Part shown: positions 1 through 64,000 of the stretch, piece after piece
Numbering within the stretch: the first letter of the stretch is position 1
How the letters are laid out: every line of letters begins with the position of its first letter
Sequence record: MW845758.1
Length of the DNA stretch: 64,000 nucleotides
Direction: 5' to 3' (one strand)
Translations under genes and position numbers: made by a program
The notes under the pieces: generated by a model
Seen by the model: the letters and a program-made list of their open reading frames with translations, nothing else
Database searches by the model: none
Told to the model about the DNA's origin: nothing

Positions 1-618
1 ACGCAAACCCTGAAGTTCCCTGAGAACGAATACCGCGTGTACGACATCTTCTTGTGTCGCTTTGTGCGGGCTATCGGGTTAACGGTACCGGGACATGACA
101 TTCGTCTCTATCCCCATCCTCCGAAGCAGGCGAACGATATCGAAACGTTCTTTGATTCGATTATCAATCAGAGCGGAACGTATCTGCAAGATATGAACCG
201 TCGCTGCGCGTGCTTCTCGGTGAAAACGTTTCGGGTGTTGCAGTTGATGAACACCATCGGGTGGTCGAAGTTCCAAGCTACCCTGTTCTTCACGGACGAT
301 AACCGTTACGCGGTTTATCCGTATACCTTCCCGGGGTTTGAAGCGTTTGTGTCAGAATCGATTAACTACCGCGGTAACTCTAATGAGGTACTCCCGGCGT
401 TTAATCCCCCGACACTCACGCCGTACATTCTCAGCGAGTCGTTTTATAAAGGCGAGTACAGCAGCGTGTTAGAGTGGGCTTTGCACCTCTTCATTAAACA
501 ACAACCGATTTCCCCCCAACCGATTATTCTGTTGGCGGAGATGTTGCGTGCGTTGCCGAAGTCTGCACAGTTCTACTACACCCCGTTGGTGTACGTGCTG
601 TTACGCTACGTGAGGTAG
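1..618 (+). CDS. Conserved hypothetical protein, 5'-truncated, in a phiKZ-like structural gene block
   Basis: Frame is open from base 1 to TAG at 616-618; followed 2 nt later by the next ORF. Confidence 0.7.
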   Translation, partial: TQTLKFPENEYRVYDIFLCRFVRAIGLTVPGHDIRLYPHPPKQANDIETFFDSIINQSGTYLQDMNRRCACFSVKTFRVLQLMNTIGWSKFQATLFFTDDNRYAVYPYTFPGFEAFVSESINYRGNSNEVLPAFNPPTLTPYILSESFYKGEYSSVLEWALHLFIKQQPISPQPIILLAEMLRALPKSAQFYYTPLVYVLLRYVR

Positions 619-620
619 TA

Positions 621-1166
621 ATGGACAAGAAGTTCTCCCCTGCATTCCATCTGTTCCACAGTTGGGTAGGTTGGCGGGTGCCCGCCTACGCGACGCTGAC
701 CGCTTATGCCACACAAGAGCACGGGTTGTTCTTGCCAGAGGATAAGCGTAAAGCGAACGCCATCTTGCACGACAAGAAATTCATTCAGGCGAGGCCTTTT
801 GAGATAGCGCAATACCTGACTCAAGGGATGCCGCTGGACATCAGTGATGTTAATGACGCCATCAAGGTCTACGGATGGATAATGGAGCACATGGCGAACT
901 GGTTGGACTACGCGTCTAACCCGTCGTTGATTATGCGTGCCATTCCCATCGATGGGATGCGTGAGTTTAACATGCTGGCGAACAAACTGTTTCCAGTGGC
1001 GCACCGCTATGGCTATTTTGAGAAACCAAAAATCACGATGTCAGATTCGTTACAGGTGTTCTTTGGGGGTGAGGTTAAAGCCACTCAACAACAACACCGT
1101 TTTAACGATACCCTGATTCGTCGACTGGAGGTGGCTGCTCGTTATCAAACCCGAGGAAAACGATAA
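621..1166 (+). CDS. Hypothetical protein (181 aa), structural block
   Basis: ORF with GAGG RBS; its stop overlaps the next start (TAATG). Confidence 0.75.
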   Translation: MDKKFSPAFHLFHSWVGWRVPAYATLTAYATQEHGLFLPEDKRKANAILHDKKFIQARPFEIAQYLTQGMPLDISDVNDAIKVYGWIMEHMANWLDYASNPSLIMRAIPIDGMREFNMLANKLFPVAHRYGYFEKPKITMSDSLQVFFGGEVKATQQQHRFNDTLIRRLEVAARYQTRGKR

Positions 1167-2470
1167 TGTTTGAGCGGTTTCAGGCTATCGTTAATAGCCA
1201 CATCAGTCGGGCGATAGCTGCCCCGGCTATCAACTACAGTGCGATTATCACCATCAAAGGGGTAACGCTTACGGTGCTCAAAGTCCGTGACGTTATCCAC
1301 ACCAGTAACTTTGTGGGAGCGGTATCGACTATCTCTCACCTGACACTGGCTGTCCCCACGTCACAGATGCGTTTGTTAACCACCCGGGCCAACGGGAACA
1401 TGAACGTTAAGGTATTGACACTGGCGGGGAAACAAGTTCTGAACACGATGAACTACAACGGTATCGTCGTTGGGACACGTGACCCGGACATGGAATCCCC
1501 GACGATGTTCCTGAGTGAGTCTAACGACAAGTCGATTGGGATACTGACGCTTGAGCTGATGCCGGCATCGCTTTGGTATCAACGCTTGAAGAACGTGGGT
1601 GGGATTTATCAGGCGACGGATGGGTTAACGTTACTGCGCAAGTTGCTGGTTGATACCCTGCCGAACCAAAAGGAAGAGGCGGGGATAGTCCACTCGATTC
1701 AATACGAGCAGGAAGAGCAGCAGCTTTATCGCAACATCGTGATACCCGATTCGATGACGTTCTTGGAAGTGTTTGACTACATCCAAGACAAGTACGGGGT
1801 GTATGCGAAGGGGTTGGGTGTGTTCCAGTATTTCAACAACTGGTTCTTGTTCCAGCCTTACGATGAAACCAAGTTCAACAAAGCCGGATTGAAACTGGTG
1901 GTGATGAACCTGCCGCGTGAACGTGCTGCACAGATTGACCGTACACTGCATTCCGATGCAAACGTGCGTTATCTCATCACAGGCGGTGACACGCTAACCG
2001 AAGATACCCAAGACCAGAATGCGCTGAACGAAGGAACGGGGTATCGGGTAGGGACGTTGCGTGCGTTGGACGGACGTTCATCTTCGTTTACGGCGGGCGG
2101 TGTCTCGAAGACCACCTCGGACACGTTTGTCTCACAAGCCGCACCCAATACACACGCTTCCGGTTTGGTGAATGCTCCGGTCTCGAAGAAACACTTTGCC
2201 GACCACGACAAAGACATTCGTTCGAAGCTTGCAGCGCGTGATGGCCGCATCGTGAAGGTGACGTGGAACCAATCGATGCCGAATATCGTTTACCCGGGTA
2301 TGCCTGTGAAGTTTATGTATGCTAACGACGTGGGTATGTATACACGCTACGGTACGGTGCTGGGTGAAGTCTATCACGCCGCAGTGGATGGACAAACGCT
2401 GGCTTCGTCGCGCTTTAACAGCACCACCGAGTTAACGCTTTGGCTGTCTAACTCAAAAATAACAAATTGA
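1166..2470 (+). CDS. Virion structural protein, probable baseplate hub-like (phiKZ gp101-type)
   Basis: 434-aa beta-rich ORF, translationally coupled. Family assigned from size, beta-rich pattern and position; not searched. Confidence 0.5.
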   Translation: MFERFQAIVNSHISRAIAAPAINYSAIITIKGVTLTVLKVRDVIHTSNFVGAVSTISHLTLAVPTSQMRLLTTRANGNMNVKVLTLAGKQVLNTMNYNGIVVGTRDPDMESPTMFLSESNDKSIGILTLELMPASLWYQRLKNVGGIYQATDGLTLLRKLLVDTLPNQKEEAGIVHSIQYEQEEQQLYRNIVIPDSMTFLEVFDYIQDKYGVYAKGLGVFQYFNNWFLFQPYDETKFNKAGLKLVVMNLPRERAAQIDRTLHSDANVRYLITGGDTLTEDTQDQNALNEGTGYRVGTLRALDGRSSSFTAGGVSKTTSDTFVSQAAPNTHASGLVNAPVSKKHFADHDKDIRSKLAARDGRIVKVTWNQSMPNIVYPGMPVKFMYANDVGMYTRYGTVLGEVYHAAVDGQTLASSRFNSTTELTLWLSNSKITN

Positions 2471-2513
2471 TGTTCTTCTATGAAGACAAACACCACCCTA
2501 AGGATTGATTGAA

Positions 2514-3314
2514 ATGAGCAACAACAACGTTTACTCCATGCGCATGACTGGTCAGGTGATTCAGGCAATCGACGCTTATGAAGCTAATCACTTCTCTAAA
2601 CCGTCGAAGTTGTTTGAACGCATCAAGAAAGTCTTGCCAACGACCGGTGAAGTGGCGCTGATGTATGTGATGGCGTCTTCGCTGGACAGCACCGTGGTTA
2701 TCGTGTATTCCCACGACGGTGTTGAGAATGGCAAGAACATGCCGATTGCTGAGAAAGGTTCACTGGGCAACCTGCTGTTCCTTCACACCATGACCACCAG
2801 TGCGTGTGCGCAGGCGTTAGCGCTGCAATACGGTTTCGGCTACGCGTATGCCTTTGCGCAGAAGCTGGCTGAAAGCATCGAAGCGGGTGACCAGACGACG
2901 TACCCACGCTATGTCGATCGCATCACCCCGAACATGATTGGCGATGACTTGCAGTACGACATGTACCGCTTTGCCATGATTGGTGTGTCCCGCGATGAAG
3001 AGTACACGGGTGCCTTGCGTGCGATGATTCGTTACACCGCATTGGCAACGACTGCTGACACCTCCACGAACTTCCGTGAAGTGTACCCGGTGATTCGCTA
3101 TGGCCACTACGTGACCTTTAACTCGTACGTGCCATTCGATGCACAGATTCTCGGCCCGTTCGACGACGCCTCTATTCTGCCTGCCGCTAAGAAGTACGGC
3201 TTAACGTGCAGTGAAGCGGTGGAAGTGCTGGACGAGAAAGACCGCATCAATATCTCCATCAAAAACGGCTTAGACCAAGACCCAGAGTTCCAAACTCTGA
3301 TTGTTGGCGGCTAA
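2514..3314 (+). CDS. Conserved hypothetical protein
   Basis: ORF with high-expression codon usage, followed by a UUCG terminator. Confidence 0.75.
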   Translation: MSNNNVYSMRMTGQVIQAIDAYEANHFSKPSKLFERIKKVLPTTGEVALMYVMASSLDSTVVIVYSHDGVENGKNMPIAEKGSLGNLLFLHTMTTSACAQALALQYGFGYAYAFAQKLAESIEAGDQTTYPRYVDRITPNMIGDDLQYDMYRFAMIGVSRDEEYTGALRAMIRYTALATTADTSTNFREVYPVIRYGHYVTFNSYVPFDAQILGPFDDASILPAAKKYGLTCSEAVEVLDEKDRINISIKNGLDQDPEFQTLIVGG

Positions 3315-3320
3315 CAGTGA

Positions 3321-3358
3321 CCTCCTTTCCTTCGGGAAAGGAGGATTACTTCTTTTTT
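3321..3358 (+). terminator. Intrinsic terminator
   Basis: CCTCCTTTCC-TTCG-GGAAAGGAGG followed by a T-rich tract. Confidence 0.85.
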
Positions 3359-3435
3359 ACGCCTTGGGTCTATTCTACGGGTATAAACACCCCCAAAACG
3401 AATAACCACACCGTAAAACAACAAAGTCGCTTAGA

Positions 3436-3831
3436 ATGCGTTTTAGACGTGTTAAATTGGATAATCGAATGAAACAAATAAAACATAACTTTCCCCCGTT
3501 TACCCATCTCCCTACGCAGGCGACGGACAACGGGGTCATTGCGGGGTTGTTAACGGATGTGGATTACATTCGAGAGTTTATTCATCGCTATCGTCGTAAG
3601 TTGATTGTGCACTCCATCATCTACTACGAACTTAACGACAATCTCATCAGTGACGACACATGGTCGCGCTGGGCACGGGAATTGAAAGTGGTGCAAGAGT
3701 TACATTCTGAACTGTCTCGCACACTGGGATTCTTCGATGAGGAGTTCGAGGGGTGGGAAGGTGTGACAGGCTTTGCACTGGCCCGATTGCCACTAACCCA
3801 TATCGCGTTGTACTTGACCAGAAATCGCTAA
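3436..3831 (+). CDS. Stand-alone NAD+-dependent DNA ligase domain Ia-like protein
   Basis: RRKLIVHSIIYYELNDNLISDDTWSRWARELK resembles the LigA N-terminal YY..D..ISD.EYD helical domain. No adenylation (KxDG) domain follows. Alternative start at 3469. Confidence 0.65.
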   Translation: MRFRRVKLDNRMKQIKHNFPPFTHLPTQATDNGVIAGLLTDVDYIREFIHRYRRKLIVHSIIYYELNDNLISDDTWSRWARELKVVQELHSELSRTLGFFDEEFEGWEGVTGFALARLPLTHIALYLTRNR

Positions 3832-3850
3832 CTACGAACGGATTTTATTT

Positions 3851-3872
3851 CAGATATATATCATTACGGTGA
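3851..3872 (+). promoter_or_regulatory. Putative early promoter, 22-bp motif, copy 1
   Basis: CAGATATATATCATTACGGTGA; matches six other copies with identical spacing. Confidence 0.7.
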
Positions 3873-3924
3873 ACGAATACATAAATCGTTCTTCATCTAA
3901 CCTATAAACCGTAAGGATTTTATC

Positions 3925-4308
3925 ATGAAAACTATCAACTCTGAAATGAAAGCTCTGGTTAAGACTTCTCCTCTGTATCTGATGCTGCTGGTTTGCGCTG
4001 AAGAGTGCGGGTTCCCAGAAACCACGCAAGACATTCTGAAGTGGGAAGCGGACAACATGCCGAAGTTCCGTGACGTAATCAGTCGTCCTACTGAAGAACT
4101 GCCACGTGAAGTACAGCTGATTAAAGCAGTCCTCAGTCCTGAATTCGACAAGCCGTTTGAAGCGAATGACCTTCACGGTATGATTGATGAATTCATTGCC
4201 CGTGCAGCAGCCACACCTGAGCTGCAACTCACCGAAGAAGAAATCGCAATTCAAGGCGATGTGACCACTTACTACACTGCCGCCAAAGAAAGATTCGCCA
4301 ACGCCTAA
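3925..4308 (+). CDS. Hypothetical early protein (127 aa)
   Basis: TAAGGA RBS; first ORF after the promoter motif. Confidence 0.8.
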   Translation: MKTINSEMKALVKTSPLYLMLLVCAEECGFPETTQDILKWEADNMPKFRDVISRPTEELPREVQLIKAVLSPEFDKPFEANDLHGMIDEFIARAAATPELQLTEEEIAIQGDVTTYYTAAKERFANA

Positions 4309-4317
4309 GGAGCTACC

Positions 4318-4440
4318 GTGGACGATAAAGTCAAACTCTGTGCCGAGTTACATCGTCGTGCACGTGAAGCGTTTATGTCTGGCAACATGTCGCTCTATCG
4401 GGAAATCATCGAAGAGCGCAAAGCCGTAATGTACAGCTAA
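4318..4440 (+). CDS. Small hypothetical protein (40 aa), not in the ORF track
   Basis: TAAGGAG RBS, GTG start, MDDKVKLCAELHRRAREAFMSGNMSLYREIIEERKAVMYS, TAA stop. Confidence 0.7.
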   Translation: MDDKVKLCAELHRRAREAFMSGNMSLYREIIEERKAVMYS

Positions 4441-4452
4441 AGGGGTAAGAGC

Positions 4453-4635
4453 ATGACCATCTCAGGACTGGGTTCCAACTACGGCTTAGAAAGAGCACGT
4501 GTCTCCCCTGAGGAGCGTCATGCTCGTATCCAAGCCCGCATCAACATGCTGACCATTGACTTGGCAGCAGCGAAAGCCCGAGGCGACGTTAAAGAAGCCG
4601 AACGCATCGCAGCACAAATCGCAACATTAAACTAA
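4453..4635 (+). CDS. Small helical-hairpin protein (60 aa)
   Basis: RBS-like GGGG upstream; LAAAKARGDVKEAERIAAQI helical hairpin. Confidence 0.75.
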   Translation: MTISGLGSNYGLERARVSPEERHARIQARINMLTIDLAAAKARGDVKEAERIAAQIATLN

Positions 4636-4657
4636 TCGACTATTTAAGAGGCCTATC

Positions 4658-4798
4658 ATGACTCGCAACGTTAAGAAAGTTATCATCGCTACCGTTCTGT
4701 CCTTCCTGCTGGTAAGTGCGTACGTCGTACTGAACAACGATTACAACACTTGCCGCGCTAACGGCAACTCCGATGCAATGTGCACAGGACGCGGCTAA
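4658..4798 (+). CDS. Small membrane peptide (46 aa), not in the ORF track
   Basis: GAGG RBS; MTRNVKKVIIATVLSFLLVSAYVVLNNDYNTCRANGNSDAMCTGRG; one hydrophobic helix and a Cys pair. Confidence 0.7.
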   Translation: MTRNVKKVIIATVLSFLLVSAYVVLNNDYNTCRANGNSDAMCTGRG

Positions 4799-4980
4799 TG
4801 TTTAACGATTCAACTTTCGCTGAGTTCCTGACTAACCCTCGCATCAAACGCGAGTGGGATAACCTGTCCAATGGTGTGAAGCACCGCGAACAGGAAGACG
4901 AGGCAGTCCGTGTGACTGCCCAAGTATTCACCGTGGATTCAATGGGTACTGTAAACCCAATGGAGTTCTGTCATGACTGA
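4798..4980 (+). CDS. Hypothetical protein (60 aa)
   Basis: TAATG coupling with the previous ORF favours a start at 4798 over 4780. Confidence 0.65.
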   Translation: MFNDSTFAEFLTNPRIKREWDNLSNGVKHREQEDEAVRVTAQVFTVDSMGTVNPMEFCHD

Positions 4981-5533
4981 AGATAACAAACCAACCGGCA
5001 AAGGCGTGATTGTAAAAGTCGCCTCTGATAGCGTATTGCCGCAGACCGAAGATGGTCTGGTTGGCGAAATACATCGCCCGGGTTACATCGAAACCCGAGG
5101 CTTGGGTGGTGAGCAAGACCCGCATTGGTGGAAAAATGCTGAGGCTAAACGGGCGAATGATGTTCTGGCTAGCGGTCAGTACGGGGCATTCGGCACCAGT
5201 CTTGAGTTACAGGAGCTACTGAACAGCGGTCGCATTATTACTATCGCGCACGCTGGACAGAACAAGGACTTCGACGGGGACGTTGCAATTCCACACTGGG
5301 CTAAGCAACGTAGCTTGTTCGAACAAACCCCAAAGCCTAAAGAATCGCGTTCGGTTAAGAACTACCGTAATGTGATGAACGGACTTATCAGTCGTGCGGC
5401 GAAGCCTACGTATCGACAAAAGCCTAACCGTTCACACGGTGAAACTGAATTCGATTCAACGAATCGCCTCAGCCCGATTGAACTCGACCACGTCGCTTTG
5501 AACAAAAGCATTGACGATATGTTAAAGAAATAA
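4973..5533 (+). CDS. Hypothetical protein (186 aa)
   Basis: GGAG RBS; followed by a terminator. Confidence 0.75.
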   Translation: MTEDNKPTGKGVIVKVASDSVLPQTEDGLVGEIHRPGYIETRGLGGEQDPHWWKNAEAKRANDVLASGQYGAFGTSLELQELLNSGRIITIAHAGQNKDFDGDVAIPHWAKQRSLFEQTPKPKESRSVKNYRNVMNGLISRAAKPTYRQKPNRSHGETEFDSTNRLSPIELDHVALNKSIDDMLKK

Positions 5534-5540
5534 ACTAAGG

Positions 5541-5566
5541 GCCACCTCCGGGTGGCTTTCTTTTTT
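5541..5566 (+). terminator. Intrinsic terminator
   Basis: GCCACC-TCCG-GGTGGC followed by a T tract. Confidence 0.75.
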
Positions 5567-5584
5567 CTCGTAAGGATAAATATC

Positions 5585-6568
5585 ATGCCAACTATTGAAA
5601 ACGCTTTCCCGGACTTTACCCTCGTCTCTCCTGCGAACAATCTGCTGGAAGGGGCTACCTACGAAACCCTCGCCAAGATTGAACCGGATTTGTGGGAAGT
5701 CAAACGTGCTTTCCATAACGGCAAAGAAGCCGTCGCCATTTATTACCGTGGTGCGCTGTTCCATCATCAGTACAATTTCGAACAGAGCGGTGTGAAGAAT
5801 ATGCCTCTCAGTGCGATTATCTACGCACAGGCGTACGTCATTACTGAGGGCAAAGAAGAACTGCTGACCCGTAACGACTTGGAAGGTCTGAACGTATTGG
5901 CCCGTAAAGTCATCCTGTTGTTGGAACTCAACGATGAAGGCCGTGCTCAGGCGTGGGCGGATCAGAAATTCAGCGACCCTGTTTTAGCAGCCGATGAGTT
6001 ATACCACGGCTTTATGGGTTTCATGATGGACTCACTGCGCAAGTGGAAATCCAGCAACGGGGTGATTATCACACAGCGCATGCTGTGGGGCATCCAGTCG
6101 ACCGGCTTCACCGTCACTGCGAAGCATGAAGATGACAAGATTGAATTCAACCGCAAGTACGAAATGTTGAGTGATTTCACCACCCCTATGCAGCAAGTAG
6201 TAAAAGACTTTACTACGCTGCTACTGACCATGGGTTGGATTAGCGCCAGTCCAGAACCGATTGACATCGAACGTCTGCGCAAAGAACGTCTTGCTCGTAA
6301 CTTTGCACACAACCATCAACACAACGTTGAGCAGAATCTTAAGCACAGCACACTGACTTCTGATTGCCGTACCGCAGAGTCCTTCGCTGACCTCCCGCCA
6401 GCAATGCAGGAACTGGCGGGAGACACCGAGTTGGGCGGTATGGCACAACTGCAATCCCGCCGTGACATTTTATCTGCGCTGGGTGAGTTAGAAGCCCGTA
6501 CTGATATCTCAGATAGCGAGCGTAATGAAAAGATGGCTGCGCTGTACGACCAGCTTGAGCGTATGTAA
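5585..6568 (+). CDS. Hypothetical protein (about 327 aa)
   Basis: TAAGGA RBS before ATG 5585; the upstream TTG start lies inside a terminator. Confidence 0.75.
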   Translation: MPTIENAFPDFTLVSPANNLLEGATYETLAKIEPDLWEVKRAFHNGKEAVAIYYRGALFHHQYNFEQSGVKNMPLSAIIYAQAYVITEGKEELLTRNDLEGLNVLARKVILLLELNDEGRAQAWADQKFSDPVLAADELYHGFMGFMMDSLRKWKSSNGVIITQRMLWGIQSTGFTVTAKHEDDKIEFNRKYEMLSDFTTPMQQVVKDFTTLLLTMGWISASPEPIDIERLRKERLARNFAHNHQHNVEQNLKHSTLTSDCRTAESFADLPPAMQELAGDTELGGMAQLQSRRDILSALGELEARTDISDSERNEKMAALYDQLERM

Positions 6569-6572
6569 TCCG

Positions 6573-6607
6573 CCCCCTACTCAACCGAGTAGGGGTTCTT
6601 TCTTTTT
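6573..6607 (+). terminator. Intrinsic terminator
   Basis: CCCCTACT-CAACCG-AGTAGGGG followed by a T tract. Confidence 0.75.
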
Positions 6608-6622
6608 GTAAGGAGTTACCCA

Positions 6623-7303
6623 ATGACTAAAGTTTTCGATTTCTGGCACGCGTTTAATGCTAAGTATTCTTTCTCTGAAGAAGACAACCTGTTTGTCTCG
6701 TATAACGAGCAATACGAGCTGGGTATGCGCAAGCTCGACAACGGGTGGGGTGTCATCGGCATCGACTTTGAAGGCACTATGGTGCACGAGCAACTTTTCC
6801 CGATGCATGACAAAGACCCTCAGTCCTACCTACGTGCCGCCCTAGAGGCCACTGCGCATGCCATGTTAACGATACTGACCGGGGTGTGGTCTGCGAAAGA
6901 CCGCGACTTATACCTGCGTGATTTGTTCACACTGGTTCGCCAAATCAACAACAACCTCAAAGACCCGGAAGTTGAAGAACTCCTGCGCCGCATTAAAGAG
7001 CCACATGATGGCGTTGACCACGCCCCAGACGGCATCTACTGGAACGCCAGTAAGTTTATCCGTAAAGTGTACCCGGATGAAATGCCAACCGTCCAATACA
7101 CCAACGGTGAGCTGGTCTTTATCGCTCGCCCGCACTACGACGGCCATCAGGTAGAGTTCCTCGCAATGGCTTTCCAAGGCGATGTCAGCCTTCAGGCAAG
7201 AAAGATGATTGGCTGGACAATGGAATACGAAGAAACTCTTGACGAGTTGCTGACGCAGTTTAAAGGCAACGTGGATAAACTCGGCTGGAAGCTTTTCTCT
7301 TAG
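6623..7303 (+). CDS. Hypothetical protein (226 aa)
   Basis: TGTAAGGAG RBS. Confidence 0.8.
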   Translation: MTKVFDFWHAFNAKYSFSEEDNLFVSYNEQYELGMRKLDNGWGVIGIDFEGTMVHEQLFPMHDKDPQSYLRAALEATAHAMLTILTGVWSAKDRDLYLRDLFTLVRQINNNLKDPEVEELLRRIKEPHDGVDHAPDGIYWNASKFIRKVYPDEMPTVQYTNGELVFIARPHYDGHQVEFLAMAFQGDVSLQARKMIGWTMEYEETLDELLTQFKGNVDKLGWKLFS

Positions 7304-7308
7304 TTGTC

Positions 7309-7339
7309 AGGTACCTCTTCGGAGGTACCTTTTTTATTT
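7309..7339 (+). terminator. Intrinsic terminator
   Basis: AGGTACCTC-TTCG-GAGGTACCT followed by a T tract. Confidence 0.85.
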
Positions 7340-7354
7340 GTTTTCTTTCACTGC

Positions 7355-7388
7355 AAAGAAAATAAAAGGCGTCCTCCCGAAGGAGGAC
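7355..7388 (-). terminator. Intrinsic terminator on the minus strand, closing sRNA unit C
   Basis: Minus strand reads GTCCTCC-TTCG-GGAGGAC-GCCTTTTATTTTCTTT. Confidence 0.8.
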
Positions 7389-7413
7389 ATTTCGCAATGC
7401 ACAGGAGTACATT

Positions 7414-7563
7414 ATGCAAACCTTTAAAGAGCACCTTCAACGGGCGCTCACCCAGCAACAATCCTATCAACAGCGTGTGCAGGCGTTACAGCGCCAACCT
7501 ACGCAACGTAATGGCAACGTATTAAAAGGATTAGGGGGTGATATCATCTTCAACAAGAGCTAG
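7414..7563 (+). CDS. Small Gln-rich ORF (49 aa), not in the ORF track
   Basis: AGGAG RBS 6 nt before ATG; MQTFKEHLQRALTQQQSYQQRVQALQRQPTQRNGNVLKGLGGDIIFNKS. No obvious plus-strand promoter. Confidence 0.5.
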   Translation: MQTFKEHLQRALTQQQSYQQRVQALQRQPTQRNGNVLKGLGGDIIFNKS

Positions 7564-7655
7564 CTGAAAGCTTAATCCTAAGTGGGTGTTGACGCACCCA
7601 CTTAGACTACCAGCATAGTAAGAACCGCCGCTGTTATTTTTTTTTGTTCCGGCAC

Positions 7656-7797
7656 AAAAAAAGTGAAAGGTTGTTCCCCCCGAAGAGAGAACACTCCACC
7701 CCAGGAAAGAGCTGGACGACCTTTCGAAAGTAAAACAACACATGGTTAGCGCAGAGTGGGATTACAAGGGGGATGGGTTGACGACGCATAATCCCAC
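7656..7797 (-). ncRNA. Candidate late small RNA, unit B (about 142 nt), with a 5' hairpin and a 3' three-way junction
   Basis: TTTTAC-N15-TATG; 11-bp 5' stem starting at +1; UUCG-capped stem with GU pairs on this strand only; ends in U7. Confidence 0.6.
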
Positions 7798-7817
7798 ATA
7801 GAGACTCACCGACCTGT

Positions 7818-7853
7818 AAAAAAATAAAAAGACCCCCACCATCCGGTAGGGGT
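7818..7853 (-). terminator. Intrinsic terminator for the helicase and sRNA unit A
   Basis: Minus strand reads ACCCCTACC-GGAT-GGTGGGGGT-CTTTTTATTTTTTT. Confidence 0.8.
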
Positions 7854-7907
7854 GAACTAGAACAAGACAGTGTCGATTTTCAGTTGTGTAGAGCGGTATT
7901 GCCCTAC
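7818..7907 (-). ncRNA. Candidate small RNA, unit A (about 90 nt), or processed helicase 3' UTR
   Basis: TATG at 7910-7907; 5' stem GUAGGGC/GCUCUAC starts at the G; ends at the terminator. Confidence 0.4.
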
Positions 7908-7965
7908 ATAGAAAACGAGGGCGGCACATCTAAACCACCCGAGAGCCGAAGCTCCCGGGCAGCTG

Positions 7966-9534
7966 TTAAAACAAATCGTCGCCCATGCCACCGGTGAAGT
8001 GGTTGATTGAAGGCGCGGAAATGGTTTCTTCTTTATCGCAATCCCAAGGTAGGATGCCAACGTCATGGAAGGGCAGCACTGTGTAGTGATGCTTCTCAGG
8101 CGTATCAATAATTGTGCGGTGTTTGCCTCGCTGCACTTCGAGGTAGCTGTGGCCGTTGACCACACGCTTGTTAAAGAACATTTCGCCATCCGCCTCGTTG
8201 TCAAGGCTGGTACAGTTGTCGTAGAGTCCACGACCTGGGAGGCTCTTACAGAAGCCTACTGGGTCAAGCGTACGCGCTTGTTTACCCGCGGGTGATATTT
8301 GATGCGGTGCAAGGGCAAAGCCTCGCTGACGGACCACCATGATGTTACGGACGATGCGGTAGATTTCTTTTATGTCTGTACCTGCAATACCGTTACCGTG
8401 GCCTGCCTTGTTAATCGTGCCGAAGTAATCGCCACGCAACCCAACAACATGGAATCCGCGAGTTTTCAAATCGGAAATCAGGTCATTGAGGTAATGAACT
8501 TTAAAGTCGGTGTTGGTGTGTTTCTGGAACACGTAATCCCAACCCTTCTGACGAATCTTACCACAGAGGTAATCCGCCATTGCTTGCGTATGAGCTTTCT
8601 GCTCTTCCGGTGTCAGATTCTCCGGAGCAGTCATCTGAGGCGCAACGCCTTCGAAGTGTCCGTGAATCGCTTGGTAACCGTAAGCGATGTTTACATCCAA
8701 TTCATTCTCAAACGACAAATCCAGAATACACGGTTGCAGTGTACCCTTCACATCGACCATGACTTCTTCAGGTGTGTTGAAGATAGGCAGGCTTAACGAC
8801 GTCAACAAACTGAACAGCGATTTACAGTTAAACGGTAGGGCCGGCATTAACCACAGTTCTTCGGTTAAACCTTTGTTACAACCGAGCATGGCATTAATAC
8901 CTTTCCATCCGGTTTGTAATCCGTTACCTGCTGCTTTCTTGTTGATACTGTCAAACACTTTCACAAATGGTGCGGTGTTATTTGTCACGAGCTCATTGAC
9001 AAGACTTGGAATCTTATTATGAGAACGTTCACCGAACGTGGAGAGTGAGTCACGTAGTTCGTTAACAGCGGTCGACAGGTCGATACGTTGTTCGGTGCCA
9101 TTCAAAGCACCGAGGGCGCGACCCAGCTTTTGTTTTAGTTGGACACCCTGCAACGCATGACGCATTTGATAATACTGTTGGCTCACGACTTTTTGCAGAT
9201 ACTGCAAACGAGCCTCAGGGTCGGTTGGTGTGTCTTCGTCCTCTTCCATGTTTTTAACAATGGAATCATATAGGGGACGGGTTTGCGTCGTCGCCAACCT
9301 GACACGCTTCATGACCTGTGAATGGTCGTACTCGACACCATGGTCAACAATCGATGTGATGATGTCTTTGATCTCGGCTAAGGCGGAACGTTCGTCGCCT
9401 TCTTCGATGAACTCAGGCAGCCTAGCTTCCTGCAGCACTTTTCTTATGACGTCGTGGTCTTTGACCGGGTCACTAAGAAGGCTCTCCGCGTGTAGCGTAG
9501 CTAAGGCTGTAATCAACATCATTTTACTATTCAT
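7966..9534 (-). CDS. dnaB: DnaB-like replicative helicase (phiKZ gp118-type)
   Basis: GLQTGWKGINAMLG, degenerate Walker A ALPFNCKS, Walker B RGDYF, HQIS, DNEAD and RGKHR motifs; divergent from the capsid operon as in phiKZ-like phages. Confidence 0.85.
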   Translation of the reverse strand: MNSKMMLITALATLHAESLLSDPVKDHDVIRKVLQEARLPEFIEEGDERSALAEIKDIITSIVDHGVEYDHSQVMKRVRLATTQTRPLYDSIVKNMEEDEDTPTDPEARLQYLQKVVSQQYYQMRHALQGVQLKQKLGRALGALNGTEQRIDLSTAVNELRDSLSTFGERSHNKIPSLVNELVTNNTAPFVKVFDSINKKAAGNGLQTGWKGINAMLGCNKGLTEELWLMPALPFNCKSLFSLLTSLSLPIFNTPEEVMVDVKGTLQPCILDLSFENELDVNIAYGYQAIHGHFEGVAPQMTAPENLTPEEQKAHTQAMADYLCGKIRQKGWDYVFQKHTNTDFKVHYLNDLISDLKTRGFHVVGLRGDYFGTINKAGHGNGIAGTDIKEIYRIVRNIMVVRQRGFALAPHQISPAGKQARTLDPVGFCKSLPGRGLYDNCTSLDNEADGEMFFNKRVVNGHSYLEVQRGKHRTIIDTPEKHHYTVLPFHDVGILPWDCDKEETISAPSINHFTGGMGDDLF

Positions 9535-9547
9535 GGAGCATCCTTCA

Positions 9548-10081
9548 ATGCGAATTCGTTTTAACCCATCGTGGGTGGATCAACCTAACATAGATAATGC
9601 GTCGGCCAGTAAAAAGTTAGAAGAGCTACAAGCGGAGTTCTTTAACTGGTTATATGACTGCCCACAGGGTTTCAGTTCCAAGCTTTTACCGGAACAATCC
9701 CCCGTTGCATTGTTTAAATCGTTTATGGCGGTTGACCCCGGCCCCATCAAATATTATGACCAAGTGCTGAACTTGGTTGAAAGAGGTACGGATTCCTCGC
9801 TGGCCGATTTATATGGGCTAACGTGCTCCGGGTCGTTGCGTTGGGTGTTTTCCCAGTGTAATGATATGATTGTCGCTAAATTGTCTGAAGCGGAACCCCA
9901 CCACTCACATGTGAGTTTTCCGATTGACGACGACAAGGCAGCAAAAAAGACGTTCTGCGCAGAACTTTTTAAATATGTGCGTACCAAGACTCGCGTCGTG
10001 GATGATTCGTTCAGCACTTCTACGCAGTTTGCTACACATCAGGTGCTGACGCAAATTTACGCATGTCATTTATTCAACTAG
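9548..10081 (+). CDS. Conserved hypothetical protein upstream of the major capsid gene
   Basis: GGAG RBS before ATG 9548; the track's extension to 9230 overlaps the helicase and is unlikely. Confidence 0.7.
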   Translation: MRIRFNPSWVDQPNIDNASASKKLEELQAEFFNWLYDCPQGFSSKLLPEQSPVALFKSFMAVDPGPIKYYDQVLNLVERGTDSSLADLYGLTCSGSLRWVFSQCNDMIVAKLSEAEPHHSHVSFPIDDDKAAKKTFCAELFKYVRTKTRVVDDSFSTSTQFATHQVLTQIYACHLFN

Positions 10082-10093
10082 AGAAATTTGAAG

Positions 10094-12427
10094 ATGATTA
10101 AAGATACTCGAATCTCCGCACTGGAGCAGCTTATCGACGCAGGCGACGCTCTGGTAATGGCACATAAAGGCCAGCAGGCTACCACGGATATGTGGCAGCA
10201 GGTTGTTGCAGGTGAGTCTATCCGCCGTACAGCAAACAACGGTTTCCGTGGTTTGTCCGATGCTGCGCAGGTTAAATACCAAGCTGCTACCGGTAAAGAC
10301 ATGTCGTTTGCTGCTCGTGTAGCATCAAGCATGATTCTGGCAGCGTCTGCTGACCCAGAAGAGTTCGCCACCAAAGTTGCTCGCGAATCCACTAACTCCA
10401 AGTATAATAGCTACATGGATGTTGGTTACCCGGGCAGCTCTGCAGGTGATGACTACGGCAAAAATCCATTTGTTGGTACCGAATACTACACCAACAAAGA
10501 TCTGGATAAAAACCTGGGCCTGACCTGGACTCTGAACGTGCGTGCACTGGAAACCCAGTCCAAGTTCGCAGAGACCCTGTTCCCAACCATCACCGTTGAA
10601 AGCAACGATGTTGGTATCACCGTGCGTACCAAAGTTACCACGGTAACTCGCGGTATCCTGAATGCACTGCTGGCGAAAGACAGCGTAGTTGACGATCGTC
10701 AGCCGCTGCACAACGCCCTGTCTAACCACAAAGTGCTGCAGGATGACGCAATCCGCATCGTACCTTACGTAATGGAAGACGGCGGCAACGCTGAGTTCTT
10801 CGTTCCGGAAGATGTGATTGCGAACGAAACCGTTCGTCTGGGCCGTGTACCAGCTTACCCAACCAACTACCTGAGCTTCGATAAGGCGACACTGAACCTG
10901 TTCCGCCTGTCTGCTCACCCGGGTATTGTGGCTGAAGGCTACGACGAAACCGACGAAATCGCGCCGGGTGCAGCTATGGGTCAAATCCTGCTGTCCGTGC
11001 GTAAAGCAGCTGAAGACGTTGCTGACGGTTCCCTGTTCAAACTGACTACTCGCGACATGCAATTCGCTAGCTTCCAGCGTCCTGCTGAAGGTGAAGGCCG
11101 TGAGCTGCTGCTGAACTTCCGTCACACCATCTTCTCCATGAACGGCGAAACGCTGGACTGGCAGGGCAATGCAATGCCTGCGCTGGACGCGTTGAAGCAG
11201 AACGACTACACCCTGCGTTACGTTGTTAGCATCACCATGAGCCTGTTCACCAACGGTCAGCGTTCTGGTCAGGTGGAAATCACTGGTAAGCAACTGCGTA
11301 TCGACTCTGTAGTTGATGGTACTGGCATGGCGCTGCCTATCGACAGCGGCTCTGTTAAAACCATCCTGGACAACATCAAAATCGATCTGGTCGGCTGGCG
11401 TTTCGACGGTACTCGTACCAACGAAAACCGTCGTACTCAGGGCCTGCTGCTGGACCCAGTTTGGGAACAAGAGAACTACAAGCTGCAATACGGTTCTCCA
11501 ATCCTGACCAAGTCTCCGGTTGGTGTTGAGTATGATGATGCTGAGCGTCTGGATGACCTCGTTTCTGCGGTTAACATCCGTAACGAAATGCTGGCCATCA
11601 CCCAGACCCTGAACTACACCGAAGCTGTACGCGACGTGTACAAAACCATGGTAACTCAGTGGGATAAACCTGCTATCCGTGGTCTGGGTCGTCACTGGGT
11701 TGGCGCATGGTACACCGAAAGCGATTACGACGTTTCTAAAGTTATCCAGTCTCTGGATACCAAAGACGCACTGATCAACGCCCGTCAGGGTCTGATGCAG
11801 CGTCTGGGCGATCAGGTTACTCGCGCAATCCAGGATAGCCGCTACATGCCGGCTCTGCGCCTGCTGACTGCTGACCCGAACGCACTGCCGAAAATCATCA
11901 TCGCGACTGATGAACCGACTGCTGCAATGCTGCTGCTGTGCATGGGTGAAACCCGTCTGCTCGGCGACCGCTACGAGTACGAAGTTATCACTACCAACGA
12001 TGACCGCTGGCGTGTGAAGAACGAAGAAGATGGCAGCTGGACTCGTCGTCTTCAGTGGATGCTGAAAGTTGCGAACGTGGAAGAAGGTTCTTACTGCGTT
12101 CTGAACTGGGGTAACCACTTCTGGTCACCAATCATGGTAACCAACATCAACATCCAGCGTAACGGTTCAACGTCTAAAGAACTGGCTGTGCAGCCGCGCA
12201 ACGCGCATATCTGCCACTGCCCGATCACTGGCGTTATCTGGGTTAAAGGTATCACCAAATTCGTTGAAGAGCGCCTGGCGTACTTCGTGAATGTGGTTGA
12301 CGACGGCACCACCAACACTGGCGGCACTAACGCTGGTGATGTAGGCGCTGGTCAGACTGGTACCGGAACTGGTACTGGTACCAATACCGGCTCTAACACT
12401 GGAACTGGTGCAGGCGCTGGCGCGTAA
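10094..12427 (+). CDS. Major capsid protein precursor (phiKZ gp120-type)
   Basis: About 777 aa; strongest high-expression codon bias in the window; G-T-E protease motif near residue 130; synteny helicase-X-capsid-nvRNAP-portal. Confidence 0.85.
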   Translation: MIKDTRISALEQLIDAGDALVMAHKGQQATTDMWQQVVAGESIRRTANNGFRGLSDAAQVKYQAATGKDMSFAARVASSMILAASADPEEFATKVARESTNSKYNSYMDVGYPGSSAGDDYGKNPFVGTEYYTNKDLDKNLGLTWTLNVRALETQSKFAETLFPTITVESNDVGITVRTKVTTVTRGILNALLAKDSVVDDRQPLHNALSNHKVLQDDAIRIVPYVMEDGGNAEFFVPEDVIANETVRLGRVPAYPTNYLSFDKATLNLFRLSAHPGIVAEGYDETDEIAPGAAMGQILLSVRKAAEDVADGSLFKLTTRDMQFASFQRPAEGEGRELLLNFRHTIFSMNGETLDWQGNAMPALDALKQNDYTLRYVVSITMSLFTNGQRSGQVEITGKQLRIDSVVDGTGMALPIDSGSVKTILDNIKIDLVGWRFDGTRTNENRRTQGLLLDPVWEQENYKLQYGSPILTKSPVGVEYDDAERLDDLVSAVNIRNEMLAITQTLNYTEAVRDVYKTMVTQWDKPAIRGLGRHWVGAWYTESDYDVSKVIQSLDTKDALINARQGLMQRLGDQVTRAIQDSRYMPALRLLTADPNALPKIIIATDEPTAAMLLLCMGETRLLGDRYEYEVITTNDDRWRVKNEEDGSWTRRLQWMLKVANVEEGSYCVLNWGNHFWSPIMVTNINIQRNGSTSKELAVQPRNAHICHCPITGVIWVKGITKFVEERLAYFVNVVDDGTTNTGGTNAGDVGAGQTGTGTGTGTNTGSNTGTGAGAGA

Positions 12428-12447
12428 GTCAGTAACTGTATAGAGAT

Positions 12448-12492
12448 ACCTACCTCCTTCGGGAGGTAGGTTTTTCTTTATTTTATTTTTTT
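12448..12492 (+). terminator. Intrinsic terminator
   Basis: ACCTACCTCC-TTCG-GGAGGTAGGT followed by a long T tract. Confidence 0.9.
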
Positions 12493-12493
12493 A

Positions 12494-12515
12494 GAGATAG
12501 ATGTTATCAATGTGC
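12494..12515 (+). promoter_or_regulatory. Putative early promoter, copy 2
   Basis: GAGATAGATGTTATCAATGTGC. Confidence 0.6.
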
Positions 12516-12545
12516 ACATTACACATTTTCTCTAAGGATAAATAA

Positions 12546-13232
12546 ATGAATGAATTACCGATTTTGATTCTCGACGTCAAAACGAAGATAAAACATCTTT
12601 GTGGTGGTCGTGTCGTTCAGCTGGAAGTGGACAATCTGATACCCTCACGCACGGTGGGCTTCGATGACCTAAATCCGCATGTCTATTTACGTAAGGTGGA
12701 GTTTGACGCATTAACCCGCTGGATTTCCATGCAGACGAACAAAGAATCATCTCGCGATCGTGACAACACCATGCTGTTGGCGGGTGTGGGGTTCTCAGTG
12801 GGTCACCCGTACGGCGACCCCGAAGCACGCAGTGAACTCGCTATTGAGTTAATGAAGAAAGCCGGTATCGTTCCTGATAACCCATTCGTCTTTATTAATG
12901 AAGAGGTTTGCAAGCACATTTCCGATAATCTGTACTTGGCCCGCGCACGCATTAGCGATCAGCACAGATACGCGTTGATTCGTGACAACCGCAGGGACGA
13001 AGGCGAGTACGTTCAGTTCTACAATACCGAGCTTAAAGCCTATACAGCGTTCTCACCACTGTCCAAAGCTTCGGTTACCATGGCCGATAGATTGATGGGT
13101 ATCATCGCCATGCAGACGGCACCAGACCGTGGCTACGACATTACGTTGCGTAACGGTATTGGTGAACTCAACATCTTACAACAAACCGATCGGTTAGCCC
13201 TCTCCAACATCATTGAAGACTTGATTCGCTAA
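12546..13232 (+). CDS. Hypothetical protein, possible paralog family member 1
   Basis: TAAGGA RBS; LRKVEFDALTRWI helix resembles the next two ORFs. Confidence 0.75.
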   Translation: MNELPILILDVKTKIKHLCGGRVVQLEVDNLIPSRTVGFDDLNPHVYLRKVEFDALTRWISMQTNKESSRDRDNTMLLAGVGFSVGHPYGDPEARSELAIELMKKAGIVPDNPFVFINEEVCKHISDNLYLARARISDQHRYALIRDNRRDEGEYVQFYNTELKAYTAFSPLSKASVTMADRLMGIIAMQTAPDRGYDITLRNGIGELNILQQTDRLALSNIIEDLIR

Positions 13233-13243
13233 GGAGTAACGCC

Positions 13244-13879
13244 ATGTTTGACATCAATATCAGTAAAATTGCTTCCATGGGTTACGACTCAGAAAGAAAA
13301 ACACACGTTATCATGATGTGGGTGAAGCCCGCTCATGGTGAGATGACCATTAAGCGCCCGTACGATGTCTCAGAGAACGAATACATCGCTATCTGTGGTT
13401 GGCTTCAACTTAACCTCACGCACGGCTACCACGTCTCTAAGGTGGATTATCACACGGTACTGTTTGAAACGGTTTCTTTCTTGTTTGCGTCGTTTGAAGA
13501 AATCAATCGACTACGTCAGGTGACTGAAACGTTCATCCAACAGGATTGGAAAGTGTCGACGGACGGCAACAACAGTTTCGAATGGGAGTGGGAAACACGT
13601 CCCGGTGAGTTTGGCTTTGCCTTTACCAGCGAGAAAGTCATGGCGTTGTACCGCAAGGTAAAGTCGTTTGTCCAACAGAAACACTACGTCACGCACGAAG
13701 AGTTGGCCAAAAAGCTCACAGACATCGCTCAGTCGGATTTGTTCCCGAAAGTCGACTACGAGTTACAGTTGCGTTGGCGAAGCGGTCAGGACGGCTTAGA
13801 GGGCGGCTACGTCACTTTAGGGCGTGTGGATAAGAACGACATCTGTGATTTAGGTAAACGTTTAGGAGTAAGTAAATGA
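13244..13879 (+). CDS. Hypothetical protein, paralog family member 2
   Basis: TAAGGAG RBS. Confidence 0.75.
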   Translation: MFDINISKIASMGYDSERKTHVIMMWVKPAHGEMTIKRPYDVSENEYIAICGWLQLNLTHGYHVSKVDYHTVLFETVSFLFASFEEINRLRQVTETFIQQDWKVSTDGNNSFEWEWETRPGEFGFAFTSEKVMALYRKVKSFVQQKHYVTHEELAKKLTDIAQSDLFPKVDYELQLRWRSGQDGLEGGYVTLGRVDKNDICDLGKRLGVSK

Positions 13880-14514
13880 CCGAAGTTAAATTACCAAATA
13901 TTGCCCACCTTGCCTATCGTGTGGATGTCGATGGGTATGTCCTCGTCATGAAATCGAATAAGTACAACGATCGTGAGAAGTGGACAGAAATTGCGCTGTC
14001 TGCTGTGGAAGCGGATGCGTTGGATACGTACCTGAATGTCCTCAAGAATGAGCTTTCAAAAACTGAGATTGATTACAGCACTGTTGCATGGCGTCGCCTC
14101 GTGTTGCCGAGTTTAACCATCGACTACACGAAGGATGAATATGATTCCTTTACAACCCGTTCTAAGTTGATAGCAACGGCTAAAGAAATCACCATCAGTA
14201 AACGCGGCGGTGATTTTGAAGCGCCATGGGCTATTCTCAACGACCGTCGCATTATCTCCAACGACGGTAATCTCGCATTAATAGCTCGTGGGAACGAAGT
14301 GGTATTATCGTGCGTTAATTACAGCGATGTCGATAACACTTTACCGCCCGGTCTTGATAACGTTGTAACATTGCTAGATAAAATCGCACAATTGAAATTG
14401 GTGGATCGCGCTGATGTCTTTTTAGAATGCGGTGCCGTGTTCCGTGCCAACATTGGTTGGGTGGATGTCAACTCAATGAATTACATCGTTGAGAAACTGA
14501 AATCCGGCAAGTAG
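13876..14514 (+). CDS. Hypothetical protein, paralog family member 3
   Basis: AGGAG RBS; ATGA overlap with the previous stop. Confidence 0.75.
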   Translation: MTEVKLPNIAHLAYRVDVDGYVLVMKSNKYNDREKWTEIALSAVEADALDTYLNVLKNELSKTEIDYSTVAWRRLVLPSLTIDYTKDEYDSFTTRSKLIATAKEITISKRGGDFEAPWAILNDRRIISNDGNLALIARGNEVVLSCVNYSDVDNTLPPGLDNVVTLLDKIAQLKLVDRADVFLECGAVFRANIGWVDVNSMNYIVEKLKSGK

Positions 14515-14520
14515 TGTTAA

Positions 14521-14558
14521 CCCCTAACCCGCGTGGTTAGGGGAATCTCTATTTTTTA
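14521..14558 (+). terminator. Intrinsic terminator
   Basis: CCCCTAACC-CGCGT-GGTTAGGGG followed by a T tract. Confidence 0.75.
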
Positions 14559-14578
14559 CGTCAGGGTTACACTCTATG
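14554..14578 (+). promoter_or_regulatory. Putative nvRNAP (TATG-type) promoter
   Basis: TTTTAC-N15-TATG. Confidence 0.55.
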
Positions 14579-14601
14579 TGCGCTCACGTTGTAAAGAAAA
14601 T

Positions 14602-14623
14602 GAGATAGATTTTATCTAGGTGA
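14602..14623 (+). promoter_or_regulatory. Putative early promoter, copy 3, upstream of the nvRNAP subunit operon
   Basis: GAGATAGATTTTATCTAGGTGA. Confidence 0.65.
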
Positions 14624-14652
14624 TACTGTTGGGTTAATTAACTGGATAGCCG

Positions 14653-15657
14653 ATGAATCGAATCGATTTAGACTTAGAGCCGACCGTCGTGCCGTGCCCG
14701 ATAAACCACGGAGCACTAACGAAGTCTATCACCTTTGTGAACAATACCAGCTTGCCCATTTACATCACTGACCCGACTGGGGCACATGTGTTGATTCATC
14801 CGCAGAATGATGTCATCTCAATGGATTCCATTGTGGTGTACGTTACGCATCGGGTGAGAAGTGGTGGAGGGAACTTGTCGGGTTTACTCGACGACGTCCC
14901 ACCGAAGATGGCATCTCAAATGGTGGAAGACTTTAAACGTCGTGGTGAGTGTACGGTGATGTACACCATAGGCGAGATTGACGCGTTACTGCGGGGTGAG
15001 TTGCTAACAGTGAAGAAGCTGGGTCTAGCTTTCTCGCTGAGTCCTGTAGGTGTCGATAGAACGCCTGTGCGTACATCAATGCGTAACAAGGCAAGCTTGG
15101 TGTTGGGTGTGGTGGTAGTGCAACGATATGGCGACCCGAGAGTCATTCGTTGGGTGCGTTATTACACTACTGTCATTGAAGTGGAACCGATGCGATCACG
15201 CTTCTTTGATGAAGGCGTGTATCTGACCATCTCAGGTGGGGAGTGTGCAGAAGAAGGCAGTATGTTGAAGTTCGGTTTCGATGAAGCGATAAGTCCGTTC
15301 CGCTGTTTCGAAACACGAGACGAGGCTAAAGCTTTTCGTTGGGAAGACACCCTTCCTGACATCCGTGATGCGCGTAAGCAGCTTGAAGCACAATTGGTGG
15401 ATAACCAAGCGTTGTTTGATGATCGCAAGCAAACCATGGAACTCGAGCACAAAACCCGCATGAATGAATTGGCCATCGAAAAAGAGAGGGTGCAGGCGTA
15501 TTACCGCGACCGTGAATTAGAAACGAAGCAAGTACAAGACGAGCGCAAAGACCATTACGAGAGCAAGTCCTATGTTCGCAAGGACGGCTCAGAAACCCTG
15601 AAAATGATACCTGCATTCCTTGCCGCCGGGCTTACGGTAGTGGGGTTGCTATTATAA
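14653..15657 (+). CDS. Conserved hypothetical protein with a C-terminal coiled coil and membrane anchor
   Basis: Charged helical C-terminal region followed by hydrophobic IPAFLAAGLTVVGLLL. Confidence 0.75.
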   Translation: MNRIDLDLEPTVVPCPINHGALTKSITFVNNTSLPIYITDPTGAHVLIHPQNDVISMDSIVVYVTHRVRSGGGNLSGLLDDVPPKMASQMVEDFKRRGECTVMYTIGEIDALLRGELLTVKKLGLAFSLSPVGVDRTPVRTSMRNKASLVLGVVVVQRYGDPRVIRWVRYYTTVIEVEPMRSRFFDEGVYLTISGGECAEEGSMLKFGFDEAISPFRCFETRDEAKAFRWEDTLPDIRDARKQLEAQLVDNQALFDDRKQTMELEHKTRMNELAIEKERVQAYYRDRELETKQVQDERKDHYESKSYVRKDGSETLKMIPAFLAAGLTVVGLLL

Positions 15658-15668
15658 AGAGGTGACGC

Positions 15669-17438
15669 GTGTTTAAAGATGCCATTAAACGGCTCAAGGA
15701 GAAAGGGAAGATTGTCCCGTTCAACCGTGCAATAGCCGAAGGTGTAGGTTACACCCAAGCGAAGGACGGGATACATGAACGTGTCAATACCATTCTTCGT
15801 CGGGAGCTGACCCACGATCGAGATTCGAATCCTCGATTGCCTGAAGGGTTGGCGTATGTTGGTTATCGCTTTATGTCGCCATTTGAATCTTTTATCTTTA
15901 AGGTTAGCCGGCAAGACAGTCGCAGTGGGCGTGGTAAGGCACCAATTCCTATTGCAGAAACCGATACGTACATGATCGGTACCCGTTTTCGTATTCCGGG
16001 TGAAAGTAAAGTTCTGACCCGACCGATGTATTTACCGTTCATTCGTCGTGGGGGACTGATGAACTATTGGGGTACCAGTTATCACGTGGCACCGGTGATT
16101 CACCAACCGGGGATCTGCCAAGAACACAACGGCCTGTTTGTAAACTTCGACTTTACGCGTAAGGTCTCATTGAAGTTTGCGAAGCACCCAGTGAAGATAC
16201 TGGTGAACGGACGCAAGGAAGAGTTGTATATTCCGGGTACCTCGAATCTGTATACACCGAAGAATCCAACCGGTCACGACGCGGATGAGAAGCCCCTCGT
16301 GTATTGGCTGTTCGGCAAGTACGGGTTCAGTGAAGCAATCAAACGTTATACCGGTGTGGATGTGGAGATCATCCCAGCTTATAAAGTTCCGGAAATCGAT
16401 TTAGATGAGAACGTCATTATCTCATCAGGGGCAGACCCGCGTGTATCTCGTACGATACAATACGCGTTGAAGCTTCCGCTGTCGGCTTTCCCGAACATGG
16501 ATAAGCCCCGGTGGGAACAAGACGAGCATGCGTTGCTGGTGATGTGTGGGGCCTTCTTTAAAGCAGCACACTACTACGCCAGTAAACAGAATAGTCGTAG
16601 TGGTTTGAGTCAGCTCACCCCACTATTCACCAAGCTCGATGAGTTCTCGCAAGAGGAGGATGTGGCGAACCTGAACTCGGCGGAGATCTGGAAAGAGATT
16701 CTCGGTCGTAGTATCATGGGCACCAAAACCTCGGATGTGGAATTACACCGTAGCATGACCACGCACTTTGTTGAGTGTGGCCGCTATGTGAATGACACCT
16801 TCCGTGGTGAGTTGATGGTTTCAGACCCGGACATCGATCCGGAAATGGACATGTTCGACTTCCTCTGCTATTCCACCAAGTTGATGATTCGTACACGACT
16901 GACACGCCAAGAAGACATCCCGTCGATGTTTGGCAAACGTCTGACCGTGGTCGACTATCTGCTGCTCGGTGCTCAGGGCTTCACCAGCACGGTGTCGCGT
17001 ATCCGTTGGAAACTGGAAGGGTTGGATGATAAATCCCCTGAGAGTTGCGGTACCACGGTGAAAGGGCATCTGAACAAAGATATCAACCACAACCTCGTGA
17101 CGCGTAGCATCACCAGTAACGGAGCCATCAGCTTCTTTAACGCATCCACCGAGTCCATGGTGCTGGCAGTCTCCACGCATGCTATCTCCCAGACCGAAAC
17201 GGATAACAAGAAGAAGAAAGGTGGTAAAACAGTTAACCTTAACGATCGTACCAAACACGCCAGCGCATCGCATGCTGTGTGCGGGAACATCTATTACATT
17301 CCGAAGTCCAGCCCGTATAAGTACGGGATTCTGAGCCAGTACATGCAGTCTTCACGTAACCTCGTGATGACATCCAATCCGAAACTCGAAACCACCGTCC
17401 GCGAAACGCAAGACGACATCTCGAAGATTGGTCGATAA
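15669..17438 (+). CDS. Non-virion RNA polymerase subunit, beta N-terminal-like (phiKZ gp123-type)
   Basis: RPMYLPFIRRGGLMNYWGTSYHVAPV, GKRLTVVDYLL and HASASHAVCGNI resemble RpoB N-terminal motifs; synteny with the capsid gene. Confidence 0.75.
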   Translation: MFKDAIKRLKEKGKIVPFNRAIAEGVGYTQAKDGIHERVNTILRRELTHDRDSNPRLPEGLAYVGYRFMSPFESFIFKVSRQDSRSGRGKAPIPIAETDTYMIGTRFRIPGESKVLTRPMYLPFIRRGGLMNYWGTSYHVAPVIHQPGICQEHNGLFVNFDFTRKVSLKFAKHPVKILVNGRKEELYIPGTSNLYTPKNPTGHDADEKPLVYWLFGKYGFSEAIKRYTGVDVEIIPAYKVPEIDLDENVIISSGADPRVSRTIQYALKLPLSAFPNMDKPRWEQDEHALLVMCGAFFKAAHYYASKQNSRSGLSQLTPLFTKLDEFSQEEDVANLNSAEIWKEILGRSIMGTKTSDVELHRSMTTHFVECGRYVNDTFRGELMVSDPDIDPEMDMFDFLCYSTKLMIRTRLTRQEDIPSMFGKRLTVVDYLLLGAQGFTSTVSRIRWKLEGLDDKSPESCGTTVKGHLNKDINHNLVTRSITSNGAISFFNASTESMVLAVSTHAISQTETDNKKKKGGKTVNLNDRTKHASASHAVCGNIYYIPKSSPYKYGILSQYMQSSRNLVMTSNPKLETTVRETQDDISKIGR

Positions 17439-17473
17439 CAATTTTAAATAAATACCTGTAAGGAGTAACAACG

Positions 17474-19057
17474 ATGTCCGTAACTATTGAACAAGTAAAG
17501 GGTGTTTTACAGACCGCACGTAACAGCGATCAGACGCTGGCGCAGTTGATTGATGCTTCCAATAAGTTGGGCGTGTCAATGAATGATGCAGCGAAAGTGG
17601 GTGCAGCAATTGCGAACATCGCAATCGCGAAAGGGGTGGGTAACGATGCAGCAGCGAATTCGCTGGTTGATGCGTTTAAGGCAGCTCTGTATCAGGGTCT
17701 GGTACAGAAAGGACAACGTCTGCCGGACAACATGCATAATGCGTTGACGCAAAACTTCCAAGCAGCTGTGGCGATGATCAAACAACAGCAGGGTGCACAG
17801 TCTGGTGGTTCGATTCTGGGTGGTGGTAGCGGTAACGCTGGCGGTGGTAGCATCTCACTGGCCTTAGCCGGTGGCGGTGGTATTCCGTTAACGGTAGAAC
17901 CGGTTACTACTGCGCCAGCACCGTCTGCCAGTCTGAGTGTTCTGACCGCGGGTGTTGCTGTAGAACCAGCAGCGACATTAACGGCAGCGACAGTAGCACC
18001 GACCGCTCCAGCGCAGACACTGGTGTTTGAAGACACGCAAAACAACCCACAAATCGCTTCTCTGTCAGGTGACAACAGCGATAACCTCAACGATAGCCTT
18101 TTTGACCTGATGGATGGTGACATGGAAACTTATGCAGCGCATGAATTGGAAGTGAAACTGGAGCGTGTCTCCAAGACCGCAAAACAAGCTAACAATGACG
18201 TGAAGCTTTTCTCTGAAGGCGGTAACTGGCGTGAAGAGCTGTCAGCGATCACCACCCGTGAAGCCGGTGCAGTGTATTTCAACGATGCGGACATTCTGGT
18301 GCGTATTGATGAAGACCTGCGTACGTACTACGTGGGCCACGATGAAAGCGACAAAGATATTATCCGTAGCTTCTTCGAAACGCACCGCGTGCAGATGGAT
18401 GGTCTGGCTAAAGCGCAGGAAATTACTGACGTTGAGAAGTTGATCGCGCTGGTATCTGGCACGGTGGCGAAACTGCGTAAGAATGCAGTCGACCTGTTCT
18501 CCAAAGTGAATGCCGGTGATTTCTCAACGGTTACTACCGCGAGCGAAACCCGTCGTTTCATCAACAGCTATCTGTACCTGCTGGATATTCATGTGCACAA
18601 TGCGCTGTCTATCATGACCGTTGGCGGTACCGTTATCCCAACGGGTCGTCGTGTATCACTGGAACGTAAAGCAGAAGATCTGGAATACTTCACCACGAAC
18701 GTATTCCAATCCACTGTTGGTGAGAACGGCGAGAGCACCGAAGAAGATTGGTTCCGTGAGCTGCTGGAAATGGTAGCAGTATCGCTGGGCAAACATCTGG
18801 TGCGTATGGAAGATGGCGGTACCATGCTGATTCTGTCTCACACGCTGGCAACAGTGGTGATTCCGGGTACGTACGGTGCAGTTGATAAAGAACACGTCAT
18901 CGGTACGCACACACTGAGCGCAACGTCTGACGCAGTTACTGAAATCTTCGAAGAGCTGTACAAGCACAAGCCTAACATGAATGTGATTCTGGAAACACCA
19001 ACCGGTAAACATTTGCTGTTGAGCTGTGGTGGTGTTGGCGCAGCCATTCGCTACTAA
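17474..19057 (+). CDS. Conserved, highly expressed hypothetical protein (527 aa)
   Basis: CTGTAAGGAG RBS; strong codon bias; Gly/Ala/Pro/Thr linker between two domains. Confidence 0.8.
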   Translation: MSVTIEQVKGVLQTARNSDQTLAQLIDASNKLGVSMNDAAKVGAAIANIAIAKGVGNDAAANSLVDAFKAALYQGLVQKGQRLPDNMHNALTQNFQAAVAMIKQQQGAQSGGSILGGGSGNAGGGSISLALAGGGGIPLTVEPVTTAPAPSASLSVLTAGVAVEPAATLTAATVAPTAPAQTLVFEDTQNNPQIASLSGDNSDNLNDSLFDLMDGDMETYAAHELEVKLERVSKTAKQANNDVKLFSEGGNWREELSAITTREAGAVYFNDADILVRIDEDLRTYYVGHDESDKDIIRSFFETHRVQMDGLAKAQEITDVEKLIALVSGTVAKLRKNAVDLFSKVNAGDFSTVTTASETRRFINSYLYLLDIHVHNALSIMTVGGTVIPTGRRVSLERKAEDLEYFTTNVFQSTVGENGESTEEDWFRELLEMVAVSLGKHLVRMEDGGTMLILSHTLATVVIPGTYGAVDKEHVIGTHTLSATSDAVTEIFEELYKHKPNMNVILETPTGKHLLLSCGGVGAAIRY

Positions 19058-19065
19058 GTTAACTA

Positions 19066-19095
19066 GGGAACCTTCGGGTTCCCTTTTCTTTTATT
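19066..19095 (+). terminator. Intrinsic terminator
   Basis: GGGAACC-TTCG-GGTTCCC followed by a T tract. Confidence 0.85.
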
Positions 19096-19117
19096 AAAAA
19101 TTGTAAGGAGTAATAGC

Positions 19118-19522
19118 ATGAAAAACGAATTGATCAATCTGGGTGAGTTGCAACTTCACGATGAAATGAACGGCGGTTCCCGTACCGCAATGATTCCAGA
19201 CGAAGTCCTTCTTAAAACGCTGGCGATCGACACCACGGGCGATACTGAGAAAGTACGACGTTTCGTCGAAGAGCTTGCTGAAGAAGGTAAGCTGATGACT
19301 GAAGGTGATGTGACCGCACTCGTTGAAAAAGCGCGTGATGCATTACAACAACCTACAGGCCGCATGACTATCGATAGCCTCGGTCACCTCGATACACGCC
19401 CCGCCAGTGTCTACTTAACCCCTTCACCGACGTACAAAGAACGTCGTGCTGAGAAAGCCCGTAAGAAACGCGAAGCCAAGTTCAAGCGTAGCCAATATGC
19501 GCGCGAGATGGGCATGCTGTGA
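19118..19522 (+). CDS. Hypothetical protein with a basic C-terminal helix
   Basis: TGTAAGGAGTAAT RBS. Confidence 0.8.
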   Translation: MKNELINLGELQLHDEMNGGSRTAMIPDEVLLKTLAIDTTGDTEKVRRFVEELAEEGKLMTEGDVTALVEKARDALQQPTGRMTIDSLGHLDTRPASVYLTPSPTYKERRAEKARKKREAKFKRSQYAREMGML

Positions 19523-19848
19523 ACGGGTTGTCGGTTCCTGAGCTAATAGGCGCTTGTGTGGTTGCGTGGATAGTCTCGGCAATCCTCAACGCTATCTTCC
19601 AACTTGCTTTCATCTTCTACGAACTTAACTTTCGCATCAAACGCGGACGCACACTCGCTACCGCGTTGCGTAAGCAGTGTGTTGAAGGACTGCATAACCG
19701 TCCTTGGGATTGTTGGGATGAGTGGGAAGTTGAGGAAGACCGGTACAATTCAGAAGTCGCTCGCGCATTCCGCCGTATAGGTGAGCTCACCGGCATGGAT
19801 TGGGCTCAAGAACAATTTCGATGGTTTAGAAGTAAGGGAGGTTTATAG
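19519..19848 (+). CDS. Small membrane protein
   Basis: GTGA overlap with the previous stop; N-terminal hydrophobic helix. Confidence 0.7.
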   Translation: MNGLSVPELIGACVVAWIVSAILNAIFQLAFIFYELNFRIKRGRTLATALRKQCVEGLHNRPWDCWDEWEVEEDRYNSEVARAFRRIGELTGMDWAQEQFRWFRSKGGL

Positions 19849-19979
19849 TGGACCCGGTAGCTAAATGGTTTTTACTCGGTTGGTGTGGATTGGTCGTCGT
19901 CGCAGGCTGCTTCTGGATCTGGCAGGAGTGTGGTTGGTGGAAACGCATGGACAGACTCATGAAGGGTGATAAGAAATGA
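19848..19979 (+). CDS. Small membrane peptide (43 aa), not in the ORF track
   Basis: GGAGG RBS, GTG start, MDPVAKWFLLGWCGLVVVAGCFWIWQECGWWKRMDRLMKGDKK; overlaps both neighbours. Confidence 0.65.
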   Translation: MDPVAKWFLLGWCGLVVVAGCFWIWQECGWWKRMDRLMKGDKK

Positions 19980-20416
19980 CAAATGAACACGAAGCGCAAG
20001 AAACCGCAATCTCTAGGATGCTTCGCAAACTACCGACAGACGCACTTCTCGATTGCTATCCGGTCGGGGATTTCTTAGTCATTAATGGGCATGTAACTGT
20101 GCGTGGCTGGTTAGAGGCAGCTGCCGACGACCTTACCGTGGAACAGATTGTGTGTCTCTTCGCCACTCACCGCACGCCTGACCCTGTGGAATTGGCATAC
20201 CCGCATGTAACCACAGTCTTAGGTAAGTCTGAGTCACAGGAACGATTGAAGCAGCTTTTCTTTGATAGCGTGAAGTGGAGGTTGAAAGAAAAGCTCCCAC
20301 ACTCATCTATCCCACGACTCGGCCCGCCAATGACCACAGATGAGTTAAAAGAAGCTATCCGTGAAACGGGCGTAGGGGCCGACCTAAACTTTGTTGACAG
20401 GTGGACGAAGAAATGA
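19976..20416 (+). CDS. Hypothetical protein
   Basis: ATGA overlap with the previous stop. Confidence 0.7.
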   Translation: MTNEHEAQETAISRMLRKLPTDALLDCYPVGDFLVINGHVTVRGWLEAAADDLTVEQIVCLFATHRTPDPVELAYPHVTTVLGKSESQERLKQLFFDSVKWRLKEKLPHSSIPRLGPPMTTDELKEAIRETGVGADLNFVDRWTKK

Positions 20417-20667
20417 AACGACCACAATGGCGCGGTAAACGTCACGCGTATCTGAAGTTCCAACGCAAGTATGGTTTGCACACCAGTAAGAAGTATCTGT
20501 CGTCCCCTTTTATTGTTCGGGGTAAACATCGCGGCCCACCGGTGGTCGACCCATCCGTGATTCACGTCGTCGAAACCAGCGCAACTTATTTGTTCCAAGA
20601 GGCCGATTGCCAACTTCGTGTTAAGAAAATAGGACACCTCAATGAGAAAGGTTCAGTGCCGTGGTAA
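20413..20667 (+). CDS. Small basic hypothetical protein
   Basis: ATGA overlap gives a start at 20413. Confidence 0.6.
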   Translation: MKRPQWRGKRHAYLKFQRKYGLHTSKKYLSSPFIVRGKHRGPPVVDPSVIHVVETSATYLFQEADCQLRVKKIGHLNEKGSVPW

Positions 20668-21019
20668 AGGGCAGCAGATAGCATGGCTGGATAGACGTAA
20701 TCTGGCACGCGATTCAGCACAGTGGCACAAACTCGTTTATGATGAAGCAGACCGACAAACACGACACATCGGTGCTTCGAAGGTACGTCGTCGTAACAGC
20801 GATTTTATTGAAATCAATGTATCGATAACAGACCTTAGCGGAGTCATGTCCGACCACCATATTTGTGATGGCGACGTGACGGATGAAATACTGTCTAAAG
20901 CACACGACCAAATGATCGAAGCGTTCGCACTCTCCCCAGAACAAATGGAAGAGCAAGAACAACCCACAATTGGTGAGATGAAAGAACGTCTTAACCGGGT
21001 TGGTTTCGATTTCAAATAA
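20642..21019 (+). CDS. Hypothetical protein
   Basis: AGGA RBS; ends at a convergent terminator. Confidence 0.65.
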   Translation: MRKVQCRGKGQQIAWLDRRNLARDSAQWHKLVYDEADRQTRHIGASKVRRRNSDFIEINVSITDLSGVMSDHHICDGDVTDEILSKAHDQMIEAFALSPEQMEEQEQPTIGEMKERLNRVGFDFK

Positions 21020-21072
21020 AATAAAGTAACCCACCCCTAGGGGTGGGTACTTGCCACTACTTCTTTTTTTTT
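21014..21072. terminator. Bidirectional terminator between convergent genes
   Basis: A-rich tract, ACCCACCC-CTAG-GGGTGGGT hairpin, then a T tract. Confidence 0.65.
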
Positions 21073-21074
21073 GT

Positions 21075-23849
21075 TTACACAGCTGGCGGTACTACGCTGC
21101 TGTCGTCGTTCTCAGCATTCGGAGGCGTTGCCCCACCGGTGTCATCGGCAGAGTTATCGTCTTCGTTGGTTTCTGTAGACTCTTCTTCACTGGTGCTATC
21201 GCCCAAGTCTTCATCACCCATATCGAAGTCGTCCTCATCCCCACCATCAGAGAAGAGGTCATCTCCACCACCGCTGTCATCATCGTCCCCACCAAACTGC
21301 GAACTGCCGATACCGGCACCTGCGTTATCCGGGTCACCCGATTGTTTAGCCACGGTGTCCAGTTTCCCTTTCACACGACCAGCCAACTGCATCAACATCT
21401 TCGTTGCAGACTGCTCTTCATCCGAGATGGTTTTGATGATGTCTTGACGACGCTCATCATCGTACACCAAGTCAAAGAACTCATTCTCAATCCCCTGCTG
21501 ACGCAACCACTGACGGGCGTAGAACGATTTGACCATGTTCTTGATGTCGCCTGCATCCATTGCGATACCGGCGTTGTTCATCGCGTTCACACGGTCATCG
21601 GTCACGACCAAGTCAGCCAGTTTATCCCAGAACTCACTACGCTTGTCGAACAAGTCCATCTGCGAAGAAGCTGCAGAGGTATCCGGAGGCGGAAGGCGGG
21701 TTTGCATCCCATTAATAAAGGCACGCATGTATTCGTTAATCTTCTTAACGATAGCCCCGCCATCTTTATCCTGTTCGATGTCAGACACGTAGTTGGCGAT
21801 GGTTTCAATCATTCTTGCTTGCAAACGCGGGGAAGACTGCATGCCGTTGGTTACATAACGGTTCAGTGGCTTCTCGAGTTTCTCTTGTTTCTTCACAATC
21901 TGCTGCGTCACCAGAAGTGACTTAGAGTAAATCTGTGAAGCGAACTCAAGGTTCTCAGGCGTTAACACCAAGTCTGGATCGACACCGGCCAAGTGACAGG
22001 TACGGCGCAGAAGCTCTTGGTCGAAGTCCATGTCCGGAGCTTTATAATCCGGCGTGGTATCCGACACGGAGACTTTGTGCGAGGAGTAGTGGTCGTTCCC
22101 TTCCACGTTAAACGCAATACCGGAGTTGGTTGCCATTGACCAAACATCGGTCATGTTCCCCCACATCGGCATTCTGCGGTTAGTACCGTTCAGGATATCG
22201 GACTTGATACGGTCAACTGCTTCTTTACCATTCATCGCGTCCGGTGACAGGGTAATGTCGTACTGCAAGTGACGGGCAGAGTTCAGTACCGCAGCATTCA
22301 TCCCTGCGAACAGCAATGCCATACGGATGGTCGAGATAACGAATGAGCGTTCAGTGATAGACACACCAATACCGTTGTCATCGAAGTCCGTAGCGAAGTA
22401 ACACAAGTTCTCAGCCGGGATGTACACAACCTGCGTGTAACGTTTAGCCAAGTGACGCGTCAAGATAACGCGACCAAACATCTCAGTCACGCCAATATCG
22501 AGTTCTACGCCACCCAGAGCAGGCGACAGCGCTTCAGCCAACTGACCTTCTGCTAATTCACCAAAACGCGAGGTGAGGCGATTAGAGATGTCTGGTGTCA
22601 CTAACTGACCGTTACCCATGCCAAGGTTAGCACGGTTAATGATAGAGTCTGTAGCCCCATCATTATTCAGGTAATTCATGAAGTTAGCATCACCGTAAAG
22701 TGATGACTTTTCATTGATGAAATTACCGAGTTCATCCACGATGGTCAGATAACCGATTGGGTTGTCGATATCACCGGCGATGATTACTGGCAGTGTAGAA
22801 GCTGCTGGCAACTCACGCTCAATAAACTCAAGCTTGTTATCGTCAGACAGTGAGATACGCGGTACTTCAGCGTAGTGCATCTGCTCAGGTGTTTTGTGGT
22901 AGGCTTCGTTGAGGTCACCGAGGTTAAGCCACTTCTGGTCTTTCTCGGTTGCGTCTTTGAACCCGTCTGCGTTGAACTGACCGTTCTCTACGGTGTTCAA
23001 GCCCCCATGGACCTGTTCATATGCAGTCTGCTCTAACTGCCCGTACAGGCCGCTGCGCGCGTCTTCACGTGCCACACGTTGGATAGCTTCCTGTGCTAAC
23101 AGAATGCGCTCGTTATCGGTAATTCCGATTTCGATGGTACTGCGCTCACCTTTGATGTCGTTGTCTTTAAGACCCAGTCCGGTGAAGATAGGTTTCAGGT
23201 CGATGGTGATTTTCTGTGGGCCAGCCGGTTTGTTATTACGGCGACTCAACACACTCTCCAGACCGACTTTGGCTTCACCTTCAGGTTTCAGGCTACCGAT
23301 GTGGCCTTGCTGAGCCTCGAAGAACTTTTTGAACTTGTCAGTCTGCTTCGCGGACTCGGTACCCACTTTCGCGTCGGTACCTTTCAAGTTAAAGAGTTCA
23401 TCAAAACCTGCATCAGAGATAAACATCACCGGGGTTGCACCTTGCGCACGGTAGGCACGGTACAGCCAGTCGTAAAGCTTCTTCGGCAGCTTACGTTCTT
23501 CATCGTTGAAGTGACGCACATGCTCAATCAGTTCCGCACGCAAGTCGAGCGGGATGTCGGCAATGTTGTCGTAGATGATGGTGGTGTTAATCAAGTCTTT
23601 GGTGGAGAGTACCGAGGTCGTCGCAATCGTGACGATGGTTTCTAACTCCGGTAACGCCTGAAAGATTTGATTTGAATTACGAATACTACGGAGACGCGAA
23701 CTCGCGAGTCCCGTGAGTTCAGCACGGGTAGGCGTTGTGCCGCCCTCTTCACGCTTACCGCGTTGCTGTCCCTGCGAGGGGGCAGTCGTTTTACGCAGTA
23801 ATGCGTCAACGGCAGGGTCGCGCACCCTTAACTCTTTATTATCGTCCAT
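21075..23849 (-). CDS. Portal protein precursor (phiKZ gp129-type)
   Basis: About 924 aa from the ATG at 23849 with a GGAG RBS; G-T-E and G-L-E protease motifs in the N-terminal region; acidic C-terminal tail; divergent arrangement typical of phiKZ-like phages. Confidence 0.75.
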   Translation of the reverse strand: MDDNKELRVRDPAVDALLRKTTAPSQGQQRGKREEGGTTPTRAELTGLASSRLRSIRNSNQIFQALPELETIVTIATTSVLSTKDLINTTIIYDNIADIPLDLRAELIEHVRHFNDEERKLPKKLYDWLYRAYRAQGATPVMFISDAGFDELFNLKGTDAKVGTESAKQTDKFKKFFEAQQGHIGSLKPEGEAKVGLESVLSRRNNKPAGPQKITIDLKPIFTGLGLKDNDIKGERSTIEIGITDNERILLAQEAIQRVAREDARSGLYGQLEQTAYEQVHGGLNTVENGQFNADGFKDATEKDQKWLNLGDLNEAYHKTPEQMHYAEVPRISLSDDNKLEFIERELPAASTLPVIIAGDIDNPIGYLTIVDELGNFINEKSSLYGDANFMNYLNNDGATDSIINRANLGMGNGQLVTPDISNRLTSRFGELAEGQLAEALSPALGGVELDIGVTEMFGRVILTRHLAKRYTQVVYIPAENLCYFATDFDDNGIGVSITERSFVISTIRMALLFAGMNAAVLNSARHLQYDITLSPDAMNGKEAVDRIKSDILNGTNRRMPMWGNMTDVWSMATNSGIAFNVEGNDHYSSHKVSVSDTTPDYKAPDMDFDQELLRRTCHLAGVDPDLVLTPENLEFASQIYSKSLLVTQQIVKKQEKLEKPLNRYVTNGMQSSPRLQARMIETIANYVSDIEQDKDGGAIVKKINEYMRAFINGMQTRLPPPDTSAASSQMDLFDKRSEFWDKLADLVVTDDRVNAMNNAGIAMDAGDIKNMVKSFYARQWLRQQGIENEFFDLVYDDERRQDIIKTISDEEQSATKMLMQLAGRVKGKLDTVAKQSGDPDNAGAGIGSSQFGGDDDDSGGGDDLFSDGGDEDDFDMGDEDLGDSTSEEESTETNEDDNSADDTGGATPPNAENDDSSVVPPAV

Positions 23850-23861
23850 CGGGGTCTCCGG

Positions 23862-26039
23862 ATGCAAAGGTTCAATATATTTCGTGACCAGAATATCGCG
23901 CTGGCGAAGTCGTTGATTATCAAATCCGATATCATCGCGCAGCAGAACAATCTGGGAATTACTGAAAATGGCGGTACCGTTCTTGAGGACCGCAGGACAT
24001 GGCGTTATTACCAACACCTTGCGGGCATGCGTCATGAAACAGACAAGCCGTTGTTAATAAGGTCACTGGATACCAAGCAAGACATCGAGCTGACCATAGC
24101 CAACTTGGCGGTACATAAGAAAACCTCGAACATGTACCGGGGCGACCCGGACACGTATATCGATGCGTTGATTGTGGCCAACCCGGATTACGCCACGTAC
24201 ATCAAAGGCGTGTTCAATCCGGTTCCTCTGTCCGTGTCTATTGCGGCACCAGACTGCGCTATCCTTTATTACAACAAGTCATTGGTGGAGTCTCAAGAGA
24301 CCTCACTGATAACTCGACTGTACGAATGGATTCTCGCCTGTCATGTACGCTATATGGCTGAGGGCTGGCGCGTACACAACGATGCGTTCGTCTTGGCGTT
24401 TTACTTAAAGCTGTATCCCCAGCTCTCGAACACGCTGATGGACTTACGGTTGGAGAAAATCCATACCGTTGAAACCCATTCGTTTCACGTGACCGAGTTC
24501 TTGGCATCACATCAGGAACTTCATCAGTTCATGCCGTATCTGACGAACAAGATGAAGTTCACGCTATACCGCAATATCCGTCTGTGGGAACGCAACTCCG
24601 GCAAGTCCACTATCTTCGACTGGATGGTAGAAACCTTCCTGACGGGTTGGTCAATGCCTGCGGTGTCGTACACGGTGAGTCAGCAAATTCACGACCCAAC
24701 CACAGGTAGTGATGATGACGTAAATCCACTTCCGATTGCGTACTCGAAATCGCTGAACTACACCGAGCGAGATTCAGGACGTGACCTCAATCTGATTCCG
24801 ACCACAGACGTGATTCAGAAAGAGTACGGACTGGCTTACGACAACGCCGAGTACCAGCAGGAATACCAAGATGACCTCGACAGCCGTTTAGGCTTAACGC
24901 TTTATGCCGCACAGCCGACCAAGCTTGTAGAAGTCACCAGTATCGACCCAGAAGCTATCGAGCGTTGGGAGTTCACCCACTTACTGTTTAACGAGTGGCT
25001 GCACTTCACCGCACGGGGCACGTATAACGTCATGCACGAGATACTGAACCCCACGACCGGTGATACCATCAAAATCAACAGTAAAGAGCTTCTGGCCCTT
25101 TATCTGTACGCCGGCTTCAGAGGGTTCAGTGGAACGGCACTGGAGAAAATCCCCGACTTCAACGCGATGGGTGTACTCATCAAACGTTGGGTCAGTGTTG
25201 AGGAGATGAACCAGTACCTTATTCCAAGCTGGCCCGGTCGTTACGACCCGATGATTGCGTATTTCGCAGACACCCACACGGAACAGTTAACCGCTATCGA
25301 GAACGCTGATGAGATGTATTCCATCGCTGATACGATTATGGAAAACAAACGTCGCCGTTGGGTGTATGCCGGTAACCGTCATCCGTTGACCGAAAATGCT
25401 GCGGGCAAGATGTTGTTCCAATACTTCTATCGCGACTATCGTTGCCCACTCAACCTGCCGTACACTTCCTACGCAGACTTCTTTAAAACGTACAACATTG
25501 ATTATACGTTGATTTCTCAGGAAACGTGGCAGGATATCGCCAAGGACGCGTTCAACACCGCAACCGCGTACGAATCAAACGCCAGTATCTCACAGGCCGA
25601 GATTCAGCGGAACATGGTGAAGTTGATGTCGAAGCTTGCATCTTATACCGTGCACTTTGCGGCGAGGATGACAAGCGACACCTATGACGTAACTGACCCA
25701 GTGACCCCGATTATCGATGACATGTATCTGTCAGGTAAAGGTACGGTAAACATCGACCACGTTCCTGCGGATGTGGTCTCGGTGAAATCCAAGTCACGCG
25801 GGCATTGCGATACCGTCCTTGAGGTGAATCCGGGGTTCAAAGCCTCGGTACCCAAACGCATTCGAGCACACATGGCGATCCTGCCGGGCATTCAGGTGAC
25901 AGTCCGCCAGAAAGTCCGTGTCAATATCGAACACCCGCCGGGTGGTGTTGAAGCAGAATGGGAAAGCGGGGAGCGGGTGCTGACCAGTCGTGTGCGTAAG
26001 CGCGACTTGCCCGGATTCACAACCGACAACTTAGAGTGA
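23862..26039 (+). CDS. Conserved virion structural protein (phiKZ gp128-type, probably baseplate)
   Basis: 725 aa; divergent from the portal gene. Family assignment rests on synteny. Confidence 0.6.
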   Translation: MQRFNIFRDQNIALAKSLIIKSDIIAQQNNLGITENGGTVLEDRRTWRYYQHLAGMRHETDKPLLIRSLDTKQDIELTIANLAVHKKTSNMYRGDPDTYIDALIVANPDYATYIKGVFNPVPLSVSIAAPDCAILYYNKSLVESQETSLITRLYEWILACHVRYMAEGWRVHNDAFVLAFYLKLYPQLSNTLMDLRLEKIHTVETHSFHVTEFLASHQELHQFMPYLTNKMKFTLYRNIRLWERNSGKSTIFDWMVETFLTGWSMPAVSYTVSQQIHDPTTGSDDDVNPLPIAYSKSLNYTERDSGRDLNLIPTTDVIQKEYGLAYDNAEYQQEYQDDLDSRLGLTLYAAQPTKLVEVTSIDPEAIERWEFTHLLFNEWLHFTARGTYNVMHEILNPTTGDTIKINSKELLALYLYAGFRGFSGTALEKIPDFNAMGVLIKRWVSVEEMNQYLIPSWPGRYDPMIAYFADTHTEQLTAIENADEMYSIADTIMENKRRRWVYAGNRHPLTENAAGKMLFQYFYRDYRCPLNLPYTSYADFFKTYNIDYTLISQETWQDIAKDAFNTATAYESNASISQAEIQRNMVKLMSKLASYTVHFAARMTSDTYDVTDPVTPIIDDMYLSGKGTVNIDHVPADVVSVKSKSRGHCDTVLEVNPGFKASVPKRIRAHMAILPGIQVTVRQKVRVNIEHPPGGVEAEWESGERVLTSRVRKRDLPGFTTDNLE

Positions 26040-26046
26040 GAACGTT

Positions 26047-26574
26047 ATGACTTACCGTGTGGATTTATCGAAAACCGCACCTGAGATTCTAATCAACCGC
26101 ATCAATTACGTGTTCGGCACATCTTATACTGCTGAACAATTGACCTTTGATGCGCGCGGAGCGGTGCCTTTAAGTAAAGAAGAGGCCCGGCGCGAAGGCG
26201 TTGAATCGAAAGCTGCGGCGTACTATCGAAAGGGGTTCACCGGTTCCCAGAACTTCATGTTCACCCGTGGGGATTTGAACAAACTTCTCAAAGGTGTGGT
26301 TGTGCCGGTACCGTTTGGTGCGGTGCAGTGGAGTCAGGACTTGGCTCCTTACATCTTTGATGAACTGGGTGTGAACCTCAACCCGCAACAGATTCTGATT
26401 GAACCTATCCCTGAAGATGCAACGGATTACACCGTGCGTCTGATACCACGCCACCTGTCGTTGAAGGGTACCATTGCTATCCAGTTCGTTGACCCAACTC
26501 CGAGACGTCTTAAAACGCTCGTGAAGAAAACGGAACTGGACGGTTTTAGCTTTCCAGGAGAATTAAATGGCTAA
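26047..26574 (+). CDS. Virion structural protein with a tail-fibre-family repeat module
   Basis: L..RIN...G..YT...LTF and F.RGDL patterns are shared with the ORFs at 30853, 62026, 62871 and 63713. Confidence 0.6.
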   Translation: MTYRVDLSKTAPEILINRINYVFGTSYTAEQLTFDARGAVPLSKEEARREGVESKAAAYYRKGFTGSQNFMFTRGDLNKLLKGVVVPVPFGAVQWSQDLAPYIFDELGVNLNPQQILIEPIPEDATDYTVRLIPRHLSLKGTIAIQFVDPTPRRLKTLVKKTELDGFSFPGELNG

Positions 26575-27454
26575 CAGTAAAGTCTACGACGGCAAGGTTA
26601 ACACGGTCACGCTCAGCGCGATGCGTTTATCTTCTGCCTTGCTCTGTGGTGCACCGGTCAAGTACCCACAGAAATCCACGTTGAATGAATTCTTTAACGT
26701 GATGACGTCCAAGATACCGGATGCGACTGAGCGCCCGACCATCAAGTACATGTGTATCGGGATGAAAGGTCACACAGCAGAACTCGGTGAAGACGATATC
26801 TACGACTTCGTGCCTTACGGTAAGAAAGCGTCGTATTCGGGTATGTTCAAAGCGATGCCGTTTGTGCTGCGCCGTGTGGACAACGACCTCACCGATTCGC
26901 AACGTGAGAACTACGCGTTCCGTATCAAAGAGACCATCGGTGGTGTGGACTACTGGGCGTACTACCTGAAACGTATTGACATGCGTTCGGTGGAAACCTC
27001 GGACTACGACATCCATCGTGTCGACGGCGATGAGCAGGTTGACTCGTTTGTCTACACCGATAACGAGCTCTATCCGAAACCGGGTGTGTTGCCTGACTTC
27101 AACTACGATGATGACGGCACGGTTGAACTGCCAGACGGTCGCTACGCCAAGTCCAACGTTGAGCTGGAAATTTCGTGGACTGACTTTGATGTTAACGAGT
27201 ACATGAATGTCTGCGCTATCAAACGCGGCAGCTCCAGCTCGTCTATCATCTCTGAAATCGCTATCTGTTCAGGTATCGATGCAGTCACCAGTGGCGAGTC
27301 TGCTACCGGTGCAGCGTTCAGCTACGACGAAGCCATCGGTGTGCAGGTGATGTATTACATCGACCTTTACGCAAACCTCGCCATTACGAACGATAACCTC
27401 GCGCTGACTATCTCTATCGGTCAGACCGTACCGTTCTGGTTAGGCCCGAACTGA
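26567..27454 (+). CDS. Conserved virion structural protein (295 aa)
   Basis: AGGAG RBS; FVLRRVDNDL..QRENY and YYLKRID motifs are recalled as typical of a phiKZ-like structural family. Confidence 0.55.
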   Translation: MANSKVYDGKVNTVTLSAMRLSSALLCGAPVKYPQKSTLNEFFNVMTSKIPDATERPTIKYMCIGMKGHTAELGEDDIYDFVPYGKKASYSGMFKAMPFVLRRVDNDLTDSQRENYAFRIKETIGGVDYWAYYLKRIDMRSVETSDYDIHRVDGDEQVDSFVYTDNELYPKPGVLPDFNYDDDGTVELPDGRYAKSNVELEISWTDFDVNEYMNVCAIKRGSSSSSIISEIAICSGIDAVTSGESATGAAFSYDEAIGVQVMYYIDLYANLAITNDNLALTISIGQTVPFWLGPN

Positions 27455-28098
27455 TGCTGATACCCGAACCGCGATTTCCAGATGAGTCGGTTCGAATCTG
27501 TGCAGTGGACCCCGGTACCTCGTACTTGGGTCTGGCAGTGTTGGATTGGAAGTGGGGTGACGTGCAGGCCGAGGTGGTCTGGGCGGGCACCCTGCGTGCC
27601 GTAGACCCCACGCACGAAAACAGCCATTCTGAAGTGTGCGGTAAACGCGACGCTCGAATGGAGATTCTCGAAGCAGGGTACGCGGAATTCCTGCGTATCG
27701 CGGTACCTACCTTTTGCTGTACGGAAACACCGTTCATGCAACGCCTGAAACTCTCGGCTTACGAGTCAGGGGTGGAGTTGCAGCGGATGTTACGTAATAC
27801 CCTGTATCAGGTCTATCCGGAAAAGGTCTTACATGGGTTCAACCCCATTATTGTGAAATCGTTCGTAGGTGTCGAAGCCAAAGGCACAGACAAAACTCAT
27901 ATGGCTGCGGCTGTGACCAAGCTTTACGCTGAGCATACGTTGGTTGACCTGCACGCTTTAGACGAGCACTCAATTGACGCCATTGCAGTAGGCAACATCT
28001 TCGTACGAAATTCACTCTTAAACCTTAACAGTCTACTGCCCCCGCGTGAGAAGAAACCAAAAACCTCAAAACGCAGAAGTAGACGCCGGAGGAAGTAA
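27454..28098 (+). CDS. ruvC: RuvC-like Holliday junction resolvase
   Basis: ICAVDPGTSYLGLAVL, TETPF, NPIIVKSFVG and DEHSIDAIAVG give the RuvC acidic catalytic set. Confidence 0.8.
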   Translation: MLIPEPRFPDESVRICAVDPGTSYLGLAVLDWKWGDVQAEVVWAGTLRAVDPTHENSHSEVCGKRDARMEILEAGYAEFLRIAVPTFCCTETPFMQRLKLSAYESGVELQRMLRNTLYQVYPEKVLHGFNPIIVKSFVGVEAKGTDKTHMAAAVTKLYAEHTLVDLHALDEHSIDAIAVGNIFVRNSLLNLNSLLPPREKKPKTSKRRSRRRRK

Positions 28099-28100
28099 TC

Positions 28101-28643
28101 ATGACCCAATCCTTGCAAACAGCTGCTCCGGCATTGCTGGACACTCTGATTCAGGCCGGTGACCGCGTGCTCACCCCAGACGAAGCAGCCCGTGTTCAAC
28201 AAGCCGCCTCTACCATCGGGGCTGCAGCTGTCAACACCGCTTTGCCTGCTAACTCCATTCTCGCCTCCTTACGACCTTTACTGGTTGATAAGGTTGGGGT
28301 AATGGCGGAAGCCTTTGAAAAGCTGGCGGTGGACTCCTTAGAGGGGATGGATGCAAAGTACAGCAAGGAAACCGTGATGACCTTATACCCCACGTTGCAA
28401 GCCGGTCAGAAGTTACTGATTTGGTTTCTGGCGTTCGCTGTCGTGGCTTTCACAGGCGTGGCGTTGTGGGATGCACTGCAACAGCAACAGGTTGACCGGA
28501 CAGACGTGCTTATCACGGTGTTGATTCCACTGGGCGGGTTGATTGCCTTTGCTGCTGTACCAGTGAAAACACTGGCCTACAGCTCACTGGCGATTACTGC
28601 GAAAGTGGTCGAACACAAGATGAACAAAGCGTCGACTAAATAA
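28101..28643 (+). CDS. Membrane protein with two C-terminal hydrophobic helices
   Basis: LLIWFLAFAVVAFTGVALW and VLITVLIPLGGLIAFAAV segments. Confidence 0.7.
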   Translation: MTQSLQTAAPALLDTLIQAGDRVLTPDEAARVQQAASTIGAAAVNTALPANSILASLRPLLVDKVGVMAEAFEKLAVDSLEGMDAKYSKETVMTLYPTLQAGQKLLIWFLAFAVVAFTGVALWDALQQQQVDRTDVLITVLIPLGGLIAFAAVPVKTLAYSSLAITAKVVEHKMNKASTK

Positions 28644-28680
28644 GCCGAGCCCTTCGGGGCTCGCTTCTTTTATTTATTTT
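28643..28680 (+). terminator. Intrinsic terminator
   Basis: GAGCCC-TTCG-GGGCTC followed by a T tract. Confidence 0.8.
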
Positions 28681-28699
28681 ACATCGTGTGACCATTATG
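28677..28699 (+). promoter_or_regulatory. Putative TATG-type promoter
   Basis: TTTTAC-N13-TATG. Confidence 0.45.
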
Positions 28700-28724
28700 T
28701 GTATCCGTTGAAAGGAAAAATCCC

Positions 28725-29420
28725 ATGAACTTAAAATTCGATAAACGTGCTGTATTGATACCGGTCGCAGGTTTAGTGGCGACTATCGCGAATGGCAACA
28801 ACTTTCGCTACAGCGATGACCAGCGCAGGGCAATGGTAGAATGTGTGTTGCGTGACACGTTAGAGCGCATGGGTGCACGTGAAGAACTGCACACGTTAAA
28901 CACCCCGCAGGGTAAAGTCGGCCGCCGTTATTCGGAATTGACCAAATACCTTGGGGAAAGTAAACCGTCCTCTATCGTCAGCAATGAATACAATCACAAG
29001 CTGCTGATAGAGCGTGTGCGTATCATTCTCGCCAAACACAGTCTCTATGAGGCGTGTGTCGCCGATGGTCAGTCTGATGAGAACATCATTGGATTGGGTT
29101 ATTCGCTGAGCTGGTTCTCCCCGAAAGGTAAGGTCTTACCGTTATCTCAAAAACACATCGTGATAACGTGGACACGACCAAGACTGAATCAACAGTCAAT
29201 GTCGGTGCCTACCTTCGTAAAAGCCATCACAGACGAACTCATTAGCCGGAAATATTCCCGCGAGCAGGTTGAGCAGACAATTAACGCGATGCCGCTACGC
29301 GAGCTACTCAGTTCCTATCCATACGGGGCTATGGCGGAAGATATCCGTGAATACCCGTACCAAACATGGGAAGGACTATTACAGTACGTGACTTCACGTC
29401 TGAAAGGGGGTTTAAAATGA
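28725..29420 (+). CDS. Hypothetical protein
   Basis: AAGGA RBS. Confidence 0.7.
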   Translation: MNLKFDKRAVLIPVAGLVATIANGNNFRYSDDQRRAMVECVLRDTLERMGAREELHTLNTPQGKVGRRYSELTKYLGESKPSSIVSNEYNHKLLIERVRIILAKHSLYEACVADGQSDENIIGLGYSLSWFSPKGKVLPLSQKHIVITWTRPRLNQQSMSVPTFVKAITDELISRKYSREQVEQTINAMPLRELLSSYPYGAMAEDIREYPYQTWEGLLQYVTSRLKGGLK

Positions 29421-29896
29421 TAGTGATGTCGGTTGAGATTGATAAGATCTCACCTGAGGTCTATCCCGAACTAACGACGTTTCTGGAAGACGCGAATAGC
29501 GTACGTAAAGAACCTGTTAAAGTCGTGATGGCCGTTCAGGACGATATCGTGCACGGGATGGCGATTTACGAACCGGGGCACTTGGTGTACCTGTATGTCG
29601 TACCGTCTTCTCGTCGCAGCGGTGTAGCCACGTTCCTTGTTAAACACGTAGCTGCGCAATCGCCGTTTAAGAAATTAACGGCAATCGTCAATCCCGACGC
29701 GGTTGATGCCCAGTGTTTCTTTCTCCAGAAAGGTTGGCGGATAGAGAACTGGTACACCGGCCTCGATAATAAGCGGTATTTCCGTATGACGACTATGGCG
29801 ACACAACCGGCTCAGTCACCGCCGGTTGAGGTTGGGTTAGCGCGTTTTGCGAAAACAGTTCCAATCTTTATCTCGGTGGGTAATAAAATAATATAA
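29417..29896 (+). CDS. GNAT family acetyltransferase
   Basis: LYVVPSSRRSGVATFLV (motif A) and AQCFFLQKGW (motif B). Confidence 0.8.
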   Translation: MIVMSVEIDKISPEVYPELTTFLEDANSVRKEPVKVVMAVQDDIVHGMAIYEPGHLVYLYVVPSSRRSGVATFLVKHVAAQSPFKKLTAIVNPDAVDAQCFFLQKGWRIENWYTGLDNKRYFRMTTMATQPAQSPPVEVGLARFAKTVPIFISVGNKII

Positions 29897-29917
29897 ATAC
29901 TCACGGGAATTACTACA

Positions 29918-30406
29918 ATGCAGCGTGTCGTTTACGAAACACGTCAACAGTGTGAAGCGGGTGTCGAGTCTATTCGTGTTTGTGAACAAGTGGCCAACTG
30001 TGATCTTGACCTTCAACGGTCGACCGTCCGTGGGCAGCCTGTCAAAATACTGACTCACCACCCAGTACATTTTGGATTACCTAAAACTACACCGGCAATA
30101 CGGCCTTGTGCGAAAGTGGACTACCAACTCCTGAAACGACAACTCGAACGCCATTACCGTCGCTCTTACTGGAAACAGTTAGTGATGATGATGGTCGAGG
30201 AACTCATCAAGGATTTGGAATGGGAAGTGGTGTTGGGGAACGCCGGCTTCAAGACTAAGTCTTTCACTTACCACTGGGAACGTTTCAAAAAACTGTACCT
30301 TAAGTCGATACCAAGCTGTCGTCGGTCTTGGCCGACGCGGAACATGCTTCCTCGACTTGAGCAACAGCCCTGGCTTCTCGCTTATCTAGAAGAGGATAAA
30401 AATTGA
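29918..30406 (+). CDS. Hypothetical protein
   Basis: ORF within the operon. Confidence 0.65.
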   Translation: MQRVVYETRQQCEAGVESIRVCEQVANCDLDLQRSTVRGQPVKILTHHPVHFGLPKTTPAIRPCAKVDYQLLKRQLERHYRRSYWKQLVMMMVEELIKDLEWEVVLGNAGFKTKSFTYHWERFKKLYLKSIPSCRRSWPTRNMLPRLEQQPWLLAYLEEDKN

Positions 30407-30798
30407 TGCGTTCAGTATTGACCCTATTGATGCTCTTGGTGTTATCTCAGACTGCACACGCGGAATTTAGCCCAAGTGAAATGCTGGGATACCAGCCCAA
30501 TAGTCCCGACGAACCAAAAGTAAAATTCGAATCAACCGATCGTGCTCGCACGGTATCGGAAGGCGGGGACTTTGCTATTGTGAATTTCGGAAGGACGCAG
30601 ACCTGTCCGGGCGGTGGATTTTATCTGGTGAATACCAAACGTAAAATCTACCAGTTCATCGATGCAGGCAGTTGTTATGCGAATATCCGTGCAGAACTCA
30701 GTGCACCGGCAACGGGATTCAAAACCGTGGCCACACAGATTCTCACGTTTTATGTCGGCGATACCATTATAGCCCGCTACCCGCTGTACGGGTATTGA
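30403..30798 (+). CDS. Secreted or periplasmic protein with a signal peptide
   Basis: MRSVLTLLMLLVLSQTAHA-EF looks like an SPase I signal; two Cys residues. Confidence 0.7.
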   Translation: MMRSVLTLLMLLVLSQTAHAEFSPSEMLGYQPNSPDEPKVKFESTDRARTVSEGGDFAIVNFGRTQTCPGGGFYLVNTKRKIYQFIDAGSCYANIRAELSAPATGFKTVATQILTFYVGDTIIARYPLYGY

Positions 30799-30803
30799 CC
30801 GCT

Positions 30804-30840
30804 GCCCTGCTTACTTCGGTAGGCAGGGTGCCTTTCTTTT
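30804..30840 (+). terminator. Intrinsic terminator
   Basis: CCCTGCTTAC-TTCG-GTAGGCAGGG followed by a T tract. Confidence 0.75.
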
Positions 30841-30852
30841 CGGAGACGGCCT

Positions 30853-31938
30853 ATGTCCTTCATCATAGACCGCACCCGAACGCACCAACAGTCGTTATTG
30901 GATTTGGTGAATTTTGCCAACGCCGATACCGTCGAAACGCTTTTAACGGTAGCCAATACTGGTATCACAAAGCGTGGGGAACTCTACCCGGGTGTATACG
31001 GGTTGCGGCTGTCTAACCTGTCGGCGGAAGACGACACGGTGGATGTGCAGCACACCAAGATAGAACTCGGAGATATCTTGTTATTCAGTCAGGATGACTT
31101 GAAGTGGTTCAACCCGTTAAACATTCCTTCGTTAACCAACGTGTGGGACAACGCAGCATTGCAGATGGTTGAGGGAGCAATCGCGAAGCTTGGCTTTACC
31201 ATCAGCAAAATATTCAATCCACCGAATGGTTGCTTTGTCACGTACAACGCTGATGAACAGGCATGGTTCATCACCTTCCGTTGCGACTCGTTTGTATTTG
31301 AAGAGTTATTCTTATATCGCCTGCCGCACTACTTTGGCGAGTACGTAACGGTAAAAGATTTACTCGGGTTCCAGTTTAACCCGATAGGCAGTACAGCCGA
31401 ACCAATACCTGACGCTTACCCCGTGGACTTCACCAAGGATACATGGACGCTCTTGGCCGGTCTGATTAACTTTGAAAACAACTTCGGGTACGTAACCGAG
31501 AACGTTGTATGGGATAAATTGAAAGTCCTGAGTGGTAGCACAGTCACCGGGGCCAATACCAGCATTGACTTGGACGTCTTGGGTGAGCCGTCAGAGGTAG
31601 TGGGTGATTACGTCACCTTTACCTACAAACGTATGAACTTGGCGACAGTGTGGCCATCTCCGCCACGGTTAACGGTTACTGATGTGGGACTCGACCGGAA
31701 TACGGAAACCATCGACATCCCTACATTGATTGCATCGCTGCAAGACCGGTTCTTGTTTAACGAAACCGACTATTCATTTACCTTCGAGTATTTGAAAAAG
31801 CGGATTACCGTCAAGGCGTTAGACACCAACGTGGCGTACTTAGGCACGTTACAGTTCACAGTGGATTTCGGTCTCGGACTGGCCGATTTAGTGAAGGTAA
31901 CGCGTTTGAACGGATTCGAAAAGGGCAAGTTCTATTAG
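30853..31938 (+). CDS. Virion structural protein of the tail-fibre-family repeat type (two modules)
   Basis: LLDLVNFAN and LLAGLINFEN module starts; YKRMNLA; DTNVAYLGTLQF. Confidence 0.65.
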   Translation: MSFIIDRTRTHQQSLLDLVNFANADTVETLLTVANTGITKRGELYPGVYGLRLSNLSAEDDTVDVQHTKIELGDILLFSQDDLKWFNPLNIPSLTNVWDNAALQMVEGAIAKLGFTISKIFNPPNGCFVTYNADEQAWFITFRCDSFVFEELFLYRLPHYFGEYVTVKDLLGFQFNPIGSTAEPIPDAYPVDFTKDTWTLLAGLINFENNFGYVTENVVWDKLKVLSGSTVTGANTSIDLDVLGEPSEVVGDYVTFTYKRMNLATVWPSPPRLTVTDVGLDRNTETIDIPTLIASLQDRFLFNETDYSFTFEYLKKRITVKALDTNVAYLGTLQFTVDFGLGLADLVKVTRLNGFEKGKFY

Positions 31939-31946
31939 CTCTGGGG

Positions 31947-31985
31947 TACCCTCTCTTCGGAGAGGGTAAAACCTCTTATTTTTTG
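31947..31985 (+). terminator. Intrinsic terminator
   Basis: TACCCTCTC-TTCG-GAGAGGGTA followed by a T-rich tract. Confidence 0.75.
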
Positions 31986-32019
31986 CGTAACGGGGGCTTG
32001 GTATAGGAGGAATACAAAC

Positions 32020-32586
32020 ATGAAAAAATATAGACTGGCTATTATCGGCTCACGGGAGACCGATGAGGCAACCATGAAAGAGATGTACGATACCGCACTG
32101 CTGGGTATCACGTTATTGCTGGAGCGGGGTTATGAAGTCGAAGTGGACAGCGGTGGTTGTTGGAAAGGCCCTGACCAGATTCAATTCACTCTTGCCCGTG
32201 TATTTGCAACCGATGAACGGGTGGCATTTGTTTGCTACCTTCCTGACGAGAAAAAGATGTGGTTACGTACCAAACATCCTAACGTCGAGTTCCGTGCTAT
32301 CCCTCGTACGTCCCTTTACGACGACATTGTTCGTAGTCTACACCCAGCGCCAGATTACTTAGACGATTGGTCTTATGCACTCCATGGACGTAATTTGAAT
32401 ATCATTATGGGTGACGAATTACGCACGCCGGCGGATGCGGTCTATTATTCTGCAGCGCTGGACAAGCGAGGCAACCCAAAAGGCGGTACGGCAATGGGCG
32501 TGGCGTATGCCAAGTCGGTCAACGTGCCTACTTATCATCACGGTCTACAGGCGCAAGAGTGGCTGGATTCCGTGCGTTTATTATGA
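32020..32586 (+). CDS. SLOG superfamily (DprA/Smf-like) nucleotide-binding protein
   Basis: LAIIGSRET, SGGCWKGPD, HGRN and GGTAMGVAYAKSVNVP are characteristic SLOG motifs. Confidence 0.75.
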   Translation: MKKYRLAIIGSRETDEATMKEMYDTALLGITLLLERGYEVEVDSGGCWKGPDQIQFTLARVFATDERVAFVCYLPDEKKMWLRTKHPNVEFRAIPRTSLYDDIVRSLHPAPDYLDDWSYALHGRNLNIIMGDELRTPADAVYYSAALDKRGNPKGGTAMGVAYAKSVNVPTYHHGLQAQEWLDSVRLL

Positions 32587-32602
32587 TTCCTCTGAGGCAC
32601 AC

Positions 32603-32866
32603 ATGCAAAAAACATCTTTGTGGCAGCGTCTTATGGACGCGTTTAATCCTCCACCACCGAAAGCCATTCCTATCCCACAGCCTGTACTCTGGCAGGGTAC
32701 GGAGCAGGAGTTCTTTAATTATCTGGACACGAGAGAATTTATCTCTGTGCCGGACGATGCAGAGAAACCCCGGACGATTCTGTACGTGGATGGTAAGACG
32801 CATGAAAACTTTGCGATGGCGGTGCGCTGGCCGAACCGTTATTACTACTATCTGATAGAAACCTAA
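32603..32866 (+). CDS. Small hypothetical protein
   Basis: GAGG RBS before ATG 32603. Confidence 0.65.
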   Translation: MQKTSLWQRLMDAFNPPPPKAIPIPQPVLWQGTEQEFFNYLDTREFISVPDDAEKPRTILYVDGKTHENFAMAVRWPNRYYYYLIET

Positions 32867-32881
32867 AACAGGGAGCCGCGT

Positions 32882-33877
32882 ATGTCGCTCGAACAAGACT
32901 TTGAGATTCTGTGTGACGACTTCGACAGACTCGTAGCGTTAGAATCTCTCGGGGTGCGTCCCGACAACGCGGCTGTCCGCGCCATTGCCAAACGCTGGCA
33001 TTTAGAACAACGTGGTTTTGTTGCTGGCGAATCCCGCGATAAGAAACCTGCCAAAACATCTAATCTGCTGGCTCAGGTCTTTAATGACTGGGCCGGGTAT
33101 TTCGGCACTCGCTATGTCGAGTGGACGAAGAAACAAGATGGTCAAGCTGCAGCTTTAGAAAAGCACGCAGAACAGTTGGACGCGAAGCTTGGTCAGGTGG
33201 AAACACTGAACAGCCACACCGTGCCTAGCGGTAGCTGGACATCCAAGGTCTGCTTTGAAGACCTGCCGAATTTCAAAGAATGTATCAAGCTTTCGAATGC
33301 AGCTGATGGGATGGATGCGGTGGTGAAGCAATACACCGTGATTACCCGTCAAATTGTACTGTCACCGGTTATCGACCGTCGTAAGCTGGAAGACGGTGAG
33401 CTGACTAAAATCGGTTACAGTTCGAACGCTGCTATTCACCGTGCATCCGGCATCTTGGGTAAGTTCGGGGAAGATGACGTACAGGCTCGCCCACTGGCGG
33501 GTAATGTTATTGTCGTCACTCGCAACCAAGGTGATAAAGGTAAAGTGCAATACGCCATCGCCCATGGTGGGGATTTCAAAAAGGTTATCCCCTCGTTGGA
33601 GAAATCCGAATGTGTCTCTGCTGTGAAGGCCATTCGAAAGATTGCTGCTTCACTTCGTAAACGCGGTGCAAAGAACGGCTTGTTCGGATACAAAGGTATC
33701 TACGAAGAAGTCGAGAAGATGAAGGCAGAACTGCTGAAGCTCGAAGGGGCTGATCTTAAAAAAGCTACCCTGCGTTACAAAAACGCACTGGAGTTAGAGA
33801 ACGCTTTCACCCACGCCTTAGACCGTGTTGGTGATGGTCTGGTTAACTGGGTGACGGCAAGTATCAAAGCCGGTTAA
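32882..33877 (+). CDS. Putative processed internal head protein, paralog A
   Basis: Acidic propeptide with SLE, ALE-S and AGE-S prohead-protease motifs, followed by a Lys-rich mature region. Confidence 0.65.
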   Translation: MSLEQDFEILCDDFDRLVALESLGVRPDNAAVRAIAKRWHLEQRGFVAGESRDKKPAKTSNLLAQVFNDWAGYFGTRYVEWTKKQDGQAAALEKHAEQLDAKLGQVETLNSHTVPSGSWTSKVCFEDLPNFKECIKLSNAADGMDAVVKQYTVITRQIVLSPVIDRRKLEDGELTKIGYSSNAAIHRASGILGKFGEDDVQARPLAGNVIVVTRNQGDKGKVQYAIAHGGDFKKVIPSLEKSECVSAVKAIRKIAASLRKRGAKNGLFGYKGIYEEVEKMKAELLKLEGADLKKATLRYKNALELENAFTHALDRVGDGLVNWVTASIKAG

Positions 33878-33886
33878 GGGGCACGT

Positions 33887-35011
33887 ATGTCATTGGAACA
33901 AGATTTAGAGATTCTCAACGATGACTACGATAGACTTGTGGCGTTGGAGTCTCTCGGTATGCCACCGGATTATCCGGCGATTGCAGCTATCCGACAACGT
34001 TGGTGTCTGGATGATGTCGAACCGCCATTCGTTGCAGGTGAGTCTACCCCGATGGAACGCGCGCAGGCCGTACACGATGCAGAACGCTTTGGTCGTGTCA
34101 GTACCGTCTACGCAGGAAAGGCTGCCCGTAGTCTGGGCCGAGGTGCTCATGCGGTCGGACGTGCAGGAAGGCCACTGGTAGAGAAAGGAGCCAGAGCGGT
34201 TGGTCGGGCCTCTCACCAGCTGGCTGCTCGCTTTGTTGACTTCGCAGATGAAATCGCCAAAGACACCACCAAGAAAATCAAGCACGCCACAAACAAAGCC
34301 ACGCTGCTGGAAAACCAGATGCACAAGCTGCGTAAGTTGCTGGCGGCAACCAGTGAGTTGTCAGGTGGTAAAGTGGAAACCGGTAAGTGGACATCGAAAG
34401 TGTGCATGGAAGACAAAGTCGATGTCGATAAGATTATCGAGTTCTGTGGGCACAGTCGTGTTATCGAAGCACGTATCAATGACTTCACCGTAAAGGTTCG
34501 TGGTGTGCTGAAAAGCAACAAAGAGCTTGACGGTAACGAAGTCGAGCGTATTGGTAAGTCCACGAACTGGGCCATCAAACGTGCTGCCGGGTTGGTCGGT
34601 ATTGCCTCTCCTTTAAAAGAGGTGAAAGCGACGTGCTTTGGCGGTAACGTTATCGTGGTAGAGAACATCAAAGGGAACGTCACATACGCTGTTGCCCGCG
34701 ATGGCGATTATGGTGACACCATTGAGGCGCTCTCGCGCAATAACTGTGACCGTGCACTGGAAGCGGTTGGGAATGCGATTGACACTCTGAAAGGAATGGG
34801 CGTCAAGCGTAAGGTTGGTGGGTACACGGCTATCGACGAAGATGCTAATGAACTTAAAGCAAATTTGAAGAACGTGGTACTCAAAGACCTGCGTCGTGTG
34901 ACCGGCTACTACAAATCGTCTATGGCGTTGAACGATGCGTTTGCCACGGCGATGGTGCGTTCAGCTGAAGGGCTGCTGGAATACGTCCGTCTCTCTATCA
35001 AGGGGGACTGA
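33887..35011 (+). CDS. Putative processed internal head protein, paralog B
   Basis: N-terminus nearly identical to 32882 (MSLEQD.EIL.DD.DRLVALESLG); shared WTSKVC.ED and GNVIVV motifs. Confidence 0.65.
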   Translation: MSLEQDLEILNDDYDRLVALESLGMPPDYPAIAAIRQRWCLDDVEPPFVAGESTPMERAQAVHDAERFGRVSTVYAGKAARSLGRGAHAVGRAGRPLVEKGARAVGRASHQLAARFVDFADEIAKDTTKKIKHATNKATLLENQMHKLRKLLAATSELSGGKVETGKWTSKVCMEDKVDVDKIIEFCGHSRVIEARINDFTVKVRGVLKSNKELDGNEVERIGKSTNWAIKRAAGLVGIASPLKEVKATCFGGNVIVVENIKGNVTYAVARDGDYGDTIEALSRNNCDRALEAVGNAIDTLKGMGVKRKVGGYTAIDEDANELKANLKNVVLKDLRRVTGYYKSSMALNDAFATAMVRSAEGLLEYVRLSIKGD

Positions 35012-35478
35012 TGATTATCAAAGTGGCCCTTTCGATTACTACCCCGTTGGGTAGAAAGTATCACAATCAGATTCTCGAACAATATCGGGCACTGTTTGCC
35101 ACCATGCAACCACTGGTCAAAGAAACCAGTGGGCGACATGCTTACCGTCAGTTCGGTTCTCTCGAAGCGAAGTGGGCAGGTAGCGAGCACATGGCGTTAG
35201 CAATTGACGAGACAACGGATACGTTGCTCGGTTTTATACATTTCTCATACAGCACCTCGGGCGATCGGTTTTTGTGGATTCACAACTTTTTCGTCTCGCC
35301 GAGCGAAAGAGGGAAGGGGACAGGTAAGGCATTGATGAATTGGGTGCAAGACTACGGTCGTAAGAAAGGCTGTGGTTGGGCATCCCTCGGTGTGCTTGAT
35401 AACAACACCGACGCACAACGCCTCTACGCGTCTTTAGGATACATCACCGAAGCCCGGGAAATGACTCTGGAGCTTTAA
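35011..35478 (+). CDS. GNAT family acetyltransferase
   Basis: FFVSPSERGKGTGKALM and NTDAQRLYASLGY. Confidence 0.85.
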   Translation: MIIKVALSITTPLGRKYHNQILEQYRALFATMQPLVKETSGRHAYRQFGSLEAKWAGSEHMALAIDETTDTLLGFIHFSYSTSGDRFLWIHNFFVSPSERGKGTGKALMNWVQDYGRKKGCGWASLGVLDNNTDAQRLYASLGYITEAREMTLEL

Positions 35479-35480
35479 TC

Positions 35481-36068
35481 ATGTCCATATTTCGCACAGT
35501 GCCACATCACGATGGCCAACGTTTTACTTTTGGCATTAAACGCTATGCGCCGTTGCACCGTCCCGGTTGGAGAACCGTACGGGCACTCGGTCAGTTTTGG
35601 CGTCTACCGCCGGGTCTTTCGCAGTACCTGACGGATGAAGATGTACAACGGTTGATGACGACCTGTGATGACCGGCAACGTGCGAGCTTTATGGAGGTGT
35701 GCCAAGTTCCCAGTTTACGCAAGACATGTGACGCCACCGCACAGGGCATTTATTGGACAGGCCAGAAAGCATTCCAAGTCGGGATGCAGGAACAAACAGT
35801 TACCGTGACGCCTTTTCGTTTAGAAGGGGAAACGGTGTTCACTGGTATCCGCATCACCGCAGGCGATTACGATTACCTGTTGGCGACTGACAAGGATGTT
35901 TCGATGGCAACGTTTTATAAATACCTGCTGTTCTATTCGCATCACATTTCAAAGCGCTCTTTAACCACAGACGGCTACGATTTCCAGTTTGGTCGGTTAC
36001 CGTATAGTCGAGACAAGAGGCTGGAGAAATGTTCTATCGAGAGCTTGAGCGCTACACCGAATCACTGA
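35481..36068 (+). CDS. Hypothetical protein
   Basis: GGAG RBS. Confidence 0.65.
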   Translation: MSIFRTVPHHDGQRFTFGIKRYAPLHRPGWRTVRALGQFWRLPPGLSQYLTDEDVQRLMTTCDDRQRASFMEVCQVPSLRKTCDATAQGIYWTGQKAFQVGMQEQTVTVTPFRLEGETVFTGIRITAGDYDYLLATDKDVSMATFYKYLLFYSHHISKRSLTTDGYDFQFGRLPYSRDKRLEKCSIESLSATPNH

Positions 36069-36406
36069 ATCGGTTGAAGTTGAATAAGGACGGTAAGCTG
36101 CACGATGTGGCTTACGCCTTAGAACACGTAAACGATGCACCCCGTGTCGCACTCTCCTCGCATGACTGTGGGGCGGGTGTATCAAAGGTCTGTTTGAGTG
36201 TACGAAATCCCGATGGGGAAATCGTATTAAACTTCCGAGCTGACCACGAATACCTGTTGGTGCTCCGCTCTTATATCCGTCAACCCAGCCACGATAACAG
36301 TCTTATCGTACGATGGTGCGACAACTACCAAGGCTTTGGCTTCCCACTAGAGGCCCACAAACGCACGGTATATGAGTTCGTCCGTGCAGTTGTTAACGGC
36401 TTTTAG
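36029..36406 (+). CDS. Hypothetical protein
   Basis: GGAG RBS; overlaps the previous ORF by 40 nt. Confidence 0.65.
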   Translation: MFYRELERYTESLNRLKLNKDGKLHDVAYALEHVNDAPRVALSSHDCGAGVSKVCLSVRNPDGEIVLNFRADHEYLLVLRSYIRQPSHDNSLIVRWCDNYQGFGFPLEAHKRTVYEFVRAVVNGF

Positions 36407-36414
36407 GAGGGAAG

Positions 36415-37005
36415 ATGATTCTCGATTCGATTATTTTAATCGCCAATAAGTACATTAATAAGAACGGTAAGCTCCCTCCGAGCGTCGGCGTCCATCGCGG
36501 AATCTATAAACGCCTCTACCACATCAGTACCGTGGTGGGGATTGCGTGCAAGGTTTCAGGGATGAAGCGTCCACCCTCGACCCGGGACTTTAACCGGGTA
36601 AAAGGGATTTTACATAAAGCCGTTTGTGTGTTGCACCATAAGCGACACAAGTCTCCTTATCGAGGCCTCACCAAAACCCCACAGGAGATTCCCATGACCC
36701 GTGAAGGTATTGTGGACTTACGGCCGAGCACCTGTAACGTAGCAGGCTTAGCCCGCCAACGACTGGTTGCCATCATCGACGACACCAAAGCCACCACGAC
36801 TGCCCAAGAAGCCAACGCCGCTATTGCGTTGATGACGGAAGCAGAACTGGTGTTGGTGGAAACCGATATCCAATCCTACCGCTTGCAGCATTATCTGGCA
36901 GAGCGTGGCATTCTGACAATGGTGATGACCACTGCAGAAATCCCCGGTCTTGATATGCCGAATACGGAAGGTGAGTGGTCAGACCCAACTGTTGACCACC
37001 AGTGA
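36415..37005 (+). CDS. Hypothetical protein
   Basis: AGGAGG RBS. Confidence 0.65.
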   Translation: MILDSIILIANKYINKNGKLPPSVGVHRGIYKRLYHISTVVGIACKVSGMKRPPSTRDFNRVKGILHKAVCVLHHKRHKSPYRGLTKTPQEIPMTREGIVDLRPSTCNVAGLARQRLVAIIDDTKATTTAQEANAAIALMTEAELVLVETDIQSYRLQHYLAERGILTMVMTTAEIPGLDMPNTEGEWSDPTVDHQ

Positions 37006-37010
37006 GTTAC

Positions 37011-37044
37011 TCCACTCCTTCGGGAGTGGATACCTCTCTTTTAT
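37011..37044 (+). terminator. Intrinsic terminator
   Basis: TCCACTCC-TTCG-GGAGTGGA followed by a pyrimidine tract. Confidence 0.7.
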
Positions 37045-37099
37045 TCGTACCAACTCTTATTACATATCGTGCTTATTATTTGACCTCGCAGCACACAAC

Positions 37100-37735
37100 A
37101 TGGAAAAGATTACCGTGAGAAAGATAGTTTCTTGGGACGGCCCTGATTACGCAGGTAAGACGTTTTTACGCAAACGCGTACAAGCAGCACTTGAAGCCAT
37201 GGGTTACACCGTAAAGGCCTATGGCAACCCGCGTATTGATTCCCCTACCGGGCAAGAAGCACGCCGTCTAATGTTGCAATCTGCCGCCACTGAAAAAGTG
37301 TCAGCTGCTTTGATTGCTGATTTCCAAGCAACAATTAACGACCCTGAAAATCAGGACGTTGATTTCCTGTTTATGGATCACTTCTTAGCAAGCACCACAG
37401 TCCATCAAGGCGATGTCGGGAAAGCGGCTGTCTTCCGTTCAGGGTTACTGAATGTGATGGCACCACCGAACGTATTCGTCTCGTTAGATGTAGACTACAA
37501 CACAGCAATGATACGCGCGCGTAAGCGACGCGAAGAAGAAGGTAAGCCGTGGGAGGATGATGTCCTCACTTACAAGTATGTAAAAGATGAAGCGTCGTGG
37601 GATGGGCTTCGCAACAGTTTCCGCTTTGCGTTGCAAATCCTAACTGAAGGGGGCGAGCGTTGTAACCACATCGCCATGCCACCAGAGTACGACGTTCGTG
37701 ACATTGCTAAGCTTGTCTACGAGTTGACCCGTTAA
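37100..37735 (+). CDS. tmk: Thymidylate kinase-like dNMP kinase
   Basis: P-loop WDGPDYAGKT, GNPR (E-P motif), MDHFLASTTVHQG (DR(Y/F)..S..AYQ motif), PPNVFVSLDVD. Start probably 37100. Confidence 0.75.
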   Translation: MEKITVRKIVSWDGPDYAGKTFLRKRVQAALEAMGYTVKAYGNPRIDSPTGQEARRLMLQSAATEKVSAALIADFQATINDPENQDVDFLFMDHFLASTTVHQGDVGKAAVFRSGLLNVMAPPNVFVSLDVDYNTAMIRARKRREEEGKPWEDDVLTYKYVKDEASWDGLRNSFRFALQILTEGGERCNHIAMPPEYDVRDIAKLVYELTR

Positions 37736-37746
37736 AACTAGCACCA

Positions 37747-37783
37747 CCCTCTACTCTTCGGAGTAGAGGGATTCTATTTTTTT
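37747..37783 (+). terminator. Intrinsic terminator
   Basis: CCCTCTACTC-TTCG-GAGTAGAGGG followed by a T tract. Confidence 0.85.
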
Positions 37784-37784
37784 A

Positions 37785-37806
37785 CAAATAGATATTATCG
37801 ATGTGA
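37785..37806 (+). promoter_or_regulatory. Putative early promoter, copy 4
   Basis: CAAATAGATATTATCGATGTGA. Confidence 0.65.
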
Positions 37807-37855
37807 GTGTTATGGCAATAACCTCAACAAAAACAAAAAATAAAAGGAGAAATTT

Positions 37856-38239
37856 ATGTTCTATTTGATTAAAGAAAGTATTGGGGAATTTGTTACCAAG
37901 GTTCGCGTTGCCCATTGGGTGAGGAAGTACGGTTGTTCTTTTCGCAATTTGGTGAGTTACCACTACACGGGTTATACCCGTAAAGACCCACCGCAGTTCC
38001 ATCAGGGCAAAGTCCGCTTTGATGAATCAGCCTACCTTAGGCTTTGTAAGATTCTTAAACGACGAGTTAAAGTAGACACATGGGAAATTGAGATTATGGA
38101 TACCGAAACAAAAACGAAAATCCATACTCACACAACCCCGTGTGTTGTACTACCGCTTTGGTTGGTCTCTGGTGAAGTTCGTGACTTTGGTCGCAAGCAC
38201 GCCGGTCAACTCTACATTCCGCTGTACATCGACATTTAA
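37856..38239 (+). CDS. Hypothetical protein, paralog of 38257
   Basis: TPCVVL...FGRKHAGQLYIPLYI. Confidence 0.75.
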   Translation: MFYLIKESIGEFVTKVRVAHWVRKYGCSFRNLVSYHYTGYTRKDPPQFHQGKVRFDESAYLRLCKILKRRVKVDTWEIEIMDTETKTKIHTHTTPCVVLPLWLVSGEVRDFGRKHAGQLYIPLYIDI

Positions 38240-38256
38240 TAAGTAAGGAGAAATAA

Positions 38257-38670
38257 ATGACAATAACCACTTATGTAAAGGAGGCCTTTTCAGTAGGCCT
38301 CTCTGAAGCTATCGAGTTCTACATGATTAACCGCATCGTTGAGAAACATGCGCAGGTGTTCCGTAATGATTGCCGTCAGGGTGCGTGGATGAACCTACCG
38401 CGCGAGATGTGGCCGGACTTGCTTTCCCGTACTGACCAGTTCAACGTCCGTCCCAATTACGAAGCCATCTATAAACTGCAACTCATTTTTGGTAAAGACG
38501 TTCTTATCACCACATGGGAGTGCAGCGAGTCTGCCTACGAAGTAAAGAACAACCCCAACAGCATGGTGACGCCGTGTATTGTTTTGGAAGCGGGTTATCT
38601 GACCGAAGCTAATCGTCGCTTCGGTCGCCAGTGCGGCACTTCTATCTATATCCCATTCTACGTTCGTTAA
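38257..38670 (+). CDS. Hypothetical protein, paralog of 37856
   Basis: TPCIVL...FGRQCGTSIYIPFYV. Confidence 0.75.
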   Translation: MTITTYVKEAFSVGLSEAIEFYMINRIVEKHAQVFRNDCRQGAWMNLPREMWPDLLSRTDQFNVRPNYEAIYKLQLIFGKDVLITTWECSESAYEVKNNPNSMVTPCIVLEAGYLTEANRRFGRQCGTSIYIPFYVR

Positions 38671-38693
38671 TAAATACTGTAAGGAGTAATCTC

Positions 38694-39044
38694 ATGTCTA
38701 AACGTATCGCTAACGCCGAGCTTAATCGTGCAAAGAACCAGTTCCTCAATCAGCTGTCTTTGATTGTGGATCGTTTAAACGGGTTCCACACCCAGAAAGA
38801 AATCGCTGCGGTGTGTGGTGTGTCTGCCACCACTATCAGCAAAATCAAGAACGACAAGAAAGACCAAGTCACTCTGCAAGCTTTGATGGAAGTGGCTAAG
38901 CGTTTGGGTCTTATCTTCGAAGTGTCCTTCCGTGGTGACGGTGATAGCATTAAAGTGCGCGTGCATGTTGAAGCCGCGTTTGAATACCAGACCCGCATCC
39001 GTGGGCATGAAGCGAAGATTATCCCTGGGCTGCGTTTGCACTAA
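38694..39044 (+). CDS. XRE/Cro-like helix-turn-helix protein
   Basis: TQKEIAAVCGVSATTISKIKN...VTLQALMEVAKRLG. Confidence 0.8.
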   Translation: MSKRIANAELNRAKNQFLNQLSLIVDRLNGFHTQKEIAAVCGVSATTISKIKNDKKDQVTLQALMEVAKRLGLIFEVSFRGDGDSIKVRVHVEAAFEYQTRIRGHEAKIIPGLRLH

Positions 39045-39052
39045 GGGATGTG

Positions 39053-39087
39053 TAGGGAACCTTTTGGGTTCCCTATTCTTTTTTTTT
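39053..39087 (+). terminator. Intrinsic terminator
   Basis: TAGGGAACC-TTTTG-GGTTCCCTA followed by a T tract. Confidence 0.8.
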
Positions 39088-39112
39088 GTCTTGGTTCGAA
39101 CGCATCGAATCT

Positions 39113-39134
39113 CAGATATATATCATTCAGGTGA
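39113..39134 (+). promoter_or_regulatory. Putative early promoter, copy 5
   Basis: CAGATATATATCATTCAGGTGA; 20/22 identical to copy 1. Confidence 0.7.
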
Positions 39135-39187
39135 GAGAATACTAATACTCTCTAATAATTCACCTGTCTAATAAAAGGAAATACATC

Positions 39188-39493
39188 ATGGGTATCATGT
39201 CTAAACTGTTCGGAACCGACGCAAACAAAACTGTTGCTAACCCGCTGGATAACGTCATCACCGCTGACCCGAAACTGGGCTTCTTCGGTGAAGAGGTTGC
39301 CCGCATCGGTGTGGAGCTGTCTCATGCGCATAGCCGTAAAGATGGTAAAGTCATGGCACGTTGCTTAGCAGCGCTGCGTGAACTGAACACACTGAACATT
39401 GAAACCGGTTACAAACTTGCTATGCCAAAACACTTAAATGACTTCCGAGTCAAAAAAGCCCGAGGCGAAATGCCTTTCTTGCACGTTAAATAA
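39188..39493 (+). CDS. Small early protein with a helical hairpin
   Basis: AAGGA RBS. Confidence 0.75.
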   Translation: MGIMSKLFGTDANKTVANPLDNVITADPKLGFFGEEVARIGVELSHAHSRKDGKVMARCLAALRELNTLNIETGYKLAMPKHLNDFRVKKARGEMPFLHVK

Positions 39494-39521
39494 ACTCTCA
39501 CATCCCCCTTAGGAGCACACC

Positions 39522-39728
39522 ATGTTTAATTCAGTTCTGTCCATCGTTAGCCTGTTCACCTTCAAAGCAGAAGCACAAGAAGCACCAGCTCCTGCCAAGG
39601 AGACGCGTCATGATTACGGCGTGCGGTTGGCTGTATTGTGTACAGACCTGCATGAAGCATTGGCCGCAGGTCGCATGAGCGAAGTCGAATATCTGCGTAA
39701 AGAAATCGACAAGCTGATGGGTAAGTAA
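39522..39728 (+). CDS. Small early protein with a helical hairpin
   Basis: AGGAG RBS; DLHEALAAGRMSEVEYLRKEI. Confidence 0.75.
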   Translation: MFNSVLSIVSLFTFKAEAQEAPAPAKETRHDYGVRLAVLCTDLHEALAAGRMSEVEYLRKEIDKLMGK

Positions 39729-39736
39729 TAAATCAA

Positions 39737-39762
39737 GGCACCTTCGGGTGCCATTATTTTTT
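39737..39762 (+). terminator. Intrinsic terminator
   Basis: GGCACC-TTCG-GGTGCC followed by a T tract. Confidence 0.75.
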
Positions 39763-39778
39763 GTAAGGAGAAATCACA

Positions 39779-40441
39779 ATGAGTAGAAGCAAAACTGAGC
39801 GCTTGATCGCCCGCCGTAGTAATCTGCCTATCGATGGCGAAGTCGTTGTCATCACGAATCTTATCGACATACCCGACCGCTTAGTCGGGCGGATAAAAGA
39901 CCGCGGTGGTAAATTCAAAGAGTTACCGTACAAAGAAGAAGTGCACGGTCGTATGAAGAGTAATGCCGTGGACTACATGCAGTGCTTAGTGGCATTCGCT
40001 GACGGGTACAAAACCGTTGGGATGGGCACCACCAAAATGGTGATTGATTTTTCTGAGCACATCAAACAAGGCTTTGCGGCACTACAGGAAGTTTTCGGCG
40101 ATGCCCCTCAGCCGCTTGACACCGCCGGTGCGGGTGCCGAAGACACATCAGACCCGGAAGAGCAGCCAGAGTCCACGCTCGACCTGCCGGATGTTATGGC
40201 ATGGCTTCAGAACCCGAACGCTGTGGATGGGCTTACCATGGAAGAAGTATTCCATTTGGTGCAAGCACTGCAAACGCAGCTTGGGTATATCGACACAAAG
40301 GCCGGAATCTTGCGCAACCAGTCTAATCTGAACGTATCCTTTCGCCCCACCATTTTGAACGAGCCCACTCCTGTGATGGGTTTCGGTAGTTCAATGTTCG
40401 ACATCCACACCCTTTTCGGCAATCCCGGCTTTAAACTGTAA
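39779..40441 (+). CDS. Hypothetical protein
   Basis: TGTAAGGAG RBS. Confidence 0.75.
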   Translation: MSRSKTERLIARRSNLPIDGEVVVITNLIDIPDRLVGRIKDRGGKFKELPYKEEVHGRMKSNAVDYMQCLVAFADGYKTVGMGTTKMVIDFSEHIKQGFAALQEVFGDAPQPLDTAGAGAEDTSDPEEQPESTLDLPDVMAWLQNPNAVDGLTMEEVFHLVQALQTQLGYIDTKAGILRNQSNLNVSFRPTILNEPTPVMGFGSSMFDIHTLFGNPGFKL

Positions 40442-40479
40442 TTAACCCTATTCGACTTTTCCCTGTAAGGAGCATTCCC

Positions 40480-41127
40480 ATGTTAACGATTATCAACTCA
40501 CTGAACGAAGCCACCTTTATCCCTGAGCTGGCTGAGTCTAAACAAACCATCGAGCAGTTCCTCGATACCGTCTCCAATGTTCCTTTTGACCAGTTCGCTC
40601 ATCTGAACGATGACTTTGAAGTTGATAAGCTCGCTATCTGTATTCTGGATGCTGACGTGGTCAGTGTTGTGGTGCAGGATAACTTAGACAAAGAGTCCAT
40701 CAAATCCCTGATGAACTACTACACCACGGCGAAGTCTGTACGGGTCTACCACGCAGACCGCAATGACTTCCCTTCTGGCGATGACTGGACTGTGGAAGGG
40801 TTGTCTTTTGTAATGGCTGACTGTGTCGACCAAGGCATGGGTGAGAAATACACCGCCGAGCAGGAAGGCACGGTGTCCACCATTCACTTCGAAGACGGGA
40901 TGTACGTCGGTACCCGTTTAGATGACCTGAAAAGTTTCTCTGTGATTGCTGCCGGAGAATACGACAACACGGCTGACCCGGTGATTCGTTTAGCAATGCA
41001 GTATTGCGCGGATCAGCAACTCGGCCTGTTGGTGCAGTGCCAAAACAACACGTGGGTGAAGCCAATGCTCGACATGGGTTTCACCGCTAACCGCTGGATT
41101 CTTAAAGCTGATTTCGCGACGCTCTAA
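40480..41127 (+). CDS. Degenerate tandem GNAT-fold-like protein
   Basis: C-terminal PMLDMGFTANRWIL resembles GNAT motif B; two-unit alpha/beta layout; no canonical motif A. Confidence 0.4.
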   Translation: MLTIINSLNEATFIPELAESKQTIEQFLDTVSNVPFDQFAHLNDDFEVDKLAICILDADVVSVVVQDNLDKESIKSLMNYYTTAKSVRVYHADRNDFPSGDDWTVEGLSFVMADCVDQGMGEKYTAEQEGTVSTIHFEDGMYVGTRLDDLKSFSVIAAGEYDNTADPVIRLAMQYCADQQLGLLVQCQNNTWVKPMLDMGFTANRWILKADFATL

Positions 41128-41206
41128 TTAATTACAGCACACACCGTAGTTATAGCCGCCGCTGTCCGGTTAAAGACAGCCAAACCTTAATTGAGAGAAA
41201 ATAGAA

Positions 41207-41968
41207 ATGACTAAACCATTTGTTACGTATGATGAAATGCAAGCTGCTGTTGAGATTCTGTCCACGATGGTTTCCACCGACCACAAACGTCGGCTGGTCT
41301 TCTACCGTGCACGTCAAACCAACCGCAGCGTGCGTACCATTCGTACTGCAACGGTGAATCTGGTAACGGATGTGGTCACCCCACTCCATGCTTCTTTCCA
41401 GATGTCTGGCCCGACCAACGACCCATTGGTAGCAATGGCGAAATGGAAAGGGTTCCGTCATGCACTTTCTAAATTCTTCTTCACGTGTATTGCCCGTAAA
41501 CCTGCCTTACTGGAACTGGCCTGTGACCGTGACATTGAGTCACTGGTATCAGAGTTGCCGGAACTGGGGTATCTGTTGGAATTCAACAAATACTTAAAAC
41601 GGGCCTGCTTTACGAACATCTCAGCTGAAGATATGGAAAGTCGCGATGGGTGGCCAACGTCCTTTGCATGGTCGATCACAGCGCGTTACGAACACAGCGT
41701 GCGTTCACTGATGGTTGACCGGACGTTGAAGTGGTCGTCCGTTCGTAGTGGTGATCGTATCCCGTATATCTTACTGGAAGCCACGGTGCGCAAGCACGGG
41801 GTGACTGTGAAAGACAACGGTAAGATTCAACACCTGTCGTTTGCACTGACGTACCCAGTTGCGGAATGGCCAAAAGTCAAAGAGTTAATGATTGACCCGC
41901 AGGTCGAACCGCTGATTGATCAGTGGCTCTGCCCGAAAGTCATCATCCAGCCGACGCGTGCCGGTTAA
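41207..41968 (+). CDS. Hypothetical protein
   Basis: 253-aa ORF with a purine-rich leader. Confidence 0.7.
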   Translation: MTKPFVTYDEMQAAVEILSTMVSTDHKRRLVFYRARQTNRSVRTIRTATVNLVTDVVTPLHASFQMSGPTNDPLVAMAKWKGFRHALSKFFFTCIARKPALLELACDRDIESLVSELPELGYLLEFNKYLKRACFTNISAEDMESRDGWPTSFAWSITARYEHSVRSLMVDRTLKWSSVRSGDRIPYILLEATVRKHGVTVKDNGKIQHLSFALTYPVAEWPKVKELMIDPQVEPLIDQWLCPKVIIQPTRAG

Positions 41969-42001
41969 AGCACGACCTTTAATCTCAATGGAGAACGCAA
42001 G

Positions 42002-42667
42002 ATGTCAACTTTAGATTTCGTCAAGAAAGGTATGCCGGTTGAAGAGTTAGTTAAACAGCCACGGGTGGTTGAACATCCGGAACTGCCTGTCATCATGATG
42101 GCGGGACAACGGCTGCACTTACTGAGTGACACGGTCAGCAACCTCCACTTTATTGTGGCGTCTGCAGACGGACACATCACCCGGGTCTTCAACCGCGTGA
42201 AGAAGGTAGGCGAAGTTGTTTCGTTAACCCCTTTTCGCAATATCATTCGTGACGAGCGCGGCATGTACTTCTTTAAAGTGCTGGCTAACAAGCCAAAGCT
42301 TATTGAAGCTCTGCGCAACCAAGACCAACGAGCGGTGGTAGCCATCTCTCCGATGTTCTTCGGGTTGTCTCGTGCGTATGCTGAGGCTGGACAAAACCGT
42401 GTGACCGGGATGGACTCTCGGGAACAGTGGTCTGACCCGCGCTGGGCAGGTAACTTACGGGGTGAGGTCGGTGGTAAACCCATTGCCTTCTTCCGTGAAG
42501 TGCGTTACAGCTTGCGCAACAACGTGACCCGTTGTGGGTATCTGTTCACCCGTACGGACGGTTACGAGTTACAGCTGTCCAACAGCAGCGATGGGATTGT
42601 GTGGGAGAAAGCCAGTGACTTCCTCAAACGGGAAGACATCAGCAATATCCTTAGCAGTTTCATCTAA
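42002..42667 (+). CDS. Hypothetical protein
   Basis: GGAG RBS. Confidence 0.7.
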   Translation: MSTLDFVKKGMPVEELVKQPRVVEHPELPVIMMAGQRLHLLSDTVSNLHFIVASADGHITRVFNRVKKVGEVVSLTPFRNIIRDERGMYFFKVLANKPKLIEALRNQDQRAVVAISPMFFGLSRAYAEAGQNRVTGMDSREQWSDPRWAGNLRGEVGGKPIAFFREVRYSLRNNVTRCGYLFTRTDGYELQLSNSSDGIVWEKASDFLKREDISNILSSFI

Positions 42668-42673
42668 GGAAGT

Positions 42674-42705
42674 CAGGCTACCTTCGGGTAGCCTGCTTTT
42701 CGTTT
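42674..42705 (+). terminator. Intrinsic terminator
   Basis: CAGGCTACC-TTCG-GGTAGCCTG followed by a T tract. Confidence 0.8.
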
Positions 42706-42760
42706 ATTACTCCCGATACGCGCCGGGTAAAGCACGTCAAAGATATCGAAGGATAACCCA

Positions 42761-43510
42761 ATGAAAGTCGATGTAGTCGGTCACAGCATCAATGAGTTGT
42801 TAGATAACCCGTACCTCGTACATGTCGCGACACTCCGGTCACCGGAAACCACCCTCGCAGCGATTGCCCTGCGTAGGACTGACAAGAAGTGGTCAGCCCG
42901 GGTATTCATCTACGACCAACACAGTGGGGTCATCGTTAAAGAGGCTGCCTCTTCAGCAGACTGGGACAGAAGCAAACAAAAGTTCTCCCCAAGAAGCTTT
43001 GGTTTCACGATAGCGATGGAGACCAACGAATACTACCTCGCGAAACGGATAACCGACTACGCCCTCTACCGTGCGATTATCGTTGGGGATGAGGATACGA
43101 TAAGAAAGGTAGACCCACTGTTCTACGGGTTATGTTGCCTGCGTCGTGCTGCCCATGCAGAGACACCTTCTGCGTACGAAACGATTATGCCGGTCGGTGA
43201 GAACTACTGGACGGGGAACAAACGAATTAAGACCGAACAGGGCGAGGTAATAAACTACCGGAAAATCTCTTTTCGTATTCCACCAAAAGGACACCTCGAC
43301 CGCGTTGAAGGCCCATCACGGGTTACGTACGAATGTCGATTTGAAACCACGCCGAAAAGAAACGGTGCGGACGGGAGCATTCTCACGCTAACCCGGTATT
43401 ACCTAGAAGGGTATTGGCCAACGCTCGACGAGTTTATGGCCGAAGAACGTAATCAAAATTACATCAGGCTGTTTCTAGAAGAAAAGAAACTGCGGGATGC
43501 TAATCGCTAG
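42761..43510 (+). CDS. Hypothetical protein, paralog of 43566
   Basis: VDPLFYGL and LTRYYLEGYWP motifs. Confidence 0.7.
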   Translation: MKVDVVGHSINELLDNPYLVHVATLRSPETTLAAIALRRTDKKWSARVFIYDQHSGVIVKEAASSADWDRSKQKFSPRSFGFTIAMETNEYYLAKRITDYALYRAIIVGDEDTIRKVDPLFYGLCCLRRAAHAETPSAYETIMPVGENYWTGNKRIKTEQGEVINYRKISFRIPPKGHLDRVEGPSRVTYECRFETTPKRNGADGSILTLTRYYLEGYWPTLDEFMAEERNQNYIRLFLEEKKLRDANR

Positions 43511-43565
43511 ACCCGATGTGTTGCGGGCAAATGACACCAACTTAAAAATAAAAGAGAGTAATGCC

Positions 43566-44345
43566 ATGAAAAATATCAGTGTAGGTCAGAACCTTCAGAC
43601 GTTGAAAAAGGAAGGTAGAATTGTTGAGCAGCATAACTTCGAAGACATGAATAGCGGCATCGGCTTTGCTATGGTTAAAAAGCCGAACAGTCGAATCATT
43701 GAAGGGGTGATGTACGACAAACTGACCCACGATGTCGTGTATGTTTTCCGCAAGCCAGTCCACTGCCCGCAAAATGGCATCGGTATGGATGCTCCTGATG
43801 TTCCGCTCGCGAAAGTTCAGCCTAGTTATATTTACAGTGAGTTCTTCCGTGAAACCATCGGCGATTATTTCTTCCGCCACCATGCCGGGAATCTTACACT
43901 TATCCAAGCGGTGTGGGAAGACGATAGAAAAGAAATATTCGACATCGACCCACTGTTCTACGCAATACTCTGGGTAGGTAACATGTTGCGTAACCTCGAC
44001 AAAGAACGTTTCTCTCCTATCCGAACTAAGCTGTATCAAGGAGGGATGTTCGGTTGCGGTGGTGATAACCTGCGCTTCCACCACGACGGACAAGAGCGGA
44101 GTTGTTCACGTGTAATGGTCATGTATTTCCAAAACGTGGATACCGCCACCAAGGTACCCCCGATTATTGTGGAATATGCATTCCATCACCCTAGCCGCCC
44201 CCGCCCGGGTGGTGAGTCTGGTGTACCACACACGCTGAAGCTTTCCCGCAGGTATTATAACGGCGAGTGGCCTAACATCAAAGTCTTTATGGATGACCCG
44301 CGTAACAAACCGTACCTCGATTTGTTCTACGCTGAAAAGGCTTAA
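43566..44345 (+). CDS. Hypothetical protein, paralog of 42761
   Basis: IDPLFYAI and LSRRYYNGEWP motifs; alternative start at 43497. Confidence 0.7.
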   Translation: MKNISVGQNLQTLKKEGRIVEQHNFEDMNSGIGFAMVKKPNSRIIEGVMYDKLTHDVVYVFRKPVHCPQNGIGMDAPDVPLAKVQPSYIYSEFFRETIGDYFFRHHAGNLTLIQAVWEDDRKEIFDIDPLFYAILWVGNMLRNLDKERFSPIRTKLYQGGMFGCGGDNLRFHHDGQERSCSRVMVMYFQNVDTATKVPPIIVEYAFHHPSRPRPGGESGVPHTLKLSRRYYNGEWPNIKVFMDDPRNKPYLDLFYAEKA

Positions 44346-44351
44346 GACTGC

Positions 44352-44386
44352 AGACCACCTTCGGGTGGTCTTTTTCTTTTCTTTTT
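44352..44386 (+). terminator. Intrinsic terminator
   Basis: AGACCACC-TTCG-GGTGGTCT followed by a long T tract. Confidence 0.85.
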
Positions 44387-44407
44387 ACACCTGACTCAGG
44401 AAGTATG
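44383..44407 (+). promoter_or_regulatory. Putative TATG-type promoter of the GNAT/Dam operon
   Basis: TTTTAC-N15-TATG. Confidence 0.55.
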
Positions 44408-44439
44408 TACTACACCTTTGCTTCTCAGGAGCCTTATAC

Positions 44440-45417
44440 ATGCCCATTACTCGTATCGCGGCAGGTGTCTTAAAAACCCCAGAGTTCGAGCACCTGCAAA
44501 AGAACCCCAAGCTGTGGACACGCCTGAAACTTCATCTTAAAGATGAGGATCTGCGTTGCTACGCTTCTGTTAACGACGCTGGCGTGCCACTGGCCTACGC
44601 TGTCTGTAGCGTCACCGAAGGTACATCGTCACTTTTGTGTACCTATTTCGAAGAGCTTCATCCTTACGGGTTGTCTCGCAAGTTTTTACTGGATTTGTTG
44701 GATTACACCGGGTATGAAGTTTTACGTGTACCCGCTCCCTCAGAGCCGGTTGCGAACATCCTCAAAGGGTTTGGCTTTAAACTCACCGAGGAGATGTGGG
44801 AAGGGAGTGTTATCCCCTACCGTGACTTCCCGGTAGCAAGTAATGTTCACTCGGTCAGCGGTGATGCCTTCTATAAACTCACTAAGGACGAAGTGCAGGA
44901 CTTGCATGACCTCATCTGGCAGGCCACGATAGATGAAGTGAACTCGGATGTGCTAGAGCGTCGTCTCACCCAGCTTATTCCAAGTGGGATGGATGAAGTG
45001 CTGAACCGTACGGGTGACTACCACTACGAAGTGTTTGTGCTGCGTGAACCAGAGCTTAAGAATAAAATCATCGGCTTTGCGTATTGCCAGAAAATCGAAC
45101 CGGGTTATGTGGCCGTCGGTGGGATGGGTGTTGACCGTGGACACCGTAACAAACGTCATGGGCGCAGGCTTTTGGCGGCGGTACTGCAACACGCAGCGAA
45201 GATGGGTGATAAAATCTACGCAACCGTGTTAGCAGAGAACCACGCGTCTCGCCACCTCTTTACTGAGGTGCTCAAATTTAAACCGGTAATGTCGGTTTAT
45301 GGCTTAACGCGAAACGACGTGGACAAACCTGTAAAAGGCCATCAGCCCAAGACTAACGTCGAGTTGGCGAAAGAGCGCTTTAAACAGGCCAGAGACCTGC
45401 TGCAGGATAATGGGTAG
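44440..45417 (+). CDS. Tandem GNAT protein with an apparently intact C-terminal GNAT domain
   Basis: MGVDRGHRNKRHGRRLLAAV (motif A) and ENHASRHLF..LKF (motif B); N-terminal half is a degenerate GNAT (NILKGFGF). Confidence 0.75.
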   Translation: MPITRIAAGVLKTPEFEHLQKNPKLWTRLKLHLKDEDLRCYASVNDAGVPLAYAVCSVTEGTSSLLCTYFEELHPYGLSRKFLLDLLDYTGYEVLRVPAPSEPVANILKGFGFKLTEEMWEGSVIPYRDFPVASNVHSVSGDAFYKLTKDEVQDLHDLIWQATIDEVNSDVLERRLTQLIPSGMDEVLNRTGDYHYEVFVLREPELKNKIIGFAYCQKIEPGYVAVGGMGVDRGHRNKRHGRRLLAAVLQHAAKMGDKIYATVLAENHASRHLFTEVLKFKPVMSVYGLTRNDVDKPVKGHQPKTNVELAKERFKQARDLLQDNG

Positions 45418-45485
45418 GCCTAACTACTATAAAGGGGTGAAAGGCGTTCTGGAGAGCATACAGAGCGTCTGACGAGGTATTTCGG

Positions 45486-46307
45486 ATGAAGAAACCATTT
45501 ATTAAATGGATGGGGGGTAAAACCCGTGTAATGGAGGCGCTGAAACGCCATTTGCCTGAAGGTGACGTGTTCATTGAACCGTTCGTCGGCAGTGCATCGG
45601 TCTTTCTGAACACCGACTATCCCGAATACATTTTGGCGGATTCAAATCCCGATTTGATTCAGTTAATGCAAGTAGCAGCAACCCAACCGGAATTGTTAAT
45701 AGAGCAGGGGCGACTGTTGTTTGAGGCAGGTGGGCGAGAAGATTATCTCTCGACGCGTATCTCGTTCAACACAGCCGAAGCTGAACCGCATATCCGGGCT
45801 GCAATGTTCTTGTATTTGAACCGCCATGGTTACAACGGACTTTGTCGTTACAATGCATCTGGGGGCTATAACGTTCCATACGGTAAGCACCCCTCACCAC
45901 CTTACCTGCCGATTCGTGAGATTCGTGAATTTGCAGAGCGGGTGAGTAAAACGAAGGTGACTTTCTTGTGTGCTGACTTTCAGCATACACTGCAACTCGC
46001 ACAGCAGCAGAATAAACGTAAGGTTGTCATCTATTGTGACCCGCCTTACGTCCCTAGTAGCAAAACGTCTTCCTTCACGCAATACCACAAACGCGACTTT
46101 GGTCAGCCAGAACATCGACAACTGGCCACCGCGTTACTCGCCGCTAATAAAGAGGGTGCGAAAGTGGTACTGTCAAACTCCGATACGTTACTGACGCGCG
46201 AGATATACCACGGCTTTACCTTCTACACGGTATCAGTCGGCAGGCATATGGCAGCGAATAAAGACAAGCGTGGACGGGTGAATGAGGTGATTGCCACACT
46301 ATTCTGA
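45486..46307 (+). CDS. dam: DNA adenine methyltransferase (Dam family)
   Basis: FIKWMGGKTR, FIEPFVGSASVF, NRHGYNGLCRYN and YCDPPY. Confidence 0.95.
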   Translation: MKKPFIKWMGGKTRVMEALKRHLPEGDVFIEPFVGSASVFLNTDYPEYILADSNPDLIQLMQVAATQPELLIEQGRLLFEAGGREDYLSTRISFNTAEAEPHIRAAMFLYLNRHGYNGLCRYNASGGYNVPYGKHPSPPYLPIREIREFAERVSKTKVTFLCADFQHTLQLAQQQNKRKVVIYCDPPYVPSSKTSSFTQYHKRDFGQPEHRQLATALLAANKEGAKVVLSNSDTLLTREIYHGFTFYTVSVGRHMAANKDKRGRVNEVIATLF

Positions 46308-46317
46308 TGAGGAACCT

Positions 46318-47148
46318 ATGCGAGTATTCGATCTTCGTGATACCAGCACACACAGTGAGAGGGTTACCTTCAACGGTGCATTGACGCTAGTAGGCAGTAT
46401 CTACAACGGTGTCAAGCATTTGCTCGCAGGTAAGTATTCCGGTACTGATGTGCACATGGTGGTGGGGCGTGGTAACACGGCGCAGTTGGTGTTTACGTCT
46501 GAGCGTGATTGTCAGCGTTTATACGTCTACAGCGCAACCCAATTAACAGATGTACCTTTTACTAATTGGAAGACACTCCTGAAGCAATTGGAGTGTAAGC
46601 AGTTGGATGTCAGTTGTAGTCCTACGGATTATGAACGGCACGATGATTATCGTCGTATGGGGTTAGTGGATAAGTCGCAGCGGGTACGGTTCACGGTCGG
46701 TAAGAAAGCAGCCTTGCCGGAGATGGTGTACCTGCGGATGGATGAGCTGACCCTTAGTCAATCTGCTGAATTAGGTCGTATTGCATTGGCCCGCAGTGGC
46801 GAACTGGGGCAAGAGCTTTTAAAGGGACTGGCCTACGGGACAACCACAGGCATCGTGGTACCGAACGACAACGGGGACATCGTTGGCGCTCTTATCTTTA
46901 ATGACGGAACAAAGGAAATCCAATCGGAAGGCATCATCATCAACGCACCGTTAGGTTCTCGTGCCTTCGGTCAGTGGTTTATGTTGTTGATGAACGCATT
47001 TATTCGTGAGGCTAAGCGCTTACGGAAGCCTGCGGTCGCCTCCTTTTCACCGGGGGTAGAAATCAAGCTGCCGTTTGAGCACGTTGAGGTCGATGTCGTT
47101 TCTCTCCACTTCGGCATAGCCGGGAGGGGAACTGACCCGGCCTTCTAG
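46318..47148 (+). CDS. Degenerate tandem GNAT-fold-like protein
   Basis: DDYRRMGL (motif B-like) and NGDIVGALIF; GAGG RBS before 46318. Confidence 0.45.
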   Translation: MRVFDLRDTSTHSERVTFNGALTLVGSIYNGVKHLLAGKYSGTDVHMVVGRGNTAQLVFTSERDCQRLYVYSATQLTDVPFTNWKTLLKQLECKQLDVSCSPTDYERHDDYRRMGLVDKSQRVRFTVGKKAALPEMVYLRMDELTLSQSAELGRIALARSGELGQELLKGLAYGTTTGIVVPNDNGDIVGALIFNDGTKEIQSEGIIINAPLGSRAFGQWFMLLMNAFIREAKRLRKPAVASFSPGVEIKLPFEHVEVDVVSLHFGIAGRGTDPAF

Positions 47149-47158
47149 GAGAGACTGA

Positions 47159-47896
47159 ATGATTAATGATATCACCGAGCAGGTCCTGCGTGGCGAGGGA
47201 TTAGAACCTCAATATGCGGATATGGTCAGTGGGTGGCTTGCGCTACCTTCCGACCAGAAGACCGAAAAGCGTGTCTTCATTATCGCCAGCAGCCGTTTAA
47301 TGTTCATGTTAATCGACCGAGAGTTTTTAGTGGGGACAGTACAACACTACTTCGCACTGAATGACGAACCGGCCGACTTAACGATGTTGCCTGCGTATCT
47401 GGGGCTCAAAGAGATTCACCTGTATACGCAGCAACCTTCCCTTTACGAACGAGACGGTTGGCGATTAAGCCGGGTTATCATGACAAAACACGCTGGGTTC
47501 TCCAGCTCGTTTCCAGTCCAAGTCGAAACCGATGCGGTATTGGAGTCAGATGAGTTGTGGGATTTCTTAGCACTGATGCATGACCAAGGTCAGAATGAGG
47601 TGTTAAGAATGCTCGGCGAAGGTAGTGCGGGTCTGCACGTTTATCGTAACGGACCCGATAGGGGATTCATCATCACTAACGAAGAAGGCCCGTTAGGGTT
47701 ACTGGCGTGTGTGGCGAATGACATCCCTGCGTTTGACGCGCTGATGCAGGCCTTTGATTATAAGGCCGGTCAACGTGGTTTAGGAACCGTATCCGGCGCT
47801 ATCGGTAATCCCTTACTGGGTGTCGCTGCCGAGCAAGGCTACATTACAACACTAGCCACTGTCGTTCTGACAGACCATTTAACAGAAAAGGAGTAA
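47159..47896 (+). CDS. Degenerate tandem GNAT-fold-like protein
   Basis: LYERDGWR and AAEQGYITT are motif B-like ends in the two halves. Confidence 0.45.
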   Translation: MINDITEQVLRGEGLEPQYADMVSGWLALPSDQKTEKRVFIIASSRLMFMLIDREFLVGTVQHYFALNDEPADLTMLPAYLGLKEIHLYTQQPSLYERDGWRLSRVIMTKHAGFSSSFPVQVETDAVLESDELWDFLALMHDQGQNEVLRMLGEGSAGLHVYRNGPDRGFIITNEEGPLGLLACVANDIPAFDALMQAFDYKAGQRGLGTVSGAIGNPLLGVAAEQGYITTLATVVLTDHLTEKE

Positions 47897-47898
47897 TA

Positions 47899-48180
47899 AT
47901 GCAGATTAATCGTCGTTTGGCAAAAAACAAAGACATCGTTTATGAAATCACCGACGGTGAAGATGTCGTGTTCCATGGCGTCGTTGATGCACAAACCCGT
48001 GTGATGCACGTTGTGGTACCCGGTCCGGTTACGCGTCCGATTGAACGGGTAATGGAAAAGCTTATCGCGAAAGCTAAGCACCGGGATGGCATTGCCAAGG
48101 ACTACAAAGTCCGTGCGCACTGCGAGTTTGTCGAGAAAGACGGTGAAACGTTAATTATGTCGGTGGCTGAAACCGCGTAA
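47899..48180 (+). CDS. Small hypothetical protein
   Basis: AAGGAGTAAT RBS. Confidence 0.7.
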   Translation: MQINRRLAKNKDIVYEITDGEDVVFHGVVDAQTRVMHVVVPGPVTRPIERVMEKLIAKAKHRDGIAKDYKVRAHCEFVEKDGETLIMSVAETA

Positions 48181-48184
48181 TTGT

Positions 48185-48673
48185 ATGACCCTACAACTGT
48201 TCGAGGTTAGCATGCAGAATGTAATCGAACTTGAGCAGCTGCCCCAACATGATTTCGACCAAGGCCTCCGTGATAAAACGGATGTCACGGGCGAGGACTT
48301 CTGTTCTGCCTACAACGAAGTCATCACCGGAGAACCTTTGACCGACGAACACATGTCGCGTTTTGAGGTCACTCTGGTGGGAGCGCTGAACGAGCGTGCA
48401 GAAGCTCGGGCGATGTTACAGGAACTCGCGTTCCACGACGTCAACCCGCACGACGCACGAATGGTTTTGGAAAAGGAGATTATCCCATCGGATGAAATCC
48501 TTGATAAAATCGCAGCATTAAGAGCCAAGGTGTTGGAGCTTGTTGAAGACTATCAGCCGTCTCTGGAAGGCGAGCAGTTGTTTAACGATGCACCCGACGC
48601 TAAGGAACGTTTAGCCCGCTTTGTCATTGCGTCGTGTTTGTTAGACGATCGCGATGAGCGCGAAGGCGAATAA
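48185..48673 (+). CDS. Acidic hypothetical protein
   Basis: ORF followed by a terminator. Confidence 0.65.
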   Translation: MTLQLFEVSMQNVIELEQLPQHDFDQGLRDKTDVTGEDFCSAYNEVITGEPLTDEHMSRFEVTLVGALNERAEARAMLQELAFHDVNPHDARMVLEKEIIPSDEILDKIAALRAKVLELVEDYQPSLEGEQLFNDAPDAKERLARFVIASCLLDDRDEREGE

Positions 48674-48677
48674 GCGT

Positions 48678-48710
48678 ACCCCACTCTTCGGAGTGGGGTT
48701 TTCTTTTTTT
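48678..48710 (+). terminator. Intrinsic terminator
   Basis: ACCCCACTC-TTCG-GAGTGGGGT followed by a T tract. Confidence 0.85.
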
Positions 48711-48731
48711 ACACTTTAAGCTCTCTTTATG
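48707..48731 (+). promoter_or_regulatory. Putative TATG-type promoter
   Basis: TTTTAC-N15-TATG. Confidence 0.55.
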
Positions 48732-48762
48732 TACAACAACTAATACTACGGAGTAATAACCG

Positions 48763-49089
48763 ATGTGGTTAAGCGCTATCAATCGTGACCTGAAGAAATA
48801 CCAAAGTACCACACTGTCCGCGACCGGTGACCAAGGTCCTGCTGTGGAAGTGGGCTTAGCCTATGTGGTGGGTATGGAAGAAGGCCAATTCGTTGTCGAA
48901 GATGACGAACAAAATGAATTCCTGCTGTTCCACCCAGAAGTGGACGTGTCGGAAATCAAAGTACCGTGTGCGGTGGCGTCGTGGCAAGACCCAGCGAACG
49001 GTGAGTGGATGTGGGCGGTTGCAGAACTGTCTGGTACCGCTGCGTTCAAAATCACCGGTAAACATCACATCGAGCCGGAGCCGCATTGA
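48763..49089 (+). CDS. Small acidic hypothetical protein
   Basis: GGAGTAAT RBS; forms its own transcription unit. Confidence 0.75.
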   Translation: MWLSAINRDLKKYQSTTLSATGDQGPAVEVGLAYVVGMEEGQFVVEDDEQNEFLLFHPEVDVSEIKVPCAVASWQDPANGEWMWAVAELSGTAAFKITGKHHIEPEPH

Positions 49090-49114
49090 TTGCAGGTCGA
49101 CCACGTTAGCAGTG

Positions 49115-49152
49115 CTCCCTACCCTAACCGGTAGGGAGTCTGTATTTCATTT
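49115..49152 (+). terminator. Probable intrinsic terminator
   Basis: CTCCCTACC-CTAACC-GGTAGGGAG followed by a T-rich tail. Confidence 0.6.
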
Positions 49153-49174
49153 CAGATAGATATTATTCTCGTGA
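49153..49174 (+). promoter_or_regulatory. Putative early promoter, copy 6
   Basis: CAGATAGATATTATTCTCGTGA. Confidence 0.7.
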
Positions 49175-49203
49175 ACGTACCTTTTAATCTTTAAGGAGTA
49201 ATC

Positions 49204-49467
49204 ATGTTTACCCGCTACAACGTAAAACAAAAGCGTGCTTACGTTTTTGAGTTGGAAGAGCGCTTAGCGGCTTCTGACAAACCCCGACTGTTAAAGACCC
49301 GCACAGTGGAAATCCCACACCACTCGTACAGCAGTGTGCAGGTCGGTGACGTTCTGCTGATTCCGGTTGAGCAAGACACCGGTAGTGAAGCATGGACTAC
49401 TGCGGACTTACAACACAGTCCTCGTGCTATGCCGCGCAGTTTCCCACTCCATCGCCGAGGTGCATAA
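49204..49467 (+). CDS. Small beta-barrel-like hypothetical protein
   Basis: TAAGGAGTAAT RBS; YSSVQVGDVLLI. Confidence 0.7.
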   Translation: MFTRYNVKQKRAYVFELEERLAASDKPRLLKTRTVEIPHHSYSSVQVGDVLLIPVEQDTGSEAWTTADLQHSPRAMPRSFPLHRRGA

Positions 49468-49952
49468 TGGATTTTGCTGTCGTTAGTACCGAAACCATCG
49501 TTCGCATGAAGAAAGCCACAACCGCGGCACTCAACACCGAACGTATCATCGACAAAAACATCGCTGAGCACTGTGCTCTGCTTAACGCAGTACCGGGTGT
49601 CGCCACGCTCTGGTCTTGTGAAGGCCACAAAGCCGGCAGTCCGACCAAGCCTAACAAACCGTATCTTATCTTCGCCTGTTCGCAGGTAGGGCGTCCGTTT
49701 GTCAGTGCGCTGGTGAAGAACCTTATCGGTGACCCGATTGAGAACTACACCCAAATCACTCTGAAGATGTTGGAGTTGCCGTGGGTGGGCACACCGGGCG
49801 ATTTCCAATTGGTCACCTCGCAAGACCCGGCTGATTACTACTACGCGTGGTCTATCCAATCTATCGTGCGAACCGATGAGATGGACTTCTACCAAAGCTT
49901 GCGTGACGAATGGCTGACTGCCATCACGAAAACCATCAAACAATTTTCATAA
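49467..49952 (+). CDS. Hypothetical protein with an SCEGH motif, paralog 1
   Basis: TAATG coupling; ALLNAVPGVATLWSCEGH...PYLIF. Confidence 0.7.
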   Translation: MDFAVVSTETIVRMKKATTAALNTERIIDKNIAEHCALLNAVPGVATLWSCEGHKAGSPTKPNKPYLIFACSQVGRPFVSALVKNLIGDPIENYTQITLKMLELPWVGTPGDFQLVTSQDPADYYYAWSIQSIVRTDEMDFYQSLRDEWLTAITKTIKQFS

Positions 49953-49963
49953 GGACCGAATCG

Positions 49964-50416
49964 ATGTTTGCCAACTCCGTCGTTAGTGCTGAGACGCTAA
50001 CCTTCTTTCAGACCCGTACTTCTAAGCAGTTAGCAGAAGGTGGGGTCATCGATATACCGATGGTGCCGGTTATTGAAGCCTTCGCTCAATTGCCCTCCAT
50101 CGCTACGGTGCTCTGCTGTGCTGGCCACGTTCGGGTGGAGAACGGCAAGCGGCGGACACGTACCCCACACCACATCATGTTTGTGGTGGATGCCAACGGG
50201 TATAAAACCTTAGAGCGTTTGTATTGCCTGTGGCAAGAAACCGAACATGCGGATGCGGTGATGTTGTCTGTGTCCCGGTTACTCCACATGCGGGAGAGCG
50301 GGTTCAAAGGTTATTATCCGATTTGGAAGTTCCAGTTTACCCAACGTCCCGAGCCTGAGGTCATCGAACGGTTATGTCGGACGTGGGTGAAGATAGCGAA
50401 AACCTGTAAGGAGTAA
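49964..50416 (+). CDS. Hypothetical protein with a CCAGH motif, paralog 2
   Basis: TAAGGA RBS; AFAQLPSIATVLCCAGH...HHIMF. Confidence 0.7.
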   Translation: MFANSVVSAETLTFFQTRTSKQLAEGGVIDIPMVPVIEAFAQLPSIATVLCCAGHVRVENGKRRTRTPHHIMFVVDANGYKTLERLYCLWQETEHADAVMLSVSRLLHMRESGFKGYYPIWKFQFTQRPEPEVIERLCRTWVKIAKTCKE

Positions 50417-50418
50417 TC

Positions 50419-50829
50419 ATGGTAAGAACCGAACGTCAAGAACTGTTGCGTTGTCTCACGAGCTGGTCGTTAATCCCTGAAGAAATCAAAGGGGAGAACG
50501 GTCAGGAGTTTATGAAACACGCGCGTTTACTTTATAACTGCCAGAAGACCGGTAAAGTCGTATTCGGTCGTCGGGGCGGTTATCATATCGCCTATCAGCG
50601 TGAGCACATCGCTAACATCATTAAGATGAAGTGCGGTGAGCAGAACTGGCGGGTGAGTCGTCGTGCAGAGTTAGGTGACGAGTTCCTTAAAGAGACCTGT
50701 GAAATCTACGGGGTGCGTCCTGACGCGGTGGGTAGTCTGCGTCACACACCACAAGGTCTTGAGATTGCCATCAGTCGTGGTTCCATTAACTACTACGGCC
50801 GGGGCGTCATTCCCTATTCCAATCGCTAG
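50419..50829 (+). CDS. Hypothetical protein
   Basis: CTGTAAGGAGTAAT RBS. Confidence 0.75.
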   Translation: MVRTERQELLRCLTSWSLIPEEIKGENGQEFMKHARLLYNCQKTGKVVFGRRGGYHIAYQREHIANIIKMKCGEQNWRVSRRAELGDEFLKETCEIYGVRPDAVGSLRHTPQGLEIAISRGSINYYGRGVIPYSNR

Positions 50830-50858
50830 CCTTTGGGCTAGCTTCTTCTTTTTTATTT
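50825..50858 (+). terminator. Intrinsic terminator
   Basis: GCTAGCC-TTTG-GGCTAGC followed by a T tract. Confidence 0.75.
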
Positions 50859-50907
50859 GCTCTGTTTTTCACGTATTAGACGTTTCTAATGTAAGGAGAA
50901 TATACCC

Positions 50908-51528
50908 ATGTCAAAAGCAAAACGCACCAAGAAGTACAACCCTAAAAAGTCGATGGATGACTTAGCACTTACCGCAGCACAGAACGCCCTCAACCGTATC
51001 GCCTTTGTTGGCAGCTCTATTCGTCCTCTCGCCCCCTACGGTGGTCGCTCTTTCCAGTTAACCGCTTCCGGTAACATTCGCATCCACACGTCTGAAATCC
51101 TAACGTCCTCATTATTCGAAGAAGCCCGTGACTGGCATGCGTGGATTCTGCACCTCTACAAAAATGGAGAGGCGGTCGATGCAGAGAGCATGATTCTAAC
51201 GCTCCCTGATTACACCCTCGCAGACTTTACCGAACACGTCGACTTACTTATCAACCAAACCCGTGATGACGAGCAAGAGCATTACGGCTACGCTATCTTC
51301 GCCGCCCCTACTGATAAGTTCGACTTAAACGAAATGGATGAGGGCCTCACGGAGAACTTCATGCATTCAGGCATCCTTGACAAGTCTCAGCACTTGAATG
51401 AGGAAGAACGTAAAGTCGATAAGTCGTTGATGCTGGCTAAAATCATCGGCTACCAGTCTAAGTTCGATATCAACCGTAAGCACAAGGTCGAGGTCGAAGA
51501 GACTTTTGTTAAAGCAGAGGAAATGTAA
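50908..51528 (+). CDS. Hypothetical protein
   Basis: TGTAAGGAG RBS. Confidence 0.75.
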   Translation: MSKAKRTKKYNPKKSMDDLALTAAQNALNRIAFVGSSIRPLAPYGGRSFQLTASGNIRIHTSEILTSSLFEEARDWHAWILHLYKNGEAVDAESMILTLPDYTLADFTEHVDLLINQTRDDEQEHYGYAIFAAPTDKFDLNEMDEGLTENFMHSGILDKSQHLNEEERKVDKSLMLAKIIGYQSKFDINRKHKVEVEETFVKAEEM

Positions 51529-51830
51529 TGGCTAATGCACGCGGATTATTGCGGGGGCCGAAATTCAGTAGTCGACACCAAACGGTTATTGAAGAGGCCA
51601 AACCTTTATTGGTATTTGCAAAAGACTGCGATGTGATAAAGAAGGTTGTTTTAGGTAAAGTAAAACCGACGTCTGGAAAGGCGTCAAGTTTGAAGTTTAC
51701 GTTACAAGACACCTCAGTCATGGTGGAAGTGATTTCCCCACGCCAATGGCAGGTGTTCTATTTCCTCGGCAACCCGCCTGAGGTACTCGACATCTTACAA
51801 CAGCAGTACCCGCAAGGAGTAATCGCATGA
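51528..51830 (+). CDS. DUF2103-like small protein
   Basis: HQTVIEE...IKKVVLGKV...QVFY resembles the recalled DUF2103 pattern. Confidence 0.45.
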   Translation: MANARGLLRGPKFSSRHQTVIEEAKPLLVFAKDCDVIKKVVLGKVKPTSGKASSLKFTLQDTSVMVEVISPRQWQVFYFLGNPPEVLDILQQQYPQGVIA

Positions 51831-52264
51831 GACTCAAAGTTACTAAGATTGTTCGTGATCCTATCTACAGCGTCGCTGGTACGTTAATGGACAGGCCGCG
51901 TTCGGACTTCGCTGACCCTGAGAACATCGAAAAGTGTTTTCCGCGTATCCGCAGCGGGTACAACTACTGCGAGTACGGGTCACCGGATCTCACTGGACTT
52001 TCTCCAACCGATCGGATTCTTCGCCTAAAGACCATCTCGATGGCTAACGTCTGCGGTGTTATCGTTGGGGCGATGGTCACGGTAACAAAAGAACGGGTGC
52101 AGGTCGTCGGCGAGTTTCGCCCGTATGGCGCTTACGCCGCCATCGCGACGGATTCGATGCACACGCTGCCTGAGCTTGCACTCGGCGCACGATTCGTTCT
52201 TGACGGGGAAGGTAAGATCCTCACCGTCGAAGCATGGGATCTTGTTGTGGAGTTAGCCGAATGA
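51827..52264 (+). CDS. Prohead-protease (T4 gp21/phiKZ gp175-fold) paralog, apparently lacking catalytic His and Ser
   Basis: CEYGSP, NVCGVI, GEFRPYG, LGAR and WDLV align with the GE(Y/L)GHP, (F/V)SxR and WDxV motifs of that family. Confidence 0.55.
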   Translation: MRLKVTKIVRDPIYSVAGTLMDRPRSDFADPENIEKCFPRIRSGYNYCEYGSPDLTGLSPTDRILRLKTISMANVCGVIVGAMVTVTKERVQVVGEFRPYGAYAAIATDSMHTLPELALGARFVLDGEGKILTVEAWDLVVELAE

Positions 52265-52455
52265 ATGCACTCCAAATCTGGGGTGTCGTCGTGTATACCG
52301 TTTTTGCCGCGATAGTGGCATGGGGACTGATGACATTAGCCCCGCGTTACCGGCCGGGGAAACCTTGGCCTCTCATTATTTTCTCCGTAGGTGTATTGGC
52401 TATCATGATCTACGGCGGCTGGTTATTTGGACGATATGTACTTAGTGGACTGTAA
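52261..52455 (+). CDS. Small protein with two hydrophobic helices
   Basis: GGAG RBS; two hydrophobic segments. Confidence 0.65.
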   Translation: MNALQIWGVVVYTVFAAIVAWGLMTLAPRYRPGKPWPLIIFSVGVLAIMIYGGWLFGRYVLSGL

Positions 52456-52465
52456 GGAGTAATCG

Positions 52466-53455
52466 ATGGCAACGCATATTGCATTAACAGGCGGGTTGGA
52501 TTCAACATGGTGTTTGCTAAACGCCAAAGAAGCAGGCAGCGTCGTTAAACCGGTGTTGTTTAACATGGGCAACGGACCTAACGCGGTGCTGGTTGAATAC
52601 CTGATGAGTCGTGAGATGGTTCGTCGTTTGTGGAAAGGTTCAGATAACGACAACGTCAGTCACCAAGTCATCGGTCAGAACCGGCTAGGTGGCTACATTT
52701 TCACCAACAACAACACCCCGTCCATGCGTCTGATTCAACAAGGTCGAGTGGTTAACGGACTGGCCGGTGCCGCAACCGACGAGAGTCGAGTTCGAGATCC
52801 AATCCATTGCGTGGTAGGCTGGCATCGAGATGATGCATTTGAGAACAACAGCGAATACGGTGACTGGTCGTTAGATGACTATAACAAACTGAAACAGCTG
52901 TTCGAACTCCAGTGTTATTTCGCGGACACTGGCCGTCGTATTCACCCACTACAAACGCCCGCGTGGGATAAATCAAAGTTAGAGATGTGGAATGCGTTAC
53001 CGATGGATATCCGCCCACTGGTGACCATTCATTGGCACACTGCGATGAATTTCTACTGGTCTCCGAAGCGTGGGGAGTTGTTGATTTATACCTCCCCTCT
53101 ACATTTCTCACACAAAGCCAAAAAGTATCACCTGTGTGGTTTTGATACAGCCGCCGCATGGATTCTCCAAGTTGATGAGAATTTGATTGTGGAGTTGGAA
53201 ACAGACGCCATTCACAAGGGTGAGCGCCCGTCGGCTGTAAAACTCTTACTGGAGACTTTATCGAACGAAACGATGTTTAATCGCAGCGAGATTGTTCTCC
53301 GTAAAAACATTACAATTAACCACTGGTACACGCACGCGCGCTGGAGCACTGAAGGTGAAACAATCATTAACGAGTTTAAAGAAGACTTTGAAACGGCTTA
53401 TGATAAAGCTCAGGCCGGTAAAGCAAAAGAGTCCGCCACGGAAGTCTCTGGATGA
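52466..53455 (+). CDS. QueC-like PP-loop (adenine nucleotide alpha-hydrolase) protein
   Basis: HIALTGGLDSTWCL PP-loop, VVGWHRDD, TPAWDKSK; no C-terminal Zn-binding Cys cluster. Confidence 0.6.
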   Translation: MATHIALTGGLDSTWCLLNAKEAGSVVKPVLFNMGNGPNAVLVEYLMSREMVRRLWKGSDNDNVSHQVIGQNRLGGYIFTNNNTPSMRLIQQGRVVNGLAGAATDESRVRDPIHCVVGWHRDDAFENNSEYGDWSLDDYNKLKQLFELQCYFADTGRRIHPLQTPAWDKSKLEMWNALPMDIRPLVTIHWHTAMNFYWSPKRGELLIYTSPLHFSHKAKKYHLCGFDTAAAWILQVDENLIVELETDAIHKGERPSAVKLLLETLSNETMFNRSEIVLRKNITINHWYTHARWSTEGETIINEFKEDFETAYDKAQAGKAKESATEVSG

Positions 53456-53894
53456 CATCGTTGGTGTGTATTTCGATACCCACGACCGTGACATCGTAGC
53501 GCTGGCTGATTCAATCGGGATGTCGATTCCCGATCTGTATTTCTCGCTGGAGTCGGAGTCCCACAAAGCCAACGTGAAAGGCTTCGCTCCACAGGCGACC
53601 CGGATTATCATTAACAACGAAATCCACCGTCGTGCGTTTGGTAAACAGGAAGTTACGCTGCAGTTGCCTGAGTATTCCATGAACTTGCCGTTTATGTCCT
53701 TGGATGACTTGATTGAGTACCTGCGGATGATGGCCAGTCCATCCTCTCGTATCGACATGACACCGTACGATATCAATCAACGGGAAATCATGGCCAGTAT
53801 TATCGACTGTAACGGGAAACAAGTTCTGAGCGTCATCTCTGGACTGAACTTCGTGCAGTATCGGAATCTGTTAGAACAATATAAGGTTAAATAA
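53400..53894 (+). CDS. Hypothetical protein (start uncertain)
   Basis: Open frame between the PP-loop gene and hslU. Confidence 0.55.
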   Translation: MIKLRPVKQKSPPRKSLDDIVGVYFDTHDRDIVALADSIGMSIPDLYFSLESESHKANVKGFAPQATRIIINNEIHRRAFGKQEVTLQLPEYSMNLPFMSLDDLIEYLRMMASPSSRIDMTPYDINQREIMASIIDCNGKQVLSVISGLNFVQYRNLLEQYKVK

Positions 53895-53895
53895 C

Positions 53896-55623
53896 ATGCA
53901 TCAAAAGCGCAGTTTGGTGGATATGTCACCGAAGGATTTCGTGGCACTGTTCGATGAACACGTCTACGGCCAAGAGCAAGCCAAGAAGATTCTGGCCATC
54001 GCTCTGCGTAACCGCTACCGCACGTCTCAGCTTAAAGGCCAAGACCGCTTTAGCGTCCACAAACAAAACGTATTGTTCTTAGGCCCGACCGGTACCGGTA
54101 AGACCTCGTTGATTCGCGTGTTGCGTAACTATCTGGAACTGCCGGTGTTGGAATACGACATGACGGCCTTTACGGAGTCCGGTTACGTGGGACGTAGCAT
54201 CGAAGAGATTGGTAAGGAACTGCGTGAGTTGATGAAGACCACGAAGATTCCAAACTGGTATCTGGAAGCGCACGGTCAGCCAGTTGTTAAAGAGGCGAAG
54301 GAAAAGCGCTACACCCGCGACGAGCTTGAAAAACTGCAGGAGAAAGAGTTCTTCGAAAACCGTGAGAAGCAAGCCGCCCATGGTAAGCGCTATCATGCTG
54401 CCCGCGAAGAACGCATCAATGAGTTAATCGCAAACGGACTGTACAGCCCGGAGCGCCACAAAGAACTCGGGATGGTTTACTACCTCCGTTGTCTGATGTT
54501 GGGCCTTTACCGTGAAAACATCATTGAGGATGTGAGCAGCCTCGATTCGTTCGTCACCCTCAAAACCGATAAGCTGAACATCCCAAGCGTCGTGAAGGCC
54601 TGCGCCCGCTTAATGGAACTCTCGAAGATTCGGGAGGATGATGACACGAGCGACATGGATGAGGAGATGGCAGAACTCGAAATGGCCACGCTGATGTCTG
54701 AAATCATGAAGGCGTGCTTGATACTCGAAACCGACTATCTTCTCCCGGGCCGATTATTGATGTCGAGTCATCCTGATATGGCGTTGTCAGCACATGGCGC
54801 GTGGTCTTCGTTCGCTGAGAACTTCACAGAGGGGTCAGAACCGTATACCCCTCCTGCGTTTGAAGCATTCAGTGCGGACGAGGGTATTGAAACACTCGGG
54901 GCCATCTGTGATAACTTCGAAGTCATCGAAAGTCTGTTCACGATGTGTGATGAGTTCACGCACTACAACAACGAAGCGCTGTGGGTCATGCCGAAATGGG
55001 AAGATTACTCTGAAGAGAAAATCGAACAACAGGAAGCAGGCGCGAAGAAGTCTAATGTGCGTATTGATCCGAAGTCCTTTATCGAAAACTTTGCCGTGGT
55101 GTTCTTAGATGAGTTTGACAAACTGATTGAAGAAGACACTACACGTACACACATCTCTCGTTCAGGTGTACAGCGTAGTTTGTTGAAAATGGTCGAGGGT
55201 GGCACGTACGCCGGTATTGACACCACGAACGTGTTGTTCATTGCAGCGGGGTCGTTTGCTGGCGCACCCGTCAGTAAGCTGATGCCAGAGCTGCAAGGTC
55301 GCTTCCCACTGCGTGCACACCTGCAACCGCTGGATGCGGATGCGTACGTTCACATCTGTAAGATGGCGGGTAGTGAGTTCCAAGGCCACATCGCATTGAT
55401 GAAAACCGAAGACGTGAAGGTCAACTACGACATGGACACCTACCGCGTTATTGCGGAACGTACACTGTCGCAGAACCTGATTGACAACCTCGGTGCTCGC
55501 CGTCTGGGGGCAGTTATCAACTCGGTGTTCCAACCGGCGATGTACGAGCCGGAGAAATACCGCGAACACGGTTTTGATATCCGTGGGGAAACGTTGCGTA
55601 ATCCTAAGAAGGAGAGCAAATGA
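53896..55623 (+). CDS. hslU: HslU-like AAA+ ATPase with an enlarged I-domain
   Basis: YGQEQAKKILAIALRNRYR, GPTGTGKT, GYVG pore loop, VFLDEFDK, GVQRSLLKMVEG, MPELQGRFP, NLGARRL. Confidence 0.85.
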   Translation: MHQKRSLVDMSPKDFVALFDEHVYGQEQAKKILAIALRNRYRTSQLKGQDRFSVHKQNVLFLGPTGTGKTSLIRVLRNYLELPVLEYDMTAFTESGYVGRSIEEIGKELRELMKTTKIPNWYLEAHGQPVVKEAKEKRYTRDELEKLQEKEFFENREKQAAHGKRYHAAREERINELIANGLYSPERHKELGMVYYLRCLMLGLYRENIIEDVSSLDSFVTLKTDKLNIPSVVKACARLMELSKIREDDDTSDMDEEMAELEMATLMSEIMKACLILETDYLLPGRLLMSSHPDMALSAHGAWSSFAENFTEGSEPYTPPAFEAFSADEGIETLGAICDNFEVIESLFTMCDEFTHYNNEALWVMPKWEDYSEEKIEQQEAGAKKSNVRIDPKSFIENFAVVFLDEFDKLIEEDTTRTHISRSGVQRSLLKMVEGGTYAGIDTTNVLFIAAGSFAGAPVSKLMPELQGRFPLRAHLQPLDADAYVHICKMAGSEFQGHIALMKTEDVKVNYDMDTYRVIAERTLSQNLIDNLGARRLGAVINSVFQPAMYEPEKYREHGFDIRGETLRNPKKESK

Positions 55624-55898
55624 AAAAGCAGACACTGTTGTTGCTACTGGGTTTCTGTCTTCCTGCGGTGGCTGCAGATAAACCGAAAGTCTACACGGAT
55701 CAGAAGGTCTATCTGCAGGCGTATATCGCCTGCGTTTCAGCACTTCAAGGCGGGAAGATTGAAAACATGGACGATGACTTCATCTACGCTTGTCGTAATA
55801 CTGCGCAAAGCGTGGCGACCATTGGGCCAGACATCACCGGTCAGCTGTTTAATGTAACGGATGATAATCGAAGTCAGTTACAAGAAAACAAAAACTAA
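55620..55898 (+). CDS. Small secreted protein
   Basis: Signal peptide MKKQTLLLLLGFCLPAVAA; Cys pair. Confidence 0.7.
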   Translation: MKKQTLLLLLGFCLPAVAADKPKVYTDQKVYLQAYIACVSALQGGKIENMDDDFIYACRNTAQSVATIGPDITGQLFNVTDDNRSQLQENKN

Positions 55899-55910
55899 GG
55901 GTTGGTGGGC

Positions 55911-56129
55911 ATGATTTCAATGTACGCTGGATTTGCGTGCCTTTATGTTGTTGTCACGGCATTGGGCATAGCGGTACTTTACAGCTGCTGGGAATTTGGT
56001 TGTGCGTTGATTAAGTTCAACGGGATGCGCGGTCTTCGGGCCGTTGCATTGTTTATCATCGCGTTCTACGCGTCGTGTTTTATCATGCCGTTGTTCTTAA
56101 CGGCCTACGTGAGGATCATTCAACTTTAA
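55911..56129 (+). CDS. Small protein with two hydrophobic helices
   Basis: Two hydrophobic segments. Confidence 0.6.
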   Translation: MISMYAGFACLYVVVTALGIAVLYSCWEFGCALIKFNGMRGLRAVALFIIAFYASCFIMPLFLTAYVRIIQL

Positions 56130-56141
56130 AAGGAGGAGTCG

Positions 56142-56522
56142 ATGTCAACCTTGCGCGTGTATACGATCCAAATGGGTAAGTGGCGAAAAGCTGTTGACAT
56201 GGGCATCCCCCTACTCAACATTACGATTAAATCCGGTGAGGCTATTTTCGCACCGGACTGGGATTTTCTGATGACGTACAAGGACTCTGCAAAGGGTCCT
56301 GAGGATGAGGCTGCGTATACGCAAGCGTACGCGGCTAAAATCAACCGCAAGTTAAAAGAATTCCCGAATAAGTTTTCAGATATATTTAATAATAGTGAGA
56401 TAGCCTTAGCTTGCTATTGTGCTGAAGGCAAGTTCTGTCACCGGCACCTGTTCGTCAAAGTTTTAAAGCAGCTAGGTACGCAACTGAACATTCACGTTGA
56501 GTACGTTGGCGAAATCAATTAG
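56142..56522 (+). CDS. DUF488-family protein
   Basis: VYTIQ, FAPDWDFL..YK and ALACYCAEGKFCHRHL. Confidence 0.75.
   Translation: MSTLRVYTIQMGKWRKAVDMGIPLLNITIKSGEAIFAPDWDFLMTYKDSAKGPEDEAAYTQAYAAKINRKLKEFPNKFSDIFNNSEIALACYCAEGKFCHRHLFVKVLKQLGTQLNIHVEYVGEIN
56377..56398 (+). promoter_or_regulatory. Putative early promoter, copy 7, inside the DUF488 CDS
   Basis: CAGATATATTTAATAATAGTGA, same spacing as the other copies. Confidence 0.5.
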
Positions 56523-56544
56523 CAAAAACTGTAAGGAGTAATAG

Positions 56545-57192
56545 ATGGGAATTGTTAGAGTGGTTCGTGTGCCAGTGATTCAATTACGAAGCTGTGACTT
56601 GAAGACCGAGGAAGAGCGCACCCGCTACGGTGAAGTGTCGAATCGTGGAGAAAAGCTCGTTGAGGAGCTAAAGAAAGAGGGCCATCCGGTTGAGTGGTAT
56701 CCGTTGCCTTACTTACCCTCCATTCGCAGTAACATGGCACAGGCGCTTACGGCGACTTCAACGCTTGCGGTGTTGCAGCCTAATTCCGAAGAAGCTGTAG
56801 TGCTTTATCGGGCACTGGAAAGGACGTTCAAGGAATTCGGAGACAAAACAAAAGAAGAAGACGAGACAACGTGGCTGGATGGTCTCGCCATTATCAGCAA
56901 ACATCGCGTCGAAGTGACCCGCCGTTTCTTACAAGAGCACGGTGATCCAGTGGCGAACAAACCCGGTTGGTATCGTCACAACCCTATCCAAAGTATCAAA
57001 GAGAAAGAAGTTACCGTTCAACCATGGGAACCGGGCGTGCGTAAAGGTTTCGACCGGTCAGTGCGTCGTCCCCAGAGCCACTTCCCTGTATTAACTATCG
57101 AATTACCGAACGGCAAGCCGCCTGCCGGTGTCCGTGAAGACATCGCTGAGCATCTGCGTCTGATCGGTTACGCTGTTAAATTCAAAAACTAA
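56545..57192 (+). CDS. Hypothetical protein
   Basis: CTGTAAGGAGTAAT RBS. Confidence 0.75.
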   Translation: MGIVRVVRVPVIQLRSCDLKTEEERTRYGEVSNRGEKLVEELKKEGHPVEWYPLPYLPSIRSNMAQALTATSTLAVLQPNSEEAVVLYRALERTFKEFGDKTKEEDETTWLDGLAIISKHRVEVTRRFLQEHGDPVANKPGWYRHNPIQSIKEKEVTVQPWEPGVRKGFDRSVRRPQSHFPVLTIELPNGKPPAGVREDIAEHLRLIGYAVKFKN

Positions 57193-57207
57193 GTAAGGAG
57201 CAATATC

Positions 57208-57465
57208 ATGACAACTGAAAACAAAACCACCTCGAGCGTACTGCGTAATTTCTTCAGCGACGGTTCTGAACCTCGCGTTCCACCGAAGCTGACCGTAACG
57301 TCAGATACCCCACTGACCACCGACGAAGCAGCGCGGGTTGCTGAAGCGCTGGAGGCGGATGGTTTCTCTTGGGTTATCGAAGGTGCGACTGTTGACCCTA
57401 TCGGTGTATCCGATAATGTTGCCCGTCGTTCTAAATCCACTCCGCGTGTTAAGCGAGGTGGCTAA
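57208..57465 (+). CDS. Small hypothetical protein
   Basis: TAAGGAG RBS. Confidence 0.7.
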   Translation: MTTENKTTSSVLRNFFSDGSEPRVPPKLTVTSDTPLTTDEAARVAEALEADGFSWVIEGATVDPIGVSDNVARRSKSTPRVKRGG

Positions 57466-57995
57466 TGGAACTCGCAACGCTTAACTGTTTTACAAAACGT
57501 GAGCGTTCGGTGCTGACTCGCCTGCATTCGGGCGAGTCTGTTACGGACAACATCGCAATTGACCCGAAGAAGCTCGCCGTTGCCAAACACTTCCACTCGC
57601 AAGACTGGGACATCGAATATTTCCGTTTGCAGGCGTTCTCTAACGCGTTGGTGCAGTTGGCCGAGTACAACACTTGCCGTGTGCCTGACGAGTGGGTGTG
57701 GTTCATTCCACACACGCCTACGTCGATTGCTGTACGTTGCACTACCGAGATGATTAACATCAAACCGGTGGCACACCCTGCGCGTCTGAAACCGTTCTTG
57801 GAGTTGATTTACAAAACGCCACTCAGTTCCATCGATGCGTATTGTGAAATTTTAGAAGAACTCGGTCACGACAAAATCAAATTCGTTGCCTCAAACACCG
57901 CTGACAAGAACGGGTACTTCACCGCACTGTCGTGGGTTGCAGGTCCATTTAGCAACACGAACATCATTTACTTGAACCGGAACAAACTTTCATGA
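57465..57995 (+). CDS. Hypothetical protein
   Basis: GAGG RBS; TAATG coupling. Confidence 0.7.
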   Translation: MELATLNCFTKRERSVLTRLHSGESVTDNIAIDPKKLAVAKHFHSQDWDIEYFRLQAFSNALVQLAEYNTCRVPDEWVWFIPHTPTSIAVRCTTEMINIKPVAHPARLKPFLELIYKTPLSSIDAYCEILEELGHDKIKFVASNTADKNGYFTALSWVAGPFSNTNIIYLNRNKLS

Positions 57996-58291
57996 AACCC
58001 TTAGAGAAGACACAGAAAGAGTTGCTCGACCACCTGCTCGGGGGTGGTAAAGTAGAAGACACTCGGGAGTGGGCGGATGCACTTCTGATGTCTCTCTTTG
58101 ATCACCGTTCAGGCCACTATGAAATTGTGGTATTGGGTGACGAGTATTGTTTTCGCACCAAAGACCGGGAATACGAAATCCAACGCGTACCCGCCACTGT
58201 CGGCGGGGTATTGCTCTTGGCCTCTAACTATTACACATTCGTCGAAGTCGCCCTTAACTACTACGCCACCGGTGGGAAAAAGGGTTTCTAA
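57992..58291 (+). CDS. Small hypothetical protein
   Basis: ATGA overlap with the previous stop. Confidence 0.65.
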   Translation: MKPLEKTQKELLDHLLGGGKVEDTREWADALLMSLFDHRSGHYEIVVLGDEYCFRTKDREYEIQRVPATVGGVLLLASNYYTFVEVALNYYATGGKKGF

Positions 58292-58314
58292 TCAATACCT
58301 GTAAGGAGTAATCA

Positions 58315-58548
58315 ATGTTAAAACCAAGAAGGTCACGAAAGAATCGCGCGCAGATGACGTTCCGCAATGACGGAACAGGGGCGTACTATTCGCCCAATCG
58401 TAAAGTGTTACGGATCACCGAAGAGGACTTTGCGACGATTGCGAAGTTGAAATTCCCCAACCCGGCAAATATTTGGTACGGTATGCGGGCAATGCAGGCT
58501 CACATCGAACGTAAGGAAGCTGAAAATGTTAAAACCACGCAAGCGTAA
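58315..58548 (+). CDS. Small basic protein (MLKPR N-terminus)
   Basis: CTGTAAGGAGTAAT RBS. Confidence 0.7.
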   Translation: MLKPRRSRKNRAQMTFRNDGTGAYYSPNRKVLRITEEDFATIAKLKFPNPANIWYGMRAMQAHIERKEAENVKTTQA

Positions 58549-59821
58549 GCAGCGTATCCAGATGACGGTGTTGGGTCATCAGTTTGTGGTGCACCATCCT
58601 AAGCACGGACGTACGCCTCTCAGTAACGATGAGACGAACGGACTCTACAGTCACGGCCTGATGTACTCTGATGCCCGACAGGCGCCGTATATGCAACGAC
58701 AGGCGCTTTATATTGCATCCCAACGCCATCGCTTTGCCTGCGTAGGTGTGACGGGTTTACGTGCGATGACCGAGGGCGAGTGGAACGCACATTGGATATA
58801 TCGCCACATGAGACGTATGCATCGTGAAACCCAGTTCTGGACTGTGGGTGGCAGGGGACATCTGAGTCATTCTCTCCTCACATCTGAGATGCGCCGCCAG
58901 ACGTCCAGCCCGACTCCTGAGATTGTGGAGCACTTACTGAGAGGTCCACGGGAAAGTGATTTCTTCTTTGGATTGGGGCCTAGTGCCTCGAAACCAAATG
59001 CGGCACTCACAACGCATATCTTGAAAGGTCGTAAACCGGGACTGAGTTCCTTATTCGCAAACGGCATTGGGGATTCACCTCGCATTAATCCGTCTATGCG
59101 TAAATCCGATTTTGAACTGGCGTTGGCAATGAAGTTGGGGCCAGAAGCCGCTAAGAAGTTATTGATGGAACGGCTCACCGTCCCCGGACCCAACGGTGAC
59201 CGTTATTTCATTTCCTCTGAATCTGGAAGTGAGCGTCTCAACGACTTATTCAATGCGATGATAAAAGCGGAGGAAAACACCAGTTATAGCATTCGTGAAG
59301 TACCTCCCGATCGTGTTCTCCAGAAACTGGATAACATGGGCCATGTCGGTGCTTTGGGTATCGAGCCGAGTGGGAGACCTCCGCTCACTATGGCAAGAGA
59401 ATACGCTATGGTGGGATCGTGGGGCGCGCCTTGGTTCGATTCCATGCTCGAGCCTTTCACCGGAGAGGTTAAAGGTGTGGAATTAAGAAAGTCTTCGGCT
59501 TCGTTAAACAATCCGGAACTGAAAGGTGTTGACCCGTTCTCTGAAGAGTTGACCGCTGAACAAAAGGCAGCCATTCTCGAAGAAGCGAAAATCAACCCGA
59601 TGTATTTTTATCGGATTGTAAGACAAGCCATGAGCACTCCGTGGACAGATAGTCGTTTCCCGTTCTCGGAAGAAGACGTTAAGAGCCTTACGGCTTTGTA
59701 CAGTCTCGCGAAAGAGCACGAGTATCGCCCACAAAACATCGATACCACCAAGAAGCATTATTTCTCACATATCTCGCCAGAAGAGTTATTCGCTGCGCCG
59801 AAGCCAGAAGATGACGAATAA
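58526..59821 (+). CDS. Hypothetical protein (431 aa, MLKPR N-terminus)
   Basis: TAAGGA RBS; first 14 aa resemble the upstream ORF. Confidence 0.7.
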   Translation: MLKPRKRKQRIQMTVLGHQFVVHHPKHGRTPLSNDETNGLYSHGLMYSDARQAPYMQRQALYIASQRHRFACVGVTGLRAMTEGEWNAHWIYRHMRRMHRETQFWTVGGRGHLSHSLLTSEMRRQTSSPTPEIVEHLLRGPRESDFFFGLGPSASKPNAALTTHILKGRKPGLSSLFANGIGDSPRINPSMRKSDFELALAMKLGPEAAKKLLMERLTVPGPNGDRYFISSESGSERLNDLFNAMIKAEENTSYSIREVPPDRVLQKLDNMGHVGALGIEPSGRPPLTMAREYAMVGSWGAPWFDSMLEPFTGEVKGVELRKSSASLNNPELKGVDPFSEELTAEQKAAILEEAKINPMYFYRIVRQAMSTPWTDSRFPFSEEDVKSLTALYSLAKEHEYRPQNIDTTKKHYFSHISPEELFAAPKPEDDE

Positions 59822-59831
59822 ATAAAGATAA

Positions 59832-59864
59832 GGTAGCCCTAGTGGCTACCCTCTTTTATTTTTT
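59832..59864 (+). terminator. Intrinsic terminator
   Basis: GGTAGCC-CTAGT-GGCTACC followed by a T tract. Confidence 0.7.
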
Positions 59865-60025
59865 GGCCCTACTCCCGAAAGGGGGTGTGTATGTAGCTGC
59901 ACTTTATTTTTTGGCATCAACCCCTGCCAACCCCTCCTTCTGATTAGAGGGAGGGGTACTTTATTTCGTTGCTTATGGCACACTGCCACTACTCTCCACA
60001 CCAGCCAAAACAATAGGAGTCCAGC

Positions 60026-61897
60026 ATGGCAGAGCAATCTGTTGTTGTCAACAAAGGTAAGGTCCTCGTCAACCAAGACGGGAACGTAGTAGAAATCGAT
60101 ATTGCTTTGTTGATGCAGAAACTGGAGATGGCGGGAGAAGATGCGTTAGGCATGATCGGACGCTGTGAGTCCATCGACAACCTGCGCAAGATTGAACCGA
60201 CCAAACCCGGACAACGCATCGACGTCAAAGGTTACGTAGCGGGCAGCCGTTACGGCGGGGGTCACTTCATCTACGACGAAACCGATAAAACATCCGCAGA
60301 AGACCGCGGCATGGTTATCGTCACGGCGAAAGGTGCGCGTTGGAAACGTGATATCCCACACATCGGTGCATTAATCATTGACCACTTCGGTGGTATCCCC
60401 GACGGTAAGACCGATAACCTGATTGCGTTTACTCGCATGATGAAATGGTCTAAAGCGAATCTGCGCCAACTCGGTGTTCAGTTCGGTGCGGGTACGTACT
60501 TTATTTCTCAGTACGTGGACAACACGGCGGAATCGCCAATGTTCCGTATCTCTGGCTTTAACTCCTCGAACGCGTTCGGTTATTGCTCAACCACCACTAT
60601 CGTTTCAAACGATGATGCTAACGTGTTGTTCGACATCAAAGCACGTTGGTCTGAAGTCAGTGGTATTCTGTTCGATGGTAAAATTACCAACGACGACAAA
60701 ACGGTACGCTGTTCGCAGAAAGCGTTCTTCCGTAACGTTGACCCGGGTGGCCAGTATATCCGTGTTAGCAACTTCAAAGCGAACTACGCAGGCGGTCGCG
60801 TGTTCGACATGCTTGACACACTCGATACCAAGTTCGACCAGTTCTACGCCAGCCAGTGTACCGGTACGTTCCTCTACGGTCGTTGGTCAGGTCAAGAGAA
60901 AGGCGTGTGGAATCACCTCACGGCGATGGAGCTTTCAAACTTCAACATGCAGAACTGTACGCAGAACCTTGTGTTCGATGTACCGCGCTGTACGCAAGCC
61001 TTTATCTACAACGGTTGGATTGAGCACTGTGAGTTCCCGGGGAACCTGTCAGACGGCGGTTGGATTATCGACGGCCTGAGCATGGAAGACTGTAAGAACC
61101 CAATGCAGATTCAGAATGCGCGCTTAGTGCGTAAGCAAACGAACCTGCAATCGGGTAGCGGCTGGGATGCGAACTCAGGCGGTACCGAGTGGACGAATAT
61201 CTCGTCGTACGAATACGGCGTGGTTGATATCCACAACACCGGTATCAAACTGGACTTGGGCTCTATCCAAACCGGTTACTACGGTTCACTCACCAAGATG
61301 GATAACAACACGACCAGTGCGCAGTGGTTCAAAGCAGCGTACGTGTCGTCCACCTCTATCGGTGAAACCATCAACCTGCGCTTCTTCGGTTCGAATGCGT
61401 ACAACAGCAGCAAAGTGGATAACCAGACTATCGCCAGCAGTGGCCAGTCCGGTGGTTACGCTGACCTGTTCTTGAAGGTGTTAAACAGCAGTACCATCGA
61501 TGCACAGTGGGATGGTGTAGGCAGCTGTCCGGTACTGGACATTCGCATTGATAAAGATGCGAAGGGCGGCACTAACGTTTACGTGAAAATCGCTGCGTGG
61601 AGTCGTTTCGTAACCTGCGAATGTTTCACTAACTCGAAGACCCACTTCGAAGCGGGTGTTAGCTTCCGTATCATCCGCGAGGGCAGTAAGATTGCAGAAC
61701 CAACCGATGACACCACCAAACTCGTCTCCACTGGCTTGACTTTCGGTGTGAAGAACGGTCTGGGTTGGAATGCCAACGGTGAGCTTTTACTGAAGTTCGA
61801 ATTGCAAAGCGGTTACCTGCCAGTGAAAATCCAATCCCCATCCACAGGGAAGGTGACTCAAGGGTATATCAAAGTAGAAACCAGTCTGCCTAAGTAG
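60026..61897 (+). CDS. Tailspike-like beta-helix protein (AmsF/WceF-like candidate polysaccharide depolymerase)
   Basis: Tailspike N-domain signature (SIDNLRKIEP..GQRIDVKGY...GGGHFIYD...ARWKR) then FGGIPDGKTDN; Gly/Asn/Ser-rich parallel beta-helix-like body. Confidence 0.7.
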   Translation: MAEQSVVVNKGKVLVNQDGNVVEIDIALLMQKLEMAGEDALGMIGRCESIDNLRKIEPTKPGQRIDVKGYVAGSRYGGGHFIYDETDKTSAEDRGMVIVTAKGARWKRDIPHIGALIIDHFGGIPDGKTDNLIAFTRMMKWSKANLRQLGVQFGAGTYFISQYVDNTAESPMFRISGFNSSNAFGYCSTTTIVSNDDANVLFDIKARWSEVSGILFDGKITNDDKTVRCSQKAFFRNVDPGGQYIRVSNFKANYAGGRVFDMLDTLDTKFDQFYASQCTGTFLYGRWSGQEKGVWNHLTAMELSNFNMQNCTQNLVFDVPRCTQAFIYNGWIEHCEFPGNLSDGGWIIDGLSMEDCKNPMQIQNARLVRKQTNLQSGSGWDANSGGTEWTNISSYEYGVVDIHNTGIKLDLGSIQTGYYGSLTKMDNNTTSAQWFKAAYVSSTSIGETINLRFFGSNAYNSSKVDNQTIASSGQSGGYADLFLKVLNSSTIDAQWDGVGSCPVLDIRIDKDAKGGTNVYVKIAAWSRFVTCECFTNSKTHFEAGVSFRIIREGSKIAEPTDDTTKLVSTGLTFGVKNGLGWNANGELLLKFELQSGYLPVKIQSPSTGKVTQGYIKVETSLPK

Positions 61898-61905
61898 TTC
61901 CCCTC

Positions 61906-61938
61906 GGTGCCCTTCGGGGCACCTCCTTTTTCTTTTTT
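61906..61938 (+). terminator. Intrinsic terminator
   Basis: GGTGCCC-TTCG-GGGCACC followed by a T tract. Confidence 0.8.
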
Positions 61939-61943
61939 GTCCC

Positions 61944-61965
61944 TACGTTACATTTCTGTTATATG
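61944..61965 (+). promoter_or_regulatory. Putative TATG-type promoter
   Basis: TAC-N15-TATG. Confidence 0.45.
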
Positions 61966-62025
61966 CCTAACATGTACAAAACCCTTAGCGATTTATTATG
62001 CTGGCAGGAGGGTTGTGGCTAAGCC

Positions 62026-62859
62026 ATGGCCTTTGGAAACCTTAACCGAGTTAACGCGATGTCTATTACCTCCAAAGAGAATCTGCTAAAACTCATCAAC
62101 GACGAATGCGAGATTCAACCCCCGCTCACGTTTACCGACGTTGATATTTCTCTGCCGGAAGTGGTGTCAGTCGATGGTCGCGATTCAAGTGTGGTGTTAA
62201 CGTCCAAGTTAAAGGATGACGAAGGGTCTGAAGTCGAGGTCTTTTATCATCGCCGTCCTTTACCGGATTATATCAAAGACAACAACACCTTTGGTGACGA
62301 AGATATCCTTTCTGCTCACGATATCCTACTCGCCATCAACGAACGCTTCGGCCTCAACATTCTTCCTGAAGATTTGGAAGATACGCCGCGCTCCGGCAAT
62401 GCAATGACGTTGACAGCAGAACCTCTCTCCCACGAGTGGCGGGGTAATGTTGTCATTGAACTCAAACCGGCTGTTCAACTGAACACCGTTCTCACCGCAA
62501 CACAACTCGACGGCTTACTCTATCCTGACCATCAGGGAGCTTTAGACGTGGGCCAAGCCTACATCTATTCCCGTGACATTGATTTCAGCCATGTGAAGAA
62601 ATTCCTGAACTTACTGGCGGTTGGCGTAGATTTAGACGACACGGCTTTGGCTGAGCAGGTTAATAAGTGCGTACCGGAACTGTGGGTGTCTCAAGATGCT
62701 CCAGCACCGTACAACCTGCGTGATGCGTCTGTGGTGTTTGTGGGTGAACCGAAAGACTTGGTGGGTGCGAATACCGCCTATAGCCAAGTGGTCTCGATTC
62801 GCCTCTCTGACAAGTGCACCAATTTCCAAGGTGTGCTGAATCTCCACTTTAACAACTAA
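62026..62859 (+). CDS. Virion structural protein of the tail-fibre-family repeat type
   Basis: LLKLINDEC, YHRRPL, AINERFGLNILPEDL, LDGL.YP; possible alternative start at 62056. Confidence 0.7.
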   Translation: MAFGNLNRVNAMSITSKENLLKLINDECEIQPPLTFTDVDISLPEVVSVDGRDSSVVLTSKLKDDEGSEVEVFYHRRPLPDYIKDNNTFGDEDILSAHDILLAINERFGLNILPEDLEDTPRSGNAMTLTAEPLSHEWRGNVVIELKPAVQLNTVLTATQLDGLLYPDHQGALDVGQAYIYSRDIDFSHVKKFLNLLAVGVDLDDTALAEQVNKCVPELWVSQDAPAPYNLRDASVVFVGEPKDLVGANTAYSQVVSIRLSDKCTNFQGVLNLHFNN

Positions 62860-62870
62860 GGGGGGTATAG

Positions 62871-63704
62871 ATGTCTATTTACGATAAGCCCTCTGCAGAG
62901 ATGTTGTTAGAGAGCATTAACCGTGAGAACAACACGAGCTTAACGTGGGACCAGATTGCTGCGGGCTACCCGGAGAAAATCACCACCCCGCTCGCGCCGC
63001 GTGATACCCGTGTGTTAATCTACGGATTAAACGGACAGGGTTATAAAGGCAACGTGACTATCGAATACAACCGTATCGATACGGCTGTGTTGTTCCGTAA
63101 CATTGTACCGTTTGTCACCACGAACCCGGTGGCAAAGCTTTCAGACTTGTTACCGTTCCTCAATAAGACGTACGGTCTCAGTTTGACAGCCGATGACATC
63201 GAAGACCAATCGGTTGCAGGACTCGGGGACAGCTTCACCTTAACCGTGAAAGTGAAACCGGGTTGTCTGGCATGGCAAACGGACTTTGCATTACGCTTCG
63301 CCAAGTTCTTACCGAATTTGCGTGATGTGGTAACAGATGTGGATTTGTCAGCGATTGTGGCTCCGTTCACAGTTGGGGATAAACCGCGTGTGGAGTACGT
63401 GGCTTACGGTTACGACTGGACAGAGTTGGTGGACACGTTCACCAAAGACTGGACGACCAACCGTGTGTTAACGTCTGCTGATGTTGACATGTTAAATGCT
63501 GTGGTGCCATTGAAGTTTGTGTTTGCAACGGGGGCGAATGCACAGGCGGGTCAAATCGCTTTGCAGAACGCACGTATGGGTGGGTCGGTGGCGATAACGC
63601 CGGGTGACCGTTACGACCAAGGTTACACTCGGGCTTTCCTGATTAATCTTGGCACGGACAGTAACTACACCGGTACCCTGATTCTTCACTATACGCCGAA
63701 ATAG
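62871..63704 (+). CDS. Virion structural protein of the tail-fibre-family repeat type
   Basis: LLESINREN, YNRID, LNKTYGLSLTADDIED, CLAWQ. Confidence 0.7.
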   Translation: MSIYDKPSAEMLLESINRENNTSLTWDQIAAGYPEKITTPLAPRDTRVLIYGLNGQGYKGNVTIEYNRIDTAVLFRNIVPFVTTNPVAKLSDLLPFLNKTYGLSLTADDIEDQSVAGLGDSFTLTVKVKPGCLAWQTDFALRFAKFLPNLRDVVTDVDLSAIVAPFTVGDKPRVEYVAYGYDWTELVDTFTKDWTTNRVLTSADVDMLNAVVPLKFVFATGANAQAGQIALQNARMGGSVAITPGDRYDQGYTRAFLINLGTDSNYTGTLILHYTPK

Positions 63705-63712
63705 GGACCCGT

Positions 63713-64000
63713 ATGCCACTCTTAGCCACCGCAGAAAACATCATCTTAGCCGAGATCAATACCGAGAACTCTCTCGCGTTGAAAGTGGCCGATATGGTGT
63801 TTGGTATCCCCGCTATCCCGACATCCGATGAGGATATCGCCAAGGCCAATGGCCACAACAGCATGGTGCGTATTCAAGCGTTGGCCACAGCGCCTGCTAT
63901 TGGGTATACCACCGTGTATTACGACCGGGTAGATTTCGCCGAGGTCTTCACCGACTTAGACGGTATTCAACCCCTGCGCGTCCCTGCGCGTTTAGACAGT
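63713..64000 (+). CDS. Virion structural protein of the tail-fibre-family repeat type, 3'-truncated
   Basis: MPLLATAENIILAEINTENSL...YYDRVDF; frame runs off the window. Confidence 0.65.
   Translation, partial: MPLLATAENIILAEINTENSLALKVADMVFGIPAIPTSDEDIAKANGHNSMVRIQALATAPAIGYTTVYYDRVDFAEVFTDLDGIQPLRVPARLDS

Follow-up and report, generated by a model that had tools for sequence, protein, structure and literature searches.

The window analysed here is the 64,000-nt stretch of sequence record MW845758.1, which comes from Erwinia phage pEa_SNUABM_11 (pEa_11), a jumbo phage and phiKZ-related Wellingtonvirus with a genome of 251 kb. All coordinates are positions in this window, and the minus strand is the helicase strand. 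The locus is the gap between a plus-strand operon of early type and the minus-strand gene of a replicative helicase, and its features are the following.

7309..7348, plus strand: terminator of gene 87, back-to-back with T3 via an A/T palindrome
7355..7388, minus strand: T3, intrinsic terminator just past the gene 88 start, hairpin 7388-7371 followed by CCUUUUAUUUUCUUU (7370-7355)
7414..7563, plus strand: gene 88, annotated, conserved 49-aa protein (phrog_18219), AGGAG RBS at 7403-7407
7563..7614, minus strand: long 5′ hairpin of unit 3, an outer stem with inner hairpin B (7605-7578)
7614..7617, minus strand: unit 3 TATG with putative start G 7614, in an AAC-N15-TATG context, invariant in 12 of 12 genomes with gene 88
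7633..7646, minus strand: A9 run CAAAAAAAAATAAC (a T-run on the plus strand), kept in nearly all relatives
7656..7797, minus strand: body of unit 2 (142 nt), with stem 7797-7756, branched stem 7725-7665 (T2) and U7 at 7662-7656
7797..7830, minus strand: unit 2 promoter candidate, T-run, TAC at 7818-7816, N15 and TATG at 7800-7797, a clean match to the class defined below
7818..7853, minus strand: T1, intrinsic terminator, 9-bp GC-rich hairpin (7853-7832) followed by U5AU7 (7831-7818)
7855..7887, minus strand: core of unit 1, mostly unpaired, AACUGAAAAUCGA ... UGUCUUGUUC, with invariant alignment columns
7888..7907, minus strand: 5′ hairpin of unit 1, which begins at the G and has 7 bp and a 6-nt loop, same geometry in four genomes
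7907..7910, minus strand: unit 1 TATG with putative start G 7907, invariant in pEa_11, Kwan, Wellington and L005
7919..7959, minus strand: hairpins A (7959-7938) and A2 (7940-7919), then UCGUUUUC, immediately 3′ of the helicase stop codon
7966..9534, minus strand: DnaB-like replicative helicase gene pEaSNUABM11_00089 (Pfam PF20307 divDNAB, E 8e-127; annotated as DnaB-like helicase in Kwan)
9589..9616, minus strand: helicase promoter candidate, CTTTTTAC-N16-TATG, with T-run, (T/A)AC, N15/16 and TATG invariant in 17 related genomes

A preliminary description of this DNA had proposed a uniform cluster of dedicated, late small RNAs on the minus strand, each with its own TATG and U-tract end. It had warned that gene callers miss such features, and the record indeed carries no minus-strand annotation at the locus. 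All three of its TATG tetramers (7910-7907, 7800-7797 and 7617-7614) are present, and a fourth, absent from its list, lies at 7790-7787; the 402-nt gap at 7564-7965 holds 4 minus-strand TATG against 0.97 in shuffles (P about 0.007) and none on the plus strand. Pairing does begin at the G of TATG as described, with MFE folds computed from this G opening with stems 7907-7888, 7797-7756 and 7614-7563. A terminator scan of 6500-8500 returned 8 terminator-like sites against 2.1 expected. When an intrinsic terminator was taken as a GC-rich hairpin followed directly by a U-tract on the transcribed strand, T1 and T3 were clean matches, whereas unit 2 has an end of its own only via a branched stem or a 10-nt spacer, with 2-10 nt between the stem and its U7 according to the fold. 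Stems that rely on G-U pairs had been said to work on the minus strand only. The folding is indeed asymmetric for unit 1 (minus -30.6 kcal/mol, z -4.0; plus -22.3, z -2.3) and unit 2 (minus -42.8, z -2.4; plus -32.1, z -0.2), but for unit 3 both strands give good folds (z -4.9 and -4.2). Hairpins A and A2 behind the helicase are also kept in Kwan, Wellington and L014. The Rfam check suggested earlier was run on the region against Rfam 15 and matched no family near its gathering score (best matches 15-20 bits against thresholds of 42-95, E 1.6 or more), and ARAGORN found no tRNA or tmRNA there.

The absence of a credible minus-strand ORF was borne out, but the stretch is not free of genes, the plus strand carrying the conserved 49-aa gene at 7414-7563. 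Two minus-strand ORFs do exist, of 51 aa (7789-7634, with hydrophobic stretches) and 70 aa (7743-7531), and the locus might on that account encode small proteins on this strand, which we find scarcely credible. Neither ORF has a usable RBS or matches a PHROG, the 51-aa ORF has no homologue by tblastn in 50,697 phage records, and both cross predicted terminators and hairpin B in a region that is missing in relatives. Both were rejected as genes for want of an RBS and a PHROG match and for extending beyond the predicted RNA ends.

TATG with transcription starting at its G has been established experimentally in phiKZ (PMC4666361; PMC12809450), where late promoters of the nvRNAP consist of TATG and middle promoters carry AAanTTACc around position -24 (Yakunina et al. 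2015, PMC4666361; Chen et al. 2026, PMC12809450); the purified enzyme left middle-type promoters unused in vitro (PMC4666361). The capsid protein of pEa_11 is of phiKZ type, and PHROG matches to RNA polymerase beta subunits lie at record positions 29757-31973 (E 4e-251) and 31970-34069 (E 1e-227). With TATG at each predicted start and RNA polymerase beta-like subunits encoded by the phage, the locus resembles the phiKZ nvRNAP promoters.

TATG looks like a functional start-site motif in this phage family. Compared with synonymous-codon shuffles, it is depleted within genes on both strands (sense 131 vs 214, z -9.1; antisense 43 vs 92, z -6.5), and control tetramers showed no depletion in the same test. 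The genome has 47 T-rich+TAC sites, seven of which are followed by TATG exactly 15 nt downstream against 0.066 expected, an excess of about 100-fold. We defined a promoter class in which a T-rich run precedes TAC at -21 to -19, and TATG follows after 15 (13-17) nt. There are 11 such T-run+TAC-N13-17-TATG sites in the 251-kb genome, and 9 of the 11 follow a terminator and precede an annotated gene by 23-77 nt; the PHROG functions of the genes behind them are mostly unknown, with one SbcC-like protein. At the helicase, G 9589 of the promoter candidate is 55 nt before the ATG, within the divergent gene 90. The mRNA promoters of this class have no stem starting at the G, and genome-wide a stem of 7 bp or more starts at 6.5% of TATG sites compared with 4.9% of other G sites, so the stem is weak evidence when taken alone and was dropped as a genome-wide rule.

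Among the three units the class definition fits unit 2 only (7830-7797); unit 1 has TGT at the position of TAC, and in unit 3 an A-run leads into AAC, a variant shared with the helicase promoters of relatives. Units 1 and 3, with no upstream conservation, are like phiKZ late promoters, and unit 2 and the helicase, with T-run+TAC centred near -23, are like phiKZ middle promoters. The preliminary description's label "late" is not supported for unit 2, whose promoter is of a type shared with the replicative helicase. The parallel has its differences, in that pEa_11 belongs to another genus and infects another host, its upstream element is T-rich+TAC and not AAanTTACc, and the starts here are predicted.

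Unit 1 may be a small non-coding RNA gene conserved in Wellingtonvirus, running from 7907 to about 7818 (roughly 90 nt). The phage RNA polymerase would initiate at the G of TATG, and the RNA would open with the 7-bp stem and stop at T1, with the unpaired core (AACUGAAAAUCGA...) as its likely interaction surface. The four genomes that carry it represent about three independent versions of the hairpin. Upstream of TATG their sequences are unrelated, so that homology ends at TATG itself, and downstream the 5′ stem has three different sequences, with 4 of 8 pairs changed on both sides and pairing kept; the terminator covaries as well. Given an invariant 13-nt core and compensatory stem changes next to helicases that are only about 80% identical as proteins, selection probably acts on the RNA. 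T1 probably ends both unit 1 and the helicase mRNA in pEa_11 and Kwan. Unit 1 is not merely a helicase 3′ UTR, because in phage Wellington gp86, a gene on the plus strand, lies between the two. Further homologues were sought by a pattern scan of IMG/VR, which returned only Wellington, and by a scan of one metagenome, which gave 103 chance matches and none genuine. No target complementary to unit 1 or unit 2 over 13 nt or more was found elsewhere in the phage genome, and a search of the whole genome for paralogues or complementary targets of units 1-3 gave only 9-12 nt chance matches and T-tracts.

Unit 2 would be a lineage-specific cassette inserted after T1, from 7797 to about 7656, in which a full promoter of the helicase class is followed only by a structured RNA and a weaker terminator. 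The U-tract of T1 doubles as the T-run of this promoter. As a perfect member of the class, and the sole clear one with no ORF behind it, unit 2 is most likely transcribed; its RNA may be functional, or the cassette may be a remnant of gene gain and loss. It lies within an insertion of about 167 nt unique to pEa_11 and missing in L005 and Kwan. Neither similar DNA in 50,697 phage records nor a paralogue in the pEa_11 genome was found. A decayed second copy of gene 88, of which SPN3US has two, was also considered and rejected by eye, as the plus strand shows no credible frame or DNA similarity.

These properties raise the question of leftover regulatory cassettes, with terminator-promoter modules acting as recombination joints where the phage family acquires and sheds small genes, and units 1 and 2 having lost their cargo gene, perhaps still transcribed into functionless RNAs. 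Gene traffic at the locus is considerable: indels are bounded by T-tracts and terminators, among them the unit 2 insertion, gp86 in Wellington, the loss of gene 88 (jointly with unit 3) in Kwan, Wellington and L014 and its doubling in SPN3US, and unit 2 is confined to one phage. We nevertheless regard this account as quite improbable for the locus as a whole, since the invariant core and compensatory changes of unit 1 argue for selection on its RNA and unit 3 is left unaddressed. In T4-type phages, variable genes are reportedly flanked by promoter-stem-loop cassettes (Arbiol et al. 2010). The modules here are similarly repeated combinations of promoter and terminator hairpin at a place where small genes come and go; their motifs differ, however, there is no sequence repeat between units, and recombination at the joints is hypothetical.

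The remaining unit faces a gene. Because 7414-7563 on the plus strand is a real conserved gene, unit 3 is antisense to it, and gene 88 fills 150 of the 260 nt of the unit, overlapped over its full length. The proposed cis-antisense RNA would run from 7614 to about 7355, from the conserved TATG and long 5′ hairpin across the whole of gene 88 to T3, and by perfect pairing with the gene 88 mRNA it could silence or destabilise that mRNA once helicase-strand transcription is on. TATG 7614 and T3 at 7355 bracket gene 88, as a cis-antisense RNA would have it, and the bracket of TATG, hairpin and T3 is kept in the 12 genomes, which span Wellington-, Machina- and Seoulvirus. The bases flanking the TATG vary among these genomes. 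The inner stem of hairpin B is 98% paired with 7 of 10 pairs compensatory, and the outer stem starts at the G in 11 of 11 distinct sequences, depends on G-U pairs and, in most of them, does not form on the other strand; with 15-nt flanks added, this exact boundary was recovered in only some genomes. T3 has the same architecture with differing stem sequences in the 12 genomes, including a U-G / C-G alternation that can be read on the helicase strand only. A search with a covariance model built on the unit 3 hairpin recovered the 12 syntenic copies and no others, and the outer stem was aligned no better with it. The protein encoded by gene 88, which is polar, basic and Q-rich, lacks any hydrophobic segment and carries a conserved KGLGGDIIFNK tail. 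A type I toxin-antitoxin pair of gene 88 and unit 3 was rejected, since this 49-aa protein is hydrophilic and has no segment resembling a membrane toxin.

The conserved elements might instead serve the plus strand, with the unit 1 core as a promoter or 5′ UTR (of gp86 in Wellington, where unit 1 lies upstream of that gene), hairpin B closing the gene 88 mRNA at its 3′ end and the T3 hairpin stabilising it at the 5′ end. Hairpin B does stand right behind the gene 88 stop codon and before the plus-strand T9 run, the plus-strand fold of unit 3 is about as good, and the inner stem of pEa_SNUABM_6 is perfect on the plus strand only, a C-A mismatch on the helicase strand corresponding to a G-U pair on the gene strand. 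The T9 run, however, is 20-30 nt from hairpin B, which is non-canonical for a terminator, the plus-strand folds of units 1 and 2 are markedly worse, and the outer stem, the T3 U-G pair and the T3 U-tract belong to the helicase strand only. An early-type promoter motif (AGATAGATATTATCnnnGTGA, about 28 sites genome-wide) was derived and its PWM scored in six phages, in none of which did any position in the region exceed 5, compared with 20-33 at genuine sites; the unit 1 core, with a score below 0 where real sites reach 20 or more, was rejected as a plus-strand early promoter. A plus-strand function for these elements thus appears highly improbable.

A further account takes the locus as an insulator at a convergent junction, in which the hairpins are tandem fail-safe terminators or 3′ stabilisers (of the helicase mRNA and of gene 87/88 transcripts), the TATG tetramers are unused, and any minus-strand RNA is helicase 3′ UTR and read-through. 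The setting suits it: the region lies between convergent genes and has back-to-back terminators, relatives without the small gene have one bidirectional hairpin between an A-run and a T-run, and stacked terminator-like hairpins recur in intergenic regions elsewhere in the window, as at 59822-60025. Machina- and Seoulvirus lack a U-tract terminator between the helicase and the small gene, so that read-through to T3 is plausible there and could yield an antisense RNA without the TATG promoter. Yet T2 and T3 would be redundant behind a strong T1, and unit 3 is retained in pEa_11 and L005 although T1 insulates it from the helicase. In Wellington, a U-rich stop signal and a gene on the opposite strand stand between the helicase and unit 1. 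A chance origin of the unit 2 promoter match is very unlikely, and an unchanging TATG marks the 5′ edge of the conserved structures (unit 1 in 4 genomes, unit 3 in 12) in a genome that otherwise avoids it. On balance we judge the insulator account unlikely.

We give about an even chance to the reading that the three helicase-strand modules comprise one sRNA candidate (unit 1), one orphan cassette (unit 2) and one cis-antisense RNA (unit 3), that is, modules of three separate kinds that would be built from the phage's own signals. The literature that we searched yielded no transcriptome of any SPN3US-like phage, and for this reason we infer all 5′ and 3′ ends, as we do the timing and functions of all three units; motifs, motif enrichment, conservation and covariation are read directly from the DNA. 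The uniform cluster first proposed gives way to units that are unlike in promoter context, in how far they are conserved and in how they lie relative to coding sequence, and nothing found points to the structural or packaging role suggested for it. Structural conservation in related phages extends to unit 1 (4 genomes) and unit 3 (12 genomes) but not to unit 2, which occurs in pEa_11 only. What is supported is conserved, strand-specific RNA structure on the minus strand between TATG and intrinsic terminators.

Bacterial 3′UTR-derived sRNAs of the DapZ type have their own internal promoter and a terminator common with the mRNA. In pEa_11 and Kwan, unit 1 similarly adjoins a gene, would share T1 with it, and has an unpaired conserved stretch and a long U-tail; in Wellington, unlike the DapZ type, it stands away from the helicase. 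The closest experimental parallels come from ONT-cappable-seq, which detected 11 sRNAs in 201phi2-1 (PMC11512511) and ncRNAs plus 4 antisense RNAs in phiKZ (PMC10914365), among them short units in which a start is followed by a terminator and antisense RNAs with defined starts (PMC11512511; PMC10914365). The pEa_11 units have the same layout of a start and an immediate terminator, intergenic or opposite genes, in phages of chimallivirus type; those RNAs were observed whereas the pEa_11 units are predicted, and there is no sequence or positional homology between them. Antisense RNAs against early genes are also attributed, in a citation within the phiKZ study, to the virulent phage PAK_P3 (cited in PMC10914365). 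Unit 3 would likewise be an opposite-strand RNA over a gene of an early-type operon, acting by perfect pairing, with the difference that its target is not a whole block of early genes but a single one of 49 codons.

Nothing here is categorically new, sRNAs and antisense RNAs of phages having been reported before; as far as our searches show, there is no earlier description of a small gene of an early operon being paired, in conserved fashion, with an antisense unit beside the helicase. A bolder and decidedly improbable extension is that SPN3US-like jumbo phages possess a class of stable ncRNAs, defined by a stem at +1, which the phage polymerase would transcribe from a minimal TATG, one of them a three-genus antisense RNA that switches off a small early protein as replication genes turn on, and that the stem downstream of TATG is part of the promoter. 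If the stem does play this part, it would be relevant to the late promoters of phiKZ, which have a downstream determinant that is still unexplained.

To our knowledge, promoters have been mapped in essentially no phiKZ-related phages beyond phiKZ, 201phi2-1 and AR9. Bioinformatic prediction is said to fail for middle and late promoters (PMC7598289). If upheld, T-run+TAC-N15-TATG would constitute a predictable promoter class in this group of Erwinia and Salmonella phages, with the helicase promoter as a conserved anchor, and together with the genome-wide avoidance of TATG it is directly testable. Such phages are under development against fire blight and Salmonella, so there is value in knowing their non-coding genes. 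In nucleus-forming phages, transcription and translation are physically separate, and phrog_18219 with its antisense unit would, if upheld, provide such phages with a simple form of temporal control at the level of RNA.

The window matched Erwinia phage pEa_SNUABM_11 (pEa_11; MW845758.1, 251,480 bp, genus Wellingtonvirus) at 100% identity and corresponds to bases 62001-126000 of that record. This is a phiKZ-related jumbo phage; its major capsid protein gave a hit to Pfam PhiKZ_MCP (E 1e-218), and two RNA polymerase beta-like subunits are encoded elsewhere in the genome. The locus is flanked by plus-strand small genes (genes 79-88) and a minus-strand helicase gene, and the record holds zero minus-strand annotations in 7303-7966. 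The features are as follows.

7966-9534, minus strand: divergent DnaB-like helicase gene (E 8e-127)
7907 to ~7818, minus strand: unit 1, closed by predicted terminator T1
7797 to ~7656, minus strand: unit 2, closed by predicted terminator T2
7614 to ~7355, minus strand: unit 3, closed by predicted terminator T3
7414-7563, plus strand: gene 88, an annotated 49-aa small gene

The TATG, stem and U-tract of each unit were all found where the preliminary description had placed them, and in every unit the minimum-energy structure, computed from the G of TATG onward, opens with a stem at that base. Units 1 and 2 fold clearly better on the minus than on the plus strand (unit 1, z -4.0 vs -2.3; unit 2, z -2.4 vs -0.2); unit 3 folds well on both. 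The 402-nt gap contains four minus-strand TATGs where shuffles give 0.97, and its plus strand has none. Because a stem of at least 7 bp beginning at G often arises by chance (at 6.5% of TATG sites vs 4.9% of other G sites genome-wide), a stem at the G is by itself weak evidence.

TATG had been carried over from phiKZ, where the promoter is established by experiment (PMC4666361; PMC12809450); four independent observations, used to assess its role in pEa_11, indicate that it matters there too. TATG is under-represented in the window (203 vs 381 expected) and, by synonymous-codon shuffles of 88 genes, on both the sense (131 vs 213.8, z -9.1) and antisense (43 vs 91.9, z -6.5) strands of genes, with no depletion of TACG, CGTA, TGTG, AATG, CATG or TATT in the same shuffles; TATA was also depleted (z -4.4) and TATC enriched (z +6.9). 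Intergenic TATGs 5' of genes share a context in which a terminator U-tract is followed by TAC and, after ~15 nt, by TATG. TATG is the top tetramer 15 nt downstream of T-rich+TAC sites, standing at exactly that distance in 7 of 47 such sites genome-wide (0.066 expected), and 9 of the 11 sites with spacings of 13-17 lie 23-77 nt upstream of an annotated gene. The helicase's own T-run+TAC/TATG element (9616-9589, 55 nt 5' of the ATG, inside opposite-strand gene 90) is invariant in 17 genomes of several genera; TTTTCTTATGAC, ~100 nt 5' of the gene 90/capsid pair, does not vary among 13 genomes, for which coding constraint could account. With its centre near -23, the T-run+TAC element of pEa_11 is similar to AAanTTACc, the "middle" motif found at -24 in phiKZ.

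The helicase diverges from the gene 90/capsid pair, their start codons being only 13 nt apart, and candidate TATG promoters at 9589-9616 (minus) and 9445-9448 (plus) each lie inside the opposite gene's coding sequence and are invariant across genera. In the 204-nt intergenic region 59822-60025, three terminator-like hairpins are stacked alongside two TATGs of the plus strand (G at 59893 and at 59977), one of them only ~10 nt before a U-tract. The region is a useful control: a TATG beside terminators need not form a meaningful unit.

Unit 1 is present in pEa_11, the related phages Kwan and Wellington and an IMG/VR contig (L005), and absent from a further compared locus (L014). Its TATG is invariant and homology ends there, the upstream sequence being unrelated across three contexts. 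Hairpin geometry at the 5' end (7-8 bp, a loop of 6 nt, the first pair at G) is preserved in three different sequences, with both-side changes at four pairs; the core AAC.UGAAAAUCGA is invariant and the terminator covaries. Further homologues of unit 1 were searched for and none was found, which leaves few lineages behind the covariation. The possibility that unit 1 is simply the helicase 3' UTR fails in Wellington, where an inserted gene, gp86 (plus strand, 155 aa; 1030-1494 of the Wellington locus, L023), separates unit 1 from the helicase, whose hairpins have a U-rich stop signal behind them, so that the unit would need its own start there. Wellington gp86 itself has a plus-strand TATG ~20 nt 5' of its start.

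The strongly conserved AT-rich motif AGATAGATATTATCnnnGTGA occurs at ~28 sites genome-wide, nearly all plus-strand and 5' of genes (in the window, 3850, 12493, 14601, 37784, 39112 and 49152), and is probably the early (virion polymerase) promoter of pEa_11. A position matrix made from these sites to test the unit 1 core gave it a score below 0, where real sites reach 20-33, and the core was rejected as a plus-strand early promoter.

Unit 2 has a perfect T-run+TAC-N15-TATG context, its T-run being the U-tract of T1, and is the sole clear member of this promoter class without an ORF behind it. Its body comprises a 5' stem of 10 bp, then a branched stem and a U7, and in the alignment with L005 and Kwan it stands out as ~167 nt inserted between T1 and the A-run. 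No similar DNA was found among 50,697 phage records, and no paralogue in the pEa_11 genome; a 51-aa ORF that overlaps the unit had no homologue in those records either and extends 22 nt beyond the U7. Unit 2 is probably transcribed.

The stretch is not free of genes. The gene 88 ORF has an AGGAG RBS, belongs to phrog_18219 (E 1e-14) and has homologues annotated in 17 other records (Erwinia, Salmonella, Escherichia and Proteus phages), and its KGLGGDIIFNK tail is invariant, with DNA changes at third positions. The gene is real, and unit 3 is therefore antisense to it. A type I toxin-antitoxin pair of gene 88 and unit 3 was ruled out because the protein is hydrophilic. Along the plus-strand run (5534-5584, 6569-6622, 7304-7413), a hairpin and T-tract follow each gene, with the next RBS (GTAAGGAG) immediately after; no recognisable promoter was found upstream of gene 88, and expression of the distal genes, gene 88 included, seems to depend on terminator read-through. 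SPN3US-type phages (SPN3US, L009 4697-5102; SPLA5c, L028) carry the small gene as two tandem paralogues, with TATG and outer-stem hairpin only at the helicase-proximal copy. Elsewhere, the annotation at 19519-19979 may be wrong: gene 99 (50 aa, minus strand, 19543-19695) is overlapped by a plus-strand 109-aa ORF (19519-19848; GTG start, hydrophobic N-terminus), and the 280-nt "intergenic" gap beyond holds a plus-strand 43-aa ORF (19848-19979) with a AAGGGAGG RBS and a membrane-like segment.

The helicase strand has the same order of elements in each of the 12 genomes that carry the small gene.

1, A-run
2, TATG
3, long hairpin, its end at the stop codon of the gene
4, the small gene, antisense
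5, hairpin and CCUUUUAUUUUCUUU just past the start codon

Pairing in the inner stem reaches 98%, and 7 of its 10 pairs are compensatory. Folded from +1, the outer stem begins at the G in 11 of 11 distinct sequences; it contains two or three G-U pairs, clade differences preserve its pairing, and in most genomes the gene strand does not form it. T3 alternates U-G and C-G, readable on the helicase strand only. A predicted helicase-strand RNA spanning the small gene is well supported by these three structures. There is less certainty that it starts at the TATG: helicase genes of Machina- and Seoulvirus have no U-tract terminator, so the antisense RNA could come from read-through, the stem boundary is less exact once flanks are included in the fold, and one genome has a hairpin mismatch favouring the gene strand. 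For a start of its own count the retention in pEa_11 and L005 of TATG, outer stem and T3 despite a strong T1 upstream, and the joint loss of gene 88 and the antisense unit in Kwan, Wellington and L014. In pEa_11 and L005 the outer-stem differences are compensatory, and the TATG context is AAC-N15-TATG, as in relatives' helicase promoters.

A second conserved motif, G(G)CAGTTATGYGTCCTGCC, directly follows the helicase 3' hairpin, just past the stop codon, in Seoul-, Machina- and related viruses (L007-L013, L018, L019, L003, L004, L024-L028). Where phages lack the small gene, a bidirectional terminator lies opposite the motif, ~50 nt off, so a ~70-nt RNA is possible; the Wellingtonvirus version is TTAGATG, the TATG being lost.

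The preliminary description was largely right in its observations, overlooking the plus-strand gene, and right in part in its interpretation. Units 1-3 are probably minus-strand RNA-level elements; they do not form a uniform cluster, are not clearly "late", and nothing hints at a packaging role. The Rfam search it suggested found no family in the region. The phage polymerase would initiate at the G of TATG, the +1 stem would shield the 5' end, and an intrinsic terminator would set the 3' end. Unit 3 RNA would pair perfectly with the 150-nt gene 88 message, which would be blocked or destabilised once helicase-strand transcription is on. Unit 1 would act through its conserved unpaired core on a putative partner. 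Unit 2 may either yield a functional RNA or be a promoter cassette that gene turnover left stranded at a recombination-prone joint. Experiments in 201phi2-1 and phiKZ have revealed short start-then-terminator units as well as antisense RNAs that have defined starts (PMC11512511; PMC10914365), whereas the pEa_11 units are predicted and belong to a different phage group. The kind is therefore already known, and units 1-3 would be new candidate members of it.

Follow-up and report, generated by a model that had tools for sequence, protein, structure and literature searches.

Enterobacterial trans-acting small RNAs of the Hfq type are made up of a 5' stem-loop, a U-rich single strand upstream of a Rho-independent terminator and a U-tail. 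The element considered here, Unit B of the Erwinia phage pEa_SNUABM_11, is reminiscent of these RNAs in its length of ~140 nt, its 5' stem-loop, its U-rich stretch before the terminator and its U-tail, but it differs from them in that its terminator is branched, that it lacks a conserved seed matching a target within the phage genome and that it has no identified promoter. As for the small RNAs of nucleus-forming jumbo phages, their mapping has only begun, and to our knowledge none has a known function. In two such phages of Pseudomonas, 201phi2-1 and phiKZ, small RNAs have been mapped by ONT-cappable-seq, and among them are units of less than 250 nt in which a start site is closely followed by a terminator, some of them being intergenic and having a two-dimensional structure conserved across related phages; the conserved one among them is an element of the 5' UTR ahead of a tail gene (PMC11512511). 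Unit B is likewise short, intergenic, terminator-ended and conserved in structure, but it is known from sequence alone whereas those RNAs were found experimentally, and no sequence or Rfam link connects it to them.

The window analysed is a stretch of 64,000 nucleotides (MW845758.1, positions 62001-126000) of the 251-kb Wellingtonvirus pEa_SNUABM_11 (pEa11 in the following), which is kin of the SPN3US/phiKZ-like jumbo phages that encode their own multisubunit RNA polymerases. Unit B is found downstream of the helicase gene in a 660-bp intergenic region between convergent genes, and the features of this region are, in coordinates of the window:

ending at 7303, plus strand: gp87, the convergent neighbour
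7365..7425, minus strand: Y-shaped terminator of the small-gene cassette (Unit C), which folded alone gives -27.0 kcal/mol, z -4.6 and 0/200 shuffles as good
7414-7563, plus strand: conserved small gene of 48-49 aa between gp87 and the helicase gene
7645..7820, minus strand: the Unit B module as an indel of ~175 nt in alignments to related phages, right after T1
7797..7656, minus strand: Unit B RNA, 142 nt
7756..7797, minus strand: P1 hairpin (5' arm 7797-7787, loop 7786-7767, 3' arm 7766-7756), pair probabilities 0.87-1.0
7726..7755, minus strand: single-stranded linker of 30 nt, U-rich in its 3' half
7665..7725, minus strand: Y-shaped three-way junction, z -3.0 to -3.2
7725-7719 with 7671-7665, minus strand: closing stem GAAAGGU/ACCUUUC, 7 bp
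7716-7709 with 7702-7695, minus strand: P2, UCCAGCUC/GGGGUGGA, with one G.G mismatch
7693-7685 with 7680-7672, minus strand: P3, UGUUCUCUC-UUCG-GGGGGAACA, 9 bp with a UUCG loop
7656..7664, minus strand: AC followed by U7, the U-tract of the predicted intrinsic terminator, abutting the closing stem
7797..7800, minus strand: TATG, candidate transcription start motif directly 5' of P1, its G (7797) being the first P1 base
7903-7911, 7793-7801 and 7610-7618, minus strand: CTATGNNGG, at the 5' ends of the successive terminator-ended Units A, B and C
7820..7853, minus strand: T1, the intrinsic terminator of the helicase gene found by terminator scan (9-bp stem at 7853-7832 plus T-run), directly preceding Unit B
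ending at 7966, minus strand: DnaB-like helicase gene, 3' of which Unit B lies

An earlier note on this DNA had described an RNA on the minus strand at 7797..7656, and all its stems, the C-rich loop, the three-way junction, the UUCG and the U7 are indeed present in the sequence, the same structure being both the minimum free energy (MFE) and the centroid fold of RNAfold (-42.8 kcal/mol, z -2.4, pair probabilities 0.8-1.0). The P1 stem (GUGGGAUUAUG/UGUAAUCCCAC) consists of nine Watson-Crick and two G.U pairs, and its loop has 20 nt as originally described and 22 nt as RNAfold pairs P1. The linker had been recognised as U-rich, but the description passes directly from P1 to UGUGUUGUUUUACUUUC, 15 nt (UCUGCGCUAACCAUG) having been omitted from what is truly a 30-nt segment. 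A complementarity of CCAUCCC in the loop to GGGGUGG, 7 bp including one G.U, exists as well. Shuffled sequences fold as well as Unit B in 3/200 and 9/500 cases, and by domain the z-score is -2.6 for P1, -3.2 for the three-way junction with the U-run and -4.0 for P3. The opposite strand reaches -32.1 kcal/mol (z -0.2) and is no better than shuffled sequence, since several of the pairs are G.U.

Homologs of Unit B were reached only by way of the neighbouring small protein and the helicase, after direct searches had failed: DNA searches of phages, plasmids and E. coli genomes matched only pEa11 itself, exact-seed and hairpin-pattern scans of IMG/VR gave chance matches only, and a pattern of the conserved blocks had no match in IMG/VR or GTDB. 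Nor did Rfam give a match at the gathering threshold in the window, and permissive scans of three lineages returned only sub-threshold and inconsistent hits. A second copy was not found in the complete 251-kb pEa11 genome by covariance-model scan, and an ERIC-like repeat was ruled out, the E. coli genomes being without a match. A small protein of 90% identity gave access to three Logan contigs (L098-L100), and the cluster of helicases at 90% identity, whose representative is 95% identical to that of pEa11, led to two JGI contigs (L101, L102) and two further Logan contigs (L103, L104). All of these contigs, L098 to L104, carry Unit B at the same place, as judged from nhmmer and covariance-model matches, and it is thus found in every recovered phage of the same helicase cluster, in six distinct copies from three lineages.

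Outside this cluster Unit B is absent from relatives with a helicase identity of 80-82%. T1 is conserved in Kwan, L003, L098 and L101, but Kwan has only T1 and an opposing terminator at this place, and the IMG/VR relative L003 has T1 and the small-gene cassette with exactly 7820-7645 missing; Wellington is likewise without Unit B. In L101, L102 and L103, Unit B occurs without the small-gene cassette and in L098 both are found. Four alleles therefore exist, namely Unit A alone and A with B, with C or with both, which makes Unit B an independent module, and the alignments show it as a discrete cassette that has been gained or lost as a unit. The phage Wellington (L004, ~4620-5150; also L012) has in the same helicase-downstream region an insertion of ~530 bp with a 154-aa ORF, and the region is thereby confirmed as a hotspot at which several different cargoes have been inserted. 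It should also be mentioned that a JGI homolog of the DnaB-like helicase (P0004) is labelled 'CRISPR/Cas system CSM-associated protein Csm2 small subunit', a name which is apparently a misannotation, given that Pfam assigns divDNAB.

The decisive evidence that the structure exceeds what chance would provide is, to judge from the sequences compared, the folding of the six copies. Although the helicase 3' end is ~95% identical across lineages, the copies of Unit B share just 64-75% of their sequence (for Unit A, pEa11 and L101 have 96% identity), and yet each of them, folded separately, gives one and the same architecture, in which P1, with a loop of 22-23 nt, is followed by an unpaired linker, the three-way junction and the U-run. 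In the homologous copies the fold of the sense strand is favoured over that of the antisense strand by 7-10 kcal/mol; the fold of L104 has a z of only -0.7. In a model-guided alignment 92.6% of the pair cells are standard pairs, as compared to 45-60% with slid partners. Compensatory changes are found in P1, the closing stem and P2 among the six copies of the three lineages. Within P1 a 7-bp core, GGGAYUA/UARUCCC, is present in all copies, with U-A replaced by C-G at its pair 7. The innermost pair of the closing stem is U-A, U.G or C-G across lineages, and two pairs of P3 are U.G in some copies and U-A in others. P2 forms a hairpin in all the lineages even though its 5' arm differs (UCCAGCUC, CUCCCC and ACUGACUU), and in its homologous register of eight positions, with a mismatch at position 5 and a six-nt loop, there are two pairs in which both partners are replaced, one going from U-A to A-U and the other along the path A-U, G.U, G-C; in the L098 group the P2 register is ambiguous, the homologous one lying 3-6 kcal/mol above the MFE. 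A column-shuffle control of the covariation is not significant (44/500, three lineages), because there are only three independent lineages.

The P1 loop has a conserved core, GUCRRC(C)CAUCC, the block GGGGYGG is invariant, and the terminal T-run of 7-9 is present in all copies. The linker, which is ~21-28 nt in the homologs and mostly unpaired in every separate fold, is poorly conserved and contains indels. In phages which are ~95-96% identical in helicase DNA and Unit A, the stems are near-invariant, and the 5' half of the loop, the linker and the 5' arm of P2 are scrambled. A six-frame comparison of the three lineages revealed no conserved reading frame on either strand, and the view that this is a structured minus-strand RNA rather than a protein gene is borne out by this together with the compensatory changes and the strand-specific G.U pairs. 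On these grounds the stems appear to be under selection, and that all four helices are kept by selection on the RNA strand is supported by the comparison. Since the fold is kept in three lineages, Unit B is, as far as the sequences tell, a real and lineage-specific structured non-coding RNA module of the helicase strand.

The 3' domain of Unit B, in which P3 is nested in the 7-bp closing stem followed by AC and U7, was flagged by a terminator scan and is kept in the six copies. Its G.U pairs allow this fold on the minus strand only, and it is a predicted Rho-independent (intrinsic) terminator with a Y shape. The same shape, consisting of an AAAGG/CCUUU closing stem directly at the U-run and of two hairpins, one of them capped by UUCG, is obtained when the cassette terminators of pEa11, L003, L098 and SPN3US are folded alone (z -3.6 to -5.3). 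The Unit B domain furthermore aligns to the cassette terminators of L003 (z 11.3, 0/300 shuffles), pEa29 (z 5.1) and SPAsTU (z 4.7), and it is thus paralogous to the terminator that closes the neighbouring small-gene cassette. The two have in common the strand, the closing stem (G)AAAGG/CCUUU(C) at the U-run, the UUCG-capped GC-rich P3 and the position of P2, but the P2 of the cassette opposes the ribosome-binding site and start of a real gene whereas Unit B is without an opposing gene, and Unit B in turn has a 5' hairpin of its own, P1, no more than ~30 nt upstream and is not tied to the presence of the cassette. At its 5' end Unit B has CTATGTGGGATTA, which is similar to a 5' motif conserved among the cassettes (match to Huxley, z 3.0), and in view of the terminator homology and this shared motif Unit B looks like a compact paralog of the helicase-strand unit of the cassette, minus the part overlapping the gene.

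The recurrence of the Y shape as a terminator, both in the adjacent cassette and in SPN3US-like phages, also means that the junction is not a core like that of the phi29 pRNA, with which it had been compared. Both RNAs are phage-encoded and contain a three-way junction, but the covariance model of the pRNA (Rfam Phage_pRNA) gives no match to Unit B either at the gathering threshold or at E up to 10. In addition, the junction of Unit B ends in a U-run terminator and has no supported interlocking loops, and its location in a 251-kb Wellingtonvirus, a phage of another family than phi29, is between a helicase gene and genes of small hypothetical proteins, away from the packaging genes.

As to where transcription of Unit B might start, late promoters of phiKZ consist of TATG with the +1 position at the G (PMC4666361, PMC7598289). 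The motif abutting P1 is TATG in pEa11 and the L101 type and TATA in the L098 type, and TATG is invariant in 12/12 related cassettes; that it acts as a promoter at Unit B may be considered a lead only. The longer motif CTATGNNGG occurs in five copies in the 64-kb window, both strands considered, and three of these are found within 310 nt on the minus strand. Upstream of 64 genes of pEa11, TATG has no clear association with gene starts, and CTATGNNGG was rejected as a genome-wide promoter motif, being local. Neither a sigma-70-like site nor the early-type AT-rich motif (AGATAKATNTYAT) precedes Unit B, and the literature yielded no transcriptome of an SPN3US-like phage. An AT-rich motif, AGATA[GT]AT[ATG]T[CTA]AT, with GTG ~5 nt later, is found on the plus strand at 3852, 12495, 14603, 37786, 39114, 49154 and 56378, in positions after terminators and upstream of genes, and is probably the early promoter of pEa11, that is, the one used by the virion RNA polymerase. 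Translation initiation has an extended motif of its own, the highly conserved TGTAAGGAGTAAT before ATG (e.g. 17474, 19118, 38694, 39779 and 40480), which is longer than a plain Shine-Dalgarno sequence.

Two functional ideas put forward for the loop find little agreement with the data. The first, that its C-rich sequence is an anti-Shine-Dalgarno seed, is not supported, the C5 run not being conserved (CCAUCCAUAGG in one lineage) and complementarity to initiation regions not being enriched, with the loop pairing more weakly to those of 61 phage genes than to random windows (mean -9.8 vs -11.8 kcal/mol). No outlier target was furthermore found in the 251-kb phage genome for the loop, its conserved core or the linker. 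The best non-self duplex of the P1 loop in the window, at 17626-17650 on the plus strand (-30.7 kcal/mol, ~20/24 nt paired), lies inside the ORF 17474-19057 and is probably due to chance. The second idea, a pseudoknot switch in which the loop competes with P2, is made unlikely by the facts that in 29-93% of trials a shuffled loop equals or surpasses the real one in its pairing with the G-rich 3' domain, that at the U/C polymorphism in GGGG[U/C]GG the P2 pair follows as A-U, G.U or G-C and the pseudoknot pair is broken, and that a loop change from U to A in L104 also breaks a pseudoknot pair.

The reading which we consider probable is that Unit B is a minus-strand non-coding RNA module, consisting of a 5' hairpin, a single-stranded U-rich linker and a Y-terminator, that both stops transcription and releases a stable RNA. 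A polymerase moving in the helicase direction, having either started at the TAT(G/A) abutting P1 or read through T1, would stop at the closing stem and U7, and this stop would shield the convergent genes from antisense transcription. The RNA thereby released would be stable, ~130-142 nt long and with both ends locked in helices, and the loop core GUCRRCCAUCC and the GGGGYGG block would be candidate contact surfaces for an RNA or protein partner. A transcription stop between the convergent genes with release of a ~140-nt RNA is the best-supported part of this as predicted from the fold, and a role in trans of the RNA so released is possible.

It could be argued that Unit B is purely a back-up terminator or insulator in cis within the helicase 3' region, which catches read-through of T1, has neither a promoter of its own nor a function in trans, and in which P1 and the junction merely stabilise the 3' end. 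The position directly after T1 and between convergent genes is in agreement with this notion, and so are the failure to identify a promoter, whether sigma-70-like or of the early type, and the observation that among the parts of Unit B the Y-terminator is conserved best and turns up again in the neighbouring cassettes; in Machinavirus and Seoulvirus, moreover, no hairpin with a T-run is seen by eye from the helicase stop to the terminator after the cassette. T1 is however already strong, and in the L101 type Unit B is retained although it is flanked by T1 and a third, bidirectional terminator downstream, so that a simple back-up would be redundant and yet is kept in all four members of the cluster. 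A terminator also has no need of P1, which lies ~70 nt upstream and is conserved with a compensatory change, and we therefore find a function limited to back-up termination rather unlikely.

That Unit B is the decaying remnant of a duplicated small-gene cassette, i.e. a KGLGG pseudogene with its flanking hairpins and no present function, seems improbable to us. The notion stems from the two tandem small genes which SPN3US-type phages have at this position, from the homology of the 3' domain to the cassette terminator and the match of CTATGTGGGATTA to the cassette 5' motif described above, and from a faint 'KG.G' on the opposite strand. However, the middle of Unit B has no detectable similarity to the small gene, a profile of which finds the terminator only, the opposite-strand frames are not conserved, and Unit B is still present in a lineage from which the small gene has been lost or was always absent. 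A decaying remnant is furthermore in poor agreement with helices that are kept by compensatory and wobble changes at the same time as the unpaired blocks are scrambled.

This alternation of invariant and scrambled blocks between near-identical phages is the sole feature which, in our comparison, hints at something beyond housekeeping. One might imagine that Unit B is an RNA scaffold carrying interchangeable recognition blocks, the variable segments of which keep pace with a rapidly evolving partner, for example a component of host defence or a transcript of the host or the phage, and although we think this quite doubtful, it would if true make Unit B a phage counter-defence or guide-like RNA and not a housekeeping terminator.

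The remaining alternatives fare worse. A strand-specific single-stranded DNA element that forms its hairpins in DNA, for instance a primosome-assembly or origin signal, is suggested by the adjoining DnaB-like helicase gene and by the strand specificity of the structure, but it is highly improbable given that the 3' end is a textbook RNA terminator (GC-rich UUCG hairpin, closing stem and U-run) common to neighbouring cassettes that end transcription units, and that close relatives replicate without Unit B. To a small protein encoded in Unit B, be it by the minus-strand ORF of 51 aa at 7789..7634 or by a short plus-strand ORF, we give practically no credence, since open frames of ~50 codons do occur on the minus strand in every lineage but would be expected by chance on a strand that by eye looks low in A, differ by lineage in frame, start codon and unrelated peptide, with an ATG followed directly by TAA in L101 at the pEa11 start, have no usable ribosome-binding-site spacing, run across the terminator and U-run, are absent from a 15-billion-protein collection, and have, by six degenerate peptide seeds across Unit B, no relative among the matches listed in viral, GTDB-genome and JGI metagenome collections. 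One JGI metagenome match, L089, was set aside as an unrelated high-GC locus with, by eye, an acyl-carrier-protein gene.

If it is only a terminator module, Unit B is ordinary, but if the released RNA does act in trans, it would be among the first tractable small RNAs of a jumbo phage in an Enterobacterales host. In either case it is a defined candidate from the SPN3US/Wellington group, for which exact boundaries and a structure modelled by comparison are available in the form of an alignment and a covariance model, and nature has provided 'deletion alleles' in Kwan and L003, which are without Unit B, and in L101, which has Unit B but not the small gene. The branched Y-terminator recurring at the locus also suggests a local logic of antisense and termination between convergent genes.

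The adjacent small-gene cassette offers some observations in its own right. The small proteins form a family of 47-49 aa with the C-terminal motif KGLGG[DE]I[ILV][FL]xK (7414-7563 on the plus strand, L003, L007 with two copies, L008, L009 and L090-L098), whose genes are always found between the gp85/87-like and the DnaB-like helicase genes of Seoulvirus, Machinavirus and Wellingtonvirus in zero, one or two tandem copies, and which is annotated as hypothetical protein in every record fetched. A type I toxin-antitoxin system was rejected, as the opposing small protein is by eye hydrophilic and Q-rich. The P2 of the Unit C terminator lies antisense to the translation start of the gene at 7414-7563, covering both its ribosome-binding site and its start codon, which suggests that this hairpin may exert antisense or structural control of the translation of the small gene, and in the equivalent regions of L003, L007 and L098 the second hairpin is likewise antisense to both of these elements. 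Unit C also has a hairpin a short way after the small gene, at 7578-7605, which can be read on either strand and displays clear covariation across phages (CTAAGTGGGTG, CTAACCCGGTG, TACCCGAGTG, CTAGCCGGTG and others), and in pEa_SNUABM_6 the pair that varies is G.U when read on the small-gene strand but C.A on that of the helicase.
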